Positions 1 to 64,000 of a DNA stretch of 64,000 bases are shown one piece after another. The position numbers and the translations under genes are program-made. The DNA comes from Rugamonas sp. (lineage in GTDB: Bacteria > Pseudomonadota > Gammaproteobacteria > Burkholderiales > Burkholderiaceae_D). The stretch lies in the NCBI RefSeq assembly GCF_025354735.1, contig NZ_JANXMI010000237.1:3978-67977 (forward strand). The letters run 5' to 3'. Below the pieces are notes generated by a model. The model was not told where the DNA came from, searched no databases, and saw only the letters and a list, made by a program, of their open reading frames with translations. Position 1 is the first letter of the stretch, and each line of letters opens with the position of its first letter.

Positions 1-2234
1 AGGTCTTCGCGCTCGACGAGCATGTTGCGCACGAAGCTCTGGTCTATCTTCAGCACGTCCGCCGGCAGCCGCTTCAAATAGGCCATCGATGAATAGCCGG
101 TGCCGAAATCGTCGAGCGCGAAGCTGATGCCCAGCGCCTGGCAGGCCAGCATGATGGCGCGCACGTGGCCGACGTCGTTGAGCGCCGACGATTCCAAAAT
201 TTCCAGCTCCAGCATATGCGGCGGCACGTCGGGGAATTCGGCCAGGATGGCGGTCAGGCGTTCGACGAAATCGTGGCGCTGGAAATGGCGCGCCGCGATG
301 TTCACGCTGACCACCCAGTGCGGCTCGAGCGCGCGCCATTGCAGCAGCTGGCGCAGCGCCTCGCGCAGCACCCATTCGCCGATGTCGACGATGATGTCGC
401 TGTGTTCGACGATCGGCAGGAAGTCCATCGGCCCGACCACGCCGCGCTGCGGGTGCTGCCAGCGCAGCAACGCTTCCATGCCGATGATGCGGCCCTTGCG
501 CATGTCCAGCTTGGGCTGGTAGTAGAGCCGCAGTTCGCCGTCGCGCAGCGCGGCGCGCACTTCGGTGCGGCGGTTGTGGTGGGTGCGCACCTGTTCGTCG
601 AGGTCGGAGTCGAACAGGTGGTATTTATTGCGGCCCGTGATCTTGGCCTGGTACAGCGCCTGGTCGGCGTGGCGCAGCAGCTGGTCGGCGCTGACGTCGG
701 TGCCGTTGAAGACGGCCACGCCGGCGCTGGCCGACATCGACACCGTGTGCGGCCCGCACTGGTAATCGAGCGCCAGCCGCGCCAGCACGGCGGTGACGGC
801 GGCGCCGATGGCGTCGTGGCCGGCCAGCGCCGGCAGCAGCAGCACGAATTCGTCGCCGCCCAGGCGCGCCACGTAATGCTGGCGGCCGGCCAGTTCGTGC
901 AGGCGGATGGCCGCTTGCTTGAGGATGTCGTTGCCCAGTTCCTGGCCCAGGGTCTGGTTGATCTGCTGGAAGTGGTCGAGGTCGAACAGGCACACGGCCA
1001 GCGGATAGCCGGCTTCCCGCGCCAGCGCGATTTCGTGCTCGAAGCGGGACGCCAGCGCGCTGCGGTTGGGCAGGCCGGTGAGGATGTCGTGATTGCTCTG
1101 CCACGACATCTGCTGCATCAGCTGGCGCGTTTCGCTGACGTCGCGGAACACCAGCACGGAACCGAGCGCCTCGCCGCCGCCGTGCTGGCCGCCGCTGTCG
1201 CGGATGGCGGCGGCCGTGTATTCGATCATGACCTTGTCGCCGCCGCGGTGGCGCAGGCTCTGGTTGCGCAGGTTGACGGCCTCGCCGCCGGCATAGATGG
1301 CCGACATGGTCTTGAGCAGCGCGTGCTGGCCGAAGTTGTTCGCCAGCGCGAACACCCGGTGCAGATCGGCGCCGCGCGCCTCGGCCTCGCTCCAGCCGGT
1401 CAGCGCCTGGGCGGCGGCGTTGATGCTGGCGATCTTGCCGGCCAGGTCGGTGGTGATGACGGCGTCGCCGATCGAGGCCAGCGTCACTTCGATCTTTTCC
1501 TTTTCGGCGCGCAGCTGGTCTTTGGCGTGGCGGGTCTGGGCCAGCTGGTCGCCCAGCCGCTGCTCGCTGGCCTGCAGGGACAGCACCAGCGACTGCACCT
1601 GCGCGGCCATGGCGTTGAAGGTCGCGGCCAGCGCGCGCTCTTCCAGCGTGCCGCCGACGCGCATGCGGGTCTGGTGTTCGCCGTGCTGGAAGCGGTCGGT
1701 GGCCTGCGCCAGCCGCCGCAGCATGCGCTGGTTGACCCGGATGATGGCGCCGAGCAGGGCGTAGATGATCAGGATGTTGAGCGCCGAAATGCGCGCCTGC
1801 TGGCGCACGGTGGCCCAGACCCGGTTCAGCGGCAGCGCCGGATCGAAGCTCAGCGTCAGCGTCGCCGCGCCGCCGACCAGCCGCGTCCTGGTCAGCGGCG
1901 CCAGCACGCTGCGGCGCTGGAACCACGGCGGACTGGCGCTGGCGGCGCGGCGCGTGCGGTTCGCTTCGAGGTGGCCGCCGGCATAATCGAGCTGGGCGCC
2001 GCTCAGGTCGGGGTCGAGCAGCAGGGCGCCGGTCAGGGTGGCGTCGAGGGCGGCGCGGTCGCGGGTCGCCAGCGATGGCGTCAGCGTGCCGGCCAGGTAG
2101 TCGGCCAGGTCTTGCGCTTCGAGCTGGTAGCGGGCGTTGGCGCCGGCCGATTCCGTGCCGATCAACAGGCCATAGCGGACCGCGACGACGGTGGCGATGA
2201 TGAAGAAGACGGGAACGAATAAGCGGGTGTACAT
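1..2234 (-). CDS. Sensor diguanylate cyclase/phosphodiesterase (TM-HAMP-PAS-GGDEF-EAL); the 3' end runs off the window
   Basis: Absent from the ORF track because there is no stop in the window. My reverse-strand translation from the ATG (cat at 2232-2234) reads MYTRLFVPVFFIIATVV..., then a PAS-like LASIGDAVITTD, then RLGGDEF, then the EAL-domain motifs GMEALLRWQHP, ELEILES and DDFGTGYSS. It is continuous down to nt 1. Confidence 0.85.
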   Translation of the reverse strand, partial: MYTRLFVPVFFIIATVVAVRYGLLIGTESAGANARYQLEAQDLADYLAGTLTPSLATRDRAALDATLTGALLLDPDLSGAQLDYAGGHLEANRTRRAASASPPWFQRRSVLAPLTRTRLVGGAATLTLSFDPALPLNRVWATVRQQARISALNILIIYALLGAIIRVNQRMLRRLAQATDRFQHGEHQTRMRVGGTLEERALAATFNAMAAQVQSLVLSLQASEQRLGDQLAQTRHAKDQLRAEKEKIEVTLASIGDAVITTDLAGKIASINAAAQALTGWSEAEARGADLHRVFALANNFGQHALLKTMSAIYAGGEAVNLRNQSLRHRGGDKVMIEYTAAAIRDSGGQHGGGEALGSVLVFRDVSETRQLMQQMSWQSNHDILTGLPNRSALASRFEHEIALAREAGYPLAVCLFDLDHFQQINQTLGQELGNDILKQAAIRLHELAGRQHYVARLGGDEFVLLLPALAGHDAIGAAVTAVLARLALDYQCGPHTVSMSASAGVAVFNGTDVSADQLLRHADQALYQAKITGRNKYHLFDSDLDEQVRTHHNRRTEVRAALRDGELRLYYQPKLDMRKGRIIGMEALLRWQHPQRGVVGPMDFLPIVEHSDIIVDIGEWVLREALRQLLQWRALEPHWVVSVNIAARHFQRHDFVERLTAILAEFPDVPPHMLELEILESSALNDVGHVRAIMLACQALGISFALDDFGTGYSSMAYLKRLPADVLKIDQSFVRNMLVERED

Positions 2235-2436
2235 CCCCCTACGCATCCACGGCGACAATAGTTTCCCTAACAACGGCATAAACACCCGGCTGCGGGCCGG
2301 CGGAATCATTTGATGGACATTATTACCGAAAAGTCAGCGCCAGGCGCGGATTTATGAAACCGTTTTCAATCGACCCCGGCCAGGCCGCGCTCGCGGTGCC
2401 GCAGGGACGCCGGCGCGGCCGTCGCGGAGCGGCGGG

Positions 2437-2715
2437 TCAGTTGTGGCCGGCGGCCACGCTGCCGCCGGCGTTGCGGGCGGCGCCCAGCAAGTTGACCGGG
2501 TCGAGCGTGGTCACATTGCCGTGCTGGCGGCAGTCATGATGGCTGATACTGGTGCCGGTCAGCGGCCGTTCGTCGCTGTGGTCGCAGGACGTTTCGGCGA
2601 CGGCGGCGCCATCGGCCGTCTGGGCGGCGTCGGGCGTGGTGGCGCAGCCGGCCAGCAGCGCGGTGGTGGCGCCGATGAGGGCGAAGGAAGCGCGGATACG
2701 GGAAATTTTCATCAT
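2437..2715 (-). CDS. Small exported lipoprotein, paralog A (conserved RPLTGTSISHHDCRQHG motif)
   Basis: Inner ATG of ORF 2437..2766. Starts MMKISRIRASFALIGATTALLAGC (signal peptide plus LAGC lipobox). About 69 aa mature, with 2 further Cys and an HH motif. Paralogous to 2926..3201. Confidence 0.6.
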   Translation of the reverse strand: MMKISRIRASFALIGATTALLAGCATTPDAAQTADGAAVAETSCDHSDERPLTGTSISHHDCRQHGNVTTLDPVNLLGAARNAGGSVAAGHN

Positions 2716-2925
2716 GAGTCCATTGATTGAGTGGTGGTCGGTCCGGTGCAGACGATACGATGCCACATGAAAGCAGCTTGCTTTTATGTAATGCGCATAA
2801 AGTGTAGCACCAACAATGCGCTCAAAATTGTAACTATTAGTAATGTGTCGCGTAATTCATACTATAGCGCTCCAGCTGACAATGGCGCGCCCGGATCGGC
2901 GGCGCGGCATGCCGGCTGGCCGGCA

Positions 2926-3201
2926 TCAACGCGCCATCGCGCCCATGGTCGAGCCGCCGCTCGTGCGCGCGCCGTCCAGCACGTCGGCACCGGTGGTGGT
3001 GACGATGTCGCCGTGGCGCTTGCAGTCGTGGTGGGAGATATTGGTGCCGGTCAGGGGCCGGTCTTCCTGCGCGCACGAGGCCGGCGCGCCGGCGGTGGCG
3101 TCGTCGTCATGCATGGCGGCGCAGCCGGCCAACAGGGCCAACGCGGCGCCCAGGATGATGGTGGTGACGGTGGTGGTAATGCGGGCAGCGGAGATGTCCA
3201 T
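2926..3201 (-). CDS. Small exported lipoprotein, paralog B (RPLTGTNISHHDCKRHG motif)
   Basis: Inner ATG of ORF 2926..3297. Starts MDISAARITTTVTTIILGAALALLAGC (lipobox). Shares the core SC..(E)DRPLTGT(S/N)ISHHDC(R/K)(Q/R)HG...GGS with paralog A. Confidence 0.6.
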   Translation of the reverse strand: MDISAARITTTVTTIILGAALALLAGCAAMHDDDATAGAPASCAQEDRPLTGTNISHHDCKRHGDIVTTTGADVLDGARTSGGSTMGAMAR

Positions 3202-3373
3202 TTTTTTCCAATCGATGCGGGTTGAAGACAGATTGCGTCGCCATAGCGTGAGGCGGGCATAGGCCCGCCGCCGCTGATTTGCGCGCAAAGTGTACACGAT
3301 CGCTGGTGGTGGAAATCCGGCGGACGGCCGGTTTTTTTGCGGCGAGGGCGAGCGCCGCCGCCGCGTTCGCCGC

Positions 3374-3829
3374 TTAATTATTCAGCAGGATGTCGGCGAT
3401 GATGCCGGTGGCGACGGCGACCAGCACATAGTCGCCGCCGACCTGCACCCAGTGTTGTCCGCGGGGCGGCGCGCTCAGGCGGTGGCCGCGCCAGTCGTCG
3501 ACCACGTACTGGTGGCCGCGATAGTCGGGGCCCAGCCGTTCGCCGCGATGCATGTCGTGGCGCGGGCCGGCGCCGCGCGGGCCTTCATGGTGGCCGTAGT
3601 CGGCCTGGTGATAGTCGTAGCGGTCGTTGCGGCGCTCGTCGTGACGGTCGTCGTGATGGTCGTCGCGGTGATCGTCATGACGGTCGTCGTGGTGGTCATC
3701 GTGATGCTCGGACTGGCCACGGTTGTCATGGTCGTCGCGGTGGTCGTCGTGGTTTTGCGCGTAGGCGGCGCCGCCGCCGGCCATCAGGCAGGCGGACAGC
3801 AGTGCGGAAAAAATGGTCTTGTTATTCAT
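3374..3829 (-). CDS. Periplasmic His/Asp-rich RcnB (YohN)-like protein
   Basis: Signal peptide MNNKTIFSALLSACLMAGGGAAYA. A run of roughly 50 aa of HDDH/RDDH repeats. The C-terminus PPRGQHWVQVGGDYVLVAVATGIIADILL resembles the RcnB-family signature. Confidence 0.7.
   Translation of the reverse strand: MNNKTIFSALLSACLMAGGGAAYAQNHDDHRDDHDNRGQSEHHDDHHDDRHDDHRDDHHDDRHDERRNDRYDYHQADYGHHEGPRGAGPRHDMHRGERLGPDYRGHQYVVDDWRGHRLSAPPRGQHWVQVGGDYVLVAVATGIIADILLNN
3600..3755 (-). repeat. Coding low-complexity His/Asp (HDDH-R-DD) repeat tract inside the RcnB-like gene
   Basis: Protein segment NHDDHRDDHDNRGQSEHHDDHHDDRHDDHRDDHHDDRHDERRNDRYDYH. The DNA shows imperfect gtcgtc/gtgatg periodicity. Confidence 0.6.
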
Positions 3830-3951
3830 ATCAACTCCTGAAGGGTAAAACTGCGTTGGCGGTCCGTGCAGGCAGGATGTCCGCTAACCGACCTGATCCG
3901 TTATACGCAGGCGGCGCGGGCAGTTCTGTACGCTAACAGACATAGGCGATT

Positions 3952-4437
3952 TTATTCGGCCAGCAATTTTTCGATATCCTGGACCAGCGCTTCCGGCTTG
4001 GTCAGCGAGGCATAGCGCTGGTAGACGGTGCCATCCTTGCGGATCAGGAACTTGGTGAAGTTCCACTTGATGGCCTCGGTGCCCAGCACGCCGGGCGCGT
4101 CGTGCTTGAGCTGCGTGAACAGCGGGTGCGCGTGCTCGCCGTTGACGTCGATCTTGGCGAACAGCGGAAAGGTGACGCCGTAATTCTTTTCGCAGAAGGC
4201 GCCGATTTCCTCGGCCTGGCCCGGTTCCTGGCCGCCGAACTGGTTGCACGGGAAGCCGAGCACGACCACGCCCTTATCCTTGAACTGCTGGTACACCGCT
4301 TCCAGGCCCTGGTATTGCGGCGTGAAACCGCACTTGCTGGCGGTGTTGACGATCAATAGCACCTGGCCGCGATACTGGCCCAGGTTGACGGGCGCGCCGG
4401 CCAGGCTGTCGGCGCTGATATCGTAAATGGAGGTCAT
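3952..4437 (-). CDS. Glutathione peroxidase
   Basis: 161 aa with NTASKCGFTPQY (active-site Cys region), FPCNQFGGQEPG and KWNFTKFL motifs. Confidence 0.9.
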   Translation of the reverse strand: MTSIYDISADSLAGAPVNLGQYRGQVLLIVNTASKCGFTPQYQGLEAVYQQFKDKGVVVLGFPCNQFGGQEPGQAEEIGAFCEKNYGVTFPLFAKIDVNGEHAHPLFTQLKHDAPGVLGTEAIKWNFTKFLIRKDGTVYQRYASLTKPEALVQDIEKLLAE

Positions 4438-5588
4438 CAGATTAATCCTAAATGTTCGGTTCCGGCCGAGAGATCCCGGGTCTTGGCGGCCTTGCCTTCG
4501 AGCTTGATGGCCAGCCGCAGGTCGTTGACGGAGTCGGCGTTGCGCAGCGCGTCTTCGTAGCTGATCAGGTCCGCTTCGTGCAGGTCGAACAGCGACTGGT
4601 CGAAGGTCTGCATGCCCAGCTCGCGCGACTTCTTCATCAGCTCCTTGATTTCGTGTACTTCGCCCTTGAAGATCATGTCGGCGATCAGCGGCGAGTTAAG
4701 CATGATTTCGATGGCGACGGCGCGCCCCTTGCTCTCCTTGAGCGGCACCAGGCGCTGCGACACCATGCCGCGCAGGTTCAGCGACAAGTCCATCAGCAGC
4801 TGCTGGCGCCGTTCCTCGGGGAAGAAGTTGATGATGCGGTCGATGGCCTGGTTGGCGCTGTTGGCGTGCAGCGTGGCCAGGCACAGGTGGCCGGTTTCGG
4901 AAAAGGCGATGGCGTGGTCCATGGTCTGGCGGTCGCGGATTTCGCCGATCTGGATCACGTCCGGCGCCTGGCGCAGCGTGTTCTTCAGCGCCACTTCCCA
5001 GTCCTCGGTGTCGACCCCCACTTCGCGCTGGGTGATGATGCAGTTCTTGTGCGGGTGGACGAATTCGACCGGGTCTTCGATGGTGATGATGTGGCCGTAG
5101 CTGTTCTCATTGCGGTAGCCGACCATGGCCGCCAGCGTGGTCGACTTGCCCGAACCGGTGGCGCCGACCAGGATCACCAGGCCGCGCTTGGACATCACGA
5201 TATCCTTGAGCACCTCGGGCAGTCCCAGGTCGTCGAGCTTGGGGATTTCGCTGGTGATCATGCGCAGCACCATGCCCACCGAGCTCATTTGCACGAAGGC
5301 CGACACGCGGAAGCGTCCCAGGTCGCCGGGACTGATGGCGAAGTTGGCTTCCTTGCTCAACTCGAACGTGGCGGTCTGCTTGTCGTTCATGATGGAGCGC
5401 GCCAGGTCGGTGGTGTGGGCCGCCGTCAGCGCCTGGCTGGACACGGGCGTGAGCTTGCCGTCGATCTTGATGGCCGGCGGGAAGCCGGCCGTGATGAACA
5501 GGTCCGAGCCTTTTTTGCTGACCATCAGGCGCAGCAGGTCGAACATGAATTTGGATGCCTGGTCGCGTTCCATGGTGTGGTCTCTCAT
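4437..5588 (-). CDS. pilU: Type IV pilus retraction ATPase PilU
   Basis: 383 aa. Walker A GATGSGKSTT, then EDPVEF, REVGVDT and TGHLCLATLHAN. Located directly downstream of pilT. The start could be the inner Met at 5573. Confidence 0.9.
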   Translation of the reverse strand: MRDHTMERDQASKFMFDLLRLMVSKKGSDLFITAGFPPAIKIDGKLTPVSSQALTAAHTTDLARSIMNDKQTATFELSKEANFAISPGDLGRFRVSAFVQMSSVGMVLRMITSEIPKLDDLGLPEVLKDIVMSKRGLVILVGATGSGKSTTLAAMVGYRNENSYGHIITIEDPVEFVHPHKNCIITQREVGVDTEDWEVALKNTLRQAPDVIQIGEIRDRQTMDHAIAFSETGHLCLATLHANSANQAIDRIINFFPEERRQQLLMDLSLNLRGMVSQRLVPLKESKGRAVAIEIMLNSPLIADMIFKGEVHEIKELMKKSRELGMQTFDQSLFDLHEADLISYEDALRNADSVNDLRLAIKLEGKAAKTRDLSAGTEHLGLI

Positions 5589-5599
5589 GCGCTCGTGAA

Positions 5600-6643
5600 T
5601 TAACCGGGGAAGTTGTCCGGCGTTTTGGCGGCCGAGCGTGCGGCGGCCGACGAGATCACATTGCGGCGCACCAGGTCGGTCAGGGTCTGGTCCAGCGTCT
5701 GCATGCCCATATTGCTGCCGGTCTGGATCGCCGAATACATCTGCGCGATCTTCGCTTCGCGGATCAGGTTGCGGATGGCCGGCGTGGCCACCATGATTTC
5801 GTGCGCGGCGACGCGGCCGGAGCCGTCCTTGGTTTTCAGCAGCGTCTGCGAAATCACCGCTTGCAGCGATTCCGACAGCATGGCCCGTACCATCTCTTTT
5901 TCATCGGCCGGGAACACGTCGACGATACGGTCGATGGTCTTGGCGGCGGACGAGGTGTGCAGCGTGCCGAACACGAGGTGGCCCGTTTCGGCGGCCGACA
6001 GCGCCAGGCGTATGGTTTCGAGGTCGCGCAATTCGCCGACCAGGATCACGTCCGGATCTTCCCGCAGCGCCGAGCGCAGCGCGTTGTTGAACGACAGCGT
6101 GTGCGGTCCCACTTCGCGCTGGTTGATCAGGCATTTCTTGGAGTCGTGGACGAATTCGATCGGGTCTTCGATGGTCAGGATGTGGCCGTACTCGGTCTCG
6201 TTGACGTGGTTGACCATGGCCGCCAGCGTGGTCGACTTGCCCGAGCCGGTGGGGCCGGTGACGAGCACCAGGCCGCGCGGCTTCATGGCCAGGTCGGCGA
6301 AGATTTTCGGGCAGTTCAGTTCTTCCAGGCTCATGATCTTGGAGGGAATCGTGCGCAGCACGGCGGCCGCGCCGCGTTCCTGGTTGTAGGCGTTGACGCG
6401 GAAGCGCGCCAGGCCGGGGATGGCGAACGAGAAATCGACTTCCAGCATTTCTTCGTAAGCCTTGCGCTGGCCGTCGTTCATGATGTCATAAATCATGCCG
6501 TGCACGTCCTTGTGCTCCAGCGGCGGCAGGTTGATGCGCCGCACGTCGCCATGCACGCGTATCATCGGCGGCAGGCCGGCCGACAGGTGCAAGTCCGACG
6601 CCTTGTTCTTGACCGAGAATGCGAGTAATTCTGAAATGTCCAT
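5600..6643 (-). CDS. pilT: Twitching motility ATPase PilT
   Basis: 347 aa. MDISELLAFSVKNKASDLHLSAGLPPMIRVHG, GPTGSGKSTT, and the AIRNLIRE motif typical of PilT. Confidence 0.95.
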   Translation of the reverse strand: MDISELLAFSVKNKASDLHLSAGLPPMIRVHGDVRRINLPPLEHKDVHGMIYDIMNDGQRKAYEEMLEVDFSFAIPGLARFRVNAYNQERGAAAVLRTIPSKIMSLEELNCPKIFADLAMKPRGLVLVTGPTGSGKSTTLAAMVNHVNETEYGHILTIEDPIEFVHDSKKCLINQREVGPHTLSFNNALRSALREDPDVILVGELRDLETIRLALSAAETGHLVFGTLHTSSAAKTIDRIVDVFPADEKEMVRAMLSESLQAVISQTLLKTKDGSGRVAAHEIMVATPAIRNLIREAKIAQMYSAIQTGSNMGMQTLDQTLTDLVRRNVISSAAARSAAKTPDNFPG

Positions 6644-6723
6644 TTATAATCCCTGTGCCTGAAAAAAGAGGGCGCCGCTTCCGGGACCACTCACCGGCAC
6701 AGCTTTAACCATTACCCCGCTCG

Positions 6724-7434
6724 ATGATTATGTCCACAATAGACCAGAACTTGCAAGCTATCAACGCCACAATGCGTGACGCCGCCGCCGGGGCGGGCCG
6801 CGCGCCGGACGCCGTGCGGCTGCTGGCCGTGTCCAAGACCTTCGGCGCCGACGCCGTGCTGGCGGCCATGGCGGCCGGCCAGCGCGCCTTCGGCGAAAAT
6901 TATGTGCAGGAGGCGGTCGACAAGATCGCCGCCGTGGCGCTGGCCGAACCGGCGACGGCGCTGGAGTGGCATTTCATCGGCCCGATACAGAGCAACAAGA
7001 CCCGGCCCATCGCCGAGCATTTCGCCTGGGTCCACACGGTGGAGCGCGAAAAGATCGCGCAGCGCCTGTCGGAGCAGCGCCCGGCCGGCATGGCGCCGCT
7101 CAATATCTGCCTGCAAGTGAACATCAGCGGCGAGGCCAGTAAAAGCGGCGTGGCGCCGGCCGAGCTGGCGGCGCTGGCGCACGCGGTGGCGGCGCTGCCG
7201 AACCTGACGCTGCGCGGCCTGATGGCGATCCCGGAAGCGGTGACGCAATACGAACAGCAGCGCGCCGCGTTCGCGCAACTGCGCCTGCTGTACGAACAAC
7301 TGCGCGCCGACGGACTGGCGCTGGACACGCTGTCGATGGGCATGTCGGCCGACCTGCGCGCGGCGGTGGCCGAAGGCGCCACCATCGTGCGCGTCGGCAG
7401 CGCCATTTTCGGCTCGCGCAGCTATGACCAGTAA
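6724..7434 (+). CDS. yggS: YggS-family pyridoxal-phosphate homeostasis protein
   Basis: 236 aa. LLAVSKT (PLP lysine), HFIGPIQSNK, SMGMSADL. Shows the classic pilT / yggS-proC divergent synteny. Confidence 0.9.
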   Translation: MIMSTIDQNLQAINATMRDAAAGAGRAPDAVRLLAVSKTFGADAVLAAMAAGQRAFGENYVQEAVDKIAAVALAEPATALEWHFIGPIQSNKTRPIAEHFAWVHTVEREKIAQRLSEQRPAGMAPLNICLQVNISGEASKSGVAPAELAALAHAVAALPNLTLRGLMAIPEAVTQYEQQRAAFAQLRLLYEQLRADGLALDTLSMGMSADLRAAVAEGATIVRVGSAIFGSRSYDQ

Positions 7435-7455
7435 AATGACCAACGAAAGCGCCGC

Positions 7456-8304
7456 ATGAACACGAACGACATGAAGATAGGTTTTATCGGCGGCGGCAAC
7501 ATGGCCGCCGCGCTGATCGCCGGACTGGCCGGCAAGCTGACCGCCGGCGCGCATATCCACGTCGTCGATCCGAACGCGGCGGCGCTGGACCAGCTGCGCG
7601 CGCGCTACGGCGTGACCACGGCGGCGCGGGCCGACGGCGCGCTGTCGGCCTGCGGCGCGATCGTGCTGGCCGTGAAGCCGCAAGCGATGCGCGAAGTGGC
7701 GGCGCAGTTGCTGCCGCTGCTGCCGCCGTCAGGGAGTACGGCGGCGCCCCTGATCGTGTCGATCGCGGCCGGTATCCGCGCTGTCGATCTGTCGCGCTGG
7801 CTCGGCGGCTACCGGGCCATCGTGCGCTGCATGCCGAACACGCCGGCGCTGATCGGCCAGGGTATCACCGGGATGGTGGCGGCCGACGGCGTGAGCGCGG
7901 CGCAGCGCGAGGCGGCCGACGCCATCATGCGCGCCGTCGGCGCCACCGTGTGGCTGGACGACGAAGCGAAGATCGATGCGGTGACGGCGGTGTCGGGCAG
8001 CGGTCCGGCCTATGTATTTTATTTTATCGAGGCCATGCAGCAGGCCGCGACGGAGCTGGGCCTGAGCGCGGAGCAGGGCAGGCAGCTGGCGCTGGCCACC
8101 TTCGCCGGCGCCGCGCAACTGGCGGTGGAGGCGACGGAGCCGGTCGGCGTGCTGCGCGAGCGCGTCACGTCCAAGGGCGGCACCACCCACGCGGCGCTGG
8201 CCAGCATGGCGCAGGCGGGCGTGAAGGAAGCGATCGTCGACGCCGTGAAGGCGGCGGCGCGGCGCGGCCAGACGCTGGGCGATGAATTCGGCAGTGTGGA
8301 CTAA
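7456..8304 (+). CDS. proC: Pyrroline-5-carboxylate reductase
   Basis: 282 aa. IGFIGGGNMAAALI (Rossmann), MPNTPALIGQG, SGSGPAY, VTSKGGTT. Confidence 0.9.
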   Translation: MNTNDMKIGFIGGGNMAAALIAGLAGKLTAGAHIHVVDPNAAALDQLRARYGVTTAARADGALSACGAIVLAVKPQAMREVAAQLLPLLPPSGSTAAPLIVSIAAGIRAVDLSRWLGGYRAIVRCMPNTPALIGQGITGMVAADGVSAAQREAADAIMRAVGATVWLDDEAKIDAVTAVSGSGPAYVFYFIEAMQQAATELGLSAEQGRQLALATFAGAAQLAVEATEPVGVLRERVTSKGGTTHAALASMAQAGVKEAIVDAVKAAARRGQTLGDEFGSVD

Positions 8305-8310
8305 CGGGAG

Positions 8311-8613
8311 ATGGCGATGCAGCGCAGGACTTTTATATTGACGACGGTGGCCGGCGCGGCCGCCATGACCATGGGCGCTTACGCGCGCGCCGAGGCATTG
8401 ACGCCGCTGAAGGAAGACGATCCGCAAGCCGTCGAATTCGGCTACAAGGACGACACCGCGCGCGTCGACAATCAGCGCTTCCCCGAGCACAAGCCGGACC
8501 AGAAGTGCGCCAAATGCCAGATCTACGCCGACGGTCCGAACGACACCGGCGGCTGCCCCATCTTCGCCGGCAAGTCGGTGCGCGCCGGCGGCTGGTGTAG
8601 CGCCTTCAGCTGA
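8311..8613 (+). CDS. High-potential iron-sulfur protein (HiPIP), Tat-exported
   Basis: 100 aa. Twin-arginine signal MQRRTFILT. Cys pattern C-x2-C ... GGC-x...GGWC-SAF, typical of HiPIP. Confidence 0.8.
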   Translation: MAMQRRTFILTTVAGAAAMTMGAYARAEALTPLKEDDPQAVEFGYKDDTARVDNQRFPEHKPDQKCAKCQIYADGPNDTGGCPIFAGKSVRAGGWCSAFS

Positions 8614-8685
8614 TTCAAATAAAACGCATCGCATCCATCGATATCGCGGCGGGCCTTATTCCATATGGCTCGCCTGCTCGTGCGC

Positions 8686-9027
8686 CTATTTGCGCGCGAC
8701 CAGCAGGCCGACGATGACGCCCACCGCCGCGCCCAGTCCCACCGCCTGCCACGGGTGGTCCTGGACGTAGACGTTGGCCTGCCGCGCCGCGATTTTTGTC
8801 CGCGCCAGCACGCTGTCTTCCAGCTTCAGCAAATCGGTTTTGGCGGTGCGCAGCGTGTCCTCGAACTGCGCCCTGGCGTCGCCGATGCCATCGCCGCCTT
8901 CATCCTGGGCGTCGCGCAGCCAATGCTCGACGTCGCCGATCCCGGTCTTCAAATCATTCATCAGCCGTGCGCGCGCTTCTGCGCCGTCGATGCCGCCGGT
9001 CTTGCCGTTTTGCTGAATCTGGTCCAT
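8686..9027 (-). CDS. DUF883 (ElaB/YqjD-like) membrane-anchored stress protein
   Basis: 113 aa. C-terminal HPWQAVGLGAAVGVIVGLLVARK anchor after a charged helical region. Confidence 0.75.
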   Translation of the reverse strand: MDQIQQNGKTGGIDGAEARARLMNDLKTGIGDVEHWLRDAQDEGGDGIGDARAQFEDTLRTAKTDLLKLEDSVLARTKIAARQANVYVQDHPWQAVGLGAAVGVIVGLLVARK

Positions 9028-9133
9028 GAATCGCCTCGTCTGTCAGGTTGGAACTGCGGGACTTGCCAGTGTAGGCGCGGCCCGCGCTACGGCCTTGTGC
9101 CGTCTCAATCGATCACGCCGCTATCGAATCGCC

Positions 9134-10003
9134 TCAACGGAATGCGTAATCGAGCGCCACGCCCGCGAACACGGCGGCGCCCAGCCAGTTGTTGTGGCGG
9201 AAGGCGGTGAAGCAGGGCTCGCGTTCGCGCCCGCGTATCAGTGTGTAATGATACAACGCCATCGCGCCCGCCACGGCCAGCCCGGCGTAGAACCAGGCGC
9301 CCAGGCCGAGCCGGCGGCCGCACAGCAGCAGCAGCAACAGGTGCGCCGCGTAGCAGGCCATGATGATGGCGACGTCGTAGCGGCCGAAGGTGATGGCCGA
9401 GGTGCGGATGCCGATCTTGAGGTCGTCGTCGCGGTCGACCATCGCGTATTCGGTGTCGTAGGCCAGCGTCCAGAAGATGTTCGCCGCCAGCAGCACCCAG
9501 GCCAGCGCCGGCACCCGGCCCTGCACGGCGGCGTAAGCCATGGGGATGCCGAAGCCGAAGGCGATGCCGAGGTAGGCTTGCGGGATCGCGAAGAAGCGCT
9601 TGAAGTAGGGGTAGCTGGCGGCCAGGATCACGGCGACGATGGACAATTCCTTGGTCAGCGTATTGAGCGGCAGGATCAGCGCGCCGGCCAGCACCGTGAG
9701 CACGGCGGCGATCGCCAGCGCTTCCCTGCCGCTGACGCGGCCGCTGGTGATGGGGCGCTGGGCGGTGCGCTTGACGTGCTTGTCGATATCCTGGTCGGCG
9801 TAGTCGTTGACGGCGCAGCCGGCCGAGCGCATCAGCAGCGTGCCGAGCGCGAAGATGGCCAGCAGCCTCCAGTCCGGCGCGCCGTTCGAGGCCAGCCACA
9901 GCGCGTTGAGCGTGGGCCACAGCAGCAGCACGGCGCCGATGGGCTTGTCGAGCCTCACCAGGCGGAAATACAGCGTCAGCTTGCTCGGGGAGTGGGTCGT
10001 CAT
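9134..10003 (-). CDS. ubiA: 4-hydroxybenzoate polyprenyltransferase
   Basis: 289 aa polytopic protein with [15 protein letters not shown] and [13 protein letters not shown], the UbiA prenyltransferase motifs. Confidence 0.9.
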
Positions 10004-10087
10004 CGCGGAGGCAATCGCAGGGAAAGCGCGATTATCGCAAATCCGCGCGATCTGTGCGATGGCTGCGCGCCGGCGCGGCGGCGGCGC

Positions 10088-11026
10088 TTATTTTTCTTCG
10101 ACGCAGAGCGGCGCCACGCCGGGCAGCTTGCAGTTGGCGACGACGTCGCAGATGGCGTCGATGGCGGCCTTGCGGGTGAAGCTCTTGCGCCAGACGATGA
10201 CGACGCGGCGCGACGGCACCGGTTCCTCGAACGGGCGGAAGGCCAGCATGCCGTCCTTGGCGTCCATGTCCGGCACCGAGGCGCGCGGCAGCACGGTCAG
10301 GCCGATGCCGCTGGCGACCATGTGGCGTATGGTTTCCAGCGACGAGCCCTCGAAGGTGCGCTGCATGCCGTTGCCGGGCGAGGAAAAGCGCGCCATCTCG
10401 GGACACACTTCCAGCACCTGGTCGCGGAAGCAGTGGCCGTTGCCGAGCAAGAGCATGGTTTCCGACTTCAGGTCGGCCGAGGGGATGGCCTTGCGCTCGG
10501 TCCAGGCGTGCTGGCGCGGCATGGCGACGACGAAGGGTTCATCGTACAGCGCCTGCAAGGCCATGCCGTGCTCGGGCAGCGGCAGCGCCATGATGGCCGC
10601 GTCGAGCTCGCCCTGCCGCAGCATCTCCAGCAGGCGCACGGTGAAGTTTTCCTGCAGGATCAGCGGCATCTGCGGCACTTTGTCTATCATGCCCTTGACC
10701 AGCGGCGGCAGCAGATAGGGGCCGATGGTGTAGATCACGCCCAGGCGCAGCGGGCCGGCCAGCGGATCCTTGTTCTGTTTGGCGAGTTCCTTGATGGCGG
10801 CCGTCTGTTCCAGCACGCGCTCGGCCTGGGCCACGATCTGGGCGCCCAGCGGGGTGACGGAGATTTCGGCGCCGCCGCGCTCGAACAGCACGACGCCGAG
10901 TTCATCCTCCAGCTTCTTGATGGCGACCGACAGCGTTGGCTGGGCGACATAACAGGCTTCGGCGGCGTGGCCAAAGTGTTTTGCTCGCGCAACGGCAACG
11001 ATATATTTCAATTCTGTCAGTGTCAT
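10088..11026 (-). CDS. oxyR: LysR-family peroxide-sensing regulator OxyR
   Basis: 312 aa. N-terminal HTH MTLTELKYIVAVARAKHFGHAAEACYVAQPTLS. LLLGNGHCFRDQVLEVCPE matches the two redox-cysteine region of OxyR. Confidence 0.8.
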   Translation of the reverse strand: MTLTELKYIVAVARAKHFGHAAEACYVAQPTLSVAIKKLEDELGVVLFERGGAEISVTPLGAQIVAQAERVLEQTAAIKELAKQNKDPLAGPLRLGVIYTIGPYLLPPLVKGMIDKVPQMPLILQENFTVRLLEMLRQGELDAAIMALPLPEHGMALQALYDEPFVVAMPRQHAWTERKAIPSADLKSETMLLLGNGHCFRDQVLEVCPEMARFSSPGNGMQRTFEGSSLETIRHMVASGIGLTVLPRASVPDMDAKDGMLAFRPFEEPVPSRRVVIVWRKSFTRKAAIDAICDVVANCKLPGVAPLCVEEK

Positions 11027-11215
11027 AAATGTATTTGAACACAGCCAATGCTGAGATGCAATGCCAGAAGGGCAGCGACCGGAAAGCTATCGCCGCAAGA
11101 AAAGCCATTGTAGCGCGGGGCAGCCGATATAATTGTTCCATTGGCCGGGTCGGCTTGCAGCGTCTTGCAGGTGTTGTTATCCGGCTGCGGTTTTTTCCTC
11201 CAGCGAAAGGTGCGC

Positions 11216-12388
11216 ATGTCTTCCACGTTCGGCCCCGAAGAAGCTCAGGCTTATCTCCATAAACTGCTCAAGGTGATGCATCACACCGGCGGCTCGGATT
11301 TGTTCATTTCGGCCGATTTCCCGCCCAGTATCAAGTCGCAAGGCGCGATGAAGCCGCTCAGCCAGCAAAAGCTGTCGGGCGAGATCACGCGCGCGCTGGC
11401 CCTGTCCATCATGAACGACAAGCAGCGGCGCGAGTTCGAGGCCGAACTCGAATGCAATTTCGCCATCTCGCTGCCGGACGTGTGCCGCTTCCGCGTCAAC
11501 GTCTTCGTGCAGCAGCAGAACGTGGCCATGGTGATACGCACCATCGCCTCCGAGATTCCGAATTTCGAAAAGCTCGAACTGCCGGAGGTGCTCAAGGACG
11601 TCATCATGACCAAGCGCGGCCTGGTGCTGGTGGTGGGTGGCACCGGCTCGGGCAAGTCGACCACGCTGGCGGCCATGATCGATTACCGCAACGCCAATTC
11701 GGCCGGCCACATCATCACCGTCGAAGACCCGGTCGAGTATGTGCACAAGAACAAGGGCTGTTTGATTACCCACCGCGAAGTGGGCGTCGACACGCTGTCG
11801 TGGCACAACGCGCTCAAGAACACGCTGCGCCAGGCGCCGGACGTGATCCTGATCGGCGAAATCCGCGACACCGAAACCATGGAGCACGCCATCGCCTTCG
11901 CCGAGACCGGCCACCTGTGCCTGGGCACGCTGCACGCGAACAACTCCAACCAGACCATGGACCGCATCATCAACTTCTTCCCGGAAGAGCGGCGCAACCA
12001 GCTGCTGATGGATTTGTCGACCAATCTGCGGGCCATCGTGTCGCAGCGGCTGGTGCGGACCGAGGACGGCAAGGGCCGCAAGGCGGCGATAGAAATCCTG
12101 CTCAACACGCCGACCATCGCCGAGATGATCTTCAAGGGGAATTTCCAGGCCATCAAGGAAATCATGCACAAGTCGCGCGAACTGGGCATGTGCACCTTCG
12201 ACCAGGCGCTCTACGAGCTGTACAACAAGGGCCACATCGCCTACGAAGAAGCGATCCGCAACGCCGACTCGGCCAACGGCCTGCGTTTGCAGATCAAGCT
12301 GCGCGGCGACCGCAAGGAGCCGGGCGAGGGCGGCCGTTCGGCGGCGGACTCGCTGAGCATGCAGGTCGACGCCGAACCGGAAGAATAA
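11216..12388 (+). CDS. Third PilT/PilU-family ATPase (PilU paralog)
   Basis: Inner ATG of ORF 11141..12388. MSSTFGPEEAQAYLHKLLKVMHHTGGSDLFISADFPPSIK, GGTGSGKSTT, TGHLCLGTLHAN. Alignable along its whole length to the PilU at 4437..5588. Confidence 0.85.
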   Translation: MSSTFGPEEAQAYLHKLLKVMHHTGGSDLFISADFPPSIKSQGAMKPLSQQKLSGEITRALALSIMNDKQRREFEAELECNFAISLPDVCRFRVNVFVQQQNVAMVIRTIASEIPNFEKLELPEVLKDVIMTKRGLVLVVGGTGSGKSTTLAAMIDYRNANSAGHIITVEDPVEYVHKNKGCLITHREVGVDTLSWHNALKNTLRQAPDVILIGEIRDTETMEHAIAFAETGHLCLGTLHANNSNQTMDRIINFFPEERRNQLLMDLSTNLRAIVSQRLVRTEDGKGRKAAIEILLNTPTIAEMIFKGNFQAIKEIMHKSRELGMCTFDQALYELYNKGHIAYEEAIRNADSANGLRLQIKLRGDRKEPGEGGRSAADSLSMQVDAEPEE

Positions 12389-12404
12389 TTTTATCCAATA
12401 TCCT

Positions 12405-12887
12405 ATGCCTGAATTTGAAAACAAGATCTGCACGCGCGCGGAACTGGCCGCGCGCGTGGCCGCGCTGCCCAAGCCGGTGGTGCTGACCAACGGCGTGTTC
12501 GACATCCTGCACCGCGGCCATGTCACTTATCTGGCGCAGGCGCGCGCGCTGGGCGCCTCGCTGGTGGTGGCGGCCAACACCGACGCCTCCGTCAAGCGCC
12601 TGGGCAAGGGCGACGACCGGCCGCTGAACGCCTGCGCCGACCGCATGGCGGTGCTGGCGGCGCTCGAATCGGTCAGCCTGGTGGTCGACTTCGATGAAGA
12701 CACGGCGCTGGAAGTGGTGCGCCAGGCGCGCCCGGAAATCTACGCCAAGGGCGGCGACTATCGGATGGACGCCATCCCCGAGGGCCAGGCCGTGCTGGCC
12801 TACGGCGGCCAGGCCATCGCCATCGACTTCGAGCACGACCGCTCGACCACCAAGCTGCTCGACAAGGTGCGCGGACCGGCTGCCTGA
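12405..12887 (+). CDS. hldC: D-glycero-beta-D-manno-heptose 1-phosphate adenylyltransferase (RfaE domain II type)
   Basis: 160 aa. NGVFDILHRGHVTYL (cytidylyltransferase HxGH), and RPLN...R motifs. Confidence 0.85.
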   Translation: MPEFENKICTRAELAARVAALPKPVVLTNGVFDILHRGHVTYLAQARALGASLVVAANTDASVKRLGKGDDRPLNACADRMAVLAALESVSLVVDFDEDTALEVVRQARPEIYAKGGDYRMDAIPEGQAVLAYGGQAIAIDFEHDRSTTKLLDKVRGPAA

Positions 12888-12921
12888 AACGCCAACGGGG
12901 TCAGACCACGGTGCAGGATGG

Positions 12922-13392
12922 TCAGGCGCCGCCGGCGTAGCCGTTCTGGCGCCAGGCCTCGAACACGACCACGGCGACCGTGTTCGACAGATTCAGGCTG
13001 CGGTTGTCGGGCCGCATCGGCAGGCGGATGCGCTGCGCCGGCGGGAACGATGCGCGCAGCGCCGGGTCGAGGCCGCGCGTCTCGGCGCCGAACACGAACA
13101 CGTCGCCCGGCCGGAAGCCGGCGTCGGCGAACGGCGCCGAGCCGTGCGTGGTCAGCGCGAACATGCGGCTGTGGTCGGGCGCGACGTCGGCCAGGAACGC
13201 GTCCCAGTTTTTGTGCACCTTCATCTTCGCGTACTCGTGGTAATCGAGGCCGGCGCGCTTCATCTTGGCGTCGTCGAGCGGGAAGCCGAGCGGCTCGATC
13301 AGGTGCAGCTGGGCGCCGGTGTTGGCGCACAGGCGTATCACATTGCCGGTGTTGGGCGGGATTTCAGGTTCTACCAGTACGACGTGGAACAA
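12922..13392 (-). CDS. trmL: tRNA (cytidine/uridine-2'-O)-methyltransferase TrmL (SpoU family)
   Basis: 156 aa. MFHVVLVEPEIPPNTGNVIRLCANTG, FGAETRGL, LNLSNTVAVV. Confidence 0.85.
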   Translation of the reverse strand: MFHVVLVEPEIPPNTGNVIRLCANTGAQLHLIEPLGFPLDDAKMKRAGLDYHEYAKMKVHKNWDAFLADVAPDHSRMFALTTHGSAPFADAGFRPGDVFVFGAETRGLDPALRASFPPAQRIRLPMRPDNRSLNLSNTVAVVVFEAWRQNGYAGGA

Positions 13393-13407
13393 AGCATTCT
13401 CCTTATG

Positions 13408-14223
13408 TTAACTATGCGGCGGCGTGCGCGCGAAGACCAGGTTGGTCACGCGCGCCGCGCCGTAGCGCTTGAACGTGGCGGCCAGTTCGTTCAGGGTCTG
13501 GCCGCTGGTCATGACGTCGTCGACGATGCCGATGTGGCGCCCCTCGACCAGCGCGCCGTCGCTGACGGCAAACGCGCGGGCGATGTTCTGGCGCCGTTGG
13601 TCGGGCGTCACGCGGCTCTGGGCCGTGGTGTCGTGCACGCGCTGGGCCAGCCGTGGATGCAGCGTCACGCCCAGCGACCGCGCCAGCGGCCGGGCGATTT
13701 CCAGCGCCTGATTGTAGCCGCGCTCGGACAGGCGGCGCGGCCCCAGCGGCACGGGACACAGCAGGTCCGGCAGCACGAAGCCGGGCCGCCGCAGCAGCGC
13801 GTCGCGCAGGCAGCGCGCGAACAGCGCCGCCAGCGCGATGCGGCCGCCGAACTTCAGTTGCAGCACCAGCCGGTCCAGCGGCACCGCGTAGTCGGCGGCC
13901 ACCAGCGTGGCGTCGAACGCGGGCCGCTGCGCCAGGCAGTGGCCGCACAGCGGGCCGTGCTCCGATGCCGGCGCGCCTGCCATGCCGGCCGCGCGTGGCC
14001 CGGTCGCGGCGCCGTCCGCCACCGCCGCCGCGTCGCCCGCCGCCGGCAGGGGATTGGCGCACAGCCGGCAGCGCGCCACGTCGGCGCTGAAAAACTGGGC
14101 ATGGCAGGCCGGGCACAGCGCTTCGTCGCTGCCACCGCCACACAGCGCGCACGACGCCGGCAGCAGCGTATGGAGCAGCGCGCGCCGGCCCGCGCCCAGC
14201 AGGGCGCGCAGCGATGCCGGCAT
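13408..14223 (-). CDS. comF: ComF-family phosphoribosyltransferase-like protein
   Basis: N-terminal Cys pairs (CALCGG, CPAC, CRLC, CGHC). C-terminal PRTase motif IGIVDDVMTSGQTL. Start ambiguous (14223 or 14271). Confidence 0.75.
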   Translation of the reverse strand: MPASLRALLGAGRRALLHTLLPASCALCGGGSDEALCPACHAQFFSADVARCRLCANPLPAAGDAAAVADGAATGPRAAGMAGAPASEHGPLCGHCLAQRPAFDATLVAADYAVPLDRLVLQLKFGGRIALAALFARCLRDALLRRPGFVLPDLLCPVPLGPRRLSERGYNQALEIARPLARSLGVTLHPRLAQRVHDTTAQSRVTPDQRRQNIARAFAVSDGALVEGRHIGIVDDVMTSGQTLNELAATFKRYGAARVTNLVFARTPPHS

Positions 14224-14340
14224 CGTGGCGGACTTGCCGCCGCGCGGCGGCGGCGTCCTGGCGGTCGGCATCGCGATTTACTCCAACCATGTACACTGCC
14301 GCATTATCGCATTTTCACCCCTCACCGCTACCGAACCATC

Positions 14341-15273
14341 ATGCAAGTGCCTGCCAATCCGCCCAAACTGAGCGCGCCCATCGACCTGGAGCGCGTGCGC
14401 GCCAGCTTTTCCCGTCCCGAACGGGTGCAGCCGTCCGACTTCCTGCGCCGCGAAGTCGCTTCGCGCATGCACGACCGGCTGGAACTCATCAAGATCGCGC
14501 CGCAGCGCGTGCTCGACGCCGGCTGCGGCTCCGGTGCCGACCTGTCACTGTTGCAGAAAGATTATCCGGCCGCCCACATCCTCGGCCTCGACGCGGCCGA
14601 AGCCATGGTGCGCGCCGCGCGTGCGCCGGCGGCCAGGCTGTCCGGCCTGAATCAACTCATCAGCAAGCTGCTGCCGTCCAAGGCCGGCGTCGACCTGCTG
14701 TGCGGCGACTTCGCCGACCTGCCGCTGGGCAGCGGTACGGTGGACCTGATCTGGTCCAACCTGGCGCTGCACTGGCACCCGCAGCCGGACCGCGTGTTCG
14801 CCGAGTGGCGCCGCGTGCTGCGGGTCGACAGCCTGCTGATGTTTTCCTGCTTCGGCCCGGACACCTTCAAGGAAATCCGCGACGCCTTCGCCGACGTCGA
14901 CCTGGCGCCGCACGCGCTGCCCTTCGTCGACATGCACGATTTCGGCGACCAACTGGTGGAAGTGGGGTTTTCGACGCCGGTGCTGGACATGGAAAAAATC
15001 ACCGTCACCTACGCCACCGCCGAGGCGCTGCTGGCCGACGTGCGGGCCTGGGGCGGCAATCCTTTGATGACGCGGCGCCAGGGCCTGATGGGCCGGCGCG
15101 ACTGGGCCAGGGTCGCCGCGGCGCTGGAAAAAAACCGCCGCGCCGACGGCAAGCTGGGACTGAGCTTCGAGATCATCTACGGCCACGCCTTCCGGCCCGC
15201 GCCGCGCGTGACGTCCAAGGGCGAGGCCATCATCCGTTTCGATTTGCCGCGCAAGCCGAACAAGGGCGCTTAA
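14341..15273 (+). CDS. bioC: BioC-like class I SAM-dependent methyltransferase
   Basis: This is the C-terminal 310 aa of ORF 12694..15273, starting at ATG 14341. VLDAGCGSGADL (SAM motif I). DLIWSNLALHW resembles E. coli BioC LAWSNLAVQW. Divergent from comF. Confidence 0.6.
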   Translation: MQVPANPPKLSAPIDLERVRASFSRPERVQPSDFLRREVASRMHDRLELIKIAPQRVLDAGCGSGADLSLLQKDYPAAHILGLDAAEAMVRAARAPAARLSGLNQLISKLLPSKAGVDLLCGDFADLPLGSGTVDLIWSNLALHWHPQPDRVFAEWRRVLRVDSLLMFSCFGPDTFKEIRDAFADVDLAPHALPFVDMHDFGDQLVEVGFSTPVLDMEKITVTYATAEALLADVRAWGGNPLMTRRQGLMGRRDWARVAAALEKNRRADGKLGLSFEIIYGHAFRPAPRVTSKGEAIIRFDLPRKPNKGA

Positions 15274-15681
15274 GCGGGCTCGACCGGCTCGATGTCGGCT
15301 TGATAATATAGTCCCGCGTATCGCCCAGCATGGCGGCCTGCGGGACGCCGCCGTGTGCCCGCAGGTACACACTGCGGCGATGCCACTTTGTCGGAGTGGA
15401 TTATTTCTTGATGTATGGCGAATTTGTTATATATAATCGACCACTAATTTTGCCGCCACTATAAGTAGCAGCGCGCGAAAGACCACGCAAGCAACCGCGG
15501 TCGCCACCTGGAGCAAGTTCGGGGCGGGCGCGGCGAAGTCAAGGGTCCCGCCGGACCGCGCCGCGCACCGCGCGCGCCGCGCCGGAACGGGGCCTGTAGG
15601 TGTTTAAGGAGCGGCGGCGGTTCGGATCCTGTGACCCAGCGGCCGTTTAAAAAATATTTTTTATTGGTGGTTGGGGAAAAC

Positions 15682-16905
15682 ATGAAATATGCAAAGCGAC
15701 TTCAATCGTTGATGCTAGGGCTGTCGCTGACAGTCGCCGGTATCGCGGCGTGGGCGGCCGACGCCGCTCCCGCCGCCGCGACAGCGGCCGGCACCTATGC
15801 CGGCACCGGCGGTCCCGTGATCCGCGAATTGAATCTGCAACCACCGGCGACGCAAATTGCGTCCGAAATCTACAATCTGCACACCTGGATGATGGCGATC
15901 TGCCTCATCATCTTCGTCGCCGTCTTCGGCGTCATGTTCTATTCCATCCTCAAGCACCGCAAGTCGCTCGGCCACCAGGCGGCGACCTTCCACGAATCGA
16001 CCACGGTGGAAATCGCGTGGACGGTGGTGCCCTTCCTGATCGTCATCGGCATGGCGCTGCCGGCCACCCGCACCGTCGTCGGCATGAAGGACACGTCGAA
16101 CGCCGACATCACCATCAAGGCCACCGGCATGCAGTGGAAGTGGGGCTACGACTATCTGCAGGGCCAGGGCCAGGGCGTGTCCTTCCTGTCGAACCTGTCG
16201 ACCCCGCGGTCGCAGGTGGGCGAGCCGGGCGTCGAGCCGAGCGAAAAGCGCGGCGACAACTACCTGATGGAAGTCGACAACGAAGTGGTGGTGCCGGTCC
16301 ATAAGAAGATCCGCCTCATCACCACCGCCAACGACGTGATCCACTCGTGGTCGATCCCGGCCTTCGGCGTCAAGCAGGACGCCATCCCCGGCTTCGTGCG
16401 CGACACCTGGTTCAAGGCCGACGCCACCGGCACCTACCGCGGCTACTGCTCGGAACTGTGCGGCAAGGAGCACGCCTTCATGCCCATCGTCGTCAAGGTC
16501 GTCACCGACGCCGAATACAAGGTCTGGGTGGACGGCAAGCTCAAGGAACTGGCGGCGCTGGCCGACGATCCGAACAAGGTCTGGACCATCGACGAACTGA
16601 AAACGCGCGGCGATAAAGTTTACAACACCAACTGCGTGGCCTGCCACCAGGCGACCGGCAAGGGCATTCCCGGCTCGTTCGCGGCGCTCGACGGCTCGCC
16701 CGTCGTCAACGGACCGAAGCTGGAACAGATCCAGACTGTACTGAACGGTAAACACAGCGGCAAGTTCGCCGGCGAGATGCCGGCGTGGAAGCAGCTGTCG
16801 GATACGGATATCGCGGCCGTGATCACCTTCACCCGCAATAACTGGTCGAACAAGGCCGCCGAAAACATCGTTCAACCAGCCGAAGTTCTGGCTGCACGCA
16901 AGTAA
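15682..16905 (+). CDS. coxB: Cytochrome c oxidase subunit II with C-terminal cytochrome c domain
   Basis: Inner ATG ([10 protein letters not shown]...). CuA site [17 protein letters not shown]...[12 protein letters not shown]. Heme c site CVACHQ. Confidence 0.9.
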
Positions 16906-16919
16906 TCAGGAGCTTCAAG

Positions 16920-18515
16920 ATGAGCACAACGACACTCGATCACGCCCACACCGGTCATGGCGACCACGCGCACGATCACCCGGTCGGCCTGCGGCGCTGG
17001 CTGTTCGCCACCAACCACAAGGACATCGGCACCCTGTACCTGTGGTTCGCGTTCACGATGCTGCTGTCCGGCGGCGTGCTGGCGCTGATGATACGCACTG
17101 AATTGTTCAAGCCCGGCCTGCAGTTCTTCCAGCCCGAGTTCTTCAACCAGCTCACCACCATGCACGGCATCGTGATGGTGTTCGGCGCCATCATGCCGGC
17201 CTTCGTCGGCTACGCCAACTGGATGATCCCGCTGCAGGTGGGCGCCTCCGACATGGCCTTCGCGCGCATGAACAACTTCTCGTTCTGGCTGCTGCCGCCG
17301 GCCGCGCTGCTGCTGGCGTCGTCGTTCTTCGTGCCGGGCGGCGCCACCGCCGCCGGCTGGACGCTGTACGCGCCGCTGTCGACCCAGATGGGACCGGGCA
17401 TGGACATGGCGATCTTCGCGCTGCATTTGATGGGCGCCTCGTCGATCATGGGCTCGATCAACATCATCGTCACCATCCTCAACATGCGCGCGCCCGGCAT
17501 GACGCTGATGAAAATGCCGATGTTCTGCTGGACCTGGCTCATCACCGCCTACCTGCTGATCGCCGTGATGCCGGTGCTGGCAGGCGCCATCACCATGACC
17601 CTGACCGACCGTCATTTCGGCACCTCGTTCTTCAACGCGGCCGGCGGCGGCGACCCGGTCATGTACCAGCACATCTTCTGGTTCTTCGGCCATCCCGAGG
17701 TCTACATCATGATCTTGCCGGCCTTCGGCATCGTCTCGCAGATCCTGCCGGCCTTCGCCCGCAAGCCGCTGTTCGGCTACGCCTCGATGGTGTACGCCAC
17801 CGCGTCGATCGCGATCCTGTCCTTCATCGTCTGGGCCCACCACATGTTCACCACCGGCATGCCGGTGACCTCGCAGCTGTTCTTCATGTACGCCACCATG
17901 CTGATCGCGGTGCCGACCGGCGTGAAGGTGTTCAACTGGATCGCCACCATGTGGAAGGGTTCCATGACCTTCGAGACGCCGATGCTGTTCGCGGTCGGCT
18001 TCATCTTCGTGTTCACCATGGGCGGCTTCACCGGCCTGATACTGGCCGTGACCCCGATCGACATCCAGTTGCAGGACACCTATTACGTGGTGGCCCACTT
18101 CCACTACGTGCTGGTGGCCGGCTCGCTGTTCGCGCTGTTCGCCGGCTTCTATTACTGGTCGCCGAAATGGACCGGCCATATGTACAGCGAAACGCGCGGC
18201 AAGATCCACTTCTGGAACTCGCTGGTGTGGTTCAACGTCACCTTCTTCCCGATGCACTTCCTGGGCCTGGCCGGCATGCCGCGGCGCTACGCCGACTACT
18301 CGGCGCAGTTCACCGACTTCAACATGCTGGCCACGGTGGGCGCCTTCGGCTTCGGCCTGACGCAAGTGTACTTCCTGCTGTTCGTCGTGTTCCCGACCAT
18401 CCGTGGCGGCGCCAAGGCGCCGGACAAGCCATGGGATGGCGCCGAAGGCCTGGAGTGGACCGTGCCCAGCCCGGCGCCGTTCCATACCTTCGAAACTCCG
18501 CCGACCGTGAAGTAA
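16920..18515 (+). CDS. ctaD: Cytochrome c oxidase subunit I
   Basis: 531 aa. [43 protein letters not shown]. Confidence 0.95.
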
Positions 18516-18517
18516 TC

Positions 18518-18625
18518 ATGTCCCAGCCGAAGAAACCGAACAATCTGAAGACCGGCTTGATGCTGGGCGGCGTCGCGCTGTTTTTCTTCCTGTCCGTGTA
18601 CGTCAAGCGCATCTGGTTCAGCTGA
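18518..18625 (+). CDS. Cytochrome oxidase small assembly protein (35-aa single-TM micro-protein)
   Basis: MSQPKKPNNLKTGLMLGGVALFFFLSVYVKRIWFS. The ATG lies 3 nt after the ctaD stop and the stop lies 1 nt before the ctaG start. Position is typical of Burkholderiales cox clusters. Confidence 0.6.
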   Translation: MSQPKKPNNLKTGLMLGGVALFFFLSVYVKRIWFS

Positions 18626-18626
18626 C

Positions 18627-19205
18627 ATGGCCGATCAAAAACTGCTGGACCGATTCAACCGGCCACTGTTGCTCAAGCTGGTCGTGATCGCGGTGATGAT
18701 GTTCGGCTTCGGCTACGCGCTGGTGCCGGTCTACAAGCAGATCTGCGAAGCGCTGGGCGTGAACGTGCTGACGCAAAAAGACGGCAGCGTCGTGATGGAC
18801 AAGAACACGCAGGTCGACAAGACCCGCACCGTCACCGTGGAATTCGACGGCAACGCGCAGGGTCCGTGGCGCTTCCGTCCCGTGATCGCCAGCATGAAGG
18901 TGCATCCGGGCGAGCTGTCGACGGCGATGTTCGAAGTGGTCAACACGCAGAACCGCACCGTCGACGCGCAGGCCATACCGAGCTACGCGCCGCAAAGCGC
19001 GACGCCGTTCTTCAAGAAGGTCGAGTGCTTCTGCTTCAAGCAGCAGACCCTGAAGCCGCACGAGGCGCGCCAGATGCCGGTGGTGTTCTTCGTCGACGCC
19101 GGCCTGCCGAAGGAGGTGCAGACGATCACGCTGTCGTACTCCTTCTTCGAGGTGCCGGGGCTCGACAAGGCGGCGTCCAACGAAGGCATCAAGGCGGCGA
19201 GGTGA
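18627..19205 (+). CDS. ctaG: Cytochrome c oxidase assembly protein CtaG/Cox11
   Basis: 192 aa. N-terminal TM helix, FKKVECFCFKQQTL (Cox11 copper-binding CFCF motif). Confidence 0.9.
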   Translation: MADQKLLDRFNRPLLLKLVVIAVMMFGFGYALVPVYKQICEALGVNVLTQKDGSVVMDKNTQVDKTRTVTVEFDGNAQGPWRFRPVIASMKVHPGELSTAMFEVVNTQNRTVDAQAIPSYAPQSATPFFKKVECFCFKQQTLKPHEARQMPVVFFVDAGLPKEVQTITLSYSFFEVPGLDKAASNEGIKAAR

Positions 19206-19210
19206 GCGCG

Positions 19211-19423
19211 ATGGATGAAGATAAAAAAACGCCGCGAAAAGCGTCGTTCATGTATTCGATGAAGGCGGTGTTCTGGTCGTTCTTCGGCCTGCGCCGCAAA
19301 AGTGATTTCGACAGCGACTCGGCGCAACTGAACCCGGTCCACATCGTCATCGCCGCCGTGATCTGCGTCGCGATCTTCATCGCGCTGCTGATGACGGTGG
19401 TCAGGTTCGTGGTATCAAAATAA
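19211..19423 (+). CDS. DUF2970-like small membrane protein
   Basis: 70 aa. MDEDKKTPRKASFMYSMKAVFWSFFGLRRK ... C-terminal TM helix. Occupies the conserved slot between ctaG and coxC. Confidence 0.55.
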   Translation: MDEDKKTPRKASFMYSMKAVFWSFFGLRRKSDFDSDSAQLNPVHIVIAAVICVAIFIALLMTVVRFVVSK

Positions 19424-19471
19424 AACACTGGCGAAGCATAGTCGCTAAACTGGATACAGTTATTAAGGGAG

Positions 19472-20338
19472 ATGAAGATGAGTGCACCACACACCACGGC
19501 GCCGTATTATTTCGTGCCCGGCCCGTCGCGCTGGCCGCTGCTGGCCGGCCTGTCCCTGCTGCTGACGATGGTCGGCGCCTCGGCGTGGGTCAACGACGCC
19601 CAGTGGGGACCGTATTTGAACATCGCCGGCATCGTCGGCATCATCACGGTGCTGTACTTCTGGTTCGGCGACGCCATCGGCGAATCCGAAAAGGGCTTGT
19701 ACAGCCAGCGCGTCGACCACTCCTTCCGCTGGTCGATGAGCTGGTTCATCTTCTCCGAAGTGATGTTCTTCGGCGCCTTCTTCGGCGCGCTGTTCTACGC
19801 GCGCACGATCACGATGCCGTGGCTGGGCGACCTCGATCACAAGGTGCTGTGGCCCGACTTCGCGGCCCACTGGGGCAATGTCGGCCCGGCCGGCACGGTC
19901 GAGGAATTCAAGACCATGACGCCGTTCCCCATCCCGACCATCAACACGGCGCTGCTGCTGACCTCCGGCGTCACGCTGACCATCGCCCACCACGCGCTGC
20001 GCGCCGGCCACCGCGCCCAAACGGCGATCTGGCTGTTCGCCACCATCCTGCTGGGCGCGACCTTCATGGGCTTCCAGGCGTCTGAATACATCGAGGCCTA
20101 CAGCCATCTGAACCTGAAGCTGACGTCCGGCATCTACGGTTCGACCTTCTTCATGCTGACCGGCTTCCACGGCTTCCACGTGACGATGGGCGCGATCATG
20201 CTGTCGGTGGTGCTGTACCGGGTATTGAAGGGACACTTCACGCCCGAGCACCACTTTGCCTTCGAGGGCGCGGCCTGGTACTGGCACTTTGTCGACGTGG
20301 TCTGGCTCGGCCTGTACGTCGTCGTGTACTGGCTATAA
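19472..20338 (+). CDS. coxC: Cytochrome c oxidase subunit III
   Basis: 288 aa. YYFVPGPSRWPL, FFMLTGFHGFHVTMG, WYWHFVDVVWL. Confidence 0.9.
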   Translation: MKMSAPHTTAPYYFVPGPSRWPLLAGLSLLLTMVGASAWVNDAQWGPYLNIAGIVGIITVLYFWFGDAIGESEKGLYSQRVDHSFRWSMSWFIFSEVMFFGAFFGALFYARTITMPWLGDLDHKVLWPDFAAHWGNVGPAGTVEEFKTMTPFPIPTINTALLLTSGVTLTIAHHALRAGHRAQTAIWLFATILLGATFMGFQASEYIEAYSHLNLKLTSGIYGSTFFMLTGFHGFHVTMGAIMLSVVLYRVLKGHFTPEHHFAFEGAAWYWHFVDVVWLGLYVVVYWL

Positions 20339-20391
20339 AGCGTGGCGCCAGGGGATATAATGTGCGCGGCATAGAGCCGCGCAGGCGCAGT

Positions 20392-20431
20392 AAAAAAGCC
20401 GCAGGCGGGACATCCCGGTGCGGCTTTTTTT
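20392..20431. terminator. Bidirectional rho-independent terminator between coxC and the DUF2909 gene
   Basis: aaaaaagccgca-ggcgggacatcccgg-tgcggcttttttt. 8-bp outer stem (20396-20403 / 20419-20426) plus an inner cggg/cccg stem, with an A-run 5' and a T-run 3'. Confidence 0.7.
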
Positions 20432-20443
20432 GTACGGATCAGG

Positions 20444-20650
20444 TCAGCGCATGGGGATGCCGGTCGGTTTGATGTAGCCGAGTTTATAGGCCAGTAAAAT
20501 CAGCAGGAACAGCGCGATCGAAAAGCCCACCCGCATCGCCAGCGCCTGCACGGTGCGGTTGCTCTTGCCCTTGTCGCGCATCAGGAAGAACAGCGCCGAT
20601 GCCAGGCTGCCGAGGATCAGGATAAACGCGACGGCGACGACGATTTTCAT
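20444..20650 (-). CDS. Twin transmembrane helix small protein (DUF2909)
   Basis: 68 aa with two hydrophobic helices (IVVAVAFILILGSLASALFFL and VGFSIALFLLILLAYKL). Usual position in cox clusters. Confidence 0.65.
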   Translation of the reverse strand: MKIVVAVAFILILGSLASALFFLMRDKGKSNRTVQALAMRVGFSIALFLLILLAYKLGYIKPTGIPMR

Positions 20651-20688
20651 ATTCGACCATGTGGCAAATTGATTAAGGCTCCATTGTA

Positions 20689-21441
20689 ATGCGTATCGCC
20701 TTCCGTTTTAAGTCGATTCCCTTCCTCGCCACCGTGCTGGTGGTGGCGCTCGGCATCGCGCTCGGCAACTGGCAGGAGCGCCGCGCCGCGCAAAAGATCG
20801 CGCTCGAACACAAACTCGCCGCCGGCAACGCGGCCGCGCCGCTCCAGCTGACCGCATCGCCCCTGGCCGCCGATGCCGCCGCCGCCATCGAATGGCGGCG
20901 CGTGGCCGTCACCGGCAGCTTCGTGCCCGGCTGGCCGGTGTATCTCGATAACCGCCCATATAAGGGCCAGGCCGGTTTTTATGTGCTGATGCCGTTTAAA
21001 ATTGCGGGATCGGCGCTGCACGTGCTGGTCGAACGCGGCTGGCTGCCGCGCGATCCGGCCGCGCGCGACCGCCTGCCCGCCTACGGCACGCCGCAAGGCA
21101 CGGTCACCGTCGAAGGCATCGCGCGGCTGAACGCCGGCCATGTGATGCAACTGGGGAGCGCGCCGCCGCTGCGGCCCCACGCCATCGTGCAAAACGCCGA
21201 GGTGGCGCAGGTGGCGGCCGCCAGCGGCTTGCCGATGCAGCCGCTGGTGCTGGAGCAGACCGGGCCCGCCGCCCCGGCCGACGGCGACACCGGCCTGGTG
21301 CGCGACTGGCCGGCGCCGGCGCTGGGCGTGGATAAACATCGCGGCTATGCGTTCCAGTGGTATTCGCTGGCGCTGATGGCTGTTTTATTTTTTGTCTTTA
21401 ATGGATACCGACGTGGAAGCCAACATGCAAGCGAAGCCTGA
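20689..21441 (+). CDS. SURF1-family cytochrome oxidase biogenesis protein
   Basis: 250 aa. N-terminal TM plus LGNWQERRAAQK, GFYVLMPF, HRGYAFQWYSLA. Confidence 0.85.
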   Translation: MRIAFRFKSIPFLATVLVVALGIALGNWQERRAAQKIALEHKLAAGNAAAPLQLTASPLAADAAAAIEWRRVAVTGSFVPGWPVYLDNRPYKGQAGFYVLMPFKIAGSALHVLVERGWLPRDPAARDRLPAYGTPQGTVTVEGIARLNAGHVMQLGSAPPLRPHAIVQNAEVAQVAAASGLPMQPLVLEQTGPAAPADGDTGLVRDWPAPALGVDKHRGYAFQWYSLALMAVLFFVFNGYRRGSQHASEA

Positions 21442-22048
21442 CGCAAAAAAGACGCTCACACGCAGCCGTTTGAAACTGGTCGCGATACTGGCGGTGTGCG
21501 CCTCGCCGCTGATTTTTTCATACGTGACCTACTACTGGATCAAGCCGACCGGCCGCACCAATTTCGGCGAGTTGCTCAATCCGAGTTCCTTCCCCATCCC
21601 CGCCATGGCCAGCCGCACGCTCGACGGCCAGCCGCAGGGACTGGACGCCTACCACGGCAAGTGGATCATGTTGAAGGTGGGCCTGTCCGACTGCCCGCAG
21701 GCGTGCCAGGACCAGTTGTTCGCGATGCGCCAGCTGCGCACCATGCAGGGCAAGGAGATGGAGCGCATCGAGCGCGTGTGGCTCATCACCGACGAGCAGC
21801 CGCTCGACACCATGATGGTGCGCGTGAACGACGGCACCCGCATGCTGCGCGCGCCGGCCGACGTCGTCGCCAAATGGCTGCCGGTGGACGGCGGCGCGGA
21901 TAAGGCCTCCGACCACGTCTACCTGATCGACCCGCTGGGCCATCTGATGATGCGTTACCCCAAAGGCGCCGTCTCCTCCGACGTGGAGGCGGTCAAGAAG
22001 GTCAACAAAGACCTGGGCAAGCTGCTCAAGGCTTCTGCGATAGGCTGA
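21425..22048 (+). CDS. Divergent Sco-like thioredoxin-fold membrane protein (CxxxC plus DH retained)
   Basis: N-terminal TM helix. GKWIMLKVGLSDCPQACQDQL aligns with the Sco motif FFGYTQCPDVCPTT. SDHVYLIDPLGHLMMRY aligns with Sco MDHTAGSYVFD. Start uncertain (21401 or 21425); both overlap the SURF1 3' end. Confidence 0.55.
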   Translation: MQAKPDAKKTLTRSRLKLVAILAVCASPLIFSYVTYYWIKPTGRTNFGELLNPSSFPIPAMASRTLDGQPQGLDAYHGKWIMLKVGLSDCPQACQDQLFAMRQLRTMQGKEMERIERVWLITDEQPLDTMMVRVNDGTRMLRAPADVVAKWLPVDGGADKASDHVYLIDPLGHLMMRYPKGAVSSDVEAVKKVNKDLGKLLKASAIG

Positions 22049-22053
22049 TCGAT

Positions 22054-23241
22054 ATGGACGCCGTCACTCTCGTCAAAATGGCGCTGACCGCGCTGATGGT
22101 CGCCACGCTGCCGGCGGCGATGGTGTGGATGTCGTCCGACGCCAACAAGTATCGCAAGTTGGCCTGGACTTGCGTGTTCCTGATTTTCGACCTGATCGTG
22201 TTCGGCGGCTACACGCGCCTGACCGATTCCGGCCTCGGTTGCCCGGACTGGCCGGGCTGCTACGGCAGCGCCAATCCCTTGCTCGCGCACGCCGCCATCG
22301 AGCACGCGCAGGCGCTGATGCCGAGCGGCCCCGTGACGCTGTCGAAGGCGTGGATAGAAATGATACACCGCTACCTGGCGATGGCCATCGGCGTGTTGAT
22401 TATCGCGCTGGTGGCGCAGTCGTGGCGCATGTGGCGCAGGGATCGCAAGGAAAGCAAGGAGCGCAAGGAGCGCCGTCTCGACTACGCGCCCGCGCTGCCG
22501 ACGGCGGTGCTGGGCTTTTATTGTTTGCAGGGCGTGTTCGGCGCGCTGACGGTGACGCAGAAACTGCAACCGGCCATCGTCACCTGCCACCTGCTGCTGG
22601 CCATGGGATTGCTGGCGCTGACCACGTGGTTCGCCAGCCGCCAGGACACGCTGCACGCGCCGGCCCGCGTTTCGAGCGGCTCGCCGCCGGCGATGCGCAA
22701 CATCCGCATTTTGGCCCTGGTTTCCGGCGCGCTGCTGCTGGCGCAGCTGGCGCTGGGCGGCTGGGTCAGCACCAACTACGCGGCGCTGGCGTGCAACGAC
22801 TTCCCGCTGTGCGGCGGCAAGCTGATACCGGCGATGGACTTCGAGCAGGGCTTCACGCTGTGGCGCGCGCTGGGCCGCAACGCCGACGGCTCGTATCTGC
22901 CCTTCCCGGCGCTGACGGCGATCCACTGGGTGCACCGCAATTTCGCCTTCATCGTCGCTCTGGTGACAGGCTACACGGCGTGGCGCGGCTGGGAGCATGC
23001 GGCCTTGCATAAAACATCACGCGCCATCGCCATCGTGCTGGCGATCCAGTTCGGCACCGGCATCGCGACCATCTACCTGAACCACCCGCTGGCGCTGGCC
23101 GTGCTGCATAACGCCGGGGCGGCGGCGCTGGTACTTTTGCTGACCATGTTAAACTACCGGGCCAAGTACCAATTCGAGATCGCGCAGAAGGCAGCCGCCA
23201 GCGCCGTATTTCCGCACGCCGCGCCTGCCAGACACCACTGA
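22054..23241 (+). CDS. ctaA: Heme A synthase (COX15/CtaA)
   Basis: 395 aa polytopic. [27 protein letters not shown], and paired His-containing helices. Confidence 0.85.
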
Positions 23242-24146
23242 TGACTACCTCCGCCTCCACTATCGCCGCCCCCAAATCCAGCCACCGCATCGCCCAATAC
23301 TGGGCTTTGACCAAACCGCGCGTCACCCAGCTGGCCGTGTTCTGCGCCATCATCGGCATGTTCCTCGCGAAGGACGACGGCCTGCCGGGCTGGCGCCTGG
23401 TGCTGTCGGCCACCGTCGGCATCTGGCTGCTGACCGGCGCGGCGTTCGCCGTCAACTGCCTGGCCGAGCGCGAGATCGACGCCCGCATGGCGCGCACCGC
23501 GCGGCGGCCGATGGCGATGGGCGACATCACCGTCACGCAGACCGCGGTATTCGCCGCCGTCATCGGCGGCGCCGGCATGTGGGTGCTGTACACGCAGGTC
23601 AATCCGCTGACGATGTGGCTGACCTTCGTCACCTTCGTCGGCTACGCCATCATCTACACCATGATATTGAAACCGTCGACGCCGCAGAACATCGTCATCG
23701 GCGGCCTGTCGGGCGCGATGCCGCCGGCGCTGGGCTGGTGCGCCGTCACCGGCGACGTGCCGATGCAAGCGTGGCTGCTGGTGCTCATCATCTTCATCTG
23801 GACCCCGCCGCACTTCTGGGCGCTGGCCATGTACCGGCGCGACGACTACGCCAAATCGGGCCTGCCGATGCTGCCGGTCACGCACGGCATGAAGGTCACG
23901 CAGCTGCACATCTGGCTGTATTCGATCGCGCTGGCCGCGACCACCATGCTGCCGTTCGCGGTGCACATGAGCGGCCTGATTTACCTGGTCTCCGCCGTGC
24001 TGCTCAACGCCGTGTTCCTGCGCCATTCCTGGAAAATCTACAAGCACTACACGGACCTGATCGCCCGCAAGGCGTTCACCTACTCGATCATCTACCTGTC
24101 GCTGCTGTTCGTGGCGCTGCTGGTCGACCATTACATTAAACTTTAA
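23241..24146 (+). CDS. ctaB: Protoheme IX farnesyltransferase (heme O synthase)
   Basis: 301 aa. [37 protein letters not shown]. Its start overlaps the ctaA stop. Confidence 0.9.
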
Positions 24147-24157
24147 GCTTCACACCC

Positions 24158-24745
24158 ATGAAAAAAATCCTCGCCCTGGCGGCCATGCTGATGCTGCTGG
24201 CCGCCTGCGGCCAGCCGGCCGCGCCCAAGCTCGATTTCAAGAATTCGGATTTGACGGGCCTCGATTTCGGCAAGGACTTCGCGCTGACCGACCACACCGG
24301 CAAACCGCGCACGCTGGCCGACTTCAAAGGCAAGGCGGTGCTGATGTTCTTCGGTTATACGCAGTGCCCCGACGTCTGCCCGACCACGATGGCGGAGCTG
24401 TCGGCCGTGATGAAGCAGCTCGGCCCCCTGGCCGACAAGGTGCAGGTGCTGTTCGTGACCATCGACCCGGAGCGCGACACCCAGCAGCTGCTGGCGCAAT
24501 ACGTGCCGGCCTTCGACCCGCGCTTCCTCGGCATGTACGGCACGGCCGCGCAGACGGCCAAGGTGGCCAAGGACTTCAAGGTGTTCTACGCCAAAGTGCC
24601 CGGCAGCACGCCGACCAACTACACGATGGACCACACGGCCGGCAGCTATGTGTTCGACCAGCGCGGCCAGCTGCGCCTGTTCGTGCGCCACGGCCTGGGA
24701 CCGGCGCCCATCGTGCATGACTTGAAGTTGCTGTTGCGGCCTTGA
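24158..24745 (+). CDS. SCO/SenC copper chaperone lipoprotein
   Basis: 195 aa. Lipobox LLAAC, FFGYTQCPDVCPTTM, YTMDHTAGSYVFD. Confidence 0.85.
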   Translation: MKKILALAAMLMLLAACGQPAAPKLDFKNSDLTGLDFGKDFALTDHTGKPRTLADFKGKAVLMFFGYTQCPDVCPTTMAELSAVMKQLGPLADKVQVLFVTIDPERDTQQLLAQYVPAFDPRFLGMYGTAAQTAKVAKDFKVFYAKVPGSTPTNYTMDHTAGSYVFDQRGQLRLFVRHGLGPAPIVHDLKLLLRP

Positions 24746-24755
24746 TCTAAGCAGC

Positions 24756-26105
24756 TCAATCGAGTTCGTCCGGCTCCGCTTCGGCCGGCGGCTTGGGGAT
24801 CACTTTCACCAGCAGGATGCGCGGGCCGTTCATTTTCTTCGCCACCAGGTCGAAGCAGTTGAAGCTTACGCGCTGGCCCTGTTTCGGTACGTCGCCCAGC
24901 TTCAGCATCATCAGGCCGCCGACCGATTCGATGCCCTGCAAGCCCAGTTCCTCGTTCTCGATGTCGATGCCCAGCGTGCGCTCGAGCGAGAAGATGGGCA
25001 GGCTGGCCTTGCCGATCAGGGTGCCGTCGGCCTGCTTGAGCCAATCGTTTTCGTTGAGGCGGAATTCATCGTGGATTTCGCCGACCATGGCGCCGAGCAG
25101 ATTGTCGAGCGTGATGAAGCCCAATGGCCGCTTGCCCTTCTCGCCGATCAGCGCGAAGTGGGGCGCGCCGTCGCGCAGGCGGCGGAACAGCTCCAGTGCC
25201 GGCGTGCGCGCCGAAATCGTCTCCACCGGTCGCAGATACGGCGTCAAGGACGTCAGCGCCTTGCCCGATTGCTGGGCGAAGAACAAATCCTTCAGGTGCA
25301 CCATGCCCAGCACCGTCACGCCGTCCTGGTCGAAATACGGATAGCGGCTGAAGCGGTTGCGCGTCACCGTCTCCAGGTTGACGGCCAGCGAGCGGCTGGC
25401 GTGCAGCGCGATCACCTCGTTGATCGGCCGCATCAGGTCCGACACCGACAGCGCGCTGAAGTCCAGCGAGTGGGCCAGGATGTTGCGCTCGTCCTTGTTG
25501 AATTTTTCGCCGGGCTGGCTGGTGCGCAGGATCAGCTTCAATTCATCGACCGAGTAGTGCGAGTCGTGGCCGGACTTGCCGCCCTTGCCGGCCAGGCCGG
25601 TCACGCGCAGCACCATGTTGGCGCTGGCGTTGAGCAGCCAGATGGCCGGATACATGGACCAGTAAAAACCGTACAGCGGCAGCGCGCTCCACAAGCCTAT
25701 CGACTCGGGCCGGCGGATCGCCAGCGATTTCGGCGCCAGTTCGCCGACGACGATGTGCAAAAACGAGATCACGCTGAACGCGATCACGAAGGCGATGCCG
25801 TGGATGATCTGCTCCGAATGGACGCCGACGGCGCGGAACACCGGTTCGAGCAGGCCGGCGAAGGCCGGCTCGCCGATCCAGCCCAGGCCCAGCGACGCCA
25901 GCGTGATGCCGAGCTGGCAGGCCGACAGGTAGGCATCGAGCTTGCCGTGCACCTTGGCCAGCGTGCGTCCGCGCAGCCCCTGCGTTTTGGCGATGGCGCG
26001 GATACGGGTGCGGCGCAGCGTGACGATGCCGAATTCGGCGGCCACGAAGAAGCCGTTCAACGCGACCAGGAACAGCGCGAGCAGGACAAGCAGGACATTA
26101 TGCAT
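24756..26105 (-). CDS. CNNM/TlyC-family membrane protein (DUF21-CBS pair-CorC/HlyC C-terminal domain)
   Basis: Inner ATG (cat at 26103-26105). MHNVLLVLLALFLVALNGFFVAAEFGIVTLRRTR, ACQLGITLASLGLGW, and C-terminal FDLVAKKMNGPRILLVKV. The upstream 122 aa of ORF 24756..26471 has no coding character. Confidence 0.85.
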   Translation of the reverse strand: MHNVLLVLLALFLVALNGFFVAAEFGIVTLRRTRIRAIAKTQGLRGRTLAKVHGKLDAYLSACQLGITLASLGLGWIGEPAFAGLLEPVFRAVGVHSEQIIHGIAFVIAFSVISFLHIVVGELAPKSLAIRRPESIGLWSALPLYGFYWSMYPAIWLLNASANMVLRVTGLAGKGGKSGHDSHYSVDELKLILRTSQPGEKFNKDERNILAHSLDFSALSVSDLMRPINEVIALHASRSLAVNLETVTRNRFSRYPYFDQDGVTVLGMVHLKDLFFAQQSGKALTSLTPYLRPVETISARTPALELFRRLRDGAPHFALIGEKGKRPLGFITLDNLLGAMVGEIHDEFRLNENDWLKQADGTLIGKASLPIFSLERTLGIDIENEELGLQGIESVGGLMMLKLGDVPKQGQRVSFNCFDLVAKKMNGPRILLVKVIPKPPAEAEPDELD

Positions 26106-26244
26106 GGGTGGGGCGGCGCGGGAGATGATTGATAACACAAGCATCTTAAACGACAGCGGCGCCGGCCCGCGCGAATTTCGCCACAGCGGCGTCGAGAACT
26201 CCTGCCGCGCGCCGCGTGATGCCGGCGCAGGTATAATTTTGACC

Positions 26245-27072
26245 ATGGAAAAACTCAAAGACTTTTCGCAGATCGTCGCCCAGGCCGAACGTGGCGAACT
26301 TGTCTTCCCCACCAGCGTCAACGCCGCGCTGCGGCTGCAACTGGCGCTGGCCGATCCCGATTGCCACATCGAAGACGTCATCAGAAAAGTGCTGGGCGAG
26401 CCGGTGCTGGCCGCGCGCACGGTGGCGCTGTCGAACTCCGCGACCTTCAACCGCAGCGGCGACACCATCACCAGCGTGCGCGCGGCCGTGATGCGGGTCG
26501 GCTACCGCAATCTGTACACGATGGCGGCGGCGATGGTGGTGCGCCAGTTCGGCAGCCGTATACGCGACGCCGGCCTGCGCGCCCAGGCCGCGCAGCTGTG
26601 GCAGCACACCGCCCATGTGGCGGCGCTGGCCCACGTCATCGCGCGCAAGTTGACGGCGGTCGACCCGGACACCGCGCTGTTCGCCGGCGTGGTGCATGAG
26701 GCGGGCGGTTTTTATCTGCTGTCGCGCGCCGACGAGATGCCGGGATTGCTGGACGATCCGGCCGAGTGGATGGGCGCGGCGCAGGAAATCATCACGCGCG
26801 AAATGATGCGCAAGCTGTCGATCCCGGAATCGGTCGGCATGGCCATCGTGTCGCTGCGCGACGCCACGCTGACGCCGCCGCCATTGGGCCTGCGCGACAC
26901 GCTGCTGATCGCCAAACAACTGGCGCCGGTGGCGTCGCCGCTGGCGGTGGCGCAGCCGCCGGCGCGCAGCGCGGCGCTGCTGCGCTTCGTCACCGACAAC
27001 GCGGAACTCGATCGCATCCTGCTCGAATCGGCCGCCGAAGCCGAGTCGATGAGCGCGGCCCTGCTGGTTTAG
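26245..27072 (+). CDS. HDOD domain signalling protein
   Basis: 275 aa from ATG 26245. VFPTSVNAALRLQLALADPDCHIEDVIRKVLGEPVLAARTVALSNSATF...VGYRNLY is a typical HDOD N-terminal pattern. Confidence 0.7.
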   Translation: MEKLKDFSQIVAQAERGELVFPTSVNAALRLQLALADPDCHIEDVIRKVLGEPVLAARTVALSNSATFNRSGDTITSVRAAVMRVGYRNLYTMAAAMVVRQFGSRIRDAGLRAQAAQLWQHTAHVAALAHVIARKLTAVDPDTALFAGVVHEAGGFYLLSRADEMPGLLDDPAEWMGAAQEIITREMMRKLSIPESVGMAIVSLRDATLTPPPLGLRDTLLIAKQLAPVASPLAVAQPPARSAALLRFVTDNAELDRILLESAAEAESMSAALLV

Positions 27073-27097
27073 TGAAGCGCGGCGCGCGCGGCGCGAC

Positions 27098-27652
27098 TTA
27101 AAACGCGCCCGGCAAAAAACGCGTCATCTGTGGATTGACGGGCGTGCCGGCCAGGCTGTTGGCGAAGTTGCAGAGCGTCGCCAGGCTCACGCCGAGCACC
27201 ACTTCCAGCGCTTGCTGTTCCTGATAACCGTGCGCTAAAAATGCGGCGTAAGCGTCGTCGCCGACGGCGCCGCGGCTGGCGATGACCGCCTGCGTGAAGG
27301 CGGCGACGGCATCGAGTCTGGCGTCGCCGGTGGCGCCGCCGGCTTGCAGCGCGCGCACCGCCTCGGCCGGCTGTCCGGCTTTTTTCATCGCCACCGCCGC
27401 GTGGCCGGCCAGGCAGAAATCGCAGCCGTGGATGCGCGCCGCCGTCAGCTGCACCACTTCGCGTTCGGCCAGCGTCAGGCTGGTGCGGCTGTTGATTTCA
27501 CCGACGGTGACATAGCTTTCCAGCGCGGCCGGCGCGTTGGCCAGCACGCCGATCAAATTCGGCAGGAAGCCGTTGTTGGCGATGGACTTCTGCATCAGCG
27601 CCAGGCTGGCTGCGGGCGCGTTGTCGACGGTACGGATGGTGAGGCGGGACAT
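27098..27652 (-). CDS. Carboxymuconolactone decarboxylase / AhpD-like peroxidase family protein
   Basis: 184 aa from the inner ATG. TLAEREVVQLTAARIHGCDFCLAGH carries the AhpD-type CxxC...H motif. Confidence 0.75.
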   Translation of the reverse strand: MSRLTIRTVDNAPAASLALMQKSIANNGFLPNLIGVLANAPAALESYVTVGEINSRTSLTLAEREVVQLTAARIHGCDFCLAGHAAVAMKKAGQPAEAVRALQAGGATGDARLDAVAAFTQAVIASRGAVGDDAYAAFLAHGYQEQQALEVVLGVSLATLCNFANSLAGTPVNPQMTRFLPGAF

Positions 27653-27819
27653 GGTGCTTCCTGTGGGTTGTTCTGATGGCTGATTATCGGCCGTCCATGC
27701 CCGCCCGGTCCCTACCGGGATGCTCATCGTCTTGCCCGATCGTCTCGACATTTCATTGAATCCGTTCGGCGTTGCCTTCCGTATAATTGAATATAAAATC
27801 CAACGACACGGAAAGCCCG

Positions 27820-29892
27820 ATGCGATCGATGAAACACCACTGGGCCATCGTGGCCGGCCTGGGCACCCTGGTCGCCTTGAGCGCGCCGTGCCGGGCGGCC
27901 GACGAGGCGCCGGTGCAGGCGCCGATGCAGATGGTGGCGGTCAGCGGCCATTACGACAACGCCGTCGGCACCTCGGACGCCGCCAGTCAGGGCACGATCA
28001 CGGCGGACCTGATCGCCAACCGTCCGGCCCTGCGCACCGGCGAGATGCTGGAATTCGTGCCCGGCATGATTGTCACGCAGCACAGCGGCGACGGCAAGGC
28101 CAACCAGTATTTTCTGCGCGGTTTCAATCTCGATCACGGCACCGACTTCGCCACCTATGTCGACGGCATGCCGGTCAATATGCGCAGCAACGCGCACGGC
28201 CAGGGCTACTCCGATTTGAATTTCGTGATCCCGGAACTGGTCGACCGCATCGACTACAAAAAGGGCACTTACTTCGCCGACGAGGGCGACTTCGCGTCGG
28301 CCGGCGCGGCCCACTTCCGCATGGCCGACGCGCTGGCCAAGGGCGTCGCCAGCGTCACGCTGGGCAGCTACGGTTATCAGCGCGCGGTGCTGGCCGATTC
28401 CTTCGCCGCGCTCGATGGCACGCTGCTGTACGGCCTGGAACTGGGCCGCAACAACGGTCCGTGGGATGTACCGGAACACGTGCGCAAATACAGCGGCACG
28501 CTGCGCTACAGCGCCGGCGGCAAGGACGACGGCTACAGCGTCACGGCCATGGCCTATCACAACACCTGGAACGCGACCGACCAGGTGCCGCTGCGCGCCG
28601 TGCAGGAAGGCTTGATCGACCGCTACGGCGCCATCGATGCCAGCGACGGCGGCCAGGCCTCGCGCTACAGCCTGGCCTACGCGATGCACCGGCGCAGCCA
28701 GGACAGCGTGTTCGAATTCGACGCCTACGTCGTCCATTCCAGCCTGGACCTGTTCAGCGACTTCACCTACTTCCTCGACGATCCGGTCAACGGCGACCAG
28801 TTCCACCAGAGCGAACGGCGCACCATGGGCGGCATCAACGGCAGCCAGACCTGGGTGGGAAAACTGTTCGGGCTCGATATGCGCAACAAGGTCGGCGTGC
28901 AGACGCGCTACGACGATGTGTCGCCGCTCGGTTTGTACGACACGGTGGCGCGCGTGCGCACCGGCACCGTCCGTGAAGACAAGGTGAAAGAGGGCAGCGC
29001 CGCTTTCTACGCCGAGAACACCAGCTACTGGACGCCGACCCTGCGCAGCATCGCCGGCCTGCGTTACGACGCCTATCGCTTCAACGTGGACAGCAGCGTC
29101 GCCGGCGACTCCGGCACGGCGCGCGACCACAAGCTCGCGCCCAAGCTGTCGCTGATATTCGGGCCGTGGGAGCGCACCGAATACTTCATCAACTACGGCG
29201 CCGGCTTCCACAGCAACGACGCGCGCGGCACCACGCAAACGCGCCTGCCCGACGGCAGCCCATCGGCGCCGGTCACGCCGCTGGTCGGCAGCCGCGGCGC
29301 GGAACTGGGCTTGCGCAGCGAGTTGATACCGGGGCTGCAAAGTTCCTTGTCGCTGTGGCGGCTCGACATCGATTCCGAGCTGGTGTTCGGCGGCGACAGC
29401 GGCGATACGCAGCCGAGCCGCCCGAGCCGGCGCATCGGCGTCGAATGGAGCAACCACTATATCGCGCGGCCCTGGCTGTTGTTCGATCTCGATCTGGCGA
29501 CCTCGCATTCGCGTTATACGCAGGCCGACCCGATCGGCAATTACATCCCGGAGGCGCTGCAAAAGACGGCGTCGTTCGGCGTCACCGTCAAGGATGTCGG
29601 CCGCTGGTACGGCGGTGTCGAGTTGCGCTATTTCGGCCCGCGCGCGCTGATCGAGGATGACAGCGTGCGCTCGGCGTCGACCGTGCTGGCGTATGGCCGC
29701 ATCGGCTACCAGATCGATCGCGCCACGCGGCTGACGCTGGACGGCTTCAATTTATTCGACCGCCAGGCCAGCGATATCGACTACGACTATCCATCGCGTT
29801 TGCCCGGCGAGCCGGCCGGCGGCGTCGGCGACATCCACTTCCACCCGGTTGAACCGCGTACCGTGCGCCTGACGCTGGCGCATAACTTTTAA
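27820..29892 (+). CDS. TonB-dependent outer-membrane receptor
   Basis: Signal peptide MRSMKHHWAIVAGLGTLVALSAPCRA. Plug motifs EFVPGMIVTQHSGDGKANQYFLRGFNLDHGTDF and VDGMPVN. Long beta-barrel body ending in terminal ...LAHNF. Confidence 0.85.
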   Translation: MRSMKHHWAIVAGLGTLVALSAPCRAADEAPVQAPMQMVAVSGHYDNAVGTSDAASQGTITADLIANRPALRTGEMLEFVPGMIVTQHSGDGKANQYFLRGFNLDHGTDFATYVDGMPVNMRSNAHGQGYSDLNFVIPELVDRIDYKKGTYFADEGDFASAGAAHFRMADALAKGVASVTLGSYGYQRAVLADSFAALDGTLLYGLELGRNNGPWDVPEHVRKYSGTLRYSAGGKDDGYSVTAMAYHNTWNATDQVPLRAVQEGLIDRYGAIDASDGGQASRYSLAYAMHRRSQDSVFEFDAYVVHSSLDLFSDFTYFLDDPVNGDQFHQSERRTMGGINGSQTWVGKLFGLDMRNKVGVQTRYDDVSPLGLYDTVARVRTGTVREDKVKEGSAAFYAENTSYWTPTLRSIAGLRYDAYRFNVDSSVAGDSGTARDHKLAPKLSLIFGPWERTEYFINYGAGFHSNDARGTTQTRLPDGSPSAPVTPLVGSRGAELGLRSELIPGLQSSLSLWRLDIDSELVFGGDSGDTQPSRPSRRIGVEWSNHYIARPWLLFDLDLATSHSRYTQADPIGNYIPEALQKTASFGVTVKDVGRWYGGVELRYFGPRALIEDDSVRSASTVLAYGRIGYQIDRATRLTLDGFNLFDRQASDIDYDYPSRLPGEPAGGVGDIHFHPVEPRTVRLTLAHNF

Positions 29893-29893
29893 T

Positions 29894-30574
29894 TCACTGC
29901 GCCTCGTAGAGGCTCATGCCGAAGCGTTCCGCGCGCGGCATCCAGTTGCCCTTGATGTCGGCCGACGCCAGCACCCGCACGGCGCGGCCGATCAGCAGTT
30001 CGCGCGGCACCAGGCCGATGTAGCGCGAGTCGCGGCTGTTGTCGCGGTTATCGCCCAACATCAGGTAGCGGTCGGCCGGCACCGTGACCGGGCCATAGTC
30101 GCGCGGCACGTCGAGCTGCGGCAGGATCTGGATGCGGTGCGCGCTGGTGTCCCGGGTTTGCTCGCGCACCTGTAGCGACGTCAGATTGCCGACGTGTTCT
30201 ATCGTTTCGACGCCGTTGCCGAGCGCCGTGTAGCGCGAGGGCTGGCCGTTGATGGTGAGCTCCTCGTTGCGCATTTCGACGCGGTCGCCGGGCAGCGCGA
30301 TCAGGCGCTTGATGAGGCGCGTGCCGTCCTGCGGCGAATAGAAGGTGACGATGTCGCCGCGCCGTGGATCGCCGGTGCGGGCCAGCACGATGTCGGTCAG
30401 CGGCAGCTTGACGTTGTAAGCGAGGCGGTTGACGAAGACGACGTCGCCTTCGAGCAGGTTGGGGCGCATGGAGCCGGACGGAATGGGATTCCAGTCGGCG
30501 ATGGCGGTGCGGAAAATCCCGAACAGCATCAGGAACAGCAGAAAGCCTTTATTGGCGCGTACCCAGTGGTGCAT
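29894..30574 (-). CDS. lepB: Signal peptidase I (S26A), short accessory paralog
   Basis: 226 aa from the inner ATG. IPSGSMRPNL (catalytic Ser), RLIALPGD (catalytic Lys region), GDNRDNSRDSRYIG. Confidence 0.85.
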   Translation of the reverse strand: MHHWVRANKGFLLFLMLFGIFRTAIADWNPIPSGSMRPNLLEGDVVFVNRLAYNVKLPLTDIVLARTGDPRRGDIVTFYSPQDGTRLIKRLIALPGDRVEMRNEELTINGQPSRYTALGNGVETIEHVGNLTSLQVREQTRDTSAHRIQILPQLDVPRDYGPVTVPADRYLMLGDNRDNSRDSRYIGLVPRELLIGRAVRVLASADIKGNWMPRAERFGMSLYEAQ

Positions 30575-30718
30575 TTTTATCTCCCGGTTGAAGTGATGGT
30601 GCCAGCGATGGTGCCGCGCCATCATGTGGTCGAAATCTTAATCGGGCCTTAGCGATGCCGGCTTCCGGCCGCGCCAGCGTGGTACGCTTGAACATGGTGC
30701 GGCCCATCCCGAGCCGCA

Positions 30719-31802
30719 ATGGACATGACGATGAATCCGACCGACGCTCTCGCCGCCGTCACGCACGACGATCCCTATCCCTATTACGAGGAACTGGCCC
30801 GCCAGGACGGGCTGGTGTTCGACCCTCAACTGGGCTTGTGGATCGCCGCCAGCGCGCCGTCGGTGGTGGCGGTGCTGACGCATGCGTCGTGCCGCGTGCG
30901 GCCGCTGGCCGAGCCGGTGCCGGCGGCGTTGGCCGGCGCGCCGGCCGGGCAAATCTTCGCGCAGCTGGTGCGCATGAACGAGGGGCCGCGCCACACGCAG
31001 GCCAGGCAGGTGCTGCAAGGCGCGCTGGCCGGCGTCCACCTCGGCGCGGCGCGCGAGCGGGCGCTCGCCATCGCCAGCCGCCTGTGGCGCGACGATGGCG
31101 AGCCTGATCGGCTTCGCCGACCAGCAGTTGCCGGCGCTGGCGGCGTGGACGGCCGATTTCGTCGCCTCTTTTTCGCCGCTCAGTCAGAGCGCGCAAATTG
31201 AACGGGCCCATATCGCCGCTGCCGCGCTGCTCGATACCTTCAAGGTTTTGATGCGCGACGCGCCGGTGCAGCGCCGTCCCACCAGCGTGCTGGCGCTGGT
31301 GCGGGCCGAGGCGCAGCTGGCCGGCTGGGACAACGCCGACGCGCTGCTGGCCAACCTGATCGGTTTGCTGTCGCAGACTTACGAGGCGACGGCAGGGATG
31401 ATCGGCAATGGCATGATCGCGCTGCTGCGCCAGCCGGAGGAGGAACGCGCGCGGGCGCCCGACGCGGCGCTGCTGGTGCAGGCGGTCAGCCGCTACGATC
31501 CGGCCGTGCACAACACGCGCCGTTACGCGGCGCAGCCGGCGCGCTTCGGCACCGCGCACGTGCGGGAAGGGCAGGCGATACTGGTGGTGCTGGCGGCGGC
31601 CAACCGCGATCCGCGCGCGGCGGGCCGCGTGTTCGGCTTCGGCTACGGGCCGCACGCCTGTCCCGGCCACACGCTGGCCTGCACCATCGCCGCCGCCGCG
31701 CTGGAGGAGTTGATGATGCTGGCGCCGGTCTGGCAGCAGGGATTGACGTGGACTTACCGGCCGTCGCTGAACGCGCGCGTGCCGCTGTTCACGCAGACGT
31801 GA
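30719..31802 (+). pseudogene. Cytochrome P450 split over two frames (apparent frameshift near 31060-31100)
   Basis: ORF 30719..31201 carries the P450 N-terminus (DPYPYYEELA..., MNEGPRHTQARQVL). ORF 31095..31802, in a different frame, carries the I-helix-like SQTYEATAGMIGN, ANRDPRA and the heme loop FGFGYGPHACPGHTLA. Combined length is only about 360 aa. Confidence 0.5.
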
Positions 31803-31859
31803 AACAAAGGCGATGACATGGGCAAAGGTGCGTAGAATGTCTGCTTTGAATCAATCAGG

Positions 31860-32132
31860 ATGAACATTATGAAAAAAACCGGCATGGCGAAAAGTGACGC
31901 CAAAAAACTGATGGGCCAGATGGCCGCTCCAGGCGCGCCCGGTTTCGGCAAAGTGGCCGAGGTGGTTGACAAGCGCGAGCAGCGCAAGCGCGATCAGGCC
32001 CTGGGTCTGGTGCCGTTCGCGGTCAAGCTCAACGAAGCCCTGGTGGCGCAGTTGCACGCGCTGGCCAAGGACAAGGGCGAGGAAATGAACGTGGTCGTCG
32101 CCGAATTGCTGGCCAAGGGTTTGGCGGGCTGA
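31860..32132 (+). CDS. Small hypothetical protein with a ribbon-helix-helix-like C-terminus
   Basis: 90 aa. The C-terminal LVPFAVKLNEALVAQLHALAKDKGEEMNVVVAELLAKGL has a strand-helix-helix pattern. Followed by a strong terminator. Confidence 0.4.
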   Translation: MNIMKKTGMAKSDAKKLMGQMAAPGAPGFGKVAEVVDKREQRKRDQALGLVPFAVKLNEALVAQLHALAKDKGEEMNVVVAELLAKGLAG

Positions 32133-32177
32133 TAGTCGGCTGCGGAAAATCGGGTCAGATACCGCTGGCCACAAATA

Positions 32178-32215
32178 GAAATGCCGCGCGGTTCGCACCG
32201 CGCGGCATTTTTTTA
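32178..32215. terminator. Bidirectional rho-independent terminator (small ORF / rpoH convergent)
   Basis: atgccgcgcgg-ttcgca-ccgcgcggcat. Perfect 11-bp stem (32181-32191 / 32198-32208) followed by ttttttt; A-rich on the other side. Confidence 0.75.
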
Positions 32216-32234
32216 TGGGACTGCCCAGCTACGC

Positions 32235-33134
<900 letters not shown>

Positions 33135-33579
33135 TTTTTTCTTCCTCGCTCAGTATGCTGGTGCTCAATGTGCCACGCAGAAAGTTGGTGGACAGTGCTT
33201 ATTACTTGTGACGCGTGCGACTGCAAAATCGGTGCAAGGATGGTTCTGGAGGGCGTCATTCAGTCGATGAATGTTGCTTTGAAGAATATTTCCTTTTGCG
33301 GTGCTTGTATATTAGCACTCTCCGGTGAAGAGTGCCAATCGGCTCCCCCAATCGCTGCGATAGTGAAAATACTATGAGCGTATTGTAATCAATGGTATTT
33401 GCCTGGAGGCGGTACGACGGGACGATTTACGGTTCGCTTGCGCCGCGTCAAACAAGCGGTAGCTTGCTCGTCTCAGCTTAGCATGGACTTAAGCATAGAC
33501 TACAGCAGCTTGAATTTCCGTGCGCGCGCGCACGCTGATGTGGACACGCAGCGCGGGCTGCGTATTAAAAAAACAACGA

Positions 33580-34506
33580 TCAGTTCAAGCGGGCCAGATG
33601 GCGCTGCACCGACAGCACGGCGCCGACCAGTCCCAGCGCGGCCGACAGGGCCAGCAGACCGGCCATCGGCAGCGGCGCCAGCGGCGCCAGCTGGAATTCG
33701 GATGCGTACAGCCGGGCGAAATCGGCGATCGCCGCGTTCAGCGGGCGCAGCGCCAGCGTCACGGCGCCCAGCGCGACGCCACCGGCGCACAGGCCCAGCA
33801 GGGCGCCCGTGTAATAAAACGGCCGGTGGATAAAGGTGTCGGTGGCGCCGATCAGCTTGGAGACGGTGATTTCATCGCGCTGCGTCATCACTTGCAAGCG
33901 TATCGTGTTGAAGACGACGGCGATGACGACCGTTCCCAGGGTGCCGGCCAGCAACAGCAGCGCCAGGCGCAGCACGCCCAGCAGCGCGGCCAGGCGCTTG
34001 ACCCAGGCCGAATCGACTTGCACCGCGGCCACGCCGGGCAGGGCGCGCATTTCCTCGGCCAGCGCGTCGATGTAGGCGCTGCTGTCGGCGCCGCCCTGGC
34101 TGAAGGCGTCGAGCTTGACGACATAGCTGTCCGGCAGCGGGTTCTCGCCCAGCGTGCCGAGCACGTCGGACAGGCCGCTCTTGGTTTTCAAGGCGTCGAG
34201 CGCCTGTTCGCGGGTGTTGAAGATGATCTTGGCCTGGCGGTCCTTGACCAGCCCGCGCAGCGTGGCGGCCAGCGCCTGGCTTTGCTCGCGGCTCGCGTCT
34301 TGCTGCATGAACAGGCTGATTTCCGGATCGACCGACAATTGCTCCGACACGGGACGCACATTGTCGAGCAGGGTGACGCCGGTGAACGGCAGCGCCAGCG
34401 CGATCGCCACCACCAGGATATTGAACAGGAAACTGCCCGGCGCCTTGCGCAGGTGCACCAGCGCCGCCGCCAGCGCGAAACCGTGTTGTCGGAGCCAGCT
34501 GGTCAT
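33580..34506 (-). CDS. ftsX: Cell division ABC transporter permease FtsX
   Basis: 308 aa from the inner ATG, which overlaps the ftsE stop (ATGA). MTSWLRQHGFALAAALVHLRKAPGSFLFNILVV, with four TM segments. Confidence 0.9.
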   Translation of the reverse strand: MTSWLRQHGFALAAALVHLRKAPGSFLFNILVVAIALALPFTGVTLLDNVRPVSEQLSVDPEISLFMQQDASREQSQALAATLRGLVKDRQAKIIFNTREQALDALKTKSGLSDVLGTLGENPLPDSYVVKLDAFSQGGADSSAYIDALAEEMRALPGVAAVQVDSAWVKRLAALLGVLRLALLLLAGTLGTVVIAVVFNTIRLQVMTQRDEITVSKLIGATDTFIHRPFYYTGALLGLCAGGVALGAVTLALRPLNAAIADFARLYASEFQLAPLAPLPMAGLLALSAALGLVGAVLSVQRHLARLN

Positions 34507-35165
34507 GCGCCCGCTCCCGCGTCGAGCTGGCCGTGTTTCAGGTAAATGACGCGGGCGGCGCCGTCCAGCATCTGTTCGTCGTGGGTGGAAATCAAGCATG
34601 TCACGCCGACCGCGTGGAAGGCCTTGAGCGCGTCGAGCACCTTGTTGGCGCTGGCGCGGTCCAGATTGGCGGTCGGTTCGTCGGCCAGGATGATTTGCGG
34701 CCGGTTGACGATGGCGCGCGCGATCGACACGCGCTGCTGCTCGCCGCCCGACAGCGCCTGCGGCAGCGCCAGCGCGCGTTCGAGCAGGCCGACCTTGTCG
34801 AGCGCGGCGCGCGCGCGCTGCTCGGCGGCGGCGCGCGGCGCGCCCGTCACCAGCAGCGGCATCATTACGTTCGACAGCACGGAGCGGTCGGTCAGCAAGC
34901 GCTGCTGCTGGAAGATCAGGCCCAGGTTGCGCCGCAAAAAGGGCACGCCGGCCGGCTTGAGCTTGCCGATATCCTGGCCGTTGACGATGACGCTGCCGGC
35001 GCTGGGGCGCTCGATGGCGGCGATCATCTTTAACAGTGTCGACTTGCCGGCGCCGGACGGCCCCGCCAGAAATACCAGTTCGCCTTTGTTGACCGTCAAT
35101 GAAATGTCGCGCAGCGCCATCGCATCGGGGGAATATTGTTTGCTGACGTACTGGAATTCGATCAT
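34503..35165 (-). CDS. ftsE: Cell division ATP-binding protein FtsE
   Basis: 220 aa. GPSGAGKSTLLK, LSGGEQQRVSIARA, ILADEPT. Confidence 0.95.
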   Translation of the reverse strand: MIEFQYVSKQYSPDAMALRDISLTVNKGELVFLAGPSGAGKSTLLKMIAAIERPSAGSVIVNGQDIGKLKPAGVPFLRRNLGLIFQQQRLLTDRSVLSNVMMPLLVTGAPRAAAEQRARAALDKVGLLERALALPQALSGGEQQRVSIARAIVNRPQIILADEPTANLDRASANKVLDALKAFHAVGVTCLISTHDEQMLDGAARVIYLKHGQLDAGAGA

Positions 35166-35171
35166 GGGCGC

Positions 35172-36221
35172 TTATCCGAGCAAAGCTTCGACAAATTCAG
35201 CCGCGACGAAGGGCTGCAAATCCTCAATTTTTTCACCGATGCCGATGAAATACACGGGCACCGGCCGCGCGCGGGCGATGGCGGCCAGCACGCCGCCCTT
35301 GGCCGTGCCGTCCAGCTTGGTGATCACGAGGCCGGTCAATCCCAGCGCGTCGTCGAAAGCCTTCACCTGCGCCAGCGCATTCTGCCCGGTATTGCCGTCG
35401 ATCACCAGCAGCTTTTCGTGCGGCGCGCCCTCCAGGCCCTTGCCGATCACGCGCTGGACTTTTTTCAGTTCTTCCATCAGGTGCAGCTGGGTCGGCAGGC
35501 GGCCGGCGGTGTCGACCATGACCACGTCGATGCCGCGCGCCTTGGCCGACTGCACGGCGTCGAAGGAGACGGCGGCCGGGTCGCCGGACGCTTGCGAAAT
35601 CACGGTGACGTTGTTGCGCTGGCCCCAGACCATCAGCTGTTCGCGGGCGGCGGCGCGGAAAGTGTCGCCGGCGGCCAGCAGCACCGACTGGCCGTTGGCC
35701 TGCAAGTGCTTGGCCAGCTTGCCGATGGTGGTGGTCTTGCCGGCGCCGTTGACGCCGGAAATCATCATCACCATGGGCGCGTGACGGCCCAGCTCGAACG
35801 GGCGTTGCAGCGGCGTCAGCAGGTCTATCATCAACACCTTCAGCGCGGCCTTGACGGCGGCGGCGTCGAGCAGCTTGTCTTCCTTGACCTTCAGTTTGAG
35901 GGCGTCGAGCAGGAACAGGGTGGCGTCCATGCCGGCGTCAGCCATCAGCAGCGCCGCCTCCAGCTCGTCATACAGGTCGTCGTCGATCTTGGCGCCGACG
36001 AACAGCACCGACAGATTGGCCGAGGTCTTGGACAGGCCGGCCTTCAGGCGCGTCATCCACGATAGTTTTTGGGCCGGTTCTTGCAGCGCCGCCGGATCGA
36101 TGCCGGTGGTGTCGCTCAGGTTGGCCGTGGTCGGCGTGGACGGAAGCGCGGTGGCGGCGCCGGAGGGGGCCGGCGCAGGCGGGAGGTCGGGAGCGGGTTT
36201 TTTCTTGAAGAAACTGAACAT
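35172..36221 (-). CDS. ftsY: Signal recognition particle receptor FtsY
   Basis: 349 aa. GVNGAGKTTTIGKLA, AAGDTFRAAA, DTAGRL, TKLDGTAKGG. Confidence 0.9.
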   Translation of the reverse strand: MFSFFKKKPAPDLPPAPAPSGAATALPSTPTTANLSDTTGIDPAALQEPAQKLSWMTRLKAGLSKTSANLSVLFVGAKIDDDLYDELEAALLMADAGMDATLFLLDALKLKVKEDKLLDAAAVKAALKVLMIDLLTPLQRPFELGRHAPMVMMISGVNGAGKTTTIGKLAKHLQANGQSVLLAAGDTFRAAAREQLMVWGQRNNVTVISQASGDPAAVSFDAVQSAKARGIDVVMVDTAGRLPTQLHLMEELKKVQRVIGKGLEGAPHEKLLVIDGNTGQNALAQVKAFDDALGLTGLVITKLDGTAKGGVLAAIARARPVPVYFIGIGEKIEDLQPFVAAEFVEALLG

Positions 36222-36363
36222 GGGTGTGTGGTTGAGGACGCTTCAAGCTGAGGTCCGACAGCGCCGGACACGGGGAATTGCCGGTATTTTACCAGAGCGC
36301 GACTGCGTCGCCGCCTCAGCCGGGGTCAGCTGGGTGCGCTCAAGTCGGACCGGGCCGGCCGCG

Positions 36364-37326
36364 TCAGGGCTGGGCGTCGGCGGCCAGCGCCGCGCGGGCG
36401 CGCCAGGCGGCGATGGCGCCGCTGATGTCGGTCAGTTCCAGCACCTGCACGCTGGGCGGCGTGCGCCGTTTCAGCGCCGCGCAGTCGCCGCCGGCCCACA
36501 GTTGCACCGAGGGCGGCAGGCGCGAGCGCAGCGCGGCCAGGCCGTCGAGCGCGTGGCGCGGATTCATGGCCGCCGAGAACGACAGGGCGACGACGTCGAT
36601 GCGCTGGGCCCGCGCCGCGTCGACGATGTCGAGCAGCGGCGTTTGCACGCCCAGCGAAATGCAGTGGGTGCCGTCGACCACGCACAGCGCTTCGGCCATC
36701 AGCAGGCCCAGGCCGTGGCGCTCCTGGGGCAGGGTGGTCAGCAGCACGCGCGGCGCGCCGTGGTTGGCGTTGGCCTGCGGCACGGAGAATATCGCGCTAC
36801 GCAACACCATCGTCAGCGACTCTGTATACAAGTGTTCTTCGAAGACGGCCAGCTGGCCGCTGGCCCAGGCTTCGCCGACCAGCTCGGTCAGCGGCGCGGC
36901 CAGGTCGGTGACGAAGCTTTTCAAGCCCATCACCAGCAGCGCCTGCGACAGCTTGCGGCGCAGCGCTTCCATCTCGTGCGCCTTGCACATCTGTAAATAC
37001 GGTTGCAGCGAAGCCGGCGGCGAGGTGCGCTGGCTGCGGGCGCCGGCGGCGTGCTCGGCCATCTTTTGCAGCTGTTCGGCGCTGAACTGGATCACCTTGC
37101 CGGGCCGGAAGCCGAGGTCGAGCAGGCGCTTGACCAAGCGAAGCTTGCGCACCTGTTCGACCGGATAAATCCGTTCGCCGTGCGGGTCGCGCAGCGGCTG
37201 CGGGAAGTCGTAGCGCCGTTCCCACACGCGCAGGGTTTCCTTGGCCACGCCGATATCGCGCTCAACGTCGCTAATCGTGCTGCTTATCGTACTGTCAACA
37301 GACAAGGAAAAAGGTTCAGTTTTCAT
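36364..37326 (-). CDS. MerR-family regulator with C-terminal cobalamin-binding domain (CarH/LitR-type putative photoreceptor)
   Basis: 320 aa from the inner ATG. MerR HTH ISDVERDIGVAKETLRVWERRYDFPQPLRDPHGERIY. W154-x9-E164-H165 (WASGQLAVFEEH). E202-x-H204-x-x-G207 (ERHGLG). Later ALSFSA and WAGGD, matching B12-binding domain landmarks. Confidence 0.75.
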   Translation of the reverse strand: MKTEPFSLSVDSTISSTISDVERDIGVAKETLRVWERRYDFPQPLRDPHGERIYPVEQVRKLRLVKRLLDLGFRPGKVIQFSAEQLQKMAEHAAGARSQRTSPPASLQPYLQMCKAHEMEALRRKLSQALLVMGLKSFVTDLAAPLTELVGEAWASGQLAVFEEHLYTESLTMVLRSAIFSVPQANANHGAPRVLLTTLPQERHGLGLLMAEALCVVDGTHCISLGVQTPLLDIVDAARAQRIDVVALSFSAAMNPRHALDGLAALRSRLPPSVQLWAGGDCAALKRRTPPSVQVLELTDISGAIAAWRARAALAADAQP

Positions 37327-37499
37327 CAGCCTAGGGCGTCTACGGGTCTGGGGTAGGCGCAAATGCGACACGGTTGCGTGCTGGTCGCGCATCCGGGATC
37401 AGTCTCCCATGATGCGACCTGCATTCTACATTCGTTTCGCACGAGAAAGTTATGCATCCAAATGGCGTCGCGCTGCGTATAAGTCCCCATAAGGAAGCT

Positions 37500-37572
37500 T
37501 GTCCACGACACTGGCTTGACATCCTTGAGTAATGACTTGATTCTCTGTCTTGCATCGATTGTGTCCAGGACA
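37500..37572. promoter_or_regulatory. Two copies of a TGTCCA(C/G)GACA palindromic 11-mer bracketing a TTGACA hexamer in the divergent promoter region (candidate operator)
   Basis: tgtccacgaca at 37500-37510, tgtccaggaca at 37562-37572, ttgaca at 37516-37521. The operon ATG is at 37600. Confidence 0.3.
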
Positions 37573-37599
37573 AAATAAGCCGGAAAAAGGTGAAAAATA

Positions 37600-38892
37600 A
37601 TGAAAATAGCTGTTGTAGGCGCCGGAATTTCCGGCCTCGCTTGCGCGCACCGGCTGGTCCGGGCCGGCCATGACGTGGTTTTATATGAGGCCGACGACTA
37701 TTTTGGCGGCCACAGCCACACCGTCGATGTCACCTTCGACGGCATCACGCACGGCTTCGACACCGGTTTTTTAGTCTTTAATCACCACACCTATCCCGAG
37801 TTGACGGCGCTGTTCCAGGAACTGGGCGTACAGAGCACCGCCAGCGAAATGACGTTCTCGGTCAAGCTGCCCGTCGGCGGCCGCATGCTGGAATGGGCCG
37901 GCGGCAATCTCGATCAAGTCTTCACACAGCGCCGCAATCTGGTCAGCCTGCCGTTTTTGCGCATGTTGCGTGATATTTTGCGCTTTAATCGCGCCGCCAG
38001 CGCGCTCGCGCTGACCGGCCCGGCATCGGCAGCGGAGCCCGGCCCCACGCTGGGCGACTATCTCGACCGGCACGGCTACGGCGCCCAGTTCCGCCACTGG
38101 TATCTGCTGCCGATGGCGGCTTGCATCTGGTCCTGCCCGGCCGAGCAGATGCTGGCCTTTCCGCTGTCGACTTTCGTGCGTTTCTGCCACAACCATGGCC
38201 TGTTGCAGGTGAGCGGCCGGCCGCAATGGCGCAGCGTCGCCGGCGGCTCGCGCAACTATGTCGAGCAACTGCTGCTGGGCATACCGGAGCGGCGCCTGGC
38301 CAGCCCGGTGCTGGCCGTGATCCGCCACGGCCGGGGCGGCGCGCGCGCGGTCGGCGTGGTGACGGCCGACGGCGAGGCACAGTACGATGAAGTGGTGCTG
38401 GCCTGTCACAGCGACCAGTCGCTGGCGCTGCTGGCCGATGCCGGCGACGAGGAGCGCGCGCTGCTGGCGAGCGTGCGCTACCAGCCCAACCGCGCCGTGC
38501 TGCACACCGATACCAGCTGCCTGCCCGCCAGGCGCAAGGCCTGGTCGGCCTGGAATTACCAGGGCAGCGGCGGCGACGATCCGCGCGTCTGCGTGCATTA
38601 CCTCATCAACCAGCTGCAGGTACTGCCGTTCACGCAGCCGGTGATCGTCTCGCTCAATCCCATCACCGCGCCCGATCCGGCCACGGTGCTGGGCCGGTTC
38701 GACTATGCCCATCCGGTGTTCGACGCGGCCGCCGTGGCCGCGCAGCGCCGCCTGCCGGCATTACAGGGCCGCGGCCACACCTGGTTCGCCGGCGCGTGGA
38801 CCGGTTACGGCTTCCACGAAGACGGTTTGAAATCGGGCTTGCGCGTGGCCGACGCCTTGATCGCCAGGGGCGAGGTGCGCCATGCCGCTTGA
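37600..38892 (+). CDS. NAD/FAD-dependent oxidoreductase (amine oxidase / phytoene-desaturase-like; UfaD-like)
   Basis: 430 aa. MKIAVVGAGISGLACAHRL...VLYEADDYFGGHSHT dinucleotide-binding fold. First gene of the operon. Confidence 0.8.
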   Translation: MKIAVVGAGISGLACAHRLVRAGHDVVLYEADDYFGGHSHTVDVTFDGITHGFDTGFLVFNHHTYPELTALFQELGVQSTASEMTFSVKLPVGGRMLEWAGGNLDQVFTQRRNLVSLPFLRMLRDILRFNRAASALALTGPASAAEPGPTLGDYLDRHGYGAQFRHWYLLPMAACIWSCPAEQMLAFPLSTFVRFCHNHGLLQVSGRPQWRSVAGGSRNYVEQLLLGIPERRLASPVLAVIRHGRGGARAVGVVTADGEAQYDEVVLACHSDQSLALLADAGDEERALLASVRYQPNRAVLHTDTSCLPARRKAWSAWNYQGSGGDDPRVCVHYLINQLQVLPFTQPVIVSLNPITAPDPATVLGRFDYAHPVFDAAAVAAQRRLPALQGRGHTWFAGAWTGYGFHEDGLKSGLRVADALIARGEVRHAA

Positions 38893-39697
38893 TCCGCTTG
38901 AGTCACCTGCGCCGCAGCCGCGCCACGTGGCGGCCGTGCCGCAGCTGTGCTTCGGCCAGGTGCGCCACAAGCGCCTGCGGCCCGTGGTCCACGCCTTCCA
39001 GTACGGCGTCTATTTTTTGCGGCTGCCCTTGCGCAGCATGGGCGAGCGCGATTTCGACGCGCGCCTGATGTCGCGCAACGGCCGCAATCTGCTGTCCTTC
39101 CGCGACAGCGATCATGGCGACGGCCGCCAGCCCCTGCTGCAATGGATAGACGGCCTGCTGGCGGCCGAAGGCGTGCGCGACGCCGACGGCGAAATCTGGT
39201 TGCAGACCATGCCGCGCGTGCTGGGCTATGTGTTCAATCCCGTTTCGTTCTGGTTTTGCCACCGCCGCGACGGCGCCCTGCGCGCGGTGCTGTGCGACGT
39301 CCGCAACACCTTCGGCGAGCGCCATTTCTATCTGCTCGACAGCGGCGCGGCGATCGCCTCCGGCGCCGAGCTGCGGGCCAAAAAAATCTTCCACGTCTCG
39401 CCGTTCTGCGCGGTACTGGGCGAGTACCGCTTCCGCTTCGTGCGCGCGCAGCGCCGGCACGAGCGCACGCTGGCCAGCATCGCCTACGCCGACGCCGACG
39501 GCGCGCTGCTGCAAACGAGTTGGTCCGGCGACGGCGCCGCCATCGGCGACCGCGCCGTCGCGCGCGCCTTCTTCACTTATCCGCTGATGACGGTCGGCGT
39601 CATGGTCCGCATCCATCTTCAGGCGCTGCGGCTTTGGCTGCGGCGCGTCCCCTTCTTTTCCAAACCCACGCCACCACAACAAAAGGTTAGCCGATGA
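38882..39697 (+). CDS. DUF1365-family protein (UfaO-like)
   Basis: 271 aa. CFGQVRHKRLRPVVHAFQYGVYFLRLPL and FNPVSFWFCH are typical DUF1365 patterns. 11-nt overlap with the upstream gene. Confidence 0.75.
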   Translation: MPLDPLESPAPQPRHVAAVPQLCFGQVRHKRLRPVVHAFQYGVYFLRLPLRSMGERDFDARLMSRNGRNLLSFRDSDHGDGRQPLLQWIDGLLAAEGVRDADGEIWLQTMPRVLGYVFNPVSFWFCHRRDGALRAVLCDVRNTFGERHFYLLDSGAAIASGAELRAKKIFHVSPFCAVLGEYRFRFVRAQRRHERTLASIAYADADGALLQTSWSGDGAAIGDRAVARAFFTYPLMTVGVMVRIHLQALRLWLRRVPFFSKPTPPQQKVSR

Positions 39698-40938
39698 CGT
39701 CCGATTCCCTGCAAGCGCTCACGCGCACATCCCACGCATCCCACGCCGCCCACGCGGACCATGACAGCCTGCCCGGCGCCGCCCGGATCATCTTGAGGAT
39801 GCTGGCTTGCCTGAAGCACGGCGCGCTGCGGCTGACGATGCCGGACGGCGCTTGCCGAACTTTCGGCGACGGCTCCGCGCCGGTCGCGCTGGAACTGAAA
39901 AACTGGAACCTGTGCGGCGCCGCGCTGCGTTCGGGCGACATCGGCTTCGCCTCCTCCTTCATCGCCGGCGACTGGAGCACCGACAATCTGCCGGCGCTGA
40001 TCGAGCTGTTGGTACGCAACCGCGAGCAGATCGAGTCGCTGGTCTACGGCAGCTGGTGGGGCAGCCTGCTGTATCGCCTCAAGCATCTGCTGAACCGCAA
40101 TTCGCGCGCCGGCAGCCGCAAAAACATCCACGCCCACTACGACATCGGCAACGCCTTTTATCAATTGTGGCTGGACCCGACTATGACGTATTCGGCCGGT
40201 ATTTTCCGTCCCGAAGATGGCGGCGATTTGCAACTGGCGCAGATGGCCAAGTACCGCCGCATCATCGCGCAGCTGCGCTTGCAGCCCGATGCGCTGGTGC
40301 TGGAAATCGGCTGCGGCTGGGGCGGATTCGCCGAGACGGCCGTGCGCGAGGCCCAAGCCCACGTCACCGGCCTGACCCTGTCGCAAGAGCAGCTCGACTA
40401 CGCGCAGCGGCGCGTCGCCGACGCCGGCTTCGCCAACGAGGCGCACCTGCAATTGCGCGACTACCGCGACTGCAACGGCCAGTACGACGCCATCGCCTCG
40501 ATTGAAATGTTCGAGGCCGTCGGCGAGCGTTATTGGGACAGCTACTTCGACTGCCTGGCGCGCAACCTGAAACGCGGCGGGCGCGCCTGCGTCCAGACCA
40601 TCGTCATCGACGACGCGCTGTTCGGCCGCTATCGCAAGGGCAGCGATTTCATCCAGCAGTATATTTTCCCGGGCGGGATGCTGCCGTCGCCGTCGGCCTT
40701 CCGCCTGCGCGCCGCGCTGCACGGCCTGTGCGTGGAAGACGAATTCAGTTTCGGCATGGACTACGCGGAGACGCTGCGCCAGTGGCGCGCGGCCTTCCAC
40801 GCGCGCCGCGCCGAGGTCGAGGCGCAAGGCTTCGACCGCGCCTTCATGCTGACGTGGGAATTCTATCTGGCCTATTGCGAAGCGGCTTTCCGCGCCGGCA
40901 ATACCGACGTCATGCAGTTCACGCTGGTGAAAAGCTGA
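39694..40938 (+). CDS. Cyclopropane-fatty-acyl-phospholipid synthase-family SAM methyltransferase
   Basis: 414 aa. NIHAHYDIGNAFYQLWLDPTMTYSAGIF, VLEIGCGWGGFAE, SIEMFEAVG. ATGA overlap with the upstream gene. Confidence 0.85.
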   Translation: MTSDSLQALTRTSHASHAAHADHDSLPGAARIILRMLACLKHGALRLTMPDGACRTFGDGSAPVALELKNWNLCGAALRSGDIGFASSFIAGDWSTDNLPALIELLVRNREQIESLVYGSWWGSLLYRLKHLLNRNSRAGSRKNIHAHYDIGNAFYQLWLDPTMTYSAGIFRPEDGGDLQLAQMAKYRRIIAQLRLQPDALVLEIGCGWGGFAETAVREAQAHVTGLTLSQEQLDYAQRRVADAGFANEAHLQLRDYRDCNGQYDAIASIEMFEAVGERYWDSYFDCLARNLKRGGRACVQTIVIDDALFGRYRKGSDFIQQYIFPGGMLPSPSAFRLRAALHGLCVEDEFSFGMDYAETLRQWRAAFHARRAEVEAQGFDRAFMLTWEFYLAYCEAAFRAGNTDVMQFTLVKS

Positions 40939-40940
40939 CC

Positions 40941-41546
40941 ATGCGGCGCCGCGCGCAGGCATGGGGAGGGGCGGCGCTGCTGGCGCTGGCGGCCGCCGTA
41001 GCGCAGGCCGCGCCGGCATCGGCCACGGCGTCGGCATCAGCGTCGGCGTCGTCCACCGCGTCCGCGCCGGCGCTGATCGCGCAGCAGCTGCCGGACGCGC
41101 GGCTGGCCGGGCAGGGCGTGTACACCTGGTTCGGCCTGACGATATATCAGGCCCAGTTGTGGGTGGGGCCGCAGGGCTATCGGGGCGCCGCGCCGGACGC
41201 GGCGCCGTTCGTGCTCGACCTGCGTTATGCGCGTACGCTCAACGGCCGCAAGATCGCCGACGCCAGCGCCGACCAGATGCGCAAAATCGGCGCTGGCAGC
41301 GAGGCCCAGCGCGCCGCGTGGCTGCAAGCGATGCGCGCCATCTTCCCCGATGTGACGGAAGGGATGCATATCAGCGGCGTCTATAGTCCCGGCGCCGGCA
41401 CCCGGTTTTATCTCGACGGCCGGCCGCTGGGCGAGGTGCCGGACCCCGCGTTCGCGCGCGCCTTCTTCGGCATCTGGCTGGACCCGGCCAGCACCGACGG
41501 CGACCTGCGGACCGCCTTGCTGCGCGACGCTGCGCCGTCGCCATGA
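40941..41546 (+). CDS. Secreted chalcone-isomerase-like (fatty-acid-binding fold) protein
   Basis: 201 aa from ATG 40941. Signal peptide plus an Ala/Ser-rich linker. LAGQGVYTWFGLTIYQAQLWV resembles the chalcone-isomerase-like family pattern. Confidence 0.6.
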   Translation: MRRRAQAWGGAALLALAAAVAQAAPASATASASASASSTASAPALIAQQLPDARLAGQGVYTWFGLTIYQAQLWVGPQGYRGAAPDAAPFVLDLRYARTLNGRKIADASADQMRKIGAGSEAQRAAWLQAMRAIFPDVTEGMHISGVYSPGAGTRFYLDGRPLGEVPDPAFARAFFGIWLDPASTDGDLRTALLRDAAPSP

Positions 41547-41662
41547 AGGCGCCAGCGAGGTCGCCGATGAAATTGCCGATGAAATTGCCGATGAAATTGC
41601 TAATGAAGTCGCCCGCGAGGTCGCCAATAAAGTCGCCGGCCATCGCGCCGCCGGCAGCGCCG
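41543..41662 (+). repeat. 12-nt periodic in-frame tandem repeat (three perfect gccgatgaaatt copies at 41563-41598 plus degenerate flanking units)
   Basis: Direct reading: gccgatgaaatt x3, then gctaatgaagtc. Flanked by gcgaggtcgcc(g/a)at(g/a)aa units. Confidence 0.8.
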
Positions 41663-42916
41663 GCGCTGTCGCGCGGCGGCCTGCTGTGGTACGGCCAGTT
41701 CGGTTTGCCGCTGGCGATGGTGGCGCTGCCGATCTATGTCTATGTGCCGCAGTTTTACGCCCTGCGCAGCGGCCTGACGCTGGCCGCGATCGGTGCCGTG
41801 CTGCTGGCGGCGCGGCTGGTGTCGGCCCTGATCGATCCGGCGCTGGGCTGGTGGATGGAACGCCGCCTGGCGCGCGGCGGCCGCGGTTACGGCGCCTGCG
41901 TGGCGTGGTCGCTGGCGCCGCTGCTGCTCGGCTTCGGCGCGCTGTTCCACCCGCCGGCGCTGGCCGGCGCGGCGGCGCTGGGATGGTTTTCGCTGTCGCT
42001 GCTGCTGGTGTATTTCGGCTTCGGCCTGGCGACGATCGCGCACCAGAGCTGGGGCGCGGCGCTGACCCAGCAAGCAGGCCCGCGCGCGCGCGTGACGGCC
42101 GCGCGCGAAGGCTGCGGCCTGCTCGGCGTGATGCTGGCGGCCGCCCTGGCCAGCGCCTACGGCTATGACGCGTTGTCGCTGGCCTTCGCCATCGCGTTGC
42201 TGGTCGGCGCGGCCGGCCTGCTGGCGCGCGCGCCCAAGCCGGCCCGCAGCCCGTCGCCGCCAGCCGCACGGCCGCGCGTCGCGCCGGCGTCGTCCTTGCT
42301 GGCGCCCTGGCGCGTGGCGCGCTTCCGCTCCCTGTACGCGGTGCTGATGTTGAACGGCGTGGCGGCGGCGATTCCGGCCACGCTGTTCCTGTTTTTCGTG
42401 CAGGACCGTTTGCGGCTGGGTGCCTATGCCGGCGCCTTCCTGGTGCTGTACTTCGCCTGCGCGGCGGCGTCGATGGCGGCGTGGGCGGCGCTGGCGCAGC
42501 GCATCGGTGAAGCGCGCGCCTGGCTGGCGGCGATGCTGCTGGCGGCCGGCGCGTTCGTGTGGGCCGCCGCGCTGGGCGCCGGCGACGCGGCCGGGTATGG
42601 CCTCATCTGCGCGCTGTCCGGCGCGGCGCTGGGCGCCGACCTGGCGCTGCCGCCGGCCCTGCTGGCCGGCGTGATCGCGCAGGCCGGCGACAGCGGCAAA
42701 CGCGAAGCGGCGTATTTCGGCTGGTGGAACTGGGGCGTGCAAATGAACCTGGCGTTGGCGGCGGGCATCGCGCTGCCGCTGCTGCAATGGTACGGCTACG
42801 CGCCCGGCACCCAGCACGGCGTGGCGGCGCTGTCGGCCGCGTATGCGCTGCTGCCGTGCGCCTTGAAACTGCTGGCGGCGCTGCTGTTGTGGCGCGCGCC
42901 GCTGCGCGACTGCTGA
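41543..42916 (+). CDS. MFS-type transporter with an N-terminal tetrapeptide-repeat tail
   Basis: 457 aa, about 12 hydrophobic segments. ATGA overlap with the upstream stop. N-terminus MKAP ARSP MKLP MKLP MKLL MKSP ARSP IKSP AIAP PAAP. Confidence 0.7.
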   Translation: MKAPARSPMKLPMKLPMKLLMKSPARSPIKSPAIAPPAAPALSRGGLLWYGQFGLPLAMVALPIYVYVPQFYALRSGLTLAAIGAVLLAARLVSALIDPALGWWMERRLARGGRGYGACVAWSLAPLLLGFGALFHPPALAGAAALGWFSLSLLLVYFGFGLATIAHQSWGAALTQQAGPRARVTAAREGCGLLGVMLAAALASAYGYDALSLAFAIALLVGAAGLLARAPKPARSPSPPAARPRVAPASSLLAPWRVARFRSLYAVLMLNGVAAAIPATLFLFFVQDRLRLGAYAGAFLVLYFACAAASMAAWAALAQRIGEARAWLAAMLLAAGAFVWAAALGAGDAAGYGLICALSGAALGADLALPPALLAGVIAQAGDSGKREAAYFGWWNWGVQMNLALAAGIALPLLQWYGYAPGTQHGVAALSAAYALLPCALKLLAALLLWRAPLRDC

Positions 42917-42966
42917 TATGCATCCGATGATATGTATCCGAATAATCGACCGATCCAGGAACCGCC

Positions 42967-43524
42967 ATGATTACTTTTAAAACCCACGCCGCACTGGCCG
43001 CCGCCGCGCTGCTGCTGGGCGCCTGTTCGTCGCCGGTGGCGCCGGAATTCTATGCGCAGCAAACGCCGGCGCTCGACATCGAACATTATTTCAACGGCAC
43101 GCTGGACGCGCACGGCATGTTCCAGGACCGCGGCGGCAAGGTCGCCAAGCGCTTCACGGTGCTGATGCACGGTCACTGGCAGGGCGGCACCGGCACGCTG
43201 GATGAGGACTTCCGCTACGCCGACGGCAGCCGGCAGCACAGGGTCTGGACGTTGCGCAAAACCGCGCCCGGCCACTACACCGGCACGGCGCCGGACGTGG
43301 TGGGCGAGGCCAGCGTGGTCGTCGCCGGCAATGCGATGCGGCTCAGCTACGTGCTGATGGTGCCGTCCGACGGCAAAACCTATAATCTCGATTTCGACGA
43401 CTGGCTGTACCTGATCGACGACCGCGTGATGCTGAACCGCGCCGCGATGAGCAAGTTCGGCTTTAGCCTGGGCAGCCTGACGGTGGCGTTCAACCGCCGC
43501 GGCGACGAGGACGGCGCGCCGTGA
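42967..43524 (+). CDS. DUF3833-family lipoprotein
   Basis: 185 aa. Lipobox LLLGAC. FNGTLDAHGMFQDRGGKVAKRFTVLMHGHWQGGTGTLDEDFRYADGS...W matches my recollection of the DUF3833 pattern. Confidence 0.65.
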   Translation: MITFKTHAALAAAALLLGACSSPVAPEFYAQQTPALDIEHYFNGTLDAHGMFQDRGGKVAKRFTVLMHGHWQGGTGTLDEDFRYADGSRQHRVWTLRKTAPGHYTGTAPDVVGEASVVVAGNAMRLSYVLMVPSDGKTYNLDFDDWLYLIDDRVMLNRAAMSKFGFSLGSLTVAFNRRGDEDGAP

Positions 43525-44291
43525 TGAATCCCAAGGTGGACGACTGGCGCGGCCGCCACGTGTGGATCATCGGCGCCTCCACCGGCATCGGCGCGGCCGT
43601 CGCCCGGCTGCTGATGGAGCGGGGCGCGCACGTGGCGGTGTCGGCGCGGCGCCAGCGGCTGCTCGACGCGATGATCGTGGGCCAGCCGCAGGCGCAGGCG
43701 GTGGCGCTCGACGTCACCGACCACGCCACCATCGTGCGCGCGCGCGACCGGATCATGGCGCGCTGGCCGCGCCTCGACCTGGTGCTGATCGTCGCCGGCG
43801 GCTACAACGAAATGCGCGCCGACAGCTTCGACCTGGTCGCGGCCAACCGCATGATCGACCTGAATCTGCGCGGCGTCTGCAACTGCCTCGACCTGCTGCT
43901 GCCGCTGCTGTTGCGGCAGGGCGCGGGCGGCATCGGCATCGTGTCGTCGGTGGCCGGTTACGGCGGCTTGCCGAAGGCGCTGGCCTACGGTCCGACCAAG
44001 GCGGCCCTGATCAATTTGTGCGAGTCGCTGTACTGCGATTTGCATGGGCGCGGGATCGCGGTCTATCAAATCAATCCGGGCTTCGTCGACACGCCGCTGA
44101 CGGCGGCCAACGACTTCGCCATGCCGGCCCTGATGTCGCCGCAGGCCGCCGCGCGGCAGCTGGTGCGCGGCATCGAGCGCGGCGCCTTCCACATCCATTT
44201 TCCCAAGCGATTTACCAATGTGATGCGGGTGATGCGGCTGCTGCCGTATCGTTGTTATTTCTGGCTGGTGCGAAAGGTGACCAAACTATGA
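43521..44291 (+). CDS. Short-chain dehydrogenase/reductase (SDR)
   Basis: 256 aa. WIIGASTGIGAAVA (cofactor motif), SSVAGY...AYGPTKAAL (YxxxK). ATGA-type overlap with the upstream gene. Confidence 0.85.
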   Translation: MMNPKVDDWRGRHVWIIGASTGIGAAVARLLMERGAHVAVSARRQRLLDAMIVGQPQAQAVALDVTDHATIVRARDRIMARWPRLDLVLIVAGGYNEMRADSFDLVAANRMIDLNLRGVCNCLDLLLPLLLRQGAGGIGIVSSVAGYGGLPKALAYGPTKAALINLCESLYCDLHGRGIAVYQINPGFVDTPLTAANDFAMPALMSPQAAARQLVRGIERGAFHIHFPKRFTNVMRVMRLLPYRCYFWLVRKVTKL

Positions 44292-44749
44292 ATCGGATGA
44301 CGGACATGACGATGAACCGGGACGACGACGCGGCCTTGCTGCGGCTGGTGCGCTTCTACGAGACGCTGACGCCGCAGTCGCTGGCCCGGCTCGACCACAT
44401 CTACGCCTTCGACGCGCGCTTCAAGGACCCGTTCAACGATGTGCGCGGACTGGCCGCGATCCGGCGCGTGTTCGAGCACATGTTCGCGCAGCTGCTGGAA
44501 CCGCGCTTCATCGTCACCACGCGCATGGCCCAGGGCGCGGACGCTTTTTTGGCGTGGGAGATGCAGTTCCGTTTCCGGCGCTGGGCCGGCACGCCGCAGG
44601 TGATACGCGGCGCCACCCACGTGCGCTTCGACGCCGACGGCCTGGTGCTGCTGCACCGCGATTACTGGGACGCGGCCGAGGAGCTGTATGAAAAGCTGCC
44701 GCTGCTGGGCCGCTTCATGCGGGTGCTGAAACGGGCCGTGAACCGCTAG
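44288..44749 (+). CDS. NTF2/SnoaL-like fold protein
   Basis: 153 aa from ATG 44288, overlapping the SDR stop. LVRFYETLTPQSLARLDHIYAFDARFKDPFNDVRG is an NTF2-like pattern. Confidence 0.6.
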   Translation: MNRMTDMTMNRDDDAALLRLVRFYETLTPQSLARLDHIYAFDARFKDPFNDVRGLAAIRRVFEHMFAQLLEPRFIVTTRMAQGADAFLAWEMQFRFRRWAGTPQVIRGATHVRFDADGLVLLHRDYWDAAEELYEKLPLLGRFMRVLKRAVNR

Positions 44750-44761
44750 CGCTGCGGCGCG

Positions 44762-45757
44762 TCAATCGGCGGCGATGCCCGACGGTCCGACGCGGCGCGC
44801 GTTCGGCGTGTTCGACATGCGGATCCGGATCAGGTGGCGCGCCGCGTCGGTGTAGGGCGAGCGGCCGTGCAGCGTGCGGTGGTTGTCGGCCCACAGCAGC
44901 GTGTCGTCGGGCAGCCGGTGCGAGAAACGCGGCGCGCTGTACTCGACCAGTTCATTGACCAGTTCCAGCGCGGCCCGCAGCGGCGCGCTGCCCAGGTCCG
45001 GCCGCGCCGCCAGGCCCTTGCAGATCGAGTCGTAGCGCCAGCGCATGGCCCAGCCGCCGTCTTCGCCGTCGGGCCGGTGGAACACCGGCGCCAGATGGTA
45101 TTCCAGCTGCTCGTCGCTGGCCGCGTACACCGACGGCACGCGGAACGGCACCGAGGCGGCGCACAGCAGCGTGAACGCGGCGCGCCCGGCGGCGCTGCGG
45201 GCCAGCGCGCGGACGATGTCGTCGACGTCGATCAGCAGCGAGGCGCCGCCCTGGCAGCGCGCCGCCTTCACCACGTACAGCATGAATTGTTCCTCCGGCA
45301 TGGGATAGAAGGAGGAGTCGGTGTGCATGTCGGCGCCGCCGACGCGCTCGGAAAACGTGGTGAAGCGCGACTGCGCTTCGTGGGCCGGGCGGGCCCGCAC
45401 GTCCCACGCGACGCGGCCGGTGCGCTGGTCGGTCGACGTCGGGAAGCCGCGCGTGAGCGCGATCGCATACAGCACGGCGTTGCGGTCGGCCTCGGCTAGC
45501 GCGCCCAGTCCGAGGCCGGTGATGGCCAGGCCGCGCGCGCCGCTGGCGCCGATGGCGCGCGCCAGTCCGGCCAGCGCCGGCACGGCCAGCAACTCGCGTT
45601 GCAGACTCTCCTCGCGGGGGTGGGGATAGAAGCCGTTGCCGTTGAAATCGTCGAAATGATGACGCACGATGGCGATCACGCGGGCCAGGTCGTCGCCCCA
45701 TTTCAGGTTGGCGGGCAGGATGAAAATCGGGGAGGAAGTGGCGGTGGTCGGGTGCAT
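44762..45757 (-). CDS. TauD/TfdA-like Fe(II)/2-oxoglutarate dioxygenase family protein
   Basis: 331 aa from the inner ATG. HTDSSF (HxD facial-triad part), and NHRTLHGRSPY (distal His plus Arg). Confidence 0.6.
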   Translation of the reverse strand: MHPTTATSSPIFILPANLKWGDDLARVIAIVRHHFDDFNGNGFYPHPREESLQRELLAVPALAGLARAIGASGARGLAITGLGLGALAEADRNAVLYAIALTRGFPTSTDQRTGRVAWDVRARPAHEAQSRFTTFSERVGGADMHTDSSFYPMPEEQFMLYVVKAARCQGGASLLIDVDDIVRALARSAAGRAAFTLLCAASVPFRVPSVYAASDEQLEYHLAPVFHRPDGEDGGWAMRWRYDSICKGLAARPDLGSAPLRAALELVNELVEYSAPRFSHRLPDDTLLWADNHRTLHGRSPYTDAARHLIRIRMSNTPNARRVGPSGIAAD

Positions 45758-46217
45758 GCAAAGCTCCAATAAATTTCCGTATGGCAATACTAGTGCGCAA
45801 TGTTACACCGTTTTAAGGCGGCCGGCCGGCGTCGATGCTGCGTTGCAGCAGGCGCGCCGCGGCCGCCGTCGACGCCCCGCCCATAGTGAAAACAAGTTTG
45901 CTCAGGCATCGATTTTTCGTCAATACTATGCAAAACTATCTTTTGATAGGAATGCTTATTACTTTTATGTCGAAGTAAAAAGTTAATTGTTTCTGCATAA
46001 AATGATGTGAAGGGCATGAAAAGCTGTGTTTTATTCTGTTTAGGACAGAATTGGAAAAACACCGGTTTACACTCTACAAACGGTAATTTAGTGAAGATGT
46101 ATTTGCTAACTTTTGGTCATTATTTCTTATTTAAAAGTCTATAAGCTTTCCTTTCTGCAAAAAATATTGCGTTGCGATAGAATCTTGCCTCATGGAAAAA
46201 CTAACGGAGTAATTTAG

Positions 46218-46718
46218 ATGGCACTGACTTTGACAGCAGCGCACGCGACGGCCGATGCGCACGTCGGCGCGTCGGAATTCCTGGCTTTTCAGCTGGGACA
46301 GGAAGAATATGGGATCGACATTCAAAAGGTGCAGGAAATCCGCGCCTACGAAGCCGTGACGCGCATGGCCAACGCCGTGCCGTACGTCAAGGGCGTCGTC
46401 AATTTGCGCGGCATCATCGTGCCTATCATCGACATGCGCATCAAGTTCGAGCTCGGCGAGCCGACCTACGACCATCTGACCGTGGTGATTATCTTGAATA
46501 TCGGCGGCCGCACCATCGGCATGGTGGTCGACCGCGTGTCCGACGTGATTACGCTGACGGCGGACCAGATCAAGCCGGCGCCCGACATGGGCGGCGCCAT
46601 GAGCACCGATTACCTGGTCGGCCTGGGCACCATCGAAGACCGTATGCTGGTCCTGGTCGACATCGACCGCCTGATGTCGTCCGACGACATGGGCCTGATG
46701 GCCAAGCTGGCCGCCTGA
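46218..46718 (+). CDS. cheW: Chemotaxis coupling protein CheW
   Basis: 166 aa. EFLAFQLGQEEYGIDIQKVQEIR, VKGVVNLRGIIVPIIDMR. Confidence 0.9.
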   Translation: MALTLTAAHATADAHVGASEFLAFQLGQEEYGIDIQKVQEIRAYEAVTRMANAVPYVKGVVNLRGIIVPIIDMRIKFELGEPTYDHLTVVIILNIGGRTIGMVVDRVSDVITLTADQIKPAPDMGGAMSTDYLVGLGTIEDRMLVLVDIDRLMSSDDMGLMAKLAA

Positions 46719-46808
46719 GCGCTCCGCTTTCCGCGCTTGCCGCGCTTTGCCGCCCGCCGCCCCGTCGGCGCGGGCCGGCGCTCTCTCACTATGCAACAAG
46801 GATAAACT

Positions 46809-48497
46809 ATGAAATGGCTACATGACCTGCGGCTGGCTACCAAGCTCGGCCTGGCGTTCGCCTCGGTACTGATACTCACCACCGCCGTCGGCGTGTTTTC
46901 GATCGTGCAGCTGGCCGGCGTCAACCGCACGGCCACCGAGCTGTCGGCGCGCTGGATGCCGAGCATGCGCGCGGTGCAGGATATCAAATCGCAGATCGCC
47001 CGCGTGCGCACCCGCGAACTGCAATACATCATCTCCGACGACCAGGTCGAGATGGACAAGTATGACAAGGTCATCGCCAACGACCTGGCCGACCTGGCCA
47101 AGATGCAGGCCGAGATCCAAAAGCTGATCTCGACGCCCGAGGAAAAGGCGCTGTACGGCGACTTCCAGTCGATGTGGGAACGTTATATGGTGGAGGACGG
47201 CAAAATCCGCGCCGCCGCCCGCGTCAATGACGACGCCACCGCCAAGACGCTGATCCGCGCCGAGTCGAACAAGCTGATCGTGTCGCTGCGCGGCCAGGTC
47301 GACAAGCTCGTCAAGCTGTATGGCGACGGCGGCATCGAAGCGGCCCGCAGCGGCGACGAGCGCTATGCCTCGTCGCGGCTGTGGATCATCGCGCTGCTGG
47401 CGGCCAGCGTCGCGCTCGGCGCGCTGGCCGCCACGGTCATCACGGCCTGGCTGGTCAAGCGCCTGGGCGGCGAGCCCGACTACGCGGTCGAAATCGCCGG
47501 CCGCATCGCCGCCGGCGAGCTGTCGGTCGAGGTGCGCACGGCGCCGAACGACCGCGCCAGCCTGCTGTTCGCCATGAAAACCATGCGCGACAGCCTTGCC
47601 GACATCGTCGGCCAGGTGCGCGGCGCCACCGACACCATCGCCAGCGCGTCGGACCAGATCGTCGCCGGCAACCTCGACCTGTCGGCCCGCACCGAGCAGC
47701 AAGCCAGTTCGCTGGAAGAGACGGCGGCGTCGATGGAGCAGCTGACCTCGGCCGTCAAGCAAAACGCCGACAGCGCGCGCCAGGCCAACCAGCTGGCCCT
47801 GTCCGCCTCCGAGATCGCCCAGAAGGGCGGCCTGGTGGTGTCGCAGGTGGTCGACACCATGGGCTCGATCAACGCCTCGGCGCGCAAGATCGTCGACATC
47901 ATCGGCGTCATCGACGGCATCGCCTTCCAGACCAATATCCTGGCGCTGAACGCGGCCGTCGAGGCGGCCCGGGCCGGTGAGCAGGGCCGCGGCTTCGCCG
48001 TCGTCGCCTCCGAGGTGCGCAACCTGGCCCAGCGCTCGGCCGCCGCCGCCAAGGAAATCAAGACCCTGATCGGCAATTCGGTCGAGCAGGTCGGCAATGG
48101 CAGCAAGCTCGTCGAGCAGGCCGGCGCGACCATGGAAGACGTCGTCGTCTCGGTGCGCCGCGTGACCGACATCATGGGCGAGATCACGGCCGCCGGCCGC
48201 GAGCAGAGCGCCGGCATCGAGCAAGTCAACGTCGCCATCGCCCAGATGGACGCCGTGACCCAGCAGAACGCCGCCCTGGTCGAGGAAGCGACGGCGGCCT
48301 CGCAAAGCATGCAGGACCAGGCCAGCGCGCTGGCCCAGCTCGTTACCGTGTTCCAGCTGGCCGAACCGGCCCACGGCGTGGCGCGCGGCCGCGCGGCCGA
48401 CGCCCCGCTGCGCCTGGCGCTCGCGTCCAGCCACACGGCGCGCGGCATCGCGGCCGACGACGGCGCCCGCCGCGTGGACCGGCAGTCGGCCGGCTGA
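46809..48497 (+). CDS. Methyl-accepting chemotaxis protein (4-helix-bundle sensor, HAMP, MA domain)
   Basis: 562 aa. N-terminal TM plus sensor, second TM, HAMP, and the highly conserved IAFQTNILALNAAVEAARAGEQGRGFAVVASEVRNLAQRSA. Confidence 0.9.
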   Translation: MKWLHDLRLATKLGLAFASVLILTTAVGVFSIVQLAGVNRTATELSARWMPSMRAVQDIKSQIARVRTRELQYIISDDQVEMDKYDKVIANDLADLAKMQAEIQKLISTPEEKALYGDFQSMWERYMVEDGKIRAAARVNDDATAKTLIRAESNKLIVSLRGQVDKLVKLYGDGGIEAARSGDERYASSRLWIIALLAASVALGALAATVITAWLVKRLGGEPDYAVEIAGRIAAGELSVEVRTAPNDRASLLFAMKTMRDSLADIVGQVRGATDTIASASDQIVAGNLDLSARTEQQASSLEETAASMEQLTSAVKQNADSARQANQLALSASEIAQKGGLVVSQVVDTMGSINASARKIVDIIGVIDGIAFQTNILALNAAVEAARAGEQGRGFAVVASEVRNLAQRSAAAAKEIKTLIGNSVEQVGNGSKLVEQAGATMEDVVVSVRRVTDIMGEITAAGREQSAGIEQVNVAIAQMDAVTQQNAALVEEATAASQSMQDQASALAQLVTVFQLAEPAHGVARGRAADAPLRLALASSHTARGIAADDGARRVDRQSAG

Positions 48498-48575
48498 GCC
48501 GGTCCCGCTTTTCCGCGCCGTTCGCGCGCATTTCCCCACGTCCGGCGGCCGCTCAGCGGCCCGCCGGCGGCGCCC

Positions 48576-48635
48576 GACAGCGCACCGTTGCCGCGACTTT
48601 GTCGCATTCACGCAACGGTGCCCTGTCTTTTTTTT
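48576..48635 (+). terminator. Rho-independent terminator after the mcp gene
   Basis: gacag-c-gcaccgttgc ... gcaacggtgc-c-ctgtc followed by tttttttt. 10-bp arms at 48582-48591 / 48612-48621, with outer gacag/ctgtc. Confidence 0.7.
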
Positions 48636-49363
48636 GTCACAATGTTGCGCTGCGATATGGTGCAAAACGGTGGCATAAGCCGCATGAAAATTTTTCAACA
48701 TTGCGGATTCTCCCTATGAAAGATCCGCGATTCCGTATTTTCCTTACTGTCAAGAAATTAAATGGGGCAATTTCATGCCGCGCACGAATAAGTTTTAGAT
48801 CGGTGAAATAGCGGTATAACCCTGTATAACGTGATGTTGAAAATAGCAATATGGCTATTTCCACCGAGTTCTGCATTGATGTGCTGGTAAACGTCGATGT
48901 GCATCAAACCCCGTCACGGGAATGTTTGCGGTAGATCATCATGCAGATGTGTAATAACGAGCTGGTGACTGGCTTTGCAGGAAATATTGCAATGCAGTAA
49001 AATGCTGTTTTTTTGCAAGTCCAATGTGGTGCAAGGGTGTCCAAAACGGTGCTTCCCTGCTGTTTCCGGATGGCAAATAACCTTGATGGATATGCAAACG
49101 GTCAGTATAGTGCCGCCTTCGGCGCGCGGGCATGTGCCAGGCAACACCCGCACATGCGAGTACGCGCCCGTATCAAGCCGGCACTGACCGGATCGGCCGC
49201 GCCTGCGGTGAGCGCGTTCCCCCGGCGGGAACGCGTGGTGGCAAACGGGGAGAGTTTGCCCTCACGGCGGGAGGCGATGTCCGAGAGGCATCGACGGGCG
49301 CCGAAGTGGTCGCCGTCGCACTGGCTTTACTTTTTTATGCAACACAACTGAAGGAAAAACATA

Positions 49364-50464
49364 ATGAAAAAATCTCTGATCACCATCGCAGCTCTGGGCG
49401 CCCTGAGCAACGTCGCCATGGCTCAATCGAACGTCACCATCTATGGCCTGCTCGACGCCGCTGTTGTCAGCGAGCGCGGCGGTGCGGCTGGTTCCGTCAC
49501 CAAACTGACCGGCGGCGTGTCGTCGGCTTCCCGTCTGGGCTTCAAGGGTACGGAAGATCTGGGCGGCGGTCTGTCGGCCGTCTTCGTGCTGGAAGAAGGC
49601 GTACTGATCGACACCGGCTCGCAGGATTCGGCCGGCCAGGCGTTCAACCGCCAATCGTATGTGGGCCTGAGCAGCAAAGACGCCGGCACCATCACGCTGG
49701 GTCGTCAGTACACCATGCTGTACAACGCCATCCAGCAAGTGGGTGACCCGTTCGGCGCCGGCTACGCTGGCACCGCGAAAAACCTGTTCCCAGTTGCCGG
49801 CGCTGAAATCCGCGCGAACAACGCCGTCGTCTACTCGTCGCCGAAAATCAACGGCTTCTCGGGCGACGCCATGTACTCGCTGGGCGAGCAGGCTGGCAAC
49901 AACAGCGCCGGCCGTCAATTCGGCCTGGGCCTGGCCTACGCCAACGGTCCGCTGAACGCGCGCCTGGTCTACAACAACAAGAACAGCGACACCAGCAACA
50001 ACACCGTCGTCGCGCCAGCCATCGTCGCGTCCAGCCACGATATCGGCCGCAACGTGCTGTTCGCCGCCAACTACGACTTCAGCGTCGCCAAGGCTTACTT
50101 CATGTTCGGTTCGGACAAGGGCTTCAACAGCGCCCCTCTGTACAACACCACCGCCAAGCCATATGGCAGCGCCTTCGCCGCCAGCGTGGACAGCAACGAC
50201 CTGCTGATCGGTACCACCGTGCCAGTCGGCCAGTCGGGCACCGTGATGGCGTCCTACCTGCGCAAGAACGACAAGACCTCGTTCAACCAGGATGCCGACC
50301 AGTACGGTATCGGCTACTCGTATGCCCTGTCGAAGCGCACCAGCACCTACGTCGCTTACGCCAAGATCAAGAACAAGAACGGCGCTGGCTACACCGTTGG
50401 TAACAACACCGAAGCCGGCACGGGCGACAAGGCCGTCAACATCGGTATGAAGCACACCTTCTAA
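49364..50464 (+). CDS. Outer-membrane general porin (Burkholderia/Neisseria-type trimeric porin)
   Basis: 366 aa. Signal MKKSLITIAALGALSNVAMA, QSNVTIYGLLDAAV, SRLGFKGTEDLGGGL, and C-terminal ...GMKHTF. Confidence 0.9.
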   Translation: MKKSLITIAALGALSNVAMAQSNVTIYGLLDAAVVSERGGAAGSVTKLTGGVSSASRLGFKGTEDLGGGLSAVFVLEEGVLIDTGSQDSAGQAFNRQSYVGLSSKDAGTITLGRQYTMLYNAIQQVGDPFGAGYAGTAKNLFPVAGAEIRANNAVVYSSPKINGFSGDAMYSLGEQAGNNSAGRQFGLGLAYANGPLNARLVYNNKNSDTSNNTVVAPAIVASSHDIGRNVLFAANYDFSVAKAYFMFGSDKGFNSAPLYNTTAKPYGSAFAASVDSNDLLIGTTVPVGQSGTVMASYLRKNDKTSFNQDADQYGIGYSYALSKRTSTYVAYAKIKNKNGAGYTVGNNTEAGTGDKAVNIGMKHTF

Positions 50465-50599
50465 TTCCCGTTCAAGGGAAGCAGAAGCCGCACCGGCCGC
50501 GCAAGCGGCTGGCGCGATCACGAGGCCCGGTCCTGCTTGCAGCGCCGGGCCTTGTCGCATCCCGCGCTCAATGCACCACCCAGACATGAAACGGCTTCG

Positions 50600-51136
50600 A
50601 TGACATTTTCCCGACCGAACGGCCGCCTGGCGGCGGCGCTGCTGATCCTGCTGGCCTCCTGCGCGGCGATCGCCGCCATCGCCGCGCCCCAGCTGGCGCG
50701 CAAACCCGCCGCCGGCCTGCCGCGCTACGGCATGGCCGTCTATTCCGACTTGTGCGTCAACGGCGACAGCGGCGAATTCGGCGGCCAGCGCATCACGCTG
50801 CAACGCTTCAACGAAGTCGACACCGTGATTTATGAATACACCGCCGGCGGCTTGAGCTGGCCGGTGGTGGCCAGCGACGTCAACATCGACCCGCGCGGCC
50901 GCCAGCTTTACTTCACCGTCAAGCCGCCCGACGGCGAGGAGCGCACCATCAGCGGCAAGCTGTCGGCCGACGCCCAGCTGCTGACGCTCGACGGCGGCTA
51001 TTGCGGCGACGCGCAAGTGCCGATGCGGCTGGCCAGGATCGGCGATTTCGGCCGCAAGGCGGCCGCCTGCAAAGCTTGCCCGGAGCACAAGCCGGTCGCG
51101 CCGCCGGGCCAGCCGGATGGCGCGCCGCAGGCCTGA
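50600..51136 (+). CDS. Hypothetical exported protein (possible lipoprotein)
   Basis: 178 aa from the inner ATG. Hydrophobic N-terminus with LLASC. No family recognised. C-terminal CKACPEH and a Pro-rich tail. Confidence 0.45.
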   Translation: MTFSRPNGRLAAALLILLASCAAIAAIAAPQLARKPAAGLPRYGMAVYSDLCVNGDSGEFGGQRITLQRFNEVDTVIYEYTAGGLSWPVVASDVNIDPRGRQLYFTVKPPDGEERTISGKLSADAQLLTLDGGYCGDAQVPMRLARIGDFGRKAAACKACPEHKPVAPPGQPDGAPQA

Positions 51137-51206
51137 CGTCCACATGTAAACAATATAAATAATATAAATAGTATGTTGGGCGGCGGCGCGGCGATGGCCG
51201 CGCGCT

Positions 51207-51251
51207 GAAAAAACGGGCCGGCCGCATCACGCGGCCGGCCCGTTTTTATTT
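51207..51251. terminator. Bidirectional rho-independent terminator (hypothetical gene / TPP enzyme convergent)
   Basis: aaaaaa-cgggccggccgc-atcac-gcggccggcccg-ttttt. Perfect 12-bp stem at 51214-51225 / 51231-51242. Confidence 0.8.
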
Positions 51252-51262
51252 TTCGCCCGGTC

Positions 51263-52966
51263 TTACTTCGCCGCGCGCGCCGCCTCGGCGTTCTTGCGTA
51301 TCGTTTCCAGCGTCGCACCCGGCGTAATCAGGTTGCCGTCGTAGCGCAGTTCGATCAACGCCGGCAGCTGCGTGCCGTTGGCGTGCGCCAGCGCGCGTTC
51401 CAGCGCCGGGCCGAATTGTTCGGTCGCCGTCACCACTTCGCCGTGCGCGCCGTAGGCCACGGCCAGCGCCGCGAAGTCGGGGTTGTGCAGCTGCGTGCCG
51501 GACACGCGGCCGGGATAGTCGCGCTCCTGGTGCATGCGGATGGTGCCGAACATGCCGTTGTTGAAAACGATGATGACCACGCCCGCCTTGTACTGCACGG
51601 CCGTGGCCAGCTCCTGGCCGTTCATCATGTACTCGCCGTCGCCGGCGAAGGTGATGACGGTGAGCTGCGGCGCGATGATCTTGGCGGCCACGCCGGCCGG
51701 CACGCCGTAACCCATCGCGCCGCTGGTCGGCGCCAGCTGCGTGCGCATGCCGCCGTAGCGGTGGAAGCGGTGCGCCCACGTGGCGTAGTTGCCGGCGCCG
51801 TTGGTGATGATGGCGTCGGCCGGCGCCAGCTTGCGGATCTGCTGCACCACCTGCCACAGGTCGAGCGGCGCCTGGCCGTCCTGGAAGATGGGCGGCTGCT
51901 CCTGATAGGCCAGCAGTTCGGCCCTGGCCTGCGCCACCGAGTCGCGCCAGGCGCCGGCGTCGACCGGCGCCAGCGCGGCCAGCATCGCCGCCGCCTGCGC
52001 CATGCCGCTGTTAATCATCAACTCGGCCTGGTAGACGCTGCCCAGTTCCTCGGCGTCGGCGTGGATGTGGATCAGGCGCTGCGCGGGCACCGGCGATGCA
52101 ATCAACGTATAGCCGCCTGTGGTCATCTCGCCCAGGCGCGGGCCGATGGCGATGATGACGTCGGCGTCGCGCACGCGCGCGGCCAGTTTCGGGTTGATGC
52201 CGATGCCGACGTCGCCGACATAATTCGGGTGCGCGTTGTCGAGCAGGTCCTGGAAGCGGAACGCGCACGCCACCGGCAGGTGGTTGTCCTCGGCGTAGCG
52301 CTGCACGTCGGCGCAGGCTTGGGCGTTCCAGCCGCCGCCGCCCAGCAGCAGCAGCGGGCGTTGGGCGCCGGCCAGCATCTCGCGCAGCCGCGCCATTTGC
52401 GCGGCCGACGGCGACGCCTGCACCGGCTGATAGCGGCGCGTATCGGCCACGGCGGCCGTCGAGATCAGCATGTCCTCCGGCAGCGCCAGCACCACCGGAC
52501 CGGGACGGCCGCTGGTGGCGACCTGGAAGGCGCGCGCCAGGTATTCGGGGATGCGGTCGGCGCGGTCGATCTGCGCCACCCACTTGGCCATCTGGCCGTA
52601 CATGCGGCGGTAGTCGATTTCCTGGAAGGCCTCGCGGTCGGCGAAGTCGTTGCCGACCTGGCCGATGAAGAGGATCATCGGCGTCGAATCCTGGTAGGCC
52701 GTGTGGACGCCGATCGAGGCGTTGGTCGCGCCGGGGCCGCGGGTGACGAAGCAGATGCCGGGCCGGCCCGTCATCTTGCCGTAGGCGTCGGCCATGAAGG
52801 CGGCGCCGCCCTCCTGGCGGTTGATGATGAAGCGGATCGCCGAATCGTGCAGCGCGTCGAGCACGTCGAGGTAGCTTTCGCCGGGCACGCCGAAGGCGGT
52901 GTCGACGCCGTGGATTTTCAGGGCATCGACCAGGATCTGGCCGCCGGTGCGGGTAGGGTGGGTCAT
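51263..52966 (-). CDS. Thiamine-pyrophosphate-dependent enzyme, acetolactate-synthase-like
   Basis: 567 aa. FGVPGESYLDVLDAL, RQEGGAAFMADAYGK, GPGATNA, and the C-terminal TPP motif GDGEYMMNGQELATA...NNGMFGTI. Confidence 0.8.
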   Translation of the reverse strand: MTHPTRTGGQILVDALKIHGVDTAFGVPGESYLDVLDALHDSAIRFIINRQEGGAAFMADAYGKMTGRPGICFVTRGPGATNASIGVHTAYQDSTPMILFIGQVGNDFADREAFQEIDYRRMYGQMAKWVAQIDRADRIPEYLARAFQVATSGRPGPVVLALPEDMLISTAAVADTRRYQPVQASPSAAQMARLREMLAGAQRPLLLLGGGGWNAQACADVQRYAEDNHLPVACAFRFQDLLDNAHPNYVGDVGIGINPKLAARVRDADVIIAIGPRLGEMTTGGYTLIASPVPAQRLIHIHADAEELGSVYQAELMINSGMAQAAAMLAALAPVDAGAWRDSVAQARAELLAYQEQPPIFQDGQAPLDLWQVVQQIRKLAPADAIITNGAGNYATWAHRFHRYGGMRTQLAPTSGAMGYGVPAGVAAKIIAPQLTVITFAGDGEYMMNGQELATAVQYKAGVVIIVFNNGMFGTIRMHQERDYPGRVSGTQLHNPDFAALAVAYGAHGEVVTATEQFGPALERALAHANGTQLPALIELRYDGNLITPGATLETIRKNAEAARAAK

Positions 52967-53136
52967 GGGTCTAACCTTCGTGATGGAAGAGGGAGCGGTG
53001 ATCGCCGGGCTGGCATCATTCTAAAACGCGGCGCCGGCACCGGCTTTTGAAATGGCGACACCAAATTTCAGATTCGACGGCGGCCGGCGCGGCGCTTTTC
53101 CCCCTGCGGCCGGCGCGGCGCGGTACAATACGCCTC

Positions 53137-53480
53137 GAAGCAAGCCAGACAGCCGCTGGCCAGCGCGTAATGCCTGGCGGGAGGAAGGTCCGGACTCCAT
53201 AGAGCGGGGTGACGGTTAACGGCCGTCCGCTGAAAGCCGCAAGCGCAAGCCCAGGGTATAAGGCGAGGAATAGGGCCACAGAGACGAGCGTATTAAGTTA
53301 CGGTGAAACGCGGTAACCTCCACCTGGTGCAATTCCAAATAGGCACGCGATGATGCTGCTCGCGGAGCGTGCGGGTAGGAAGCTTGAGCGCCGGAGTAAT
53401 TCGGCGCCTAGAGGAATGGCTGTCATAGCGCGGGTTCGCCCGCGCCGTAACAAAATCCGGCCTATCGGCTTGCTTCAACT
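53137..53480 (+). ncRNA. rnpB: RNase P RNA, bacterial type A
   Basis: P1 pairing gaagcaagcc (53137-53146) with ggcttgcttc (53467-53476). P4 strands gaggaaggtccggactcc (53181-53198) and acaaaatccggcctat (53450-53465). Also ggtgaaacgcggtaacctccacctgg, caaatagg and gcttgagc blocks colinear with E. coli M1 RNA. tacaat -10 at 53124-53129. Confidence 0.9.
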
Positions 53481-53580
53481 AATAACCAGATCGAGATCGG
53501 ATGACAACGCCGTTATATCGATCGCGGCCGCCACCGGAACGTAGCACATCTATAATGTGGCGACGACCGGGGACCCGCCG

Positions 53581-55080
53581 ATGAAAAAATACATACTCGC
53601 GCTCGACCAGGGCACCACCAGCTCGCGCGCCATCCTGTTCGACCACGACGGCCAGATCTGCGGCAGCGCGGCCCAGGAATTCCCCCAGCATTTCCCGCAT
53701 CCGGGCTGGGTCGAACACGACCCCAACGACATCTGGAACAGCCAGCTCTCGGTGGCCCGCAAAGTCCTGCACGACAGCCACATCGACAGCAAGCAGATAC
53801 GCGCCATCGGCATCGCCAACCAGCGCGAGACCACCGTCGTGTGGGACCGCAAGACGGGCGAGCCGATCGCGCCGGCCATCGTCTGGCAAGACCGCCGCGG
53901 CGCCGACCTGTGCGCGCAGCTGCGCGCCGACGGCAAGGCCAGGCGCGTCGCCGACGCCACCGGCCTGGAACTGGACGCCTATTTTTCCGCCACCAAGGTC
54001 AAATGGCTGCTCGACCACGTGCCCTGCGCGCGCGAGCGGGCCCGCCATGGCGCGCTGGCCTTCGGCACCATCGACAGCTGGCTGGCGTGGAAGCTGTGCG
54101 GCGTCCACGTCACGGACGTCAGCAACGCCGCGCGCACCATGCTGTTCAACATACACCTGATGCGCTGGGACCAGGACTTGCTCGACCTGTTCGACATCCC
54201 GGAGGCGATGCTGCCGCTGGTGGTGTCGTCGAGCGAAGAAGTCGGCAACACCAAGGCGGCGCTGTTCGGCGGCGCCATTCCCGTGGCCGGCATCGCCGGC
54301 GACCAGCAGGCCGCCACTTTCGGCCAGGCCTGCCACCGGCCCGGCATGGTCAAGAACACCTACGGCACCGGATGCTTTTTGCTGATGAACGCGGGCCGCC
54401 ACCCGGTCGCGTCCAGCAACCGCCTGCTGTCGACGGTGGGCTGGCGCGTCGACGGCGAGACCGACTATCTGCTCGAGGGCAGCGTCTTCATGGGCGGCGC
54501 CACCGTGCAGTGGCTGCGCGACGGCCTGGGCATCATCGACAAGTCGAGCGACGTCGAGGCGCTGGCCGTCAGTGTGCCCGACAGCGGCGGCGTGTTCATG
54601 GTGCCGGCCTTCGTCGGCCTCGGCGCGCCGCACTGGGACCCGTACGCGCGCGGAGCGCTGGTCGGCCTGACGCGCGGCAGCAACCGCGCCCACATCGCGC
54701 GCGCCGCGCTCGAAGCCATCGCCTACCAGAGCGCGGAGCTGATGCTGGCCATGCAGAAGGACGCCCGCACGCCGCAGCGCCCCATCGAGCTGCTGGAAGT
54801 GCGGGCCGACGGCGGCGCCGCCCGCAACGACCTGCTGATGCAGTTCCAGGCCGACCTGCTGGGCGTGCCCGTGGTGCGGCCGCAGGTGACGGAAACGACG
54901 GCGCTGGGCGCGGCCTATCTGGCCGGGCTGGCGGTCGGCTTCTGGGACACGCGCGAGGAAGTGGCGGCCCAGTGGGCTTGCGAGCGGCGCTTTTCGCCGC
55001 AGATGAGCGCCGAGCGGCGCGCCGAACTGATGGGATTGTGGGGCCGCGCGGTCGAGCGCTCCAAAGGCTGGGCGGCTTGA
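53581..55080 (+). CDS. glpK: Glycerol kinase
   Basis: 499 aa from ATG 53581. [66 protein letters not shown]. Confidence 0.95.
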
Positions 55081-55141
55081 TGGAGCTGGTTCTATCTGGC
55101 TTATAATCGACACACTCCGGTTCCGTCGATGAGGTGATGAT

Positions 55142-55432
55142 ATGGCTATTTCTGAAAATGACATCGTGCCGCTGTCGCAAGCGCGGGCAAATTTCTCGGA
55201 ATTGGCGGAGCAGGTGAAGGCTGGCGCGGAAAAAGTGATTACGAAAAACGGCGCAAGCTACGTGGCCCTGATCGATGCCGCCCGGCTCGACTACTACCAT
55301 CAACTCGAACGTGAGCGCATCCATTTGCTGCAGATTGATGACGCGGCAAAAGGATTGAATGATGTCGCTGCGGGCCGGACCGAAGATGCGCGCGTCGCGC
55401 TCAATGCCCGCAAAAAGCGCCGCGCCGCCTGA
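55142..55432 (+). CDS. Phd/YefM-family type II antitoxin
   Basis: 96 aa. IVPLSQARANFSELAEQVKAGAEKVITKNGASYVALID is the canonical Phd/YefM N-terminal fold pattern. Confidence 0.75.
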   Translation: MAISENDIVPLSQARANFSELAEQVKAGAEKVITKNGASYVALIDAARLDYYHQLERERIHLLQIDDAAKGLNDVAAGRTEDARVALNARKKRRAA

Positions 55433-55452
55433 TCGTCCGCTCTGTCGCGGTC

Positions 55453-55641
55453 ATGGACAAGAAAATCCCAGTCAGGTTCAGTGCAAACTTCGAGCGCAAC
55501 CTCGACAGCATCGAACAATTTTTGACTGAGGCGGGCGTGCCGTGGAATCTTTAGGCCGATTACGTGCTGCTTTATTTATGGGACAGCCATGACGTCTTTT
55601 TGCTCTCAATCAAGCATCATCGCCAATCTTTTTTGACTTGA
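55453..55641 (+). pseudogene. Decayed RelE/ParE-family toxin remnant (in-frame TAG plus internal deletion)
   Basis: My translation: MDKKIPVRFSANFERNLDSIEQFLTEAGVPWNL-TAG(55552-55554)-ADYVLLYLWDSHDVFLLSIKHHRQSFLT. The N- and C-terminal ParE-like blocks are present but the middle of the protein is missing. Confidence 0.5.
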
Positions 55642-56188
55642 ACTTGCTTTGGAAACGATAAAAAACCGGCTTCCGGTCGCCATCTGCTATGCGTATAATG
55701 ACGCATGTCCGCCGGTTTTGGATTTAATTTGTCTATACAAAATAGCGCTGCCTGGCCAAAATTTTTAACAATTGCAATTTATATTTCACCTTTTCAGTAG
55801 CGATTTTGAAGGTCATCCATTCCGCCTCAAACGCGTTTGCAGCGCGCCGCGCCGTTAATTCTCTCCAAAAACCACTCTAAACCGTCTTTTTACCGACCGG
55901 CATGGCCGCGCCATCGGCGTGGGCCGTCAAGCACGGTATTGTTGGTATTTGGCAACCTTATATATAAATTTCAATTATTTAATTTGACTAATAGTCCGAT
56001 CCGGGTGCAGGCAAACCCATGTGTGCAGATGAGGTGGCACATTCACTATCTTCTATAAGTATCTAATTTCTCGATATATTTTCCTCCGCGCCCGCTTCAA
56101 GGAAGTACGCTAAGTCCTTAATTTCATTAATAAAATCCCTGTTTCGTCTGGTGGAAACCGCTTGACCACCATTCTTGCATCCACTAAA

Positions 56189-56223
56189 GTGGTCATCTGT
56201 GTGAAAAAGTGTGTTTTTGTGGG
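56189..56223 (+). promoter_or_regulatory. Array of four GTG(G/T)(G/T) pentamers at exact 10-bp phasing upstream of mraZ (MraZ operator-like)
   Basis: gtggt 56189-56193, gtgtg 56199-56203, gtgtg 56209-56213, gtggg 56219-56223. About 70 nt upstream of the mraZ GTG start. Confidence 0.55.
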
Positions 56224-56293
56224 AAATATCAGCCACGACAGCGACGCCAACACTACTCAACTCCGTTCATAATTTTGAGGTTAAAGGTTCTCC

Positions 56294-56722
56294 GTGTTTC
56301 AAGGCGCGTCCGCTCTCAGTCTCGATGCCAAAGGCAGGATGTCTATTCCCGCCAAGCACCGTGACGCGCTCGCCATCCAGTACGAAGGCCGCCTCACGCT
56401 GACCCGCCACCCCGACGGCTGCATCATGCTGTTCCCCCGTCCCGTCTGGGAAAACCACCGCGAACAAATCGCCGCCTGGCCGATGGCCGCGCGCGCCTGG
56501 CAGCGCATCTTCCTCGGCAGCGCCTGCGACGTCGAACTCGACTCGGCCGGCCGCATCCTGATCGCGCCCGAACTGCGCGCCGCCGTCGGCCTGGCGCGCG
56601 ACGCCATGATGCTCGGCATGGGCAGCCACTTTGAAATCTGGGACGCGGCCAAGCTGGCCGAAAAAGAACAGCAGGCTATCGATGCCGGCACCCCCGATGT
56701 GCTTAACAATTTTTCTTTCTAA
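56294..56722 (+). CDS. mraZ: Division/cell wall cluster transcriptional regulator MraZ
   Basis: 142 aa, GTG start. [24 protein letters not shown] and a second SpoVT/AbrB-like repeat, [14 protein letters not shown]. Confidence 0.9.
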
Positions 56723-56731
56723 GGTTCCGCG

Positions 56732-57697
56732 ATGACGACATTGGCGGTGCCGGAATTTCAGCATCGTACGGTGCTGCTGGACGAGGCGGTCGACGCGCTC
56801 GCGCTGCACGGCGCGCGCGCCGACGGCATCTACGTCGACGGCACTTTCGGCCGCGGCGGGCACAGCCGCCTGATCCTGTCCAGGCTGGGCGCGGCCGCGC
56901 GCCTGGTCGCCTTCGACAAGGACTTGCAGGCCATCGCCACCGCCGAACAGATCGCCGACCCGCGCTTCCAGATCGTCCACGACAGCTTCGCCACGATGAC
57001 CGCCTCGCTCAATGAGCGCGGCATCGGCCAAGTCGACGGCATCCTGCTCGACCTGGGCATCTCGTCGCCGCAGGTGGACGACGCCGCGCGCGGCTTCAGT
57101 TTTCGTAACGACGGTCCGCTCGACATGCGCATGGACACCACGCGCGGCATCTCGGCGGCCGAGTGGATCGCCACTGAAACCGAGCAGACACTGGAAAAGG
57201 TGATAAGAGAATATGGGGAAGAACGGTTTGCTTTTCAGATTGCAAAGGCGATTGCTGCTCGCCGGGCAGTCGAGCCAATTTCAAGCACACGACAGCTTGC
57301 CGCTATCGTGGCAGGGGCGGTCAAGACCCGTGAAAAGGGTAAGGACCCGGCCACCCGTACCTTTCAGGCTATCCGGATTTTCATCAATAAAGAACTTGAA
57401 GACCTTGAGACTGGACTGACGCAAGCCTACGCCAGCCTGGCGCCGGGCGGCATCATCGCCGTCATCAGCTTCCACTCGCTGGAAGACCGCATGGTCAAGC
57501 GCTTCTTCGCGTCGAAGGCGAATGTCGAGCAGCCCGACCGCCGCCTGCCGATCCGCGCCGTCGATCTGCCGCAGCCGGAAATCAAGCTGCTGTCGAAGAT
57601 GAAGCCGTCCGACGCCGAAGTGGCCGCCAACCCGCGTTCGCGTTCGGCGGTCATGCGCGTGGCGCGCCGGCTGCCGTTCCCGGAGGCGGCGCGATGA
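56732..57697 (+). CDS. rsmH: 16S rRNA (cytosine1402-N4)-methyltransferase
   Basis: 321 aa. [48 protein letters not shown]. Confidence 0.9.
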
Positions 57698-58005
57698 GCG
57701 GCAAACTCAATGTGCTGTTGACCGCCTTGCTGGTCGGCTGCGGCCTGTCGCTGGTCAACGCCCAGTACCAGGCGCGCCAGCTGTTCTTTGAACTGGAGCG
57801 CTCGCAGTCGCAGGCGCGCCAGCTCGACATCGAATGGGCGCAGCTGCAGCTGGACCAGTCCACGCTGGGCAAGCATGCGCGCATCGAGGAAATCGCACGG
57901 CGCGACCTGAATATGATTCCGCTGACCGCGACCCGCACCCAGTACCTGTCGCCGGACGCATCGCCATCGCCATCGCCGACACCCGCAGCGGAGGCCGCGC
58001 AATGA
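57694..58005 (+). CDS. ftsL: Cell division protein FtsL
   Basis: 103 aa. Single TM, then coiled coil [32 protein letters not shown]. Overlaps the rsmH stop. Confidence 0.85.
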
Positions 58006-59777
58006 GCCGTGCGAACAACGCGAACGGCGCGCGCGTGGCCCGCTCCAAAGGCGTGCCGTTCTCGAAGAATCCGGTGCTGGCGGTGCGCCTGCCGGTCTGG
58101 CGTTCGCGCGTCGTGCTGTTCGTGTTGTTCGCCGCCTTCGCCGGCCTCGCCGCGCGCGCCCTGTGGCTGCAAGGCCTGTCGACCCAGTTCCTGCAAAAGC
58201 AGGGCGAGATCCGCTACGCCCGCACGCTCGACCTGCCGGCCACGCGCGGCAAGATCACCGACCGCGATGGCCAGGTGCTGGCGTCGTCGGTGCCGGTCAA
58301 GGCCATCTGGGCGATTCCCGACGACGTGCAGGAAGCACCGCCGGAAAAATTGAAGGCACTGGCCAAGCTGCTCGACATGAGCGACGCCGACCTGAAAAAG
58401 AAGCTGGACTCCGACCGCGGCTTCGTCTACCTGAAACGCCAGGTGGAGCAGGACGTGGCCGACCAGATCACCAGGCTCGATATCGACGGCATCCAGACCC
58501 GCAAGGAATACAAGCGCTTCTACCCGCAGGGCGAAGTGGCGACCCACGTGGTCGGCTTCACCAACGTGGAAGACGCCGGCCAGGAAGCGATGGAACTGGC
58601 GCAGCAAAAAACCCTGGTCGGCGTACCGGGCAGCCGCCGCGTCATCAAGGATCGTCTCGGCCACATCGTCGAAGACCTCGAATCGGTGCGCGAGCCGCAC
58701 GACGGCAAAGACCTGACGCTGTCCATCGACAGCAAAATCCAGTACATCGCCTTCACCCAGCTGAAGGACGCGGTCGAAAAATTCCACGCCAAGGCCGGCG
58801 CCGCCGTGGTGCTCGACGTGCACACCGGCGAAGTGCTGGCGCTGGCCAACTGGCCGTCCTACAACCCGAACGACCGCAGCACGCTGACCGGCGAGCAGCT
58901 GCGCAACCGCGTCATGACCGACACCTTCGAGCCGGGTTCCTCGCTCAAGCCCTTCACCGTCGGCCTGGCGCTGGACACGCATCGCGTCACCCCGTACACC
59001 AAATTCGACACCGGCAACGGCTCCTACACCATCGCCGACAAGACCATCCACGACACCCACGCCCACGGCGTGATCGACGTGCAGGAGATCATCCAGAAGT
59101 CGTCCAACATCGGCACCTCGAAGATCGCGCTGTCGATGCCGTCGCAGGACATGTGGGAGATGTTCACCAAGGTCGGCCTCGGCCAGCAGCCCAAGTGGGG
59201 CTTCCCCGGCGCCGTCGCCGGCCGCGTGCGTCCGTATAAATCGTGGCGTCCCATCGAGCAGGCCAACATGAGCTTCGGCCAGGGCATCTCGGTGTCGCTG
59301 ATCCAGCTGGCGCGCGCCTACATGATCTACGCCCGCAACGGCGACATCATTCCGCTGTCGTTCAAGAAGCTGTCGGAGCCGCCGGTCGGCACCCAGATCG
59401 TCAGCGCCAAGACCGCCGCCGAAATGCGCGACATGCTGGAGATGGTGGTGCTGCCGGGCGGCACCGCCGTCAAGGCGCAAGTGCCCGGCTACCGCGCCGG
59501 CGGCAAGACCGGCACCGCGCAAAAAGTCATCAACGGCCGCTATTCCCAGTCCAAATATATCGGTAACTTCGTCGGCATGGTGCCGATGTCGAATCCGCGC
59601 TTCATCATCGCCGTCATGATCGACGAGCCGGGCGGCCCGGTGCACGTCGGCGGCGACGTCGCCGGTCCGGCGTTTTCGGCGGTGGCCTCGAACGTGCTGC
59701 GCGCGAAAAACGTCACGCCCGATTCGACCGTGACCCAAATTATCATTCCTGAGAATTCCGAACAGGAGACCCCATGA
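58002..59777 (+). CDS. ftsI: Peptidoglycan D,D-transpeptidase FtsI (PBP3)
   Basis: 591 aa from ATG 58002, overlapping the ftsL stop. RGKITDRDG, FEPGSSLKPF (SxxK), SSN, KTGTA. Confidence 0.9.
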   Translation: MSRANNANGARVARSKGVPFSKNPVLAVRLPVWRSRVVLFVLFAAFAGLAARALWLQGLSTQFLQKQGEIRYARTLDLPATRGKITDRDGQVLASSVPVKAIWAIPDDVQEAPPEKLKALAKLLDMSDADLKKKLDSDRGFVYLKRQVEQDVADQITRLDIDGIQTRKEYKRFYPQGEVATHVVGFTNVEDAGQEAMELAQQKTLVGVPGSRRVIKDRLGHIVEDLESVREPHDGKDLTLSIDSKIQYIAFTQLKDAVEKFHAKAGAAVVLDVHTGEVLALANWPSYNPNDRSTLTGEQLRNRVMTDTFEPGSSLKPFTVGLALDTHRVTPYTKFDTGNGSYTIADKTIHDTHAHGVIDVQEIIQKSSNIGTSKIALSMPSQDMWEMFTKVGLGQQPKWGFPGAVAGRVRPYKSWRPIEQANMSFGQGISVSLIQLARAYMIYARNGDIIPLSFKKLSEPPVGTQIVSAKTAAEMRDMLEMVVLPGGTAVKAQVPGYRAGGKTGTAQKVINGRYSQSKYIGNFVGMVPMSNPRFIIAVMIDEPGGPVHVGGDVAGPAFSAVASNVLRAKNVTPDSTVTQIIIPENSEQETP

Positions 59778-61336
59778 CGCTTATCTCCTTCGACCCGCAG
59801 GCGATCGCCGGTGCGATCAGGCAGCTGGCGCCGAACGCGCAGCTGGCGTCGGACTCGCGCCGGGTCCAGCCGGGCGATGTGTTCTTCGCCTACGCCGCCG
59901 ACGGCGCTGCTAATGCCGTCGATGGCCGCGCCTTTATCGAAGCGGCCGTCCAGCAGGGCGCGGCCGTGGTGGTGTACGACCCCGCCGGCTACGCCTGGAA
60001 CCCGGCATGGACCGTGCCGCATATCGACGTGGCGCGGCTCAAAGAGCAGGCCGGCCCGATCGCGCACGCCTTCTACAATCAGCCCGACAGCGCCATGTTC
60101 AGCGTCGGCGTCACCGGCACCAACGGCAAGACCTCCAGCGCCGTATGGCTGGGCTCCGCGCTGTCGCGCTGCGGCCAGCCGGCGGCCGTCATCGGCACGC
60201 TGGGCGTGGGCCTGTTCAAGGCGCGCGGCGACGTGGCCTACGACGTCACCGGCTACACCACGCCGGACGCGGTGCTGCTGGCGCGCACGCTGGCCGCCTC
60301 GCGCGACGCCGGCGCCGCCTCGCTGGCGATCGAAGTGTCGTCGCACGCGCTCGAGCAGGGCCGCGTCGCCGGCATGCACTTCGACGTCGCGCTGTTCACC
60401 AATTTGACGCGCGACCATCTCGACTACCACGGCAGCATGGCCGCCTACGAAGCGGCCAAGACCAGATTGTTCGACTGGCCCGGCCTGAAAACGGCCGTCA
60501 TCAACCTCGACGACGCGATGGGCCTGCGCCTGGTCGCGCACGTGGCGGGCAAATTGAGCGGCGCGATGCCGGTGATCGGCTACACGCTGGCCGACGCCGC
60601 GACCCGGCCCGACATCGCCGGCGTGACGATGCTGCGCGCCAGCCAGTTGCGCAGCAGCCGCGGCGCCGGCACCGAATTCCACCTGGAGTCGCCGCTCGGC
60701 GCGGCGCAGGTCAAGACGCGGCTGGTCGGCCACTTCAACATCAGCAACGCGCTAGGCGTGATGGGCGCGCTGCTGGCCAAGGGCATGACGCTGCGCGCCG
60801 CCATCGACGCCATCGAAGCGCTGCTGCCGGCGCCGGGCCGCATGCAGCAGGTCGGCGGCCAGGACGCGCCGATGATCGTCATCGACTACGCGCACACGCC
60901 GGACGCGCTGGAAAAAACCCTGGCCGCGCTGCGCCCCGTGGCGCAGGATCGCGGCGGCCAGTTGTGGTGCGTGTTCGGCTGCGGCGGCGACCGCGATCCG
61001 GGCAAGCGCCCGCAGATGGGCGCCATCGCGCAGCTGGCCGACCACGTCGTCGTCACCAGCGACAATCCGCGCAGCGAAGATCCGCAGGCCATCATCGACC
61101 AAATCGTCGCCGGCATGGACGCGGCGCACCCGTCGTCGGTGCTGCAAACGATAGAAAACCGCGCCGCCGCGATCCTGTCGGCCATCAAGCACGCCGCCAA
61201 GCCGGACGTGATCCTGCTGGCCGGTAAGGGCCACGAGCCGTATCAGGAAATCAAGGGCAAGAGGCTGCCGTTCTCCGACACCGACCACGCGCAGCTGGCG
61301 TTGTCGGCCCGCCTGACGATGATGAGGACGAATTGA
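59774..61336 (+). CDS. murE: UDP-N-acetylmuramoyl-L-alanyl-D-glutamate--2,6-diaminopimelate ligase
   Basis: 520 aa. GVTGTNGKTS, TTPDAV, DYAHTPDALEK, and DNPR (the meso-DAP specificity motif). Confidence 0.9.
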   Translation: MTLISFDPQAIAGAIRQLAPNAQLASDSRRVQPGDVFFAYAADGAANAVDGRAFIEAAVQQGAAVVVYDPAGYAWNPAWTVPHIDVARLKEQAGPIAHAFYNQPDSAMFSVGVTGTNGKTSSAVWLGSALSRCGQPAAVIGTLGVGLFKARGDVAYDVTGYTTPDAVLLARTLAASRDAGAASLAIEVSSHALEQGRVAGMHFDVALFTNLTRDHLDYHGSMAAYEAAKTRLFDWPGLKTAVINLDDAMGLRLVAHVAGKLSGAMPVIGYTLADAATRPDIAGVTMLRASQLRSSRGAGTEFHLESPLGAAQVKTRLVGHFNISNALGVMGALLAKGMTLRAAIDAIEALLPAPGRMQQVGGQDAPMIVIDYAHTPDALEKTLAALRPVAQDRGGQLWCVFGCGGDRDPGKRPQMGAIAQLADHVVVTSDNPRSEDPQAIIDQIVAGMDAAHPSSVLQTIENRAAAILSAIKHAAKPDVILLAGKGHEPYQEIKGKRLPFSDTDHAQLALSARLTMMRTN

Positions 61337-62724
61337 TGCGCGCTGTACTCGCACAGATCCTGTCGTCGCTGGACGGCGCGGTACTGCACAACGCGGTGGA
61401 CGACGATATCGCCTTCAGCGGCGTGTCGACCGACAGCCGCAGCGTGGCCGCCGGCGCGCTGTTCGTCGCGCTGCGCGGCGACGTGTTCGACGCCCACAGC
61501 TTCCTGCTGCAGGTGGCGCAGCGCGGCGTCGTCGCCGTCGTCGTCGAAGAACTGCCGGCCGGCTGGACGCTGCCGGCCATCGTCGTGCCGAACACCTTGG
61601 TGGCGCTGGGGCAGATCGCCAATTACTGGCGCCGCCAGTTCGCGCTGCCGGTCATCGGCGTCACCGGCAGCAACGGCAAGACCACGGTCAAGGAAATGAT
61701 CGCCTCGATACTGGCCGCCGCGTATGGCGACCAAGGCCGGCTCGCCACGCGTGGCAACCTGAATAATGAAATCGGCGTTCCGCTGACGCTGTTGCGCATG
61801 GACGCCGCGCAGCGTGCGGCCGTGATTGAACTGGGCATGAACCATCCCGGCGAAATCGCGCGCCTGAGCGCCATCGCCATGCCGACCGTCGCCATGGTCA
61901 ACAACGCCCAGCGCGAGCACCAGGAATTCATGCACACCGTGGAAGCGGTCGCCCGTGAAAACGGCGCCGTGCTGCAAAGCCTGGCCGCCGACGGCATCGC
62001 CGTGTTCCCGCATGACGACGAGTTCTCGCCGCTGTGGCGCGAGTTGAGCGCCGGCCGCGCCGTCGTCAGCTTCGGGCTGGGCGCGGGCGCGGACGTCGGC
62101 TGCACTTACCTCGCCGGCGATTTCGGCAGCGACCTGGCCGTCACCATCGGCCCGCAAGCGGCGCCGGTGCGATTCGACGTCGCGCTGCAAGCGGCCGGTG
62201 AGCACAACGTGCGCAACGCGCTGGCCGCCATCGCCTGTACCTACGCGGCCGGCGTGCCGGTCGACGCGATCAGGATCGGACTCGATGCGTTCGCGCCGGT
62301 CAGCGGCCGCCTGCAAAAAAAGGCCGCCGCCAATGGCGCCGTCGTCATCGACGACAGCTACAACGCCAATCCCGATTCCGTGCGCGCCGCCATCGACGTG
62401 CTGGCGAAAGCGGCGCCGCCGCGCGTGCTGGTGCTGGGCGACATGGGCGAAGTGGGCACCCAGGGCCGCGAGTTCCACCAGGAGATAGGCGCATATGCGC
62501 AAAGCAAAGGCATCGAACAGGTGCTGGTAACCGGTGAATTGGCGCGCCATATGAACGGCGCATCGATACATCATTTTGAACAGTTCGACGCTTTGCTGGC
62601 CGCCGTCGACGCGGCCGTCACGTCGACAGCAACCGTATTAATCAAGGGCTCCCGTTTCATGAAGATGGAACGGGTCGTGCAGCATTTGATTGGATTGCAA
62701 CAAGCTAACAAGGAAAGTCACTAA
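61333..62724 (+). CDS. murF: UDP-N-acetylmuramoyl-tripeptide--D-alanyl-D-alanine ligase
   Basis: 463 aa. [37 protein letters not shown]. Confidence 0.9.
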
Positions 62725-62726
62725 TC

Positions 62727-63896
62727 ATGCTGCTCTGGCTCGCACAATATTTTCAACAAGACCTCGGACCCCTGCGGGTCTTTAACTTCATCACCTTCCG
62801 CGCCGTCTTCGCGACGATCACCGCGCTGACCATCGGCCTGGCCGCCGGTCCGGCCGTGATCCGCAAGCTGACCGCGATGAAGTACGGCCAGGCCGTGCGC
62901 ACCGACGGTCCGCAGACCCATTTGAAAAAACACGGCACGCCCACCATGGGCGGCGTGCTGCTGCTCATTTCCATCGGCGTCTCGACGCTGCTGTGGTGCG
63001 ACCTGTCGAACCGTTTGATCTGGCCGGTGCTGGTGGTGACAATCGGCTTCGGCGCCGTCGGCTGGGTCGACGACTACCGCAAGGTGGTGCGCCAGGATCC
63101 GCAGGGCATGCGCTCGGCCGAAAAATACTTCTGGCAGTCGCTGGTCGGCATCTCGGCCGCGCTCTACCTGGCGTTCTCGGTGTCGGCGCCGAATGCGGCC
63201 AAGGTGTTCGAGTTGTTCTTCGAGTGGGTGCGCTCGGGCTTCTCGATGGACCTGCCGCCCAAGGCCGACCTGATCGTCCCCTTCTTCAAGACCATCAGCT
63301 ATCCGGTCGGCGTGTGGGGCTTCATCGCATTGACGTACTGCGTCATCGTCGGCACCAGCAACGCCGTCAACTTCACCGACGGCCTCGATGGCCTGGCCAT
63401 CATGCCGACGATTATGGTCGGCTCGGCGCTCGGCCTGTTCGCCTACCTGACCGGCAGCGCCACCTATTCGCGCTACCTGTTCATCCCGCACATTCCCGGC
63501 GCGGGCGAACTGATTATTTTCTGTGGCGCGCTGGCCGGCGCCGGCCTGGCCTTCCTGTGGTTTAACACCCACCCGGCGCAAGTGTTCATGGGCGACGTCG
63601 GCGCGCTGGCGCTGGGCGGCGCGCTCGGCACCATCGCCGTCATCGTGCGCCAGGAAATCGTCCTGTTCATCATGGGCGGCATCTTCGTCGCCGAAACGGT
63701 GTCGGTGATTATCCAGGTGGGCTGGTTCAAGTTCACGAAGAAGCGCTTCGGCGTCGGCCGCCGGGTGTTCCTGATGGCGCCCCTGCACCACCATTTTGAA
63801 CAAAAGGGCTGGAAAGAGACGCAGGTCGTGGTCCGCTTCTGGATCGTGACGATGATGCTGGTGCTCGTTGGCCTCTCCACTTTGAAACTGCGCTGA
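62727..63896 (+). CDS. mraY: Phospho-N-acetylmuramoyl-pentapeptide transferase
   Basis: 389 aa. [44 protein letters not shown]. Confidence 0.95.
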
Positions 63897-64000
63897 TGAT
63901 CTACGACGGCAAAAACGCGCTGGTATTGGGACTGGGAGAATCCGGTCTCGCGATGGCGCTGTGGCTCGCCCGCGGCTGCCCGCGCGTGCGCGTCGCCGAC
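63896..64000 (+). CDS. murD: UDP-N-acetylmuramoylalanine--D-glutamate ligase, 5' end only
   Basis: My translation from ATG 63896 (which shares an A with the mraY TGA): [35 protein letters not shown], the Rossmann-like MurD N-terminus. Runs off the window. Confidence 0.75.
   Translation, partial: MIYDGKNALVLGLGESGLAMALWLARGCPRVRVAD

Follow-up and report, generated by a model that had tools for sequence, protein, structure and literature searches.

The 64 kb stretch of Rugamonas sp. (Oxalobacteraceae) DNA analysed here, hereafter the window, carries on its minus strand a gene (36364..37326) for a 320-amino-acid regulator with MerR and cobalamin-binding domains, which Pfam, NCBIfam, phmmer and Foldseek searches place in the CarH/LitR type. 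On the plus strand, 273 bp away from the regulator gene, begins a run of eight genes whose first members resemble those for furan-fatty-acid (FuFA) synthesis. The regulator motifs, operon genes and intergenic distance described in the original prediction were all recovered at the positions given here. A 100% identical protein at NCBI, its source likewise Rugamonas sp., starts 7 codons downstream and has 313 amino acids. An upstream ATG at 37392 (342 amino acids) was also considered as the regulator start and finds no support among homologues.

Residues 17-78 of the regulator (37093..37278, minus strand) form a MerR-type winged-helix DNA-binding domain (PF13411, MerR_1, 49.1 bits), as had been foreseen, and this domain is near-invariant across relatives. 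It is accompanied by a four-helix-bundle subdomain (residues 111-175; 36802..36996, minus strand) that matches B12-binding_2 (PF02607) at 26.9 bits, exceeding the gathering score of 23, and by a Rossmann-type B12-binding subdomain (residues 193-284; 36475..36750, minus strand) whose B12-binding score (PF02310, 30.3 bits) falls slightly below the gathering score of 32.1. CarH homologues are defined by two motif sets, one of the Wx9EH type and one of the Rossmann type (PMC8156234), and both are found here with the right spacing. Within the four-helix bundle lies G151xxW154-x9-E164H165 (WASGQLAVFEEH, nt 36832-36867), of which W154, E164 and H165 align by phmmer with W131, E141 and H142 of Thermus thermophilus CarH (TtCarH). 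The Rossmann subdomain holds E202xH204xxG207 (nt 36706-36723), G226xxxP230, S249xS251 and G279G280, spaced as E202xH204xxG207-x41-S249xS251-x27-G279G280, and His204 (codon at nt 36715-36717) aligns with TtCarH His177. The strings ERHGLG, ALSFSA and WAGGD, singled out earlier as landmarks, are all present in the translation.

TtCarH, a class I LitR (PDB 5C8D/5C8E/5C8F), is the best match in sequence and fold. It shares the MerR domain, the four-helix bundle and the Rossmann B12 domain, its W-x9-EH cap and ExHxxG lower-ligand motif align with those of the regulator, and it was matched by phmmer against the PDB (5c8d/3whp) at E ~1e-25, with an identity of only 25-30%. For the structural comparison with Thermus CarH that had been suggested, we used an AF2 model of moderate confidence (pLDDT 72.6); the top 12 Foldseek matches are all full-length TtCarH, the similarity lying in the cobalamin-binding domain with a TM of ~0.6. 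CtMerR of Chloracidobacterium thermophilum (PDB 8JBS/8JBT), an experimentally validated MerR-family AdoCbl photoreceptor (PMC11796333), is also a sequence and fold match, at a low identity of ~20-22%.

The earlier description of the protein as a fully B12-competent-looking CarH holds for both motif sets, but must be tempered in other respects. The Gly of the light-response signature GxxH (PMC11796333), Gly174 in TtCarH, is replaced by Gln (QxxH) and is never Gly in 80 related loci, and the SxV/T signature reads SxS where TtCarH has SxV. Ala stands in place of TtCarH His132, which couples photolysis to tetramer disassembly (PMC10442372), and a His is found there in only one of 151 aligned sequences; CtMerR likewise lacks this residue, though it is light-responsive (PMC11796333). 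In addition, the score for the NCBIfam CarH equivalog, 124, is below the model's cut-off of 400, and the B12-binding match is sub-threshold, as noted above. All 80 related loci keep the W, E and H of Wx9EH, and 77 of them keep His204; W, EH, H and G are jointly kept in 135 of the 151 sequences, made up of the window protein and 150 representatives from clustering at 50%. Both B12 motif sets are under strong purifying selection among sequences that are 39-58% identical. The best explanation for this protein, in keeping with its original assignment, is that it belongs to a large subfamily of CarH/LitR-type photoreceptor-repressors found mainly in betaproteobacteria.

The eight plus-strand genes are packed as in an operon, with successive junctions of -11, -4, +2, -4, +50, -4 and -4 nt; Pfam families and junction lengths both agree with the run of ATGA or short overlaps and one 50-nt gap that had been described. 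The first gene (37600..38892) encodes a UfaD-like FAD oxidoreductase of the amine-oxidase/phytoene-desaturase superfamily (PF01593, Amino_oxidase; PF13450, NAD_binding_8), whose nearest PDB match is the amine oxidase LkcE (E 1.6e-40). It is followed by a UfaO-like DUF1365 protein (38882..39697; PF07103, 265 bits, full length), for which no solved structural relative was found, and by a UfaM-like candidate, a SAM methyltransferase of the CFA-synthase family (39694..40938; PF02353, CMAS, 269 bits) that matches CFA synthases in the PDB at E 7e-56 and fits NCBIfam CFA-synthase models best, yet below their cut-offs. Then come a secreted chalcone-isomerase-like (CHI-like) protein with a signal-peptide-like N-terminus (40941..41546, ATG at 40941; PF16036, Chalcone_3, 56.5 bits) and an MFS_2 (GPH-family) transporter (41543..42916; PF13347, 140.9 bits), the true start of which is uncertain because a 12-nt tandem repeat lies near it at 41563-41600. 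The remaining genes encode a DUF3833 lipoprotein (42967..43524; PF12915, 213.8 bits) with the lipobox LLGAC read from the translation, a short-chain dehydrogenase/reductase (SDR; 43521..44291; PF00106, adh_short, 132 bits) and a SnoaL/NTF2-like protein (44288..44749; PF12680, SnoaL_2, 60.3 bits) whose ATGA overlaps the SDR stop codon.

The first three of these genes belong to the same families, in the same order, as those of the operons R. sphaeroides RSP1091-1087 and R. palustris RPA2571-2568 (UfaD, UfaO, UfaM), the FAD-oxidoreductase, DUF1365 and CMAS genes paralleling R. palustris ufaD-ufaO-ufaM (RPA2571-2570-2569). UfaO is itself a DUF1365 protein, the UfaD-like protein has the family and operon position of RSP1091 and RPA2571, and the 185-aa and 256-aa proteins encoded here have lengths similar to those of RSP1088 (186 aa) and RSP1087 (245 aa) (PMC7380195). 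This likeness is one of family, order and size, and the CHI-like, MFS_2 and SnoaL genes are extra relative to both operons.

The 273-bp intergenic region holds two copies of a predicted 13-bp operator palindrome of the form TTGTCC-N-GGACAA, and a search of the 64 kb for TTGTCCNGGACAA with two or fewer mismatches found only these two sites. O1 (TTGTCCACGACAC, 37499..37511) is an imperfect palindrome, TGTCC-N-GGACA, located 4 nt upstream of the -35 element of a predicted sigma-70-type operon promoter (37516..37544, plus strand), which we read from the sequence as TTGACA (37516-37521), a 17-nt spacer and GATTCT (37539-37544). O2 (GTGTCCAGGACAA, 37561..37573) is a palindrome placed between the -10 element and the operon start codon, so that the two sites, 62 bp apart from start to start, flank the operon-facing promoter. 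A strict promoter scan made no call here because the -10 element GATTCT is weak; relatives show TTGAC(A/T/C)-17-GATTAT, TAGTAT or TATTGT at the equivalent position. The reverse strand of O2 contains a -35-like TGGACA, a candidate for the divergent minus-strand promoter.

O1 and O2 rank among the best-conserved blocks across 50 distinct orthologous regions, and most loci with a credible pair space them 62-63 bp apart. The exact O2 core motif occurs in 24 loci, in each just upstream of the regulator and nowhere else, and even a locus whose regulator is only ~47% identical (L086) has the same O1, -35, -10 and O2 layout before its operon. This layout agrees with the footprinted sites of class II LitR, of which one lies at the -35 and the other downstream of the transcription start, ahead of the ATG (PMC9758184). 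Linkage of regulator and operon is found in 33/80 related loci across Burkholderiales, the full eight genes being divergent and adjoining in 22 and a partial set in 11 further loci. Twelve of the 22 full loci lack the ftsY neighbour and therefore represent an independent chromosomal context, and the linkage is more than chance. Because conserved predicted operators flank the promoter and the linkage is kept across Burkholderiales, the proposal that the regulator directly gates the divergent operon is strongly suggested by these comparisons.

Taken together, we slightly favor a model in which the operon is controlled by an AdoCbl-dependent repressor that is relieved by light and whose target is photo-oxidative lipid defence. 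By analogy with TtCarH, the AdoCbl-loaded regulator would oligomerise in the dark and bind O1 and O2, whose spacing of about six helical turns places both on one face of the DNA. Their occupancy would turn off the sigma-70 promoter of the operon and probably also the divergent promoter that overlaps it and serves the regulator gene itself. On exposure to UV, blue or green light, the Co-C bond would break, operator affinity would be lost and the operon would be transcribed. The UfaD-like desaturase, UfaO-like oxygenase and CMAS-family methylase would then act on phospholipid acyl chains to give methylated fatty acids, probably including furan fatty acids, as scavengers of singlet oxygen and radicals, and the periplasmic CHI-like, MFS_2, DUF3833, SDR and SnoaL-like proteins would be accessory, possibly handling lipids across the envelope.

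The part of this model that concerns the product has the most serious competitor. With regulation as proposed, the operon might instead make a methyl-branched, cyclopropane or conjugated-diene lipid, or help to sense, repair or traffic oxidised lipids, in which case the five extra genes would be central and not accessory; we consider this possible, but clearly less probable than the favored model. R. sphaeroides makes FuFAs without needing RSP1089, the CMAS homologue of its operon, or RSP1088-1087, and its actual UfaM is encoded elsewhere (PMC7380195), so the product here is not readable from homology. The affinity of the CMAS protein for CFA-synthase models also fits a different product, as do natural variants that retain chi-mfs-duf3833-snoal alone (L007) or ufaD-ufaO-cmas-snoal alone (L028) and so point to two separable modules. 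However, the order ufaD-ufaO-CMAS is identical to that in R. palustris, where the three genes suffice for 9M5-FuFA (PMC7380195), and the DUF1365 match is strong over its full length.

It is rather unlikely that the regulator represses through O1 and O2 without being an AdoCbl photoreceptor, in the manner of Myxococcus xanthus CarA or class II/III LitR, with a B12-like domain that only oligomerises and relief through another photoreceptor or an antirepressor (of LOV, BLUF or CarS-like type) or through an oxidative signal. The sub-threshold B12-binding score, the Gln at the signature Gly and the missing His132 equivalent would suit such a protein. So would the operator layout: TtCarH and BmCarH bind tandem 11-bp direct repeats, three of them for TtCarH, in contrast to the two palindromes here (PMC8156234). 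CarA, which combines a MerR domain with a B12-like domain, places two dimers on a bipartite, palindrome-containing operator and works without B12 despite its B12 motif (PMC8156234). The Pseudomonas class II LitR proteins (PplR1 of P. putida, PmlR1/PmlR2 of P. mendocina), MerR-family repressors with a short-LOV partner, have the closer two-site layout, although their site consensus is TGTACA-N12-TGTACA. Yet CarA lacks Wx9EH, and class II LitR has the four-helix bundle without a Rossmann B12 domain, uses no B12 and receives light via the LOV protein (PMC8156234, PMC9758184), whereas our regulator has both elements, strongly conserved and complete with the His ligand. A linked gene for a LOV, BLUF or antirepressor protein was found neither in the window nor in the related loci examined. 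Very improbable, in our judgment, is a regulator that responds not to light but to cobalamin availability or to the redox state of cobalt. CarH-type repression needs AdoCbl (PMC8156234), so B12 starvation would derepress too, but the linked genes (gpx, folE2, photolyase-related, TspO, ufa) speak of photo-oxidative stress and not of B12 metabolism, and AdoCbl bound under a Wx9EH cap has proved inherently photolabile in every homologue tested (PMC8156234, PMC11796333). We give equally little credence to an incidental adjacency, with operators that only autoregulate the regulator gene and an operon under independent control. Such an arrangement could account for the -35-like TGGACA in O2 and for 43 related loci that have regulator and operators without the operon, but in operon-less loci a remnant of the 5' part of ufaD directly follows O2, which marks the loss as secondary, the conserved -35/-10 elements between O1 and O2 point toward the operon, and the linkage recurs in the second chromosomal context. 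That many close relatives lost the operon and kept regulator and operators suggests that the light-relieved repressor we favor presumably has other targets.

Like the locus described here, TtCarH is encoded divergently from a photoprotective operon, but its targets are carotenoid genes rather than a ufa-like lipid operon. For Pseudomonas, published work already places ufaM-type clusters under LitR-family control: class II LitR governs a phrB/SDR/FAD-oxidoreductase/ufaM cluster and a regulon that includes SDR, FAD-oxidoreductase, ufaM and folE (PMC9758184). Judged from gene content and layout, what we describe is credibly a pairing of two modules, each already known, in which a B12-type light repressor gene and a furan-fatty-acid-like operon stand back-to-back, and the combination of a CarH/LitR-type regulator with a ufa-like lipid operon is credibly new.

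The FuFA genes of R. sphaeroides are under the control of an ECF sigma factor (sigmaE) under singlet oxygen. Increased FuFA accumulation there upon deletion of the anti-sigma factor gene chrR (PMC7380195) fits this scheme, which differs from the one-component, itself light-sensing repressor proposed here. The original prediction took the lack of an adjoining photolyase, ECF sigma or carotenoid gene as a sign of possibly different wiring. Pfam scans of the window's other sizeable ORFs indeed revealed no such gene; the conclusion drawn from this is weakened by the Pseudomonas precedent and by relatives whose regulators adjoin gpx, folE2 and a photolyase-related gene, so that the absence looks like local loss and not another design. 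More distant relatives carry glutathione peroxidase and FolE2 genes at the front of the equivalent operon; L086 has this arrangement, together with a photolyase-related DPRP gene after the regulator and a TspO gene nearby, and in some other relatives gpx is the only divergent neighbour kept. No cobalamin riboswitch was found in the window, which gives no indication of cobalamin supply. The only sigma factor noticed in the window, by eye, is an RpoH-like ORF at 32235-33134.

The 320-aa protein encoded at 36364..37326 (minus strand) had been recognized as a candidate CarH/LitR-type photoreceptor from a W-x9-EH stretch, His204, and the segments ALSFSA and WAGGD, all of which lie at exactly the positions given originally. 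Pfam searches place a MerR-type winged-helix domain at the N-terminus (PF13411, MerR_1; 49.1 bits, residues 17-78), which aligns with the DNA-binding domain of Thermus thermophilus CarH/LitR (TtCarH). The expectation that profiles for both halves of a cobalamin-binding module would also be recognized holds for B12-binding_2 (PF02607; residues 111-175), which passes with 26.9 bits against a gathering score of 23, but B12-binding (PF02310; residues 193-284) falls just below its gathering score, at 30.3 versus 32.1 bits. The precomputed Pfam list of an identical protein (P0001) does contain PF02310, and a counterpart with 100% identity is present in NCBI from the genus Rugamonas (Oxalobacteraceae). 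The top NCBIfam match is the CarH equivalog NF052513, yet with a score of 124 against a cut-off of 400.

CarH homologues have been defined in a review by the Murcia group by the presence of two motifs, ExHx2Gx41SxV/Tx22-27GG and Wx9EH (PMC8156234). In the regulator, W154-x9-E164-H165 (WASGQLAVFEEH, nt 36832-36867, minus strand) aligns to W131/E141/H142 of TtCarH, and the lower-ligand motif E202xH204xxG207 (His204 codon at nt 36715-36717, minus strand) aligns to E175xH177xxG. This second motif continues with a spacing of 41 residues to S249, and of 27 residues from S251 to G279G280. The SxV/T element reads S249-F-S251, which, as judged from the alignment, is a conservative deviation and the sole departure from the two-motif definition. 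By this published definition, the protein is classified from its motifs as a CarH/LitR class I-type regulator. Class II proteins of Pseudomonas consist of only a four-helix bundle, have no functional Rossmann B12 domain, and work with a LOV partner. The regulator examined here carries a Rossmann domain with its His ligand, features missing in class II (PMC9758184), and so we do not assign it to that class; the scans of the window also revealed no LOV gene.

The comparison with Thermus CarH that had been suggested for a predicted structure leads to the same protein family. TtCarH/LitR entries are the closest solved relatives by sequence (E about 1e-25), and when an AlphaFold model of moderate confidence (pLDDT 72.6, from a 13-sequence alignment) was compared with the PDB by Foldseek, the best 12 matches were all full-length TtCarH. 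Next came cobalamin-binding domains of TtCarH, with a TM of about 0.6 relative to the target, and then the Chloracidobacterium thermophilum photoreceptor CtMerR.

Nevertheless, the regulator is not a close copy of TtCarH. The SignatureFinder signature for light-responsive cobalamin-binding domains comprises GxxW, EH, GxxH and GxxxP (PMC11796333), and three of these four elements are present as G151xxW154, E164H165 and G226xxxP230, each invariant or nearly so among relatives. The fourth element, GxxH, in which the main chain of the Gly residue hydrogen-bonds to the corrin (PMC11796333), is instead Q201xxH204. Moreover, the equivalent of TtCarH His132 is Ala155, leaving no upper-axial His. His132 is the residue that gives TtCarH its bis-His light state, and work published in 2023 found that tetramer disassembly requires it (PMC10442372). 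CtMerR, which is light-responsive by experiment, has an Arg at this position (PMC11796333).

These deviations from TtCarH belong to the whole subfamily, as judged by comparative sequence analysis. An exhaustive HMMER search over 1.84 billion cluster representatives yielded 701 clusters with E < 1e-30, from which the 150 best representatives (39-58% identical) were aligned with the window protein to give a set of 151 sequences; a second set comprised 80 related loci from reference genomes. The W, E and H165 residues are invariant in the 80 loci and His204 is present in 77 of them, while W, EH, H and G occur together in 135 of the 151 aligned sequences. Ser is the subfamily norm at position 251 (121 of 151 sequences, with Thr in 17). 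At position 201, Gly is absent from all 80 loci, 74 of which have Gln, whereas in the larger alignment Gly occupies this position in 74 of 151 sequences and Gln in 19. Only a single aligned sequence of the 151 has His at the His132-equivalent position. Several database sources label subfamily members as 'light-induced transcriptional regulator' or 'CarH'.

The eight plus-strand genes that diverge from the regulator (37600-44749) belong to the families first proposed for them according to Pfam: an FAD oxidoreductase, a DUF1365 protein, a CMAS-family methylase, and CHI-like, MFS_2, DUF3833, SDR and SnoaL-like proteins. Their junctions measure -11, -4, +2, -4, +50, -4 and -4 nt. The first three genes invite comparison with the furan fatty acid pathway described by Lemke et al. 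(PMC7380195). In that pathway, UfaD (RSP1091/RPA2571) is an FAD-binding, phytoene-desaturase-like protein, UfaO (RSP1090/RPA2570) is a DUF1365 protein, and UfaM (RPA2569) is a CFA-synthase-like SAM methylase that makes 11Me-12t-18:1. Together they make the 9M5-furan fatty acid, with the Rhodopseudomonas palustris trio being necessary and sufficient, and RSP1089-1087 are dispensable in R. sphaeroides (PMC7380195).

The Rugamonas DUF1365 gene is a UfaO candidate (PF07103, 265 bits), and it shares 11 nt with the 3' end of the FAD-oxidoreductase gene. The correspondence to UfaD is at the family level only (PF01593 and PF13450, with weak CrtI/CrtD-family matches). The methylase, a candidate UfaM that could also be a CFA synthase or a protein of the dispensable RSP1089 type, scores 269 bits as a CMAS-family member and occupies the position of RPA2569, but the models do not tell UfaM and CFA synthase apart. 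The gene order is exactly that of the R. palustris trio, and the match consists of family membership plus order. No solved relatives were found for the DUF1365, DUF3833 and CHI-like proteins, and no solved or characterized relatives for the five downstream operon genes; the sole solved match to the MFS protein, melibiose permease, is weak.

Some related loci retain only portions of this operon. One (L007) keeps chi-mfs-duf3833-snoal without ufaD-ufaO-cmas, and another (L028) lacks the middle genes but has ufaD-ufaO-cmas-snoal, which suggests that two separable modules may make up the operon. In the window, a perfect 12-nt tandem repeat of 3.2 copies (GCCGATGAAATT, 41563-41600) in the 5'-terminal part of the MFS gene encodes MKLP repeats; either the true start lies further downstream or the N-terminus is variable in length. 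The operon's sole sizeable gap, between the MFS and DUF3833 genes, contains a 14-nt unit, TGATATGCATCCGA, repeated twice (42914-42941).

The 273-bp region between the regulator and the operon contains two near-identical 13-bp palindromes, which we call O1 (TTGTCCACGACAC, 37499-37511) and O2 (GTGTCCAGGACAA, 37561-37573) and predict to be operators. Starting 62 bp apart, they flank a predicted promoter facing the operon, with a -35 element (TTGACA, 37516-37521, plus strand) and a -10 element (GATTCT, 37539-37544, plus strand) separated by a 17-nt spacer. Transcription is predicted to start near 37551, and O2 falls downstream of the -10 element, ahead of the ATG at 37600. With up to two mismatches allowed, nothing else in the 64-kb window matches besides these two sites, where 1.4 would be expected, and because this count is not significantly above chance, the case for operator function rests on position, spacing and conservation.

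Conservation of this arrangement is extensive. The pair with its 62-63 bp spacing is present in most of the 80 related loci, and across 50 distinct sequences conservation is by far the highest in the columns of the two palindromes and moderate in the -35 and -10 elements. In 24 loci the core TGTCCNGGACA is found unchanged, and at the O1/O2 position only. Even L086, a Betaproteobacteria MAG locus whose regulator is about 47% identical, has O1, a -35 TTGACA, a 17-nt spacer, a -10 TATTGT and O2, with a spacing of 63 bp. Janthinobacterium keeps O2 alone, and some other genera keep O1 alone, directly before TTGACA, and so each palindrome looks like an independent unit. The fixed spacing of 62-63 bp, or about six helical turns, suggests that one oligomer cooperatively occupies both predicted sites. 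On the minus strand, a promoter-like element is formed by TGGACA inside O2, a 16-nt spacer and GAGAAT; we conjecture that it could drive the regulator gene, in which case the regulator would control its own expression.

Other ways of reading this intergenic region fit less well. TtCarH and BmCarH bind as tetramers to tandem 11-bp direct repeats (PMC8156234), whereas here two palindromes flank the promoter. A TtCarH-type operator would comprise three to four nAnnTnnACAn repeats overlapping the promoter, and we found only a partial fit on one strand; the palindromes are therefore preferred. The layout of O1 and O2 is paralleled by that of the Pseudomonas class II LitR PmlR2, which has a footprinted site at the -35 element and another after the transcription start but before the start codon, although the PmlR2 consensus, TGTACA-N12-TGTACA (PMC9758184), is unlike the palindromes. 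A SigmaE/ChrR-type promoter was considered from a TGATCC sequence near 37396-37401 (minus strand), which lacks a matching -10 element and was treated as a chance occurrence. With regard to RNA-based control, a scan of the window at Rfam gathering thresholds revealed no cobalamin riboswitch and no RNA other than a class A bacterial RNase P RNA (53137-53480, plus strand; 211 bits), which is located between the TPP-enzyme and glycerol kinase genes.

The association of the regulator with the operon was evaluated by tblastn of window proteins against the 80 related loci. In 22 loci the complete set of eight operon genes is divergent from and adjacent to the regulator; another 11 loci have some of the genes, several of these loci being truncated by contig ends, and 43 have none. 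Within Oxalobacteraceae, ftsY-ftsE always adjoins the regulator. Of the 22 full loci, 12 derive from more distant Burkholderiales (regulator 53-57% identical), in which ftsY is absent and the operon is still linked. Thus the association holds in two chromosomal contexts. In the operon-less loci L001, L002 and L003 (about 9300-9800), and in those of other Duganella, Massilia and Pseudoduganella, the operators, promoter and 5' UTR are still present together with roughly the first 40 nt of ufaD. This scar points to a secondary loss of the operon that spared the regulator, and retention of an intact regulator implies that it has further targets. The predicted lower axial ligand, His204, is replaced in two Duganella vulcania loci (L012 and L014, both Asp) and in Pseudoduganella violacea (L038, Gln). 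Such substitutions affect three of 43 operon-less loci versus none of 33 with operon genes, numbers that are small and include two cases from the same species, and so the apparent tracking of His204 loss with operon loss is suggestive but anecdotal. Selection on B12 binding may be relaxed at these loci.

Several genes linked to the regulator in its relatives have functions in photo-oxidative stress. In more distant loci, the operon opens with Pfam-confirmed genes for glutathione peroxidase and/or the GTP cyclohydrolase FolE2 before ufaD; folE is also within the Pseudomonas LitR regulon (PMC9758184). The locus L086 (1-12600; GCA_016861105.1) carries a ten-gene version divergent from the regulator, with GSHPx and FolE2 followed by the eight genes, as well as a photolyase-related gene (PF04244, DPRP) that follows immediately after the regulator, with TspO encoded at the far end. 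In other relatives, gpx is the only remaining divergent neighbor. Four loci with regulators that are 43-48% identical (L083, L084, L085 and L087) have a same-direction alpha/beta-hydrolase gene next (Lipase_2, Palm_thioest or PGAP1-like) and surroundings rich in lipid-storage genes (phasin, ACBP, WS/DGAT and patatin); in L085, an ECF sigma and anti-sigma pair lies upstream.

Both modules of this system are known. B12-type CarH proteins are well characterized for carotenoid genes (PMC8156234), and light control of a ufaM-type cluster by a LitR-family protein has been published for Pseudomonas class II LitR (PMC9758184). The variant features are the palindromic bipartite operator, the lack of a His132 equivalent, and the lipid operon as the neighboring candidate target. 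The literature searched contained no paper connecting a CarH/LitR protein of the B12 type with ufa, CFA or DUF1365 genes, or with Oxalobacteraceae.

We propose that, in the dark, an AdoCbl-bound oligomer would occupy O1 and O2 and block the sigma-70 promoter. In the light, photolysis of the cofactor would release the repressor, and the operon products could then convert membrane acyl chains into species that scavenge singlet oxygen. The analysis itself establishes the architecture, motifs, fold, operators, promoter and synteny; cofactor binding, photoresponse, repression, oligomeric state and the lipid product are inferred from these. More speculatively, and with doubts outweighing our confidence, this could be the type locus for a large CarH subfamily in Betaproteobacteria whose mode of action is unlike that of TtCarH. 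One dimer would bind each palindrome, 62-63 bp apart, AdoCbl-dependent association of the dimers would loop or wrap the promoter, and light would bring about release with no need for a bis-His switch. A ten-gene gpx-folE2-ufa operon for defence against lipid peroxidation, rather than carotenoid genes, would be the ancestral regulon. Placing such a regulon under CarH would mean that light directly reprograms membrane lipid chemistry through a one-component B12 sensor.

If these proposals are correct, then B12 photoreceptors, whose experimental links so far are mainly to carotenoid genes, would also induce an antioxidant lipid pathway for furan or methylated fatty acids, and the same switch would cover peroxidase and pterin genes in common soil and freshwater Betaproteobacteria. 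The operon is very widespread, and its natural variants, including operon deletions with the regulator kept, split modules and His-ligand replacements, would help to assign functions to the five uncharacterized genes. The compact operator and promoter (about 75 bp) would constitute a one-component green/blue-light switch, whose DNA-binding geometry, unlike that of TtCarH, would be of interest for optogenetics.

Beyond the operon, Pfam analysis of the remaining sizeable ORFs agrees with the original reading that no photolyase, ECF sigma or carotenoid gene is present in the window. These ORFs are housekeeping genes, including those for cytochrome oxidase, a TonB-dependent receptor, a porin, a TPP enzyme and glycerol kinase, and the dcw cluster; the assignments of the ftsX/E/Y, cheW-like and MCP-like genes come solely from visual inspection or tblastn. 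A TauD/TfdA-family dioxygenase gene (44762-45787, minus strand) is convergent with the end of the operon at a distance of 12 nt, and homologues accompany the region in seven related loci (L001, L003, L008, L020, L035, L036 and L041), even where the operon is absent.
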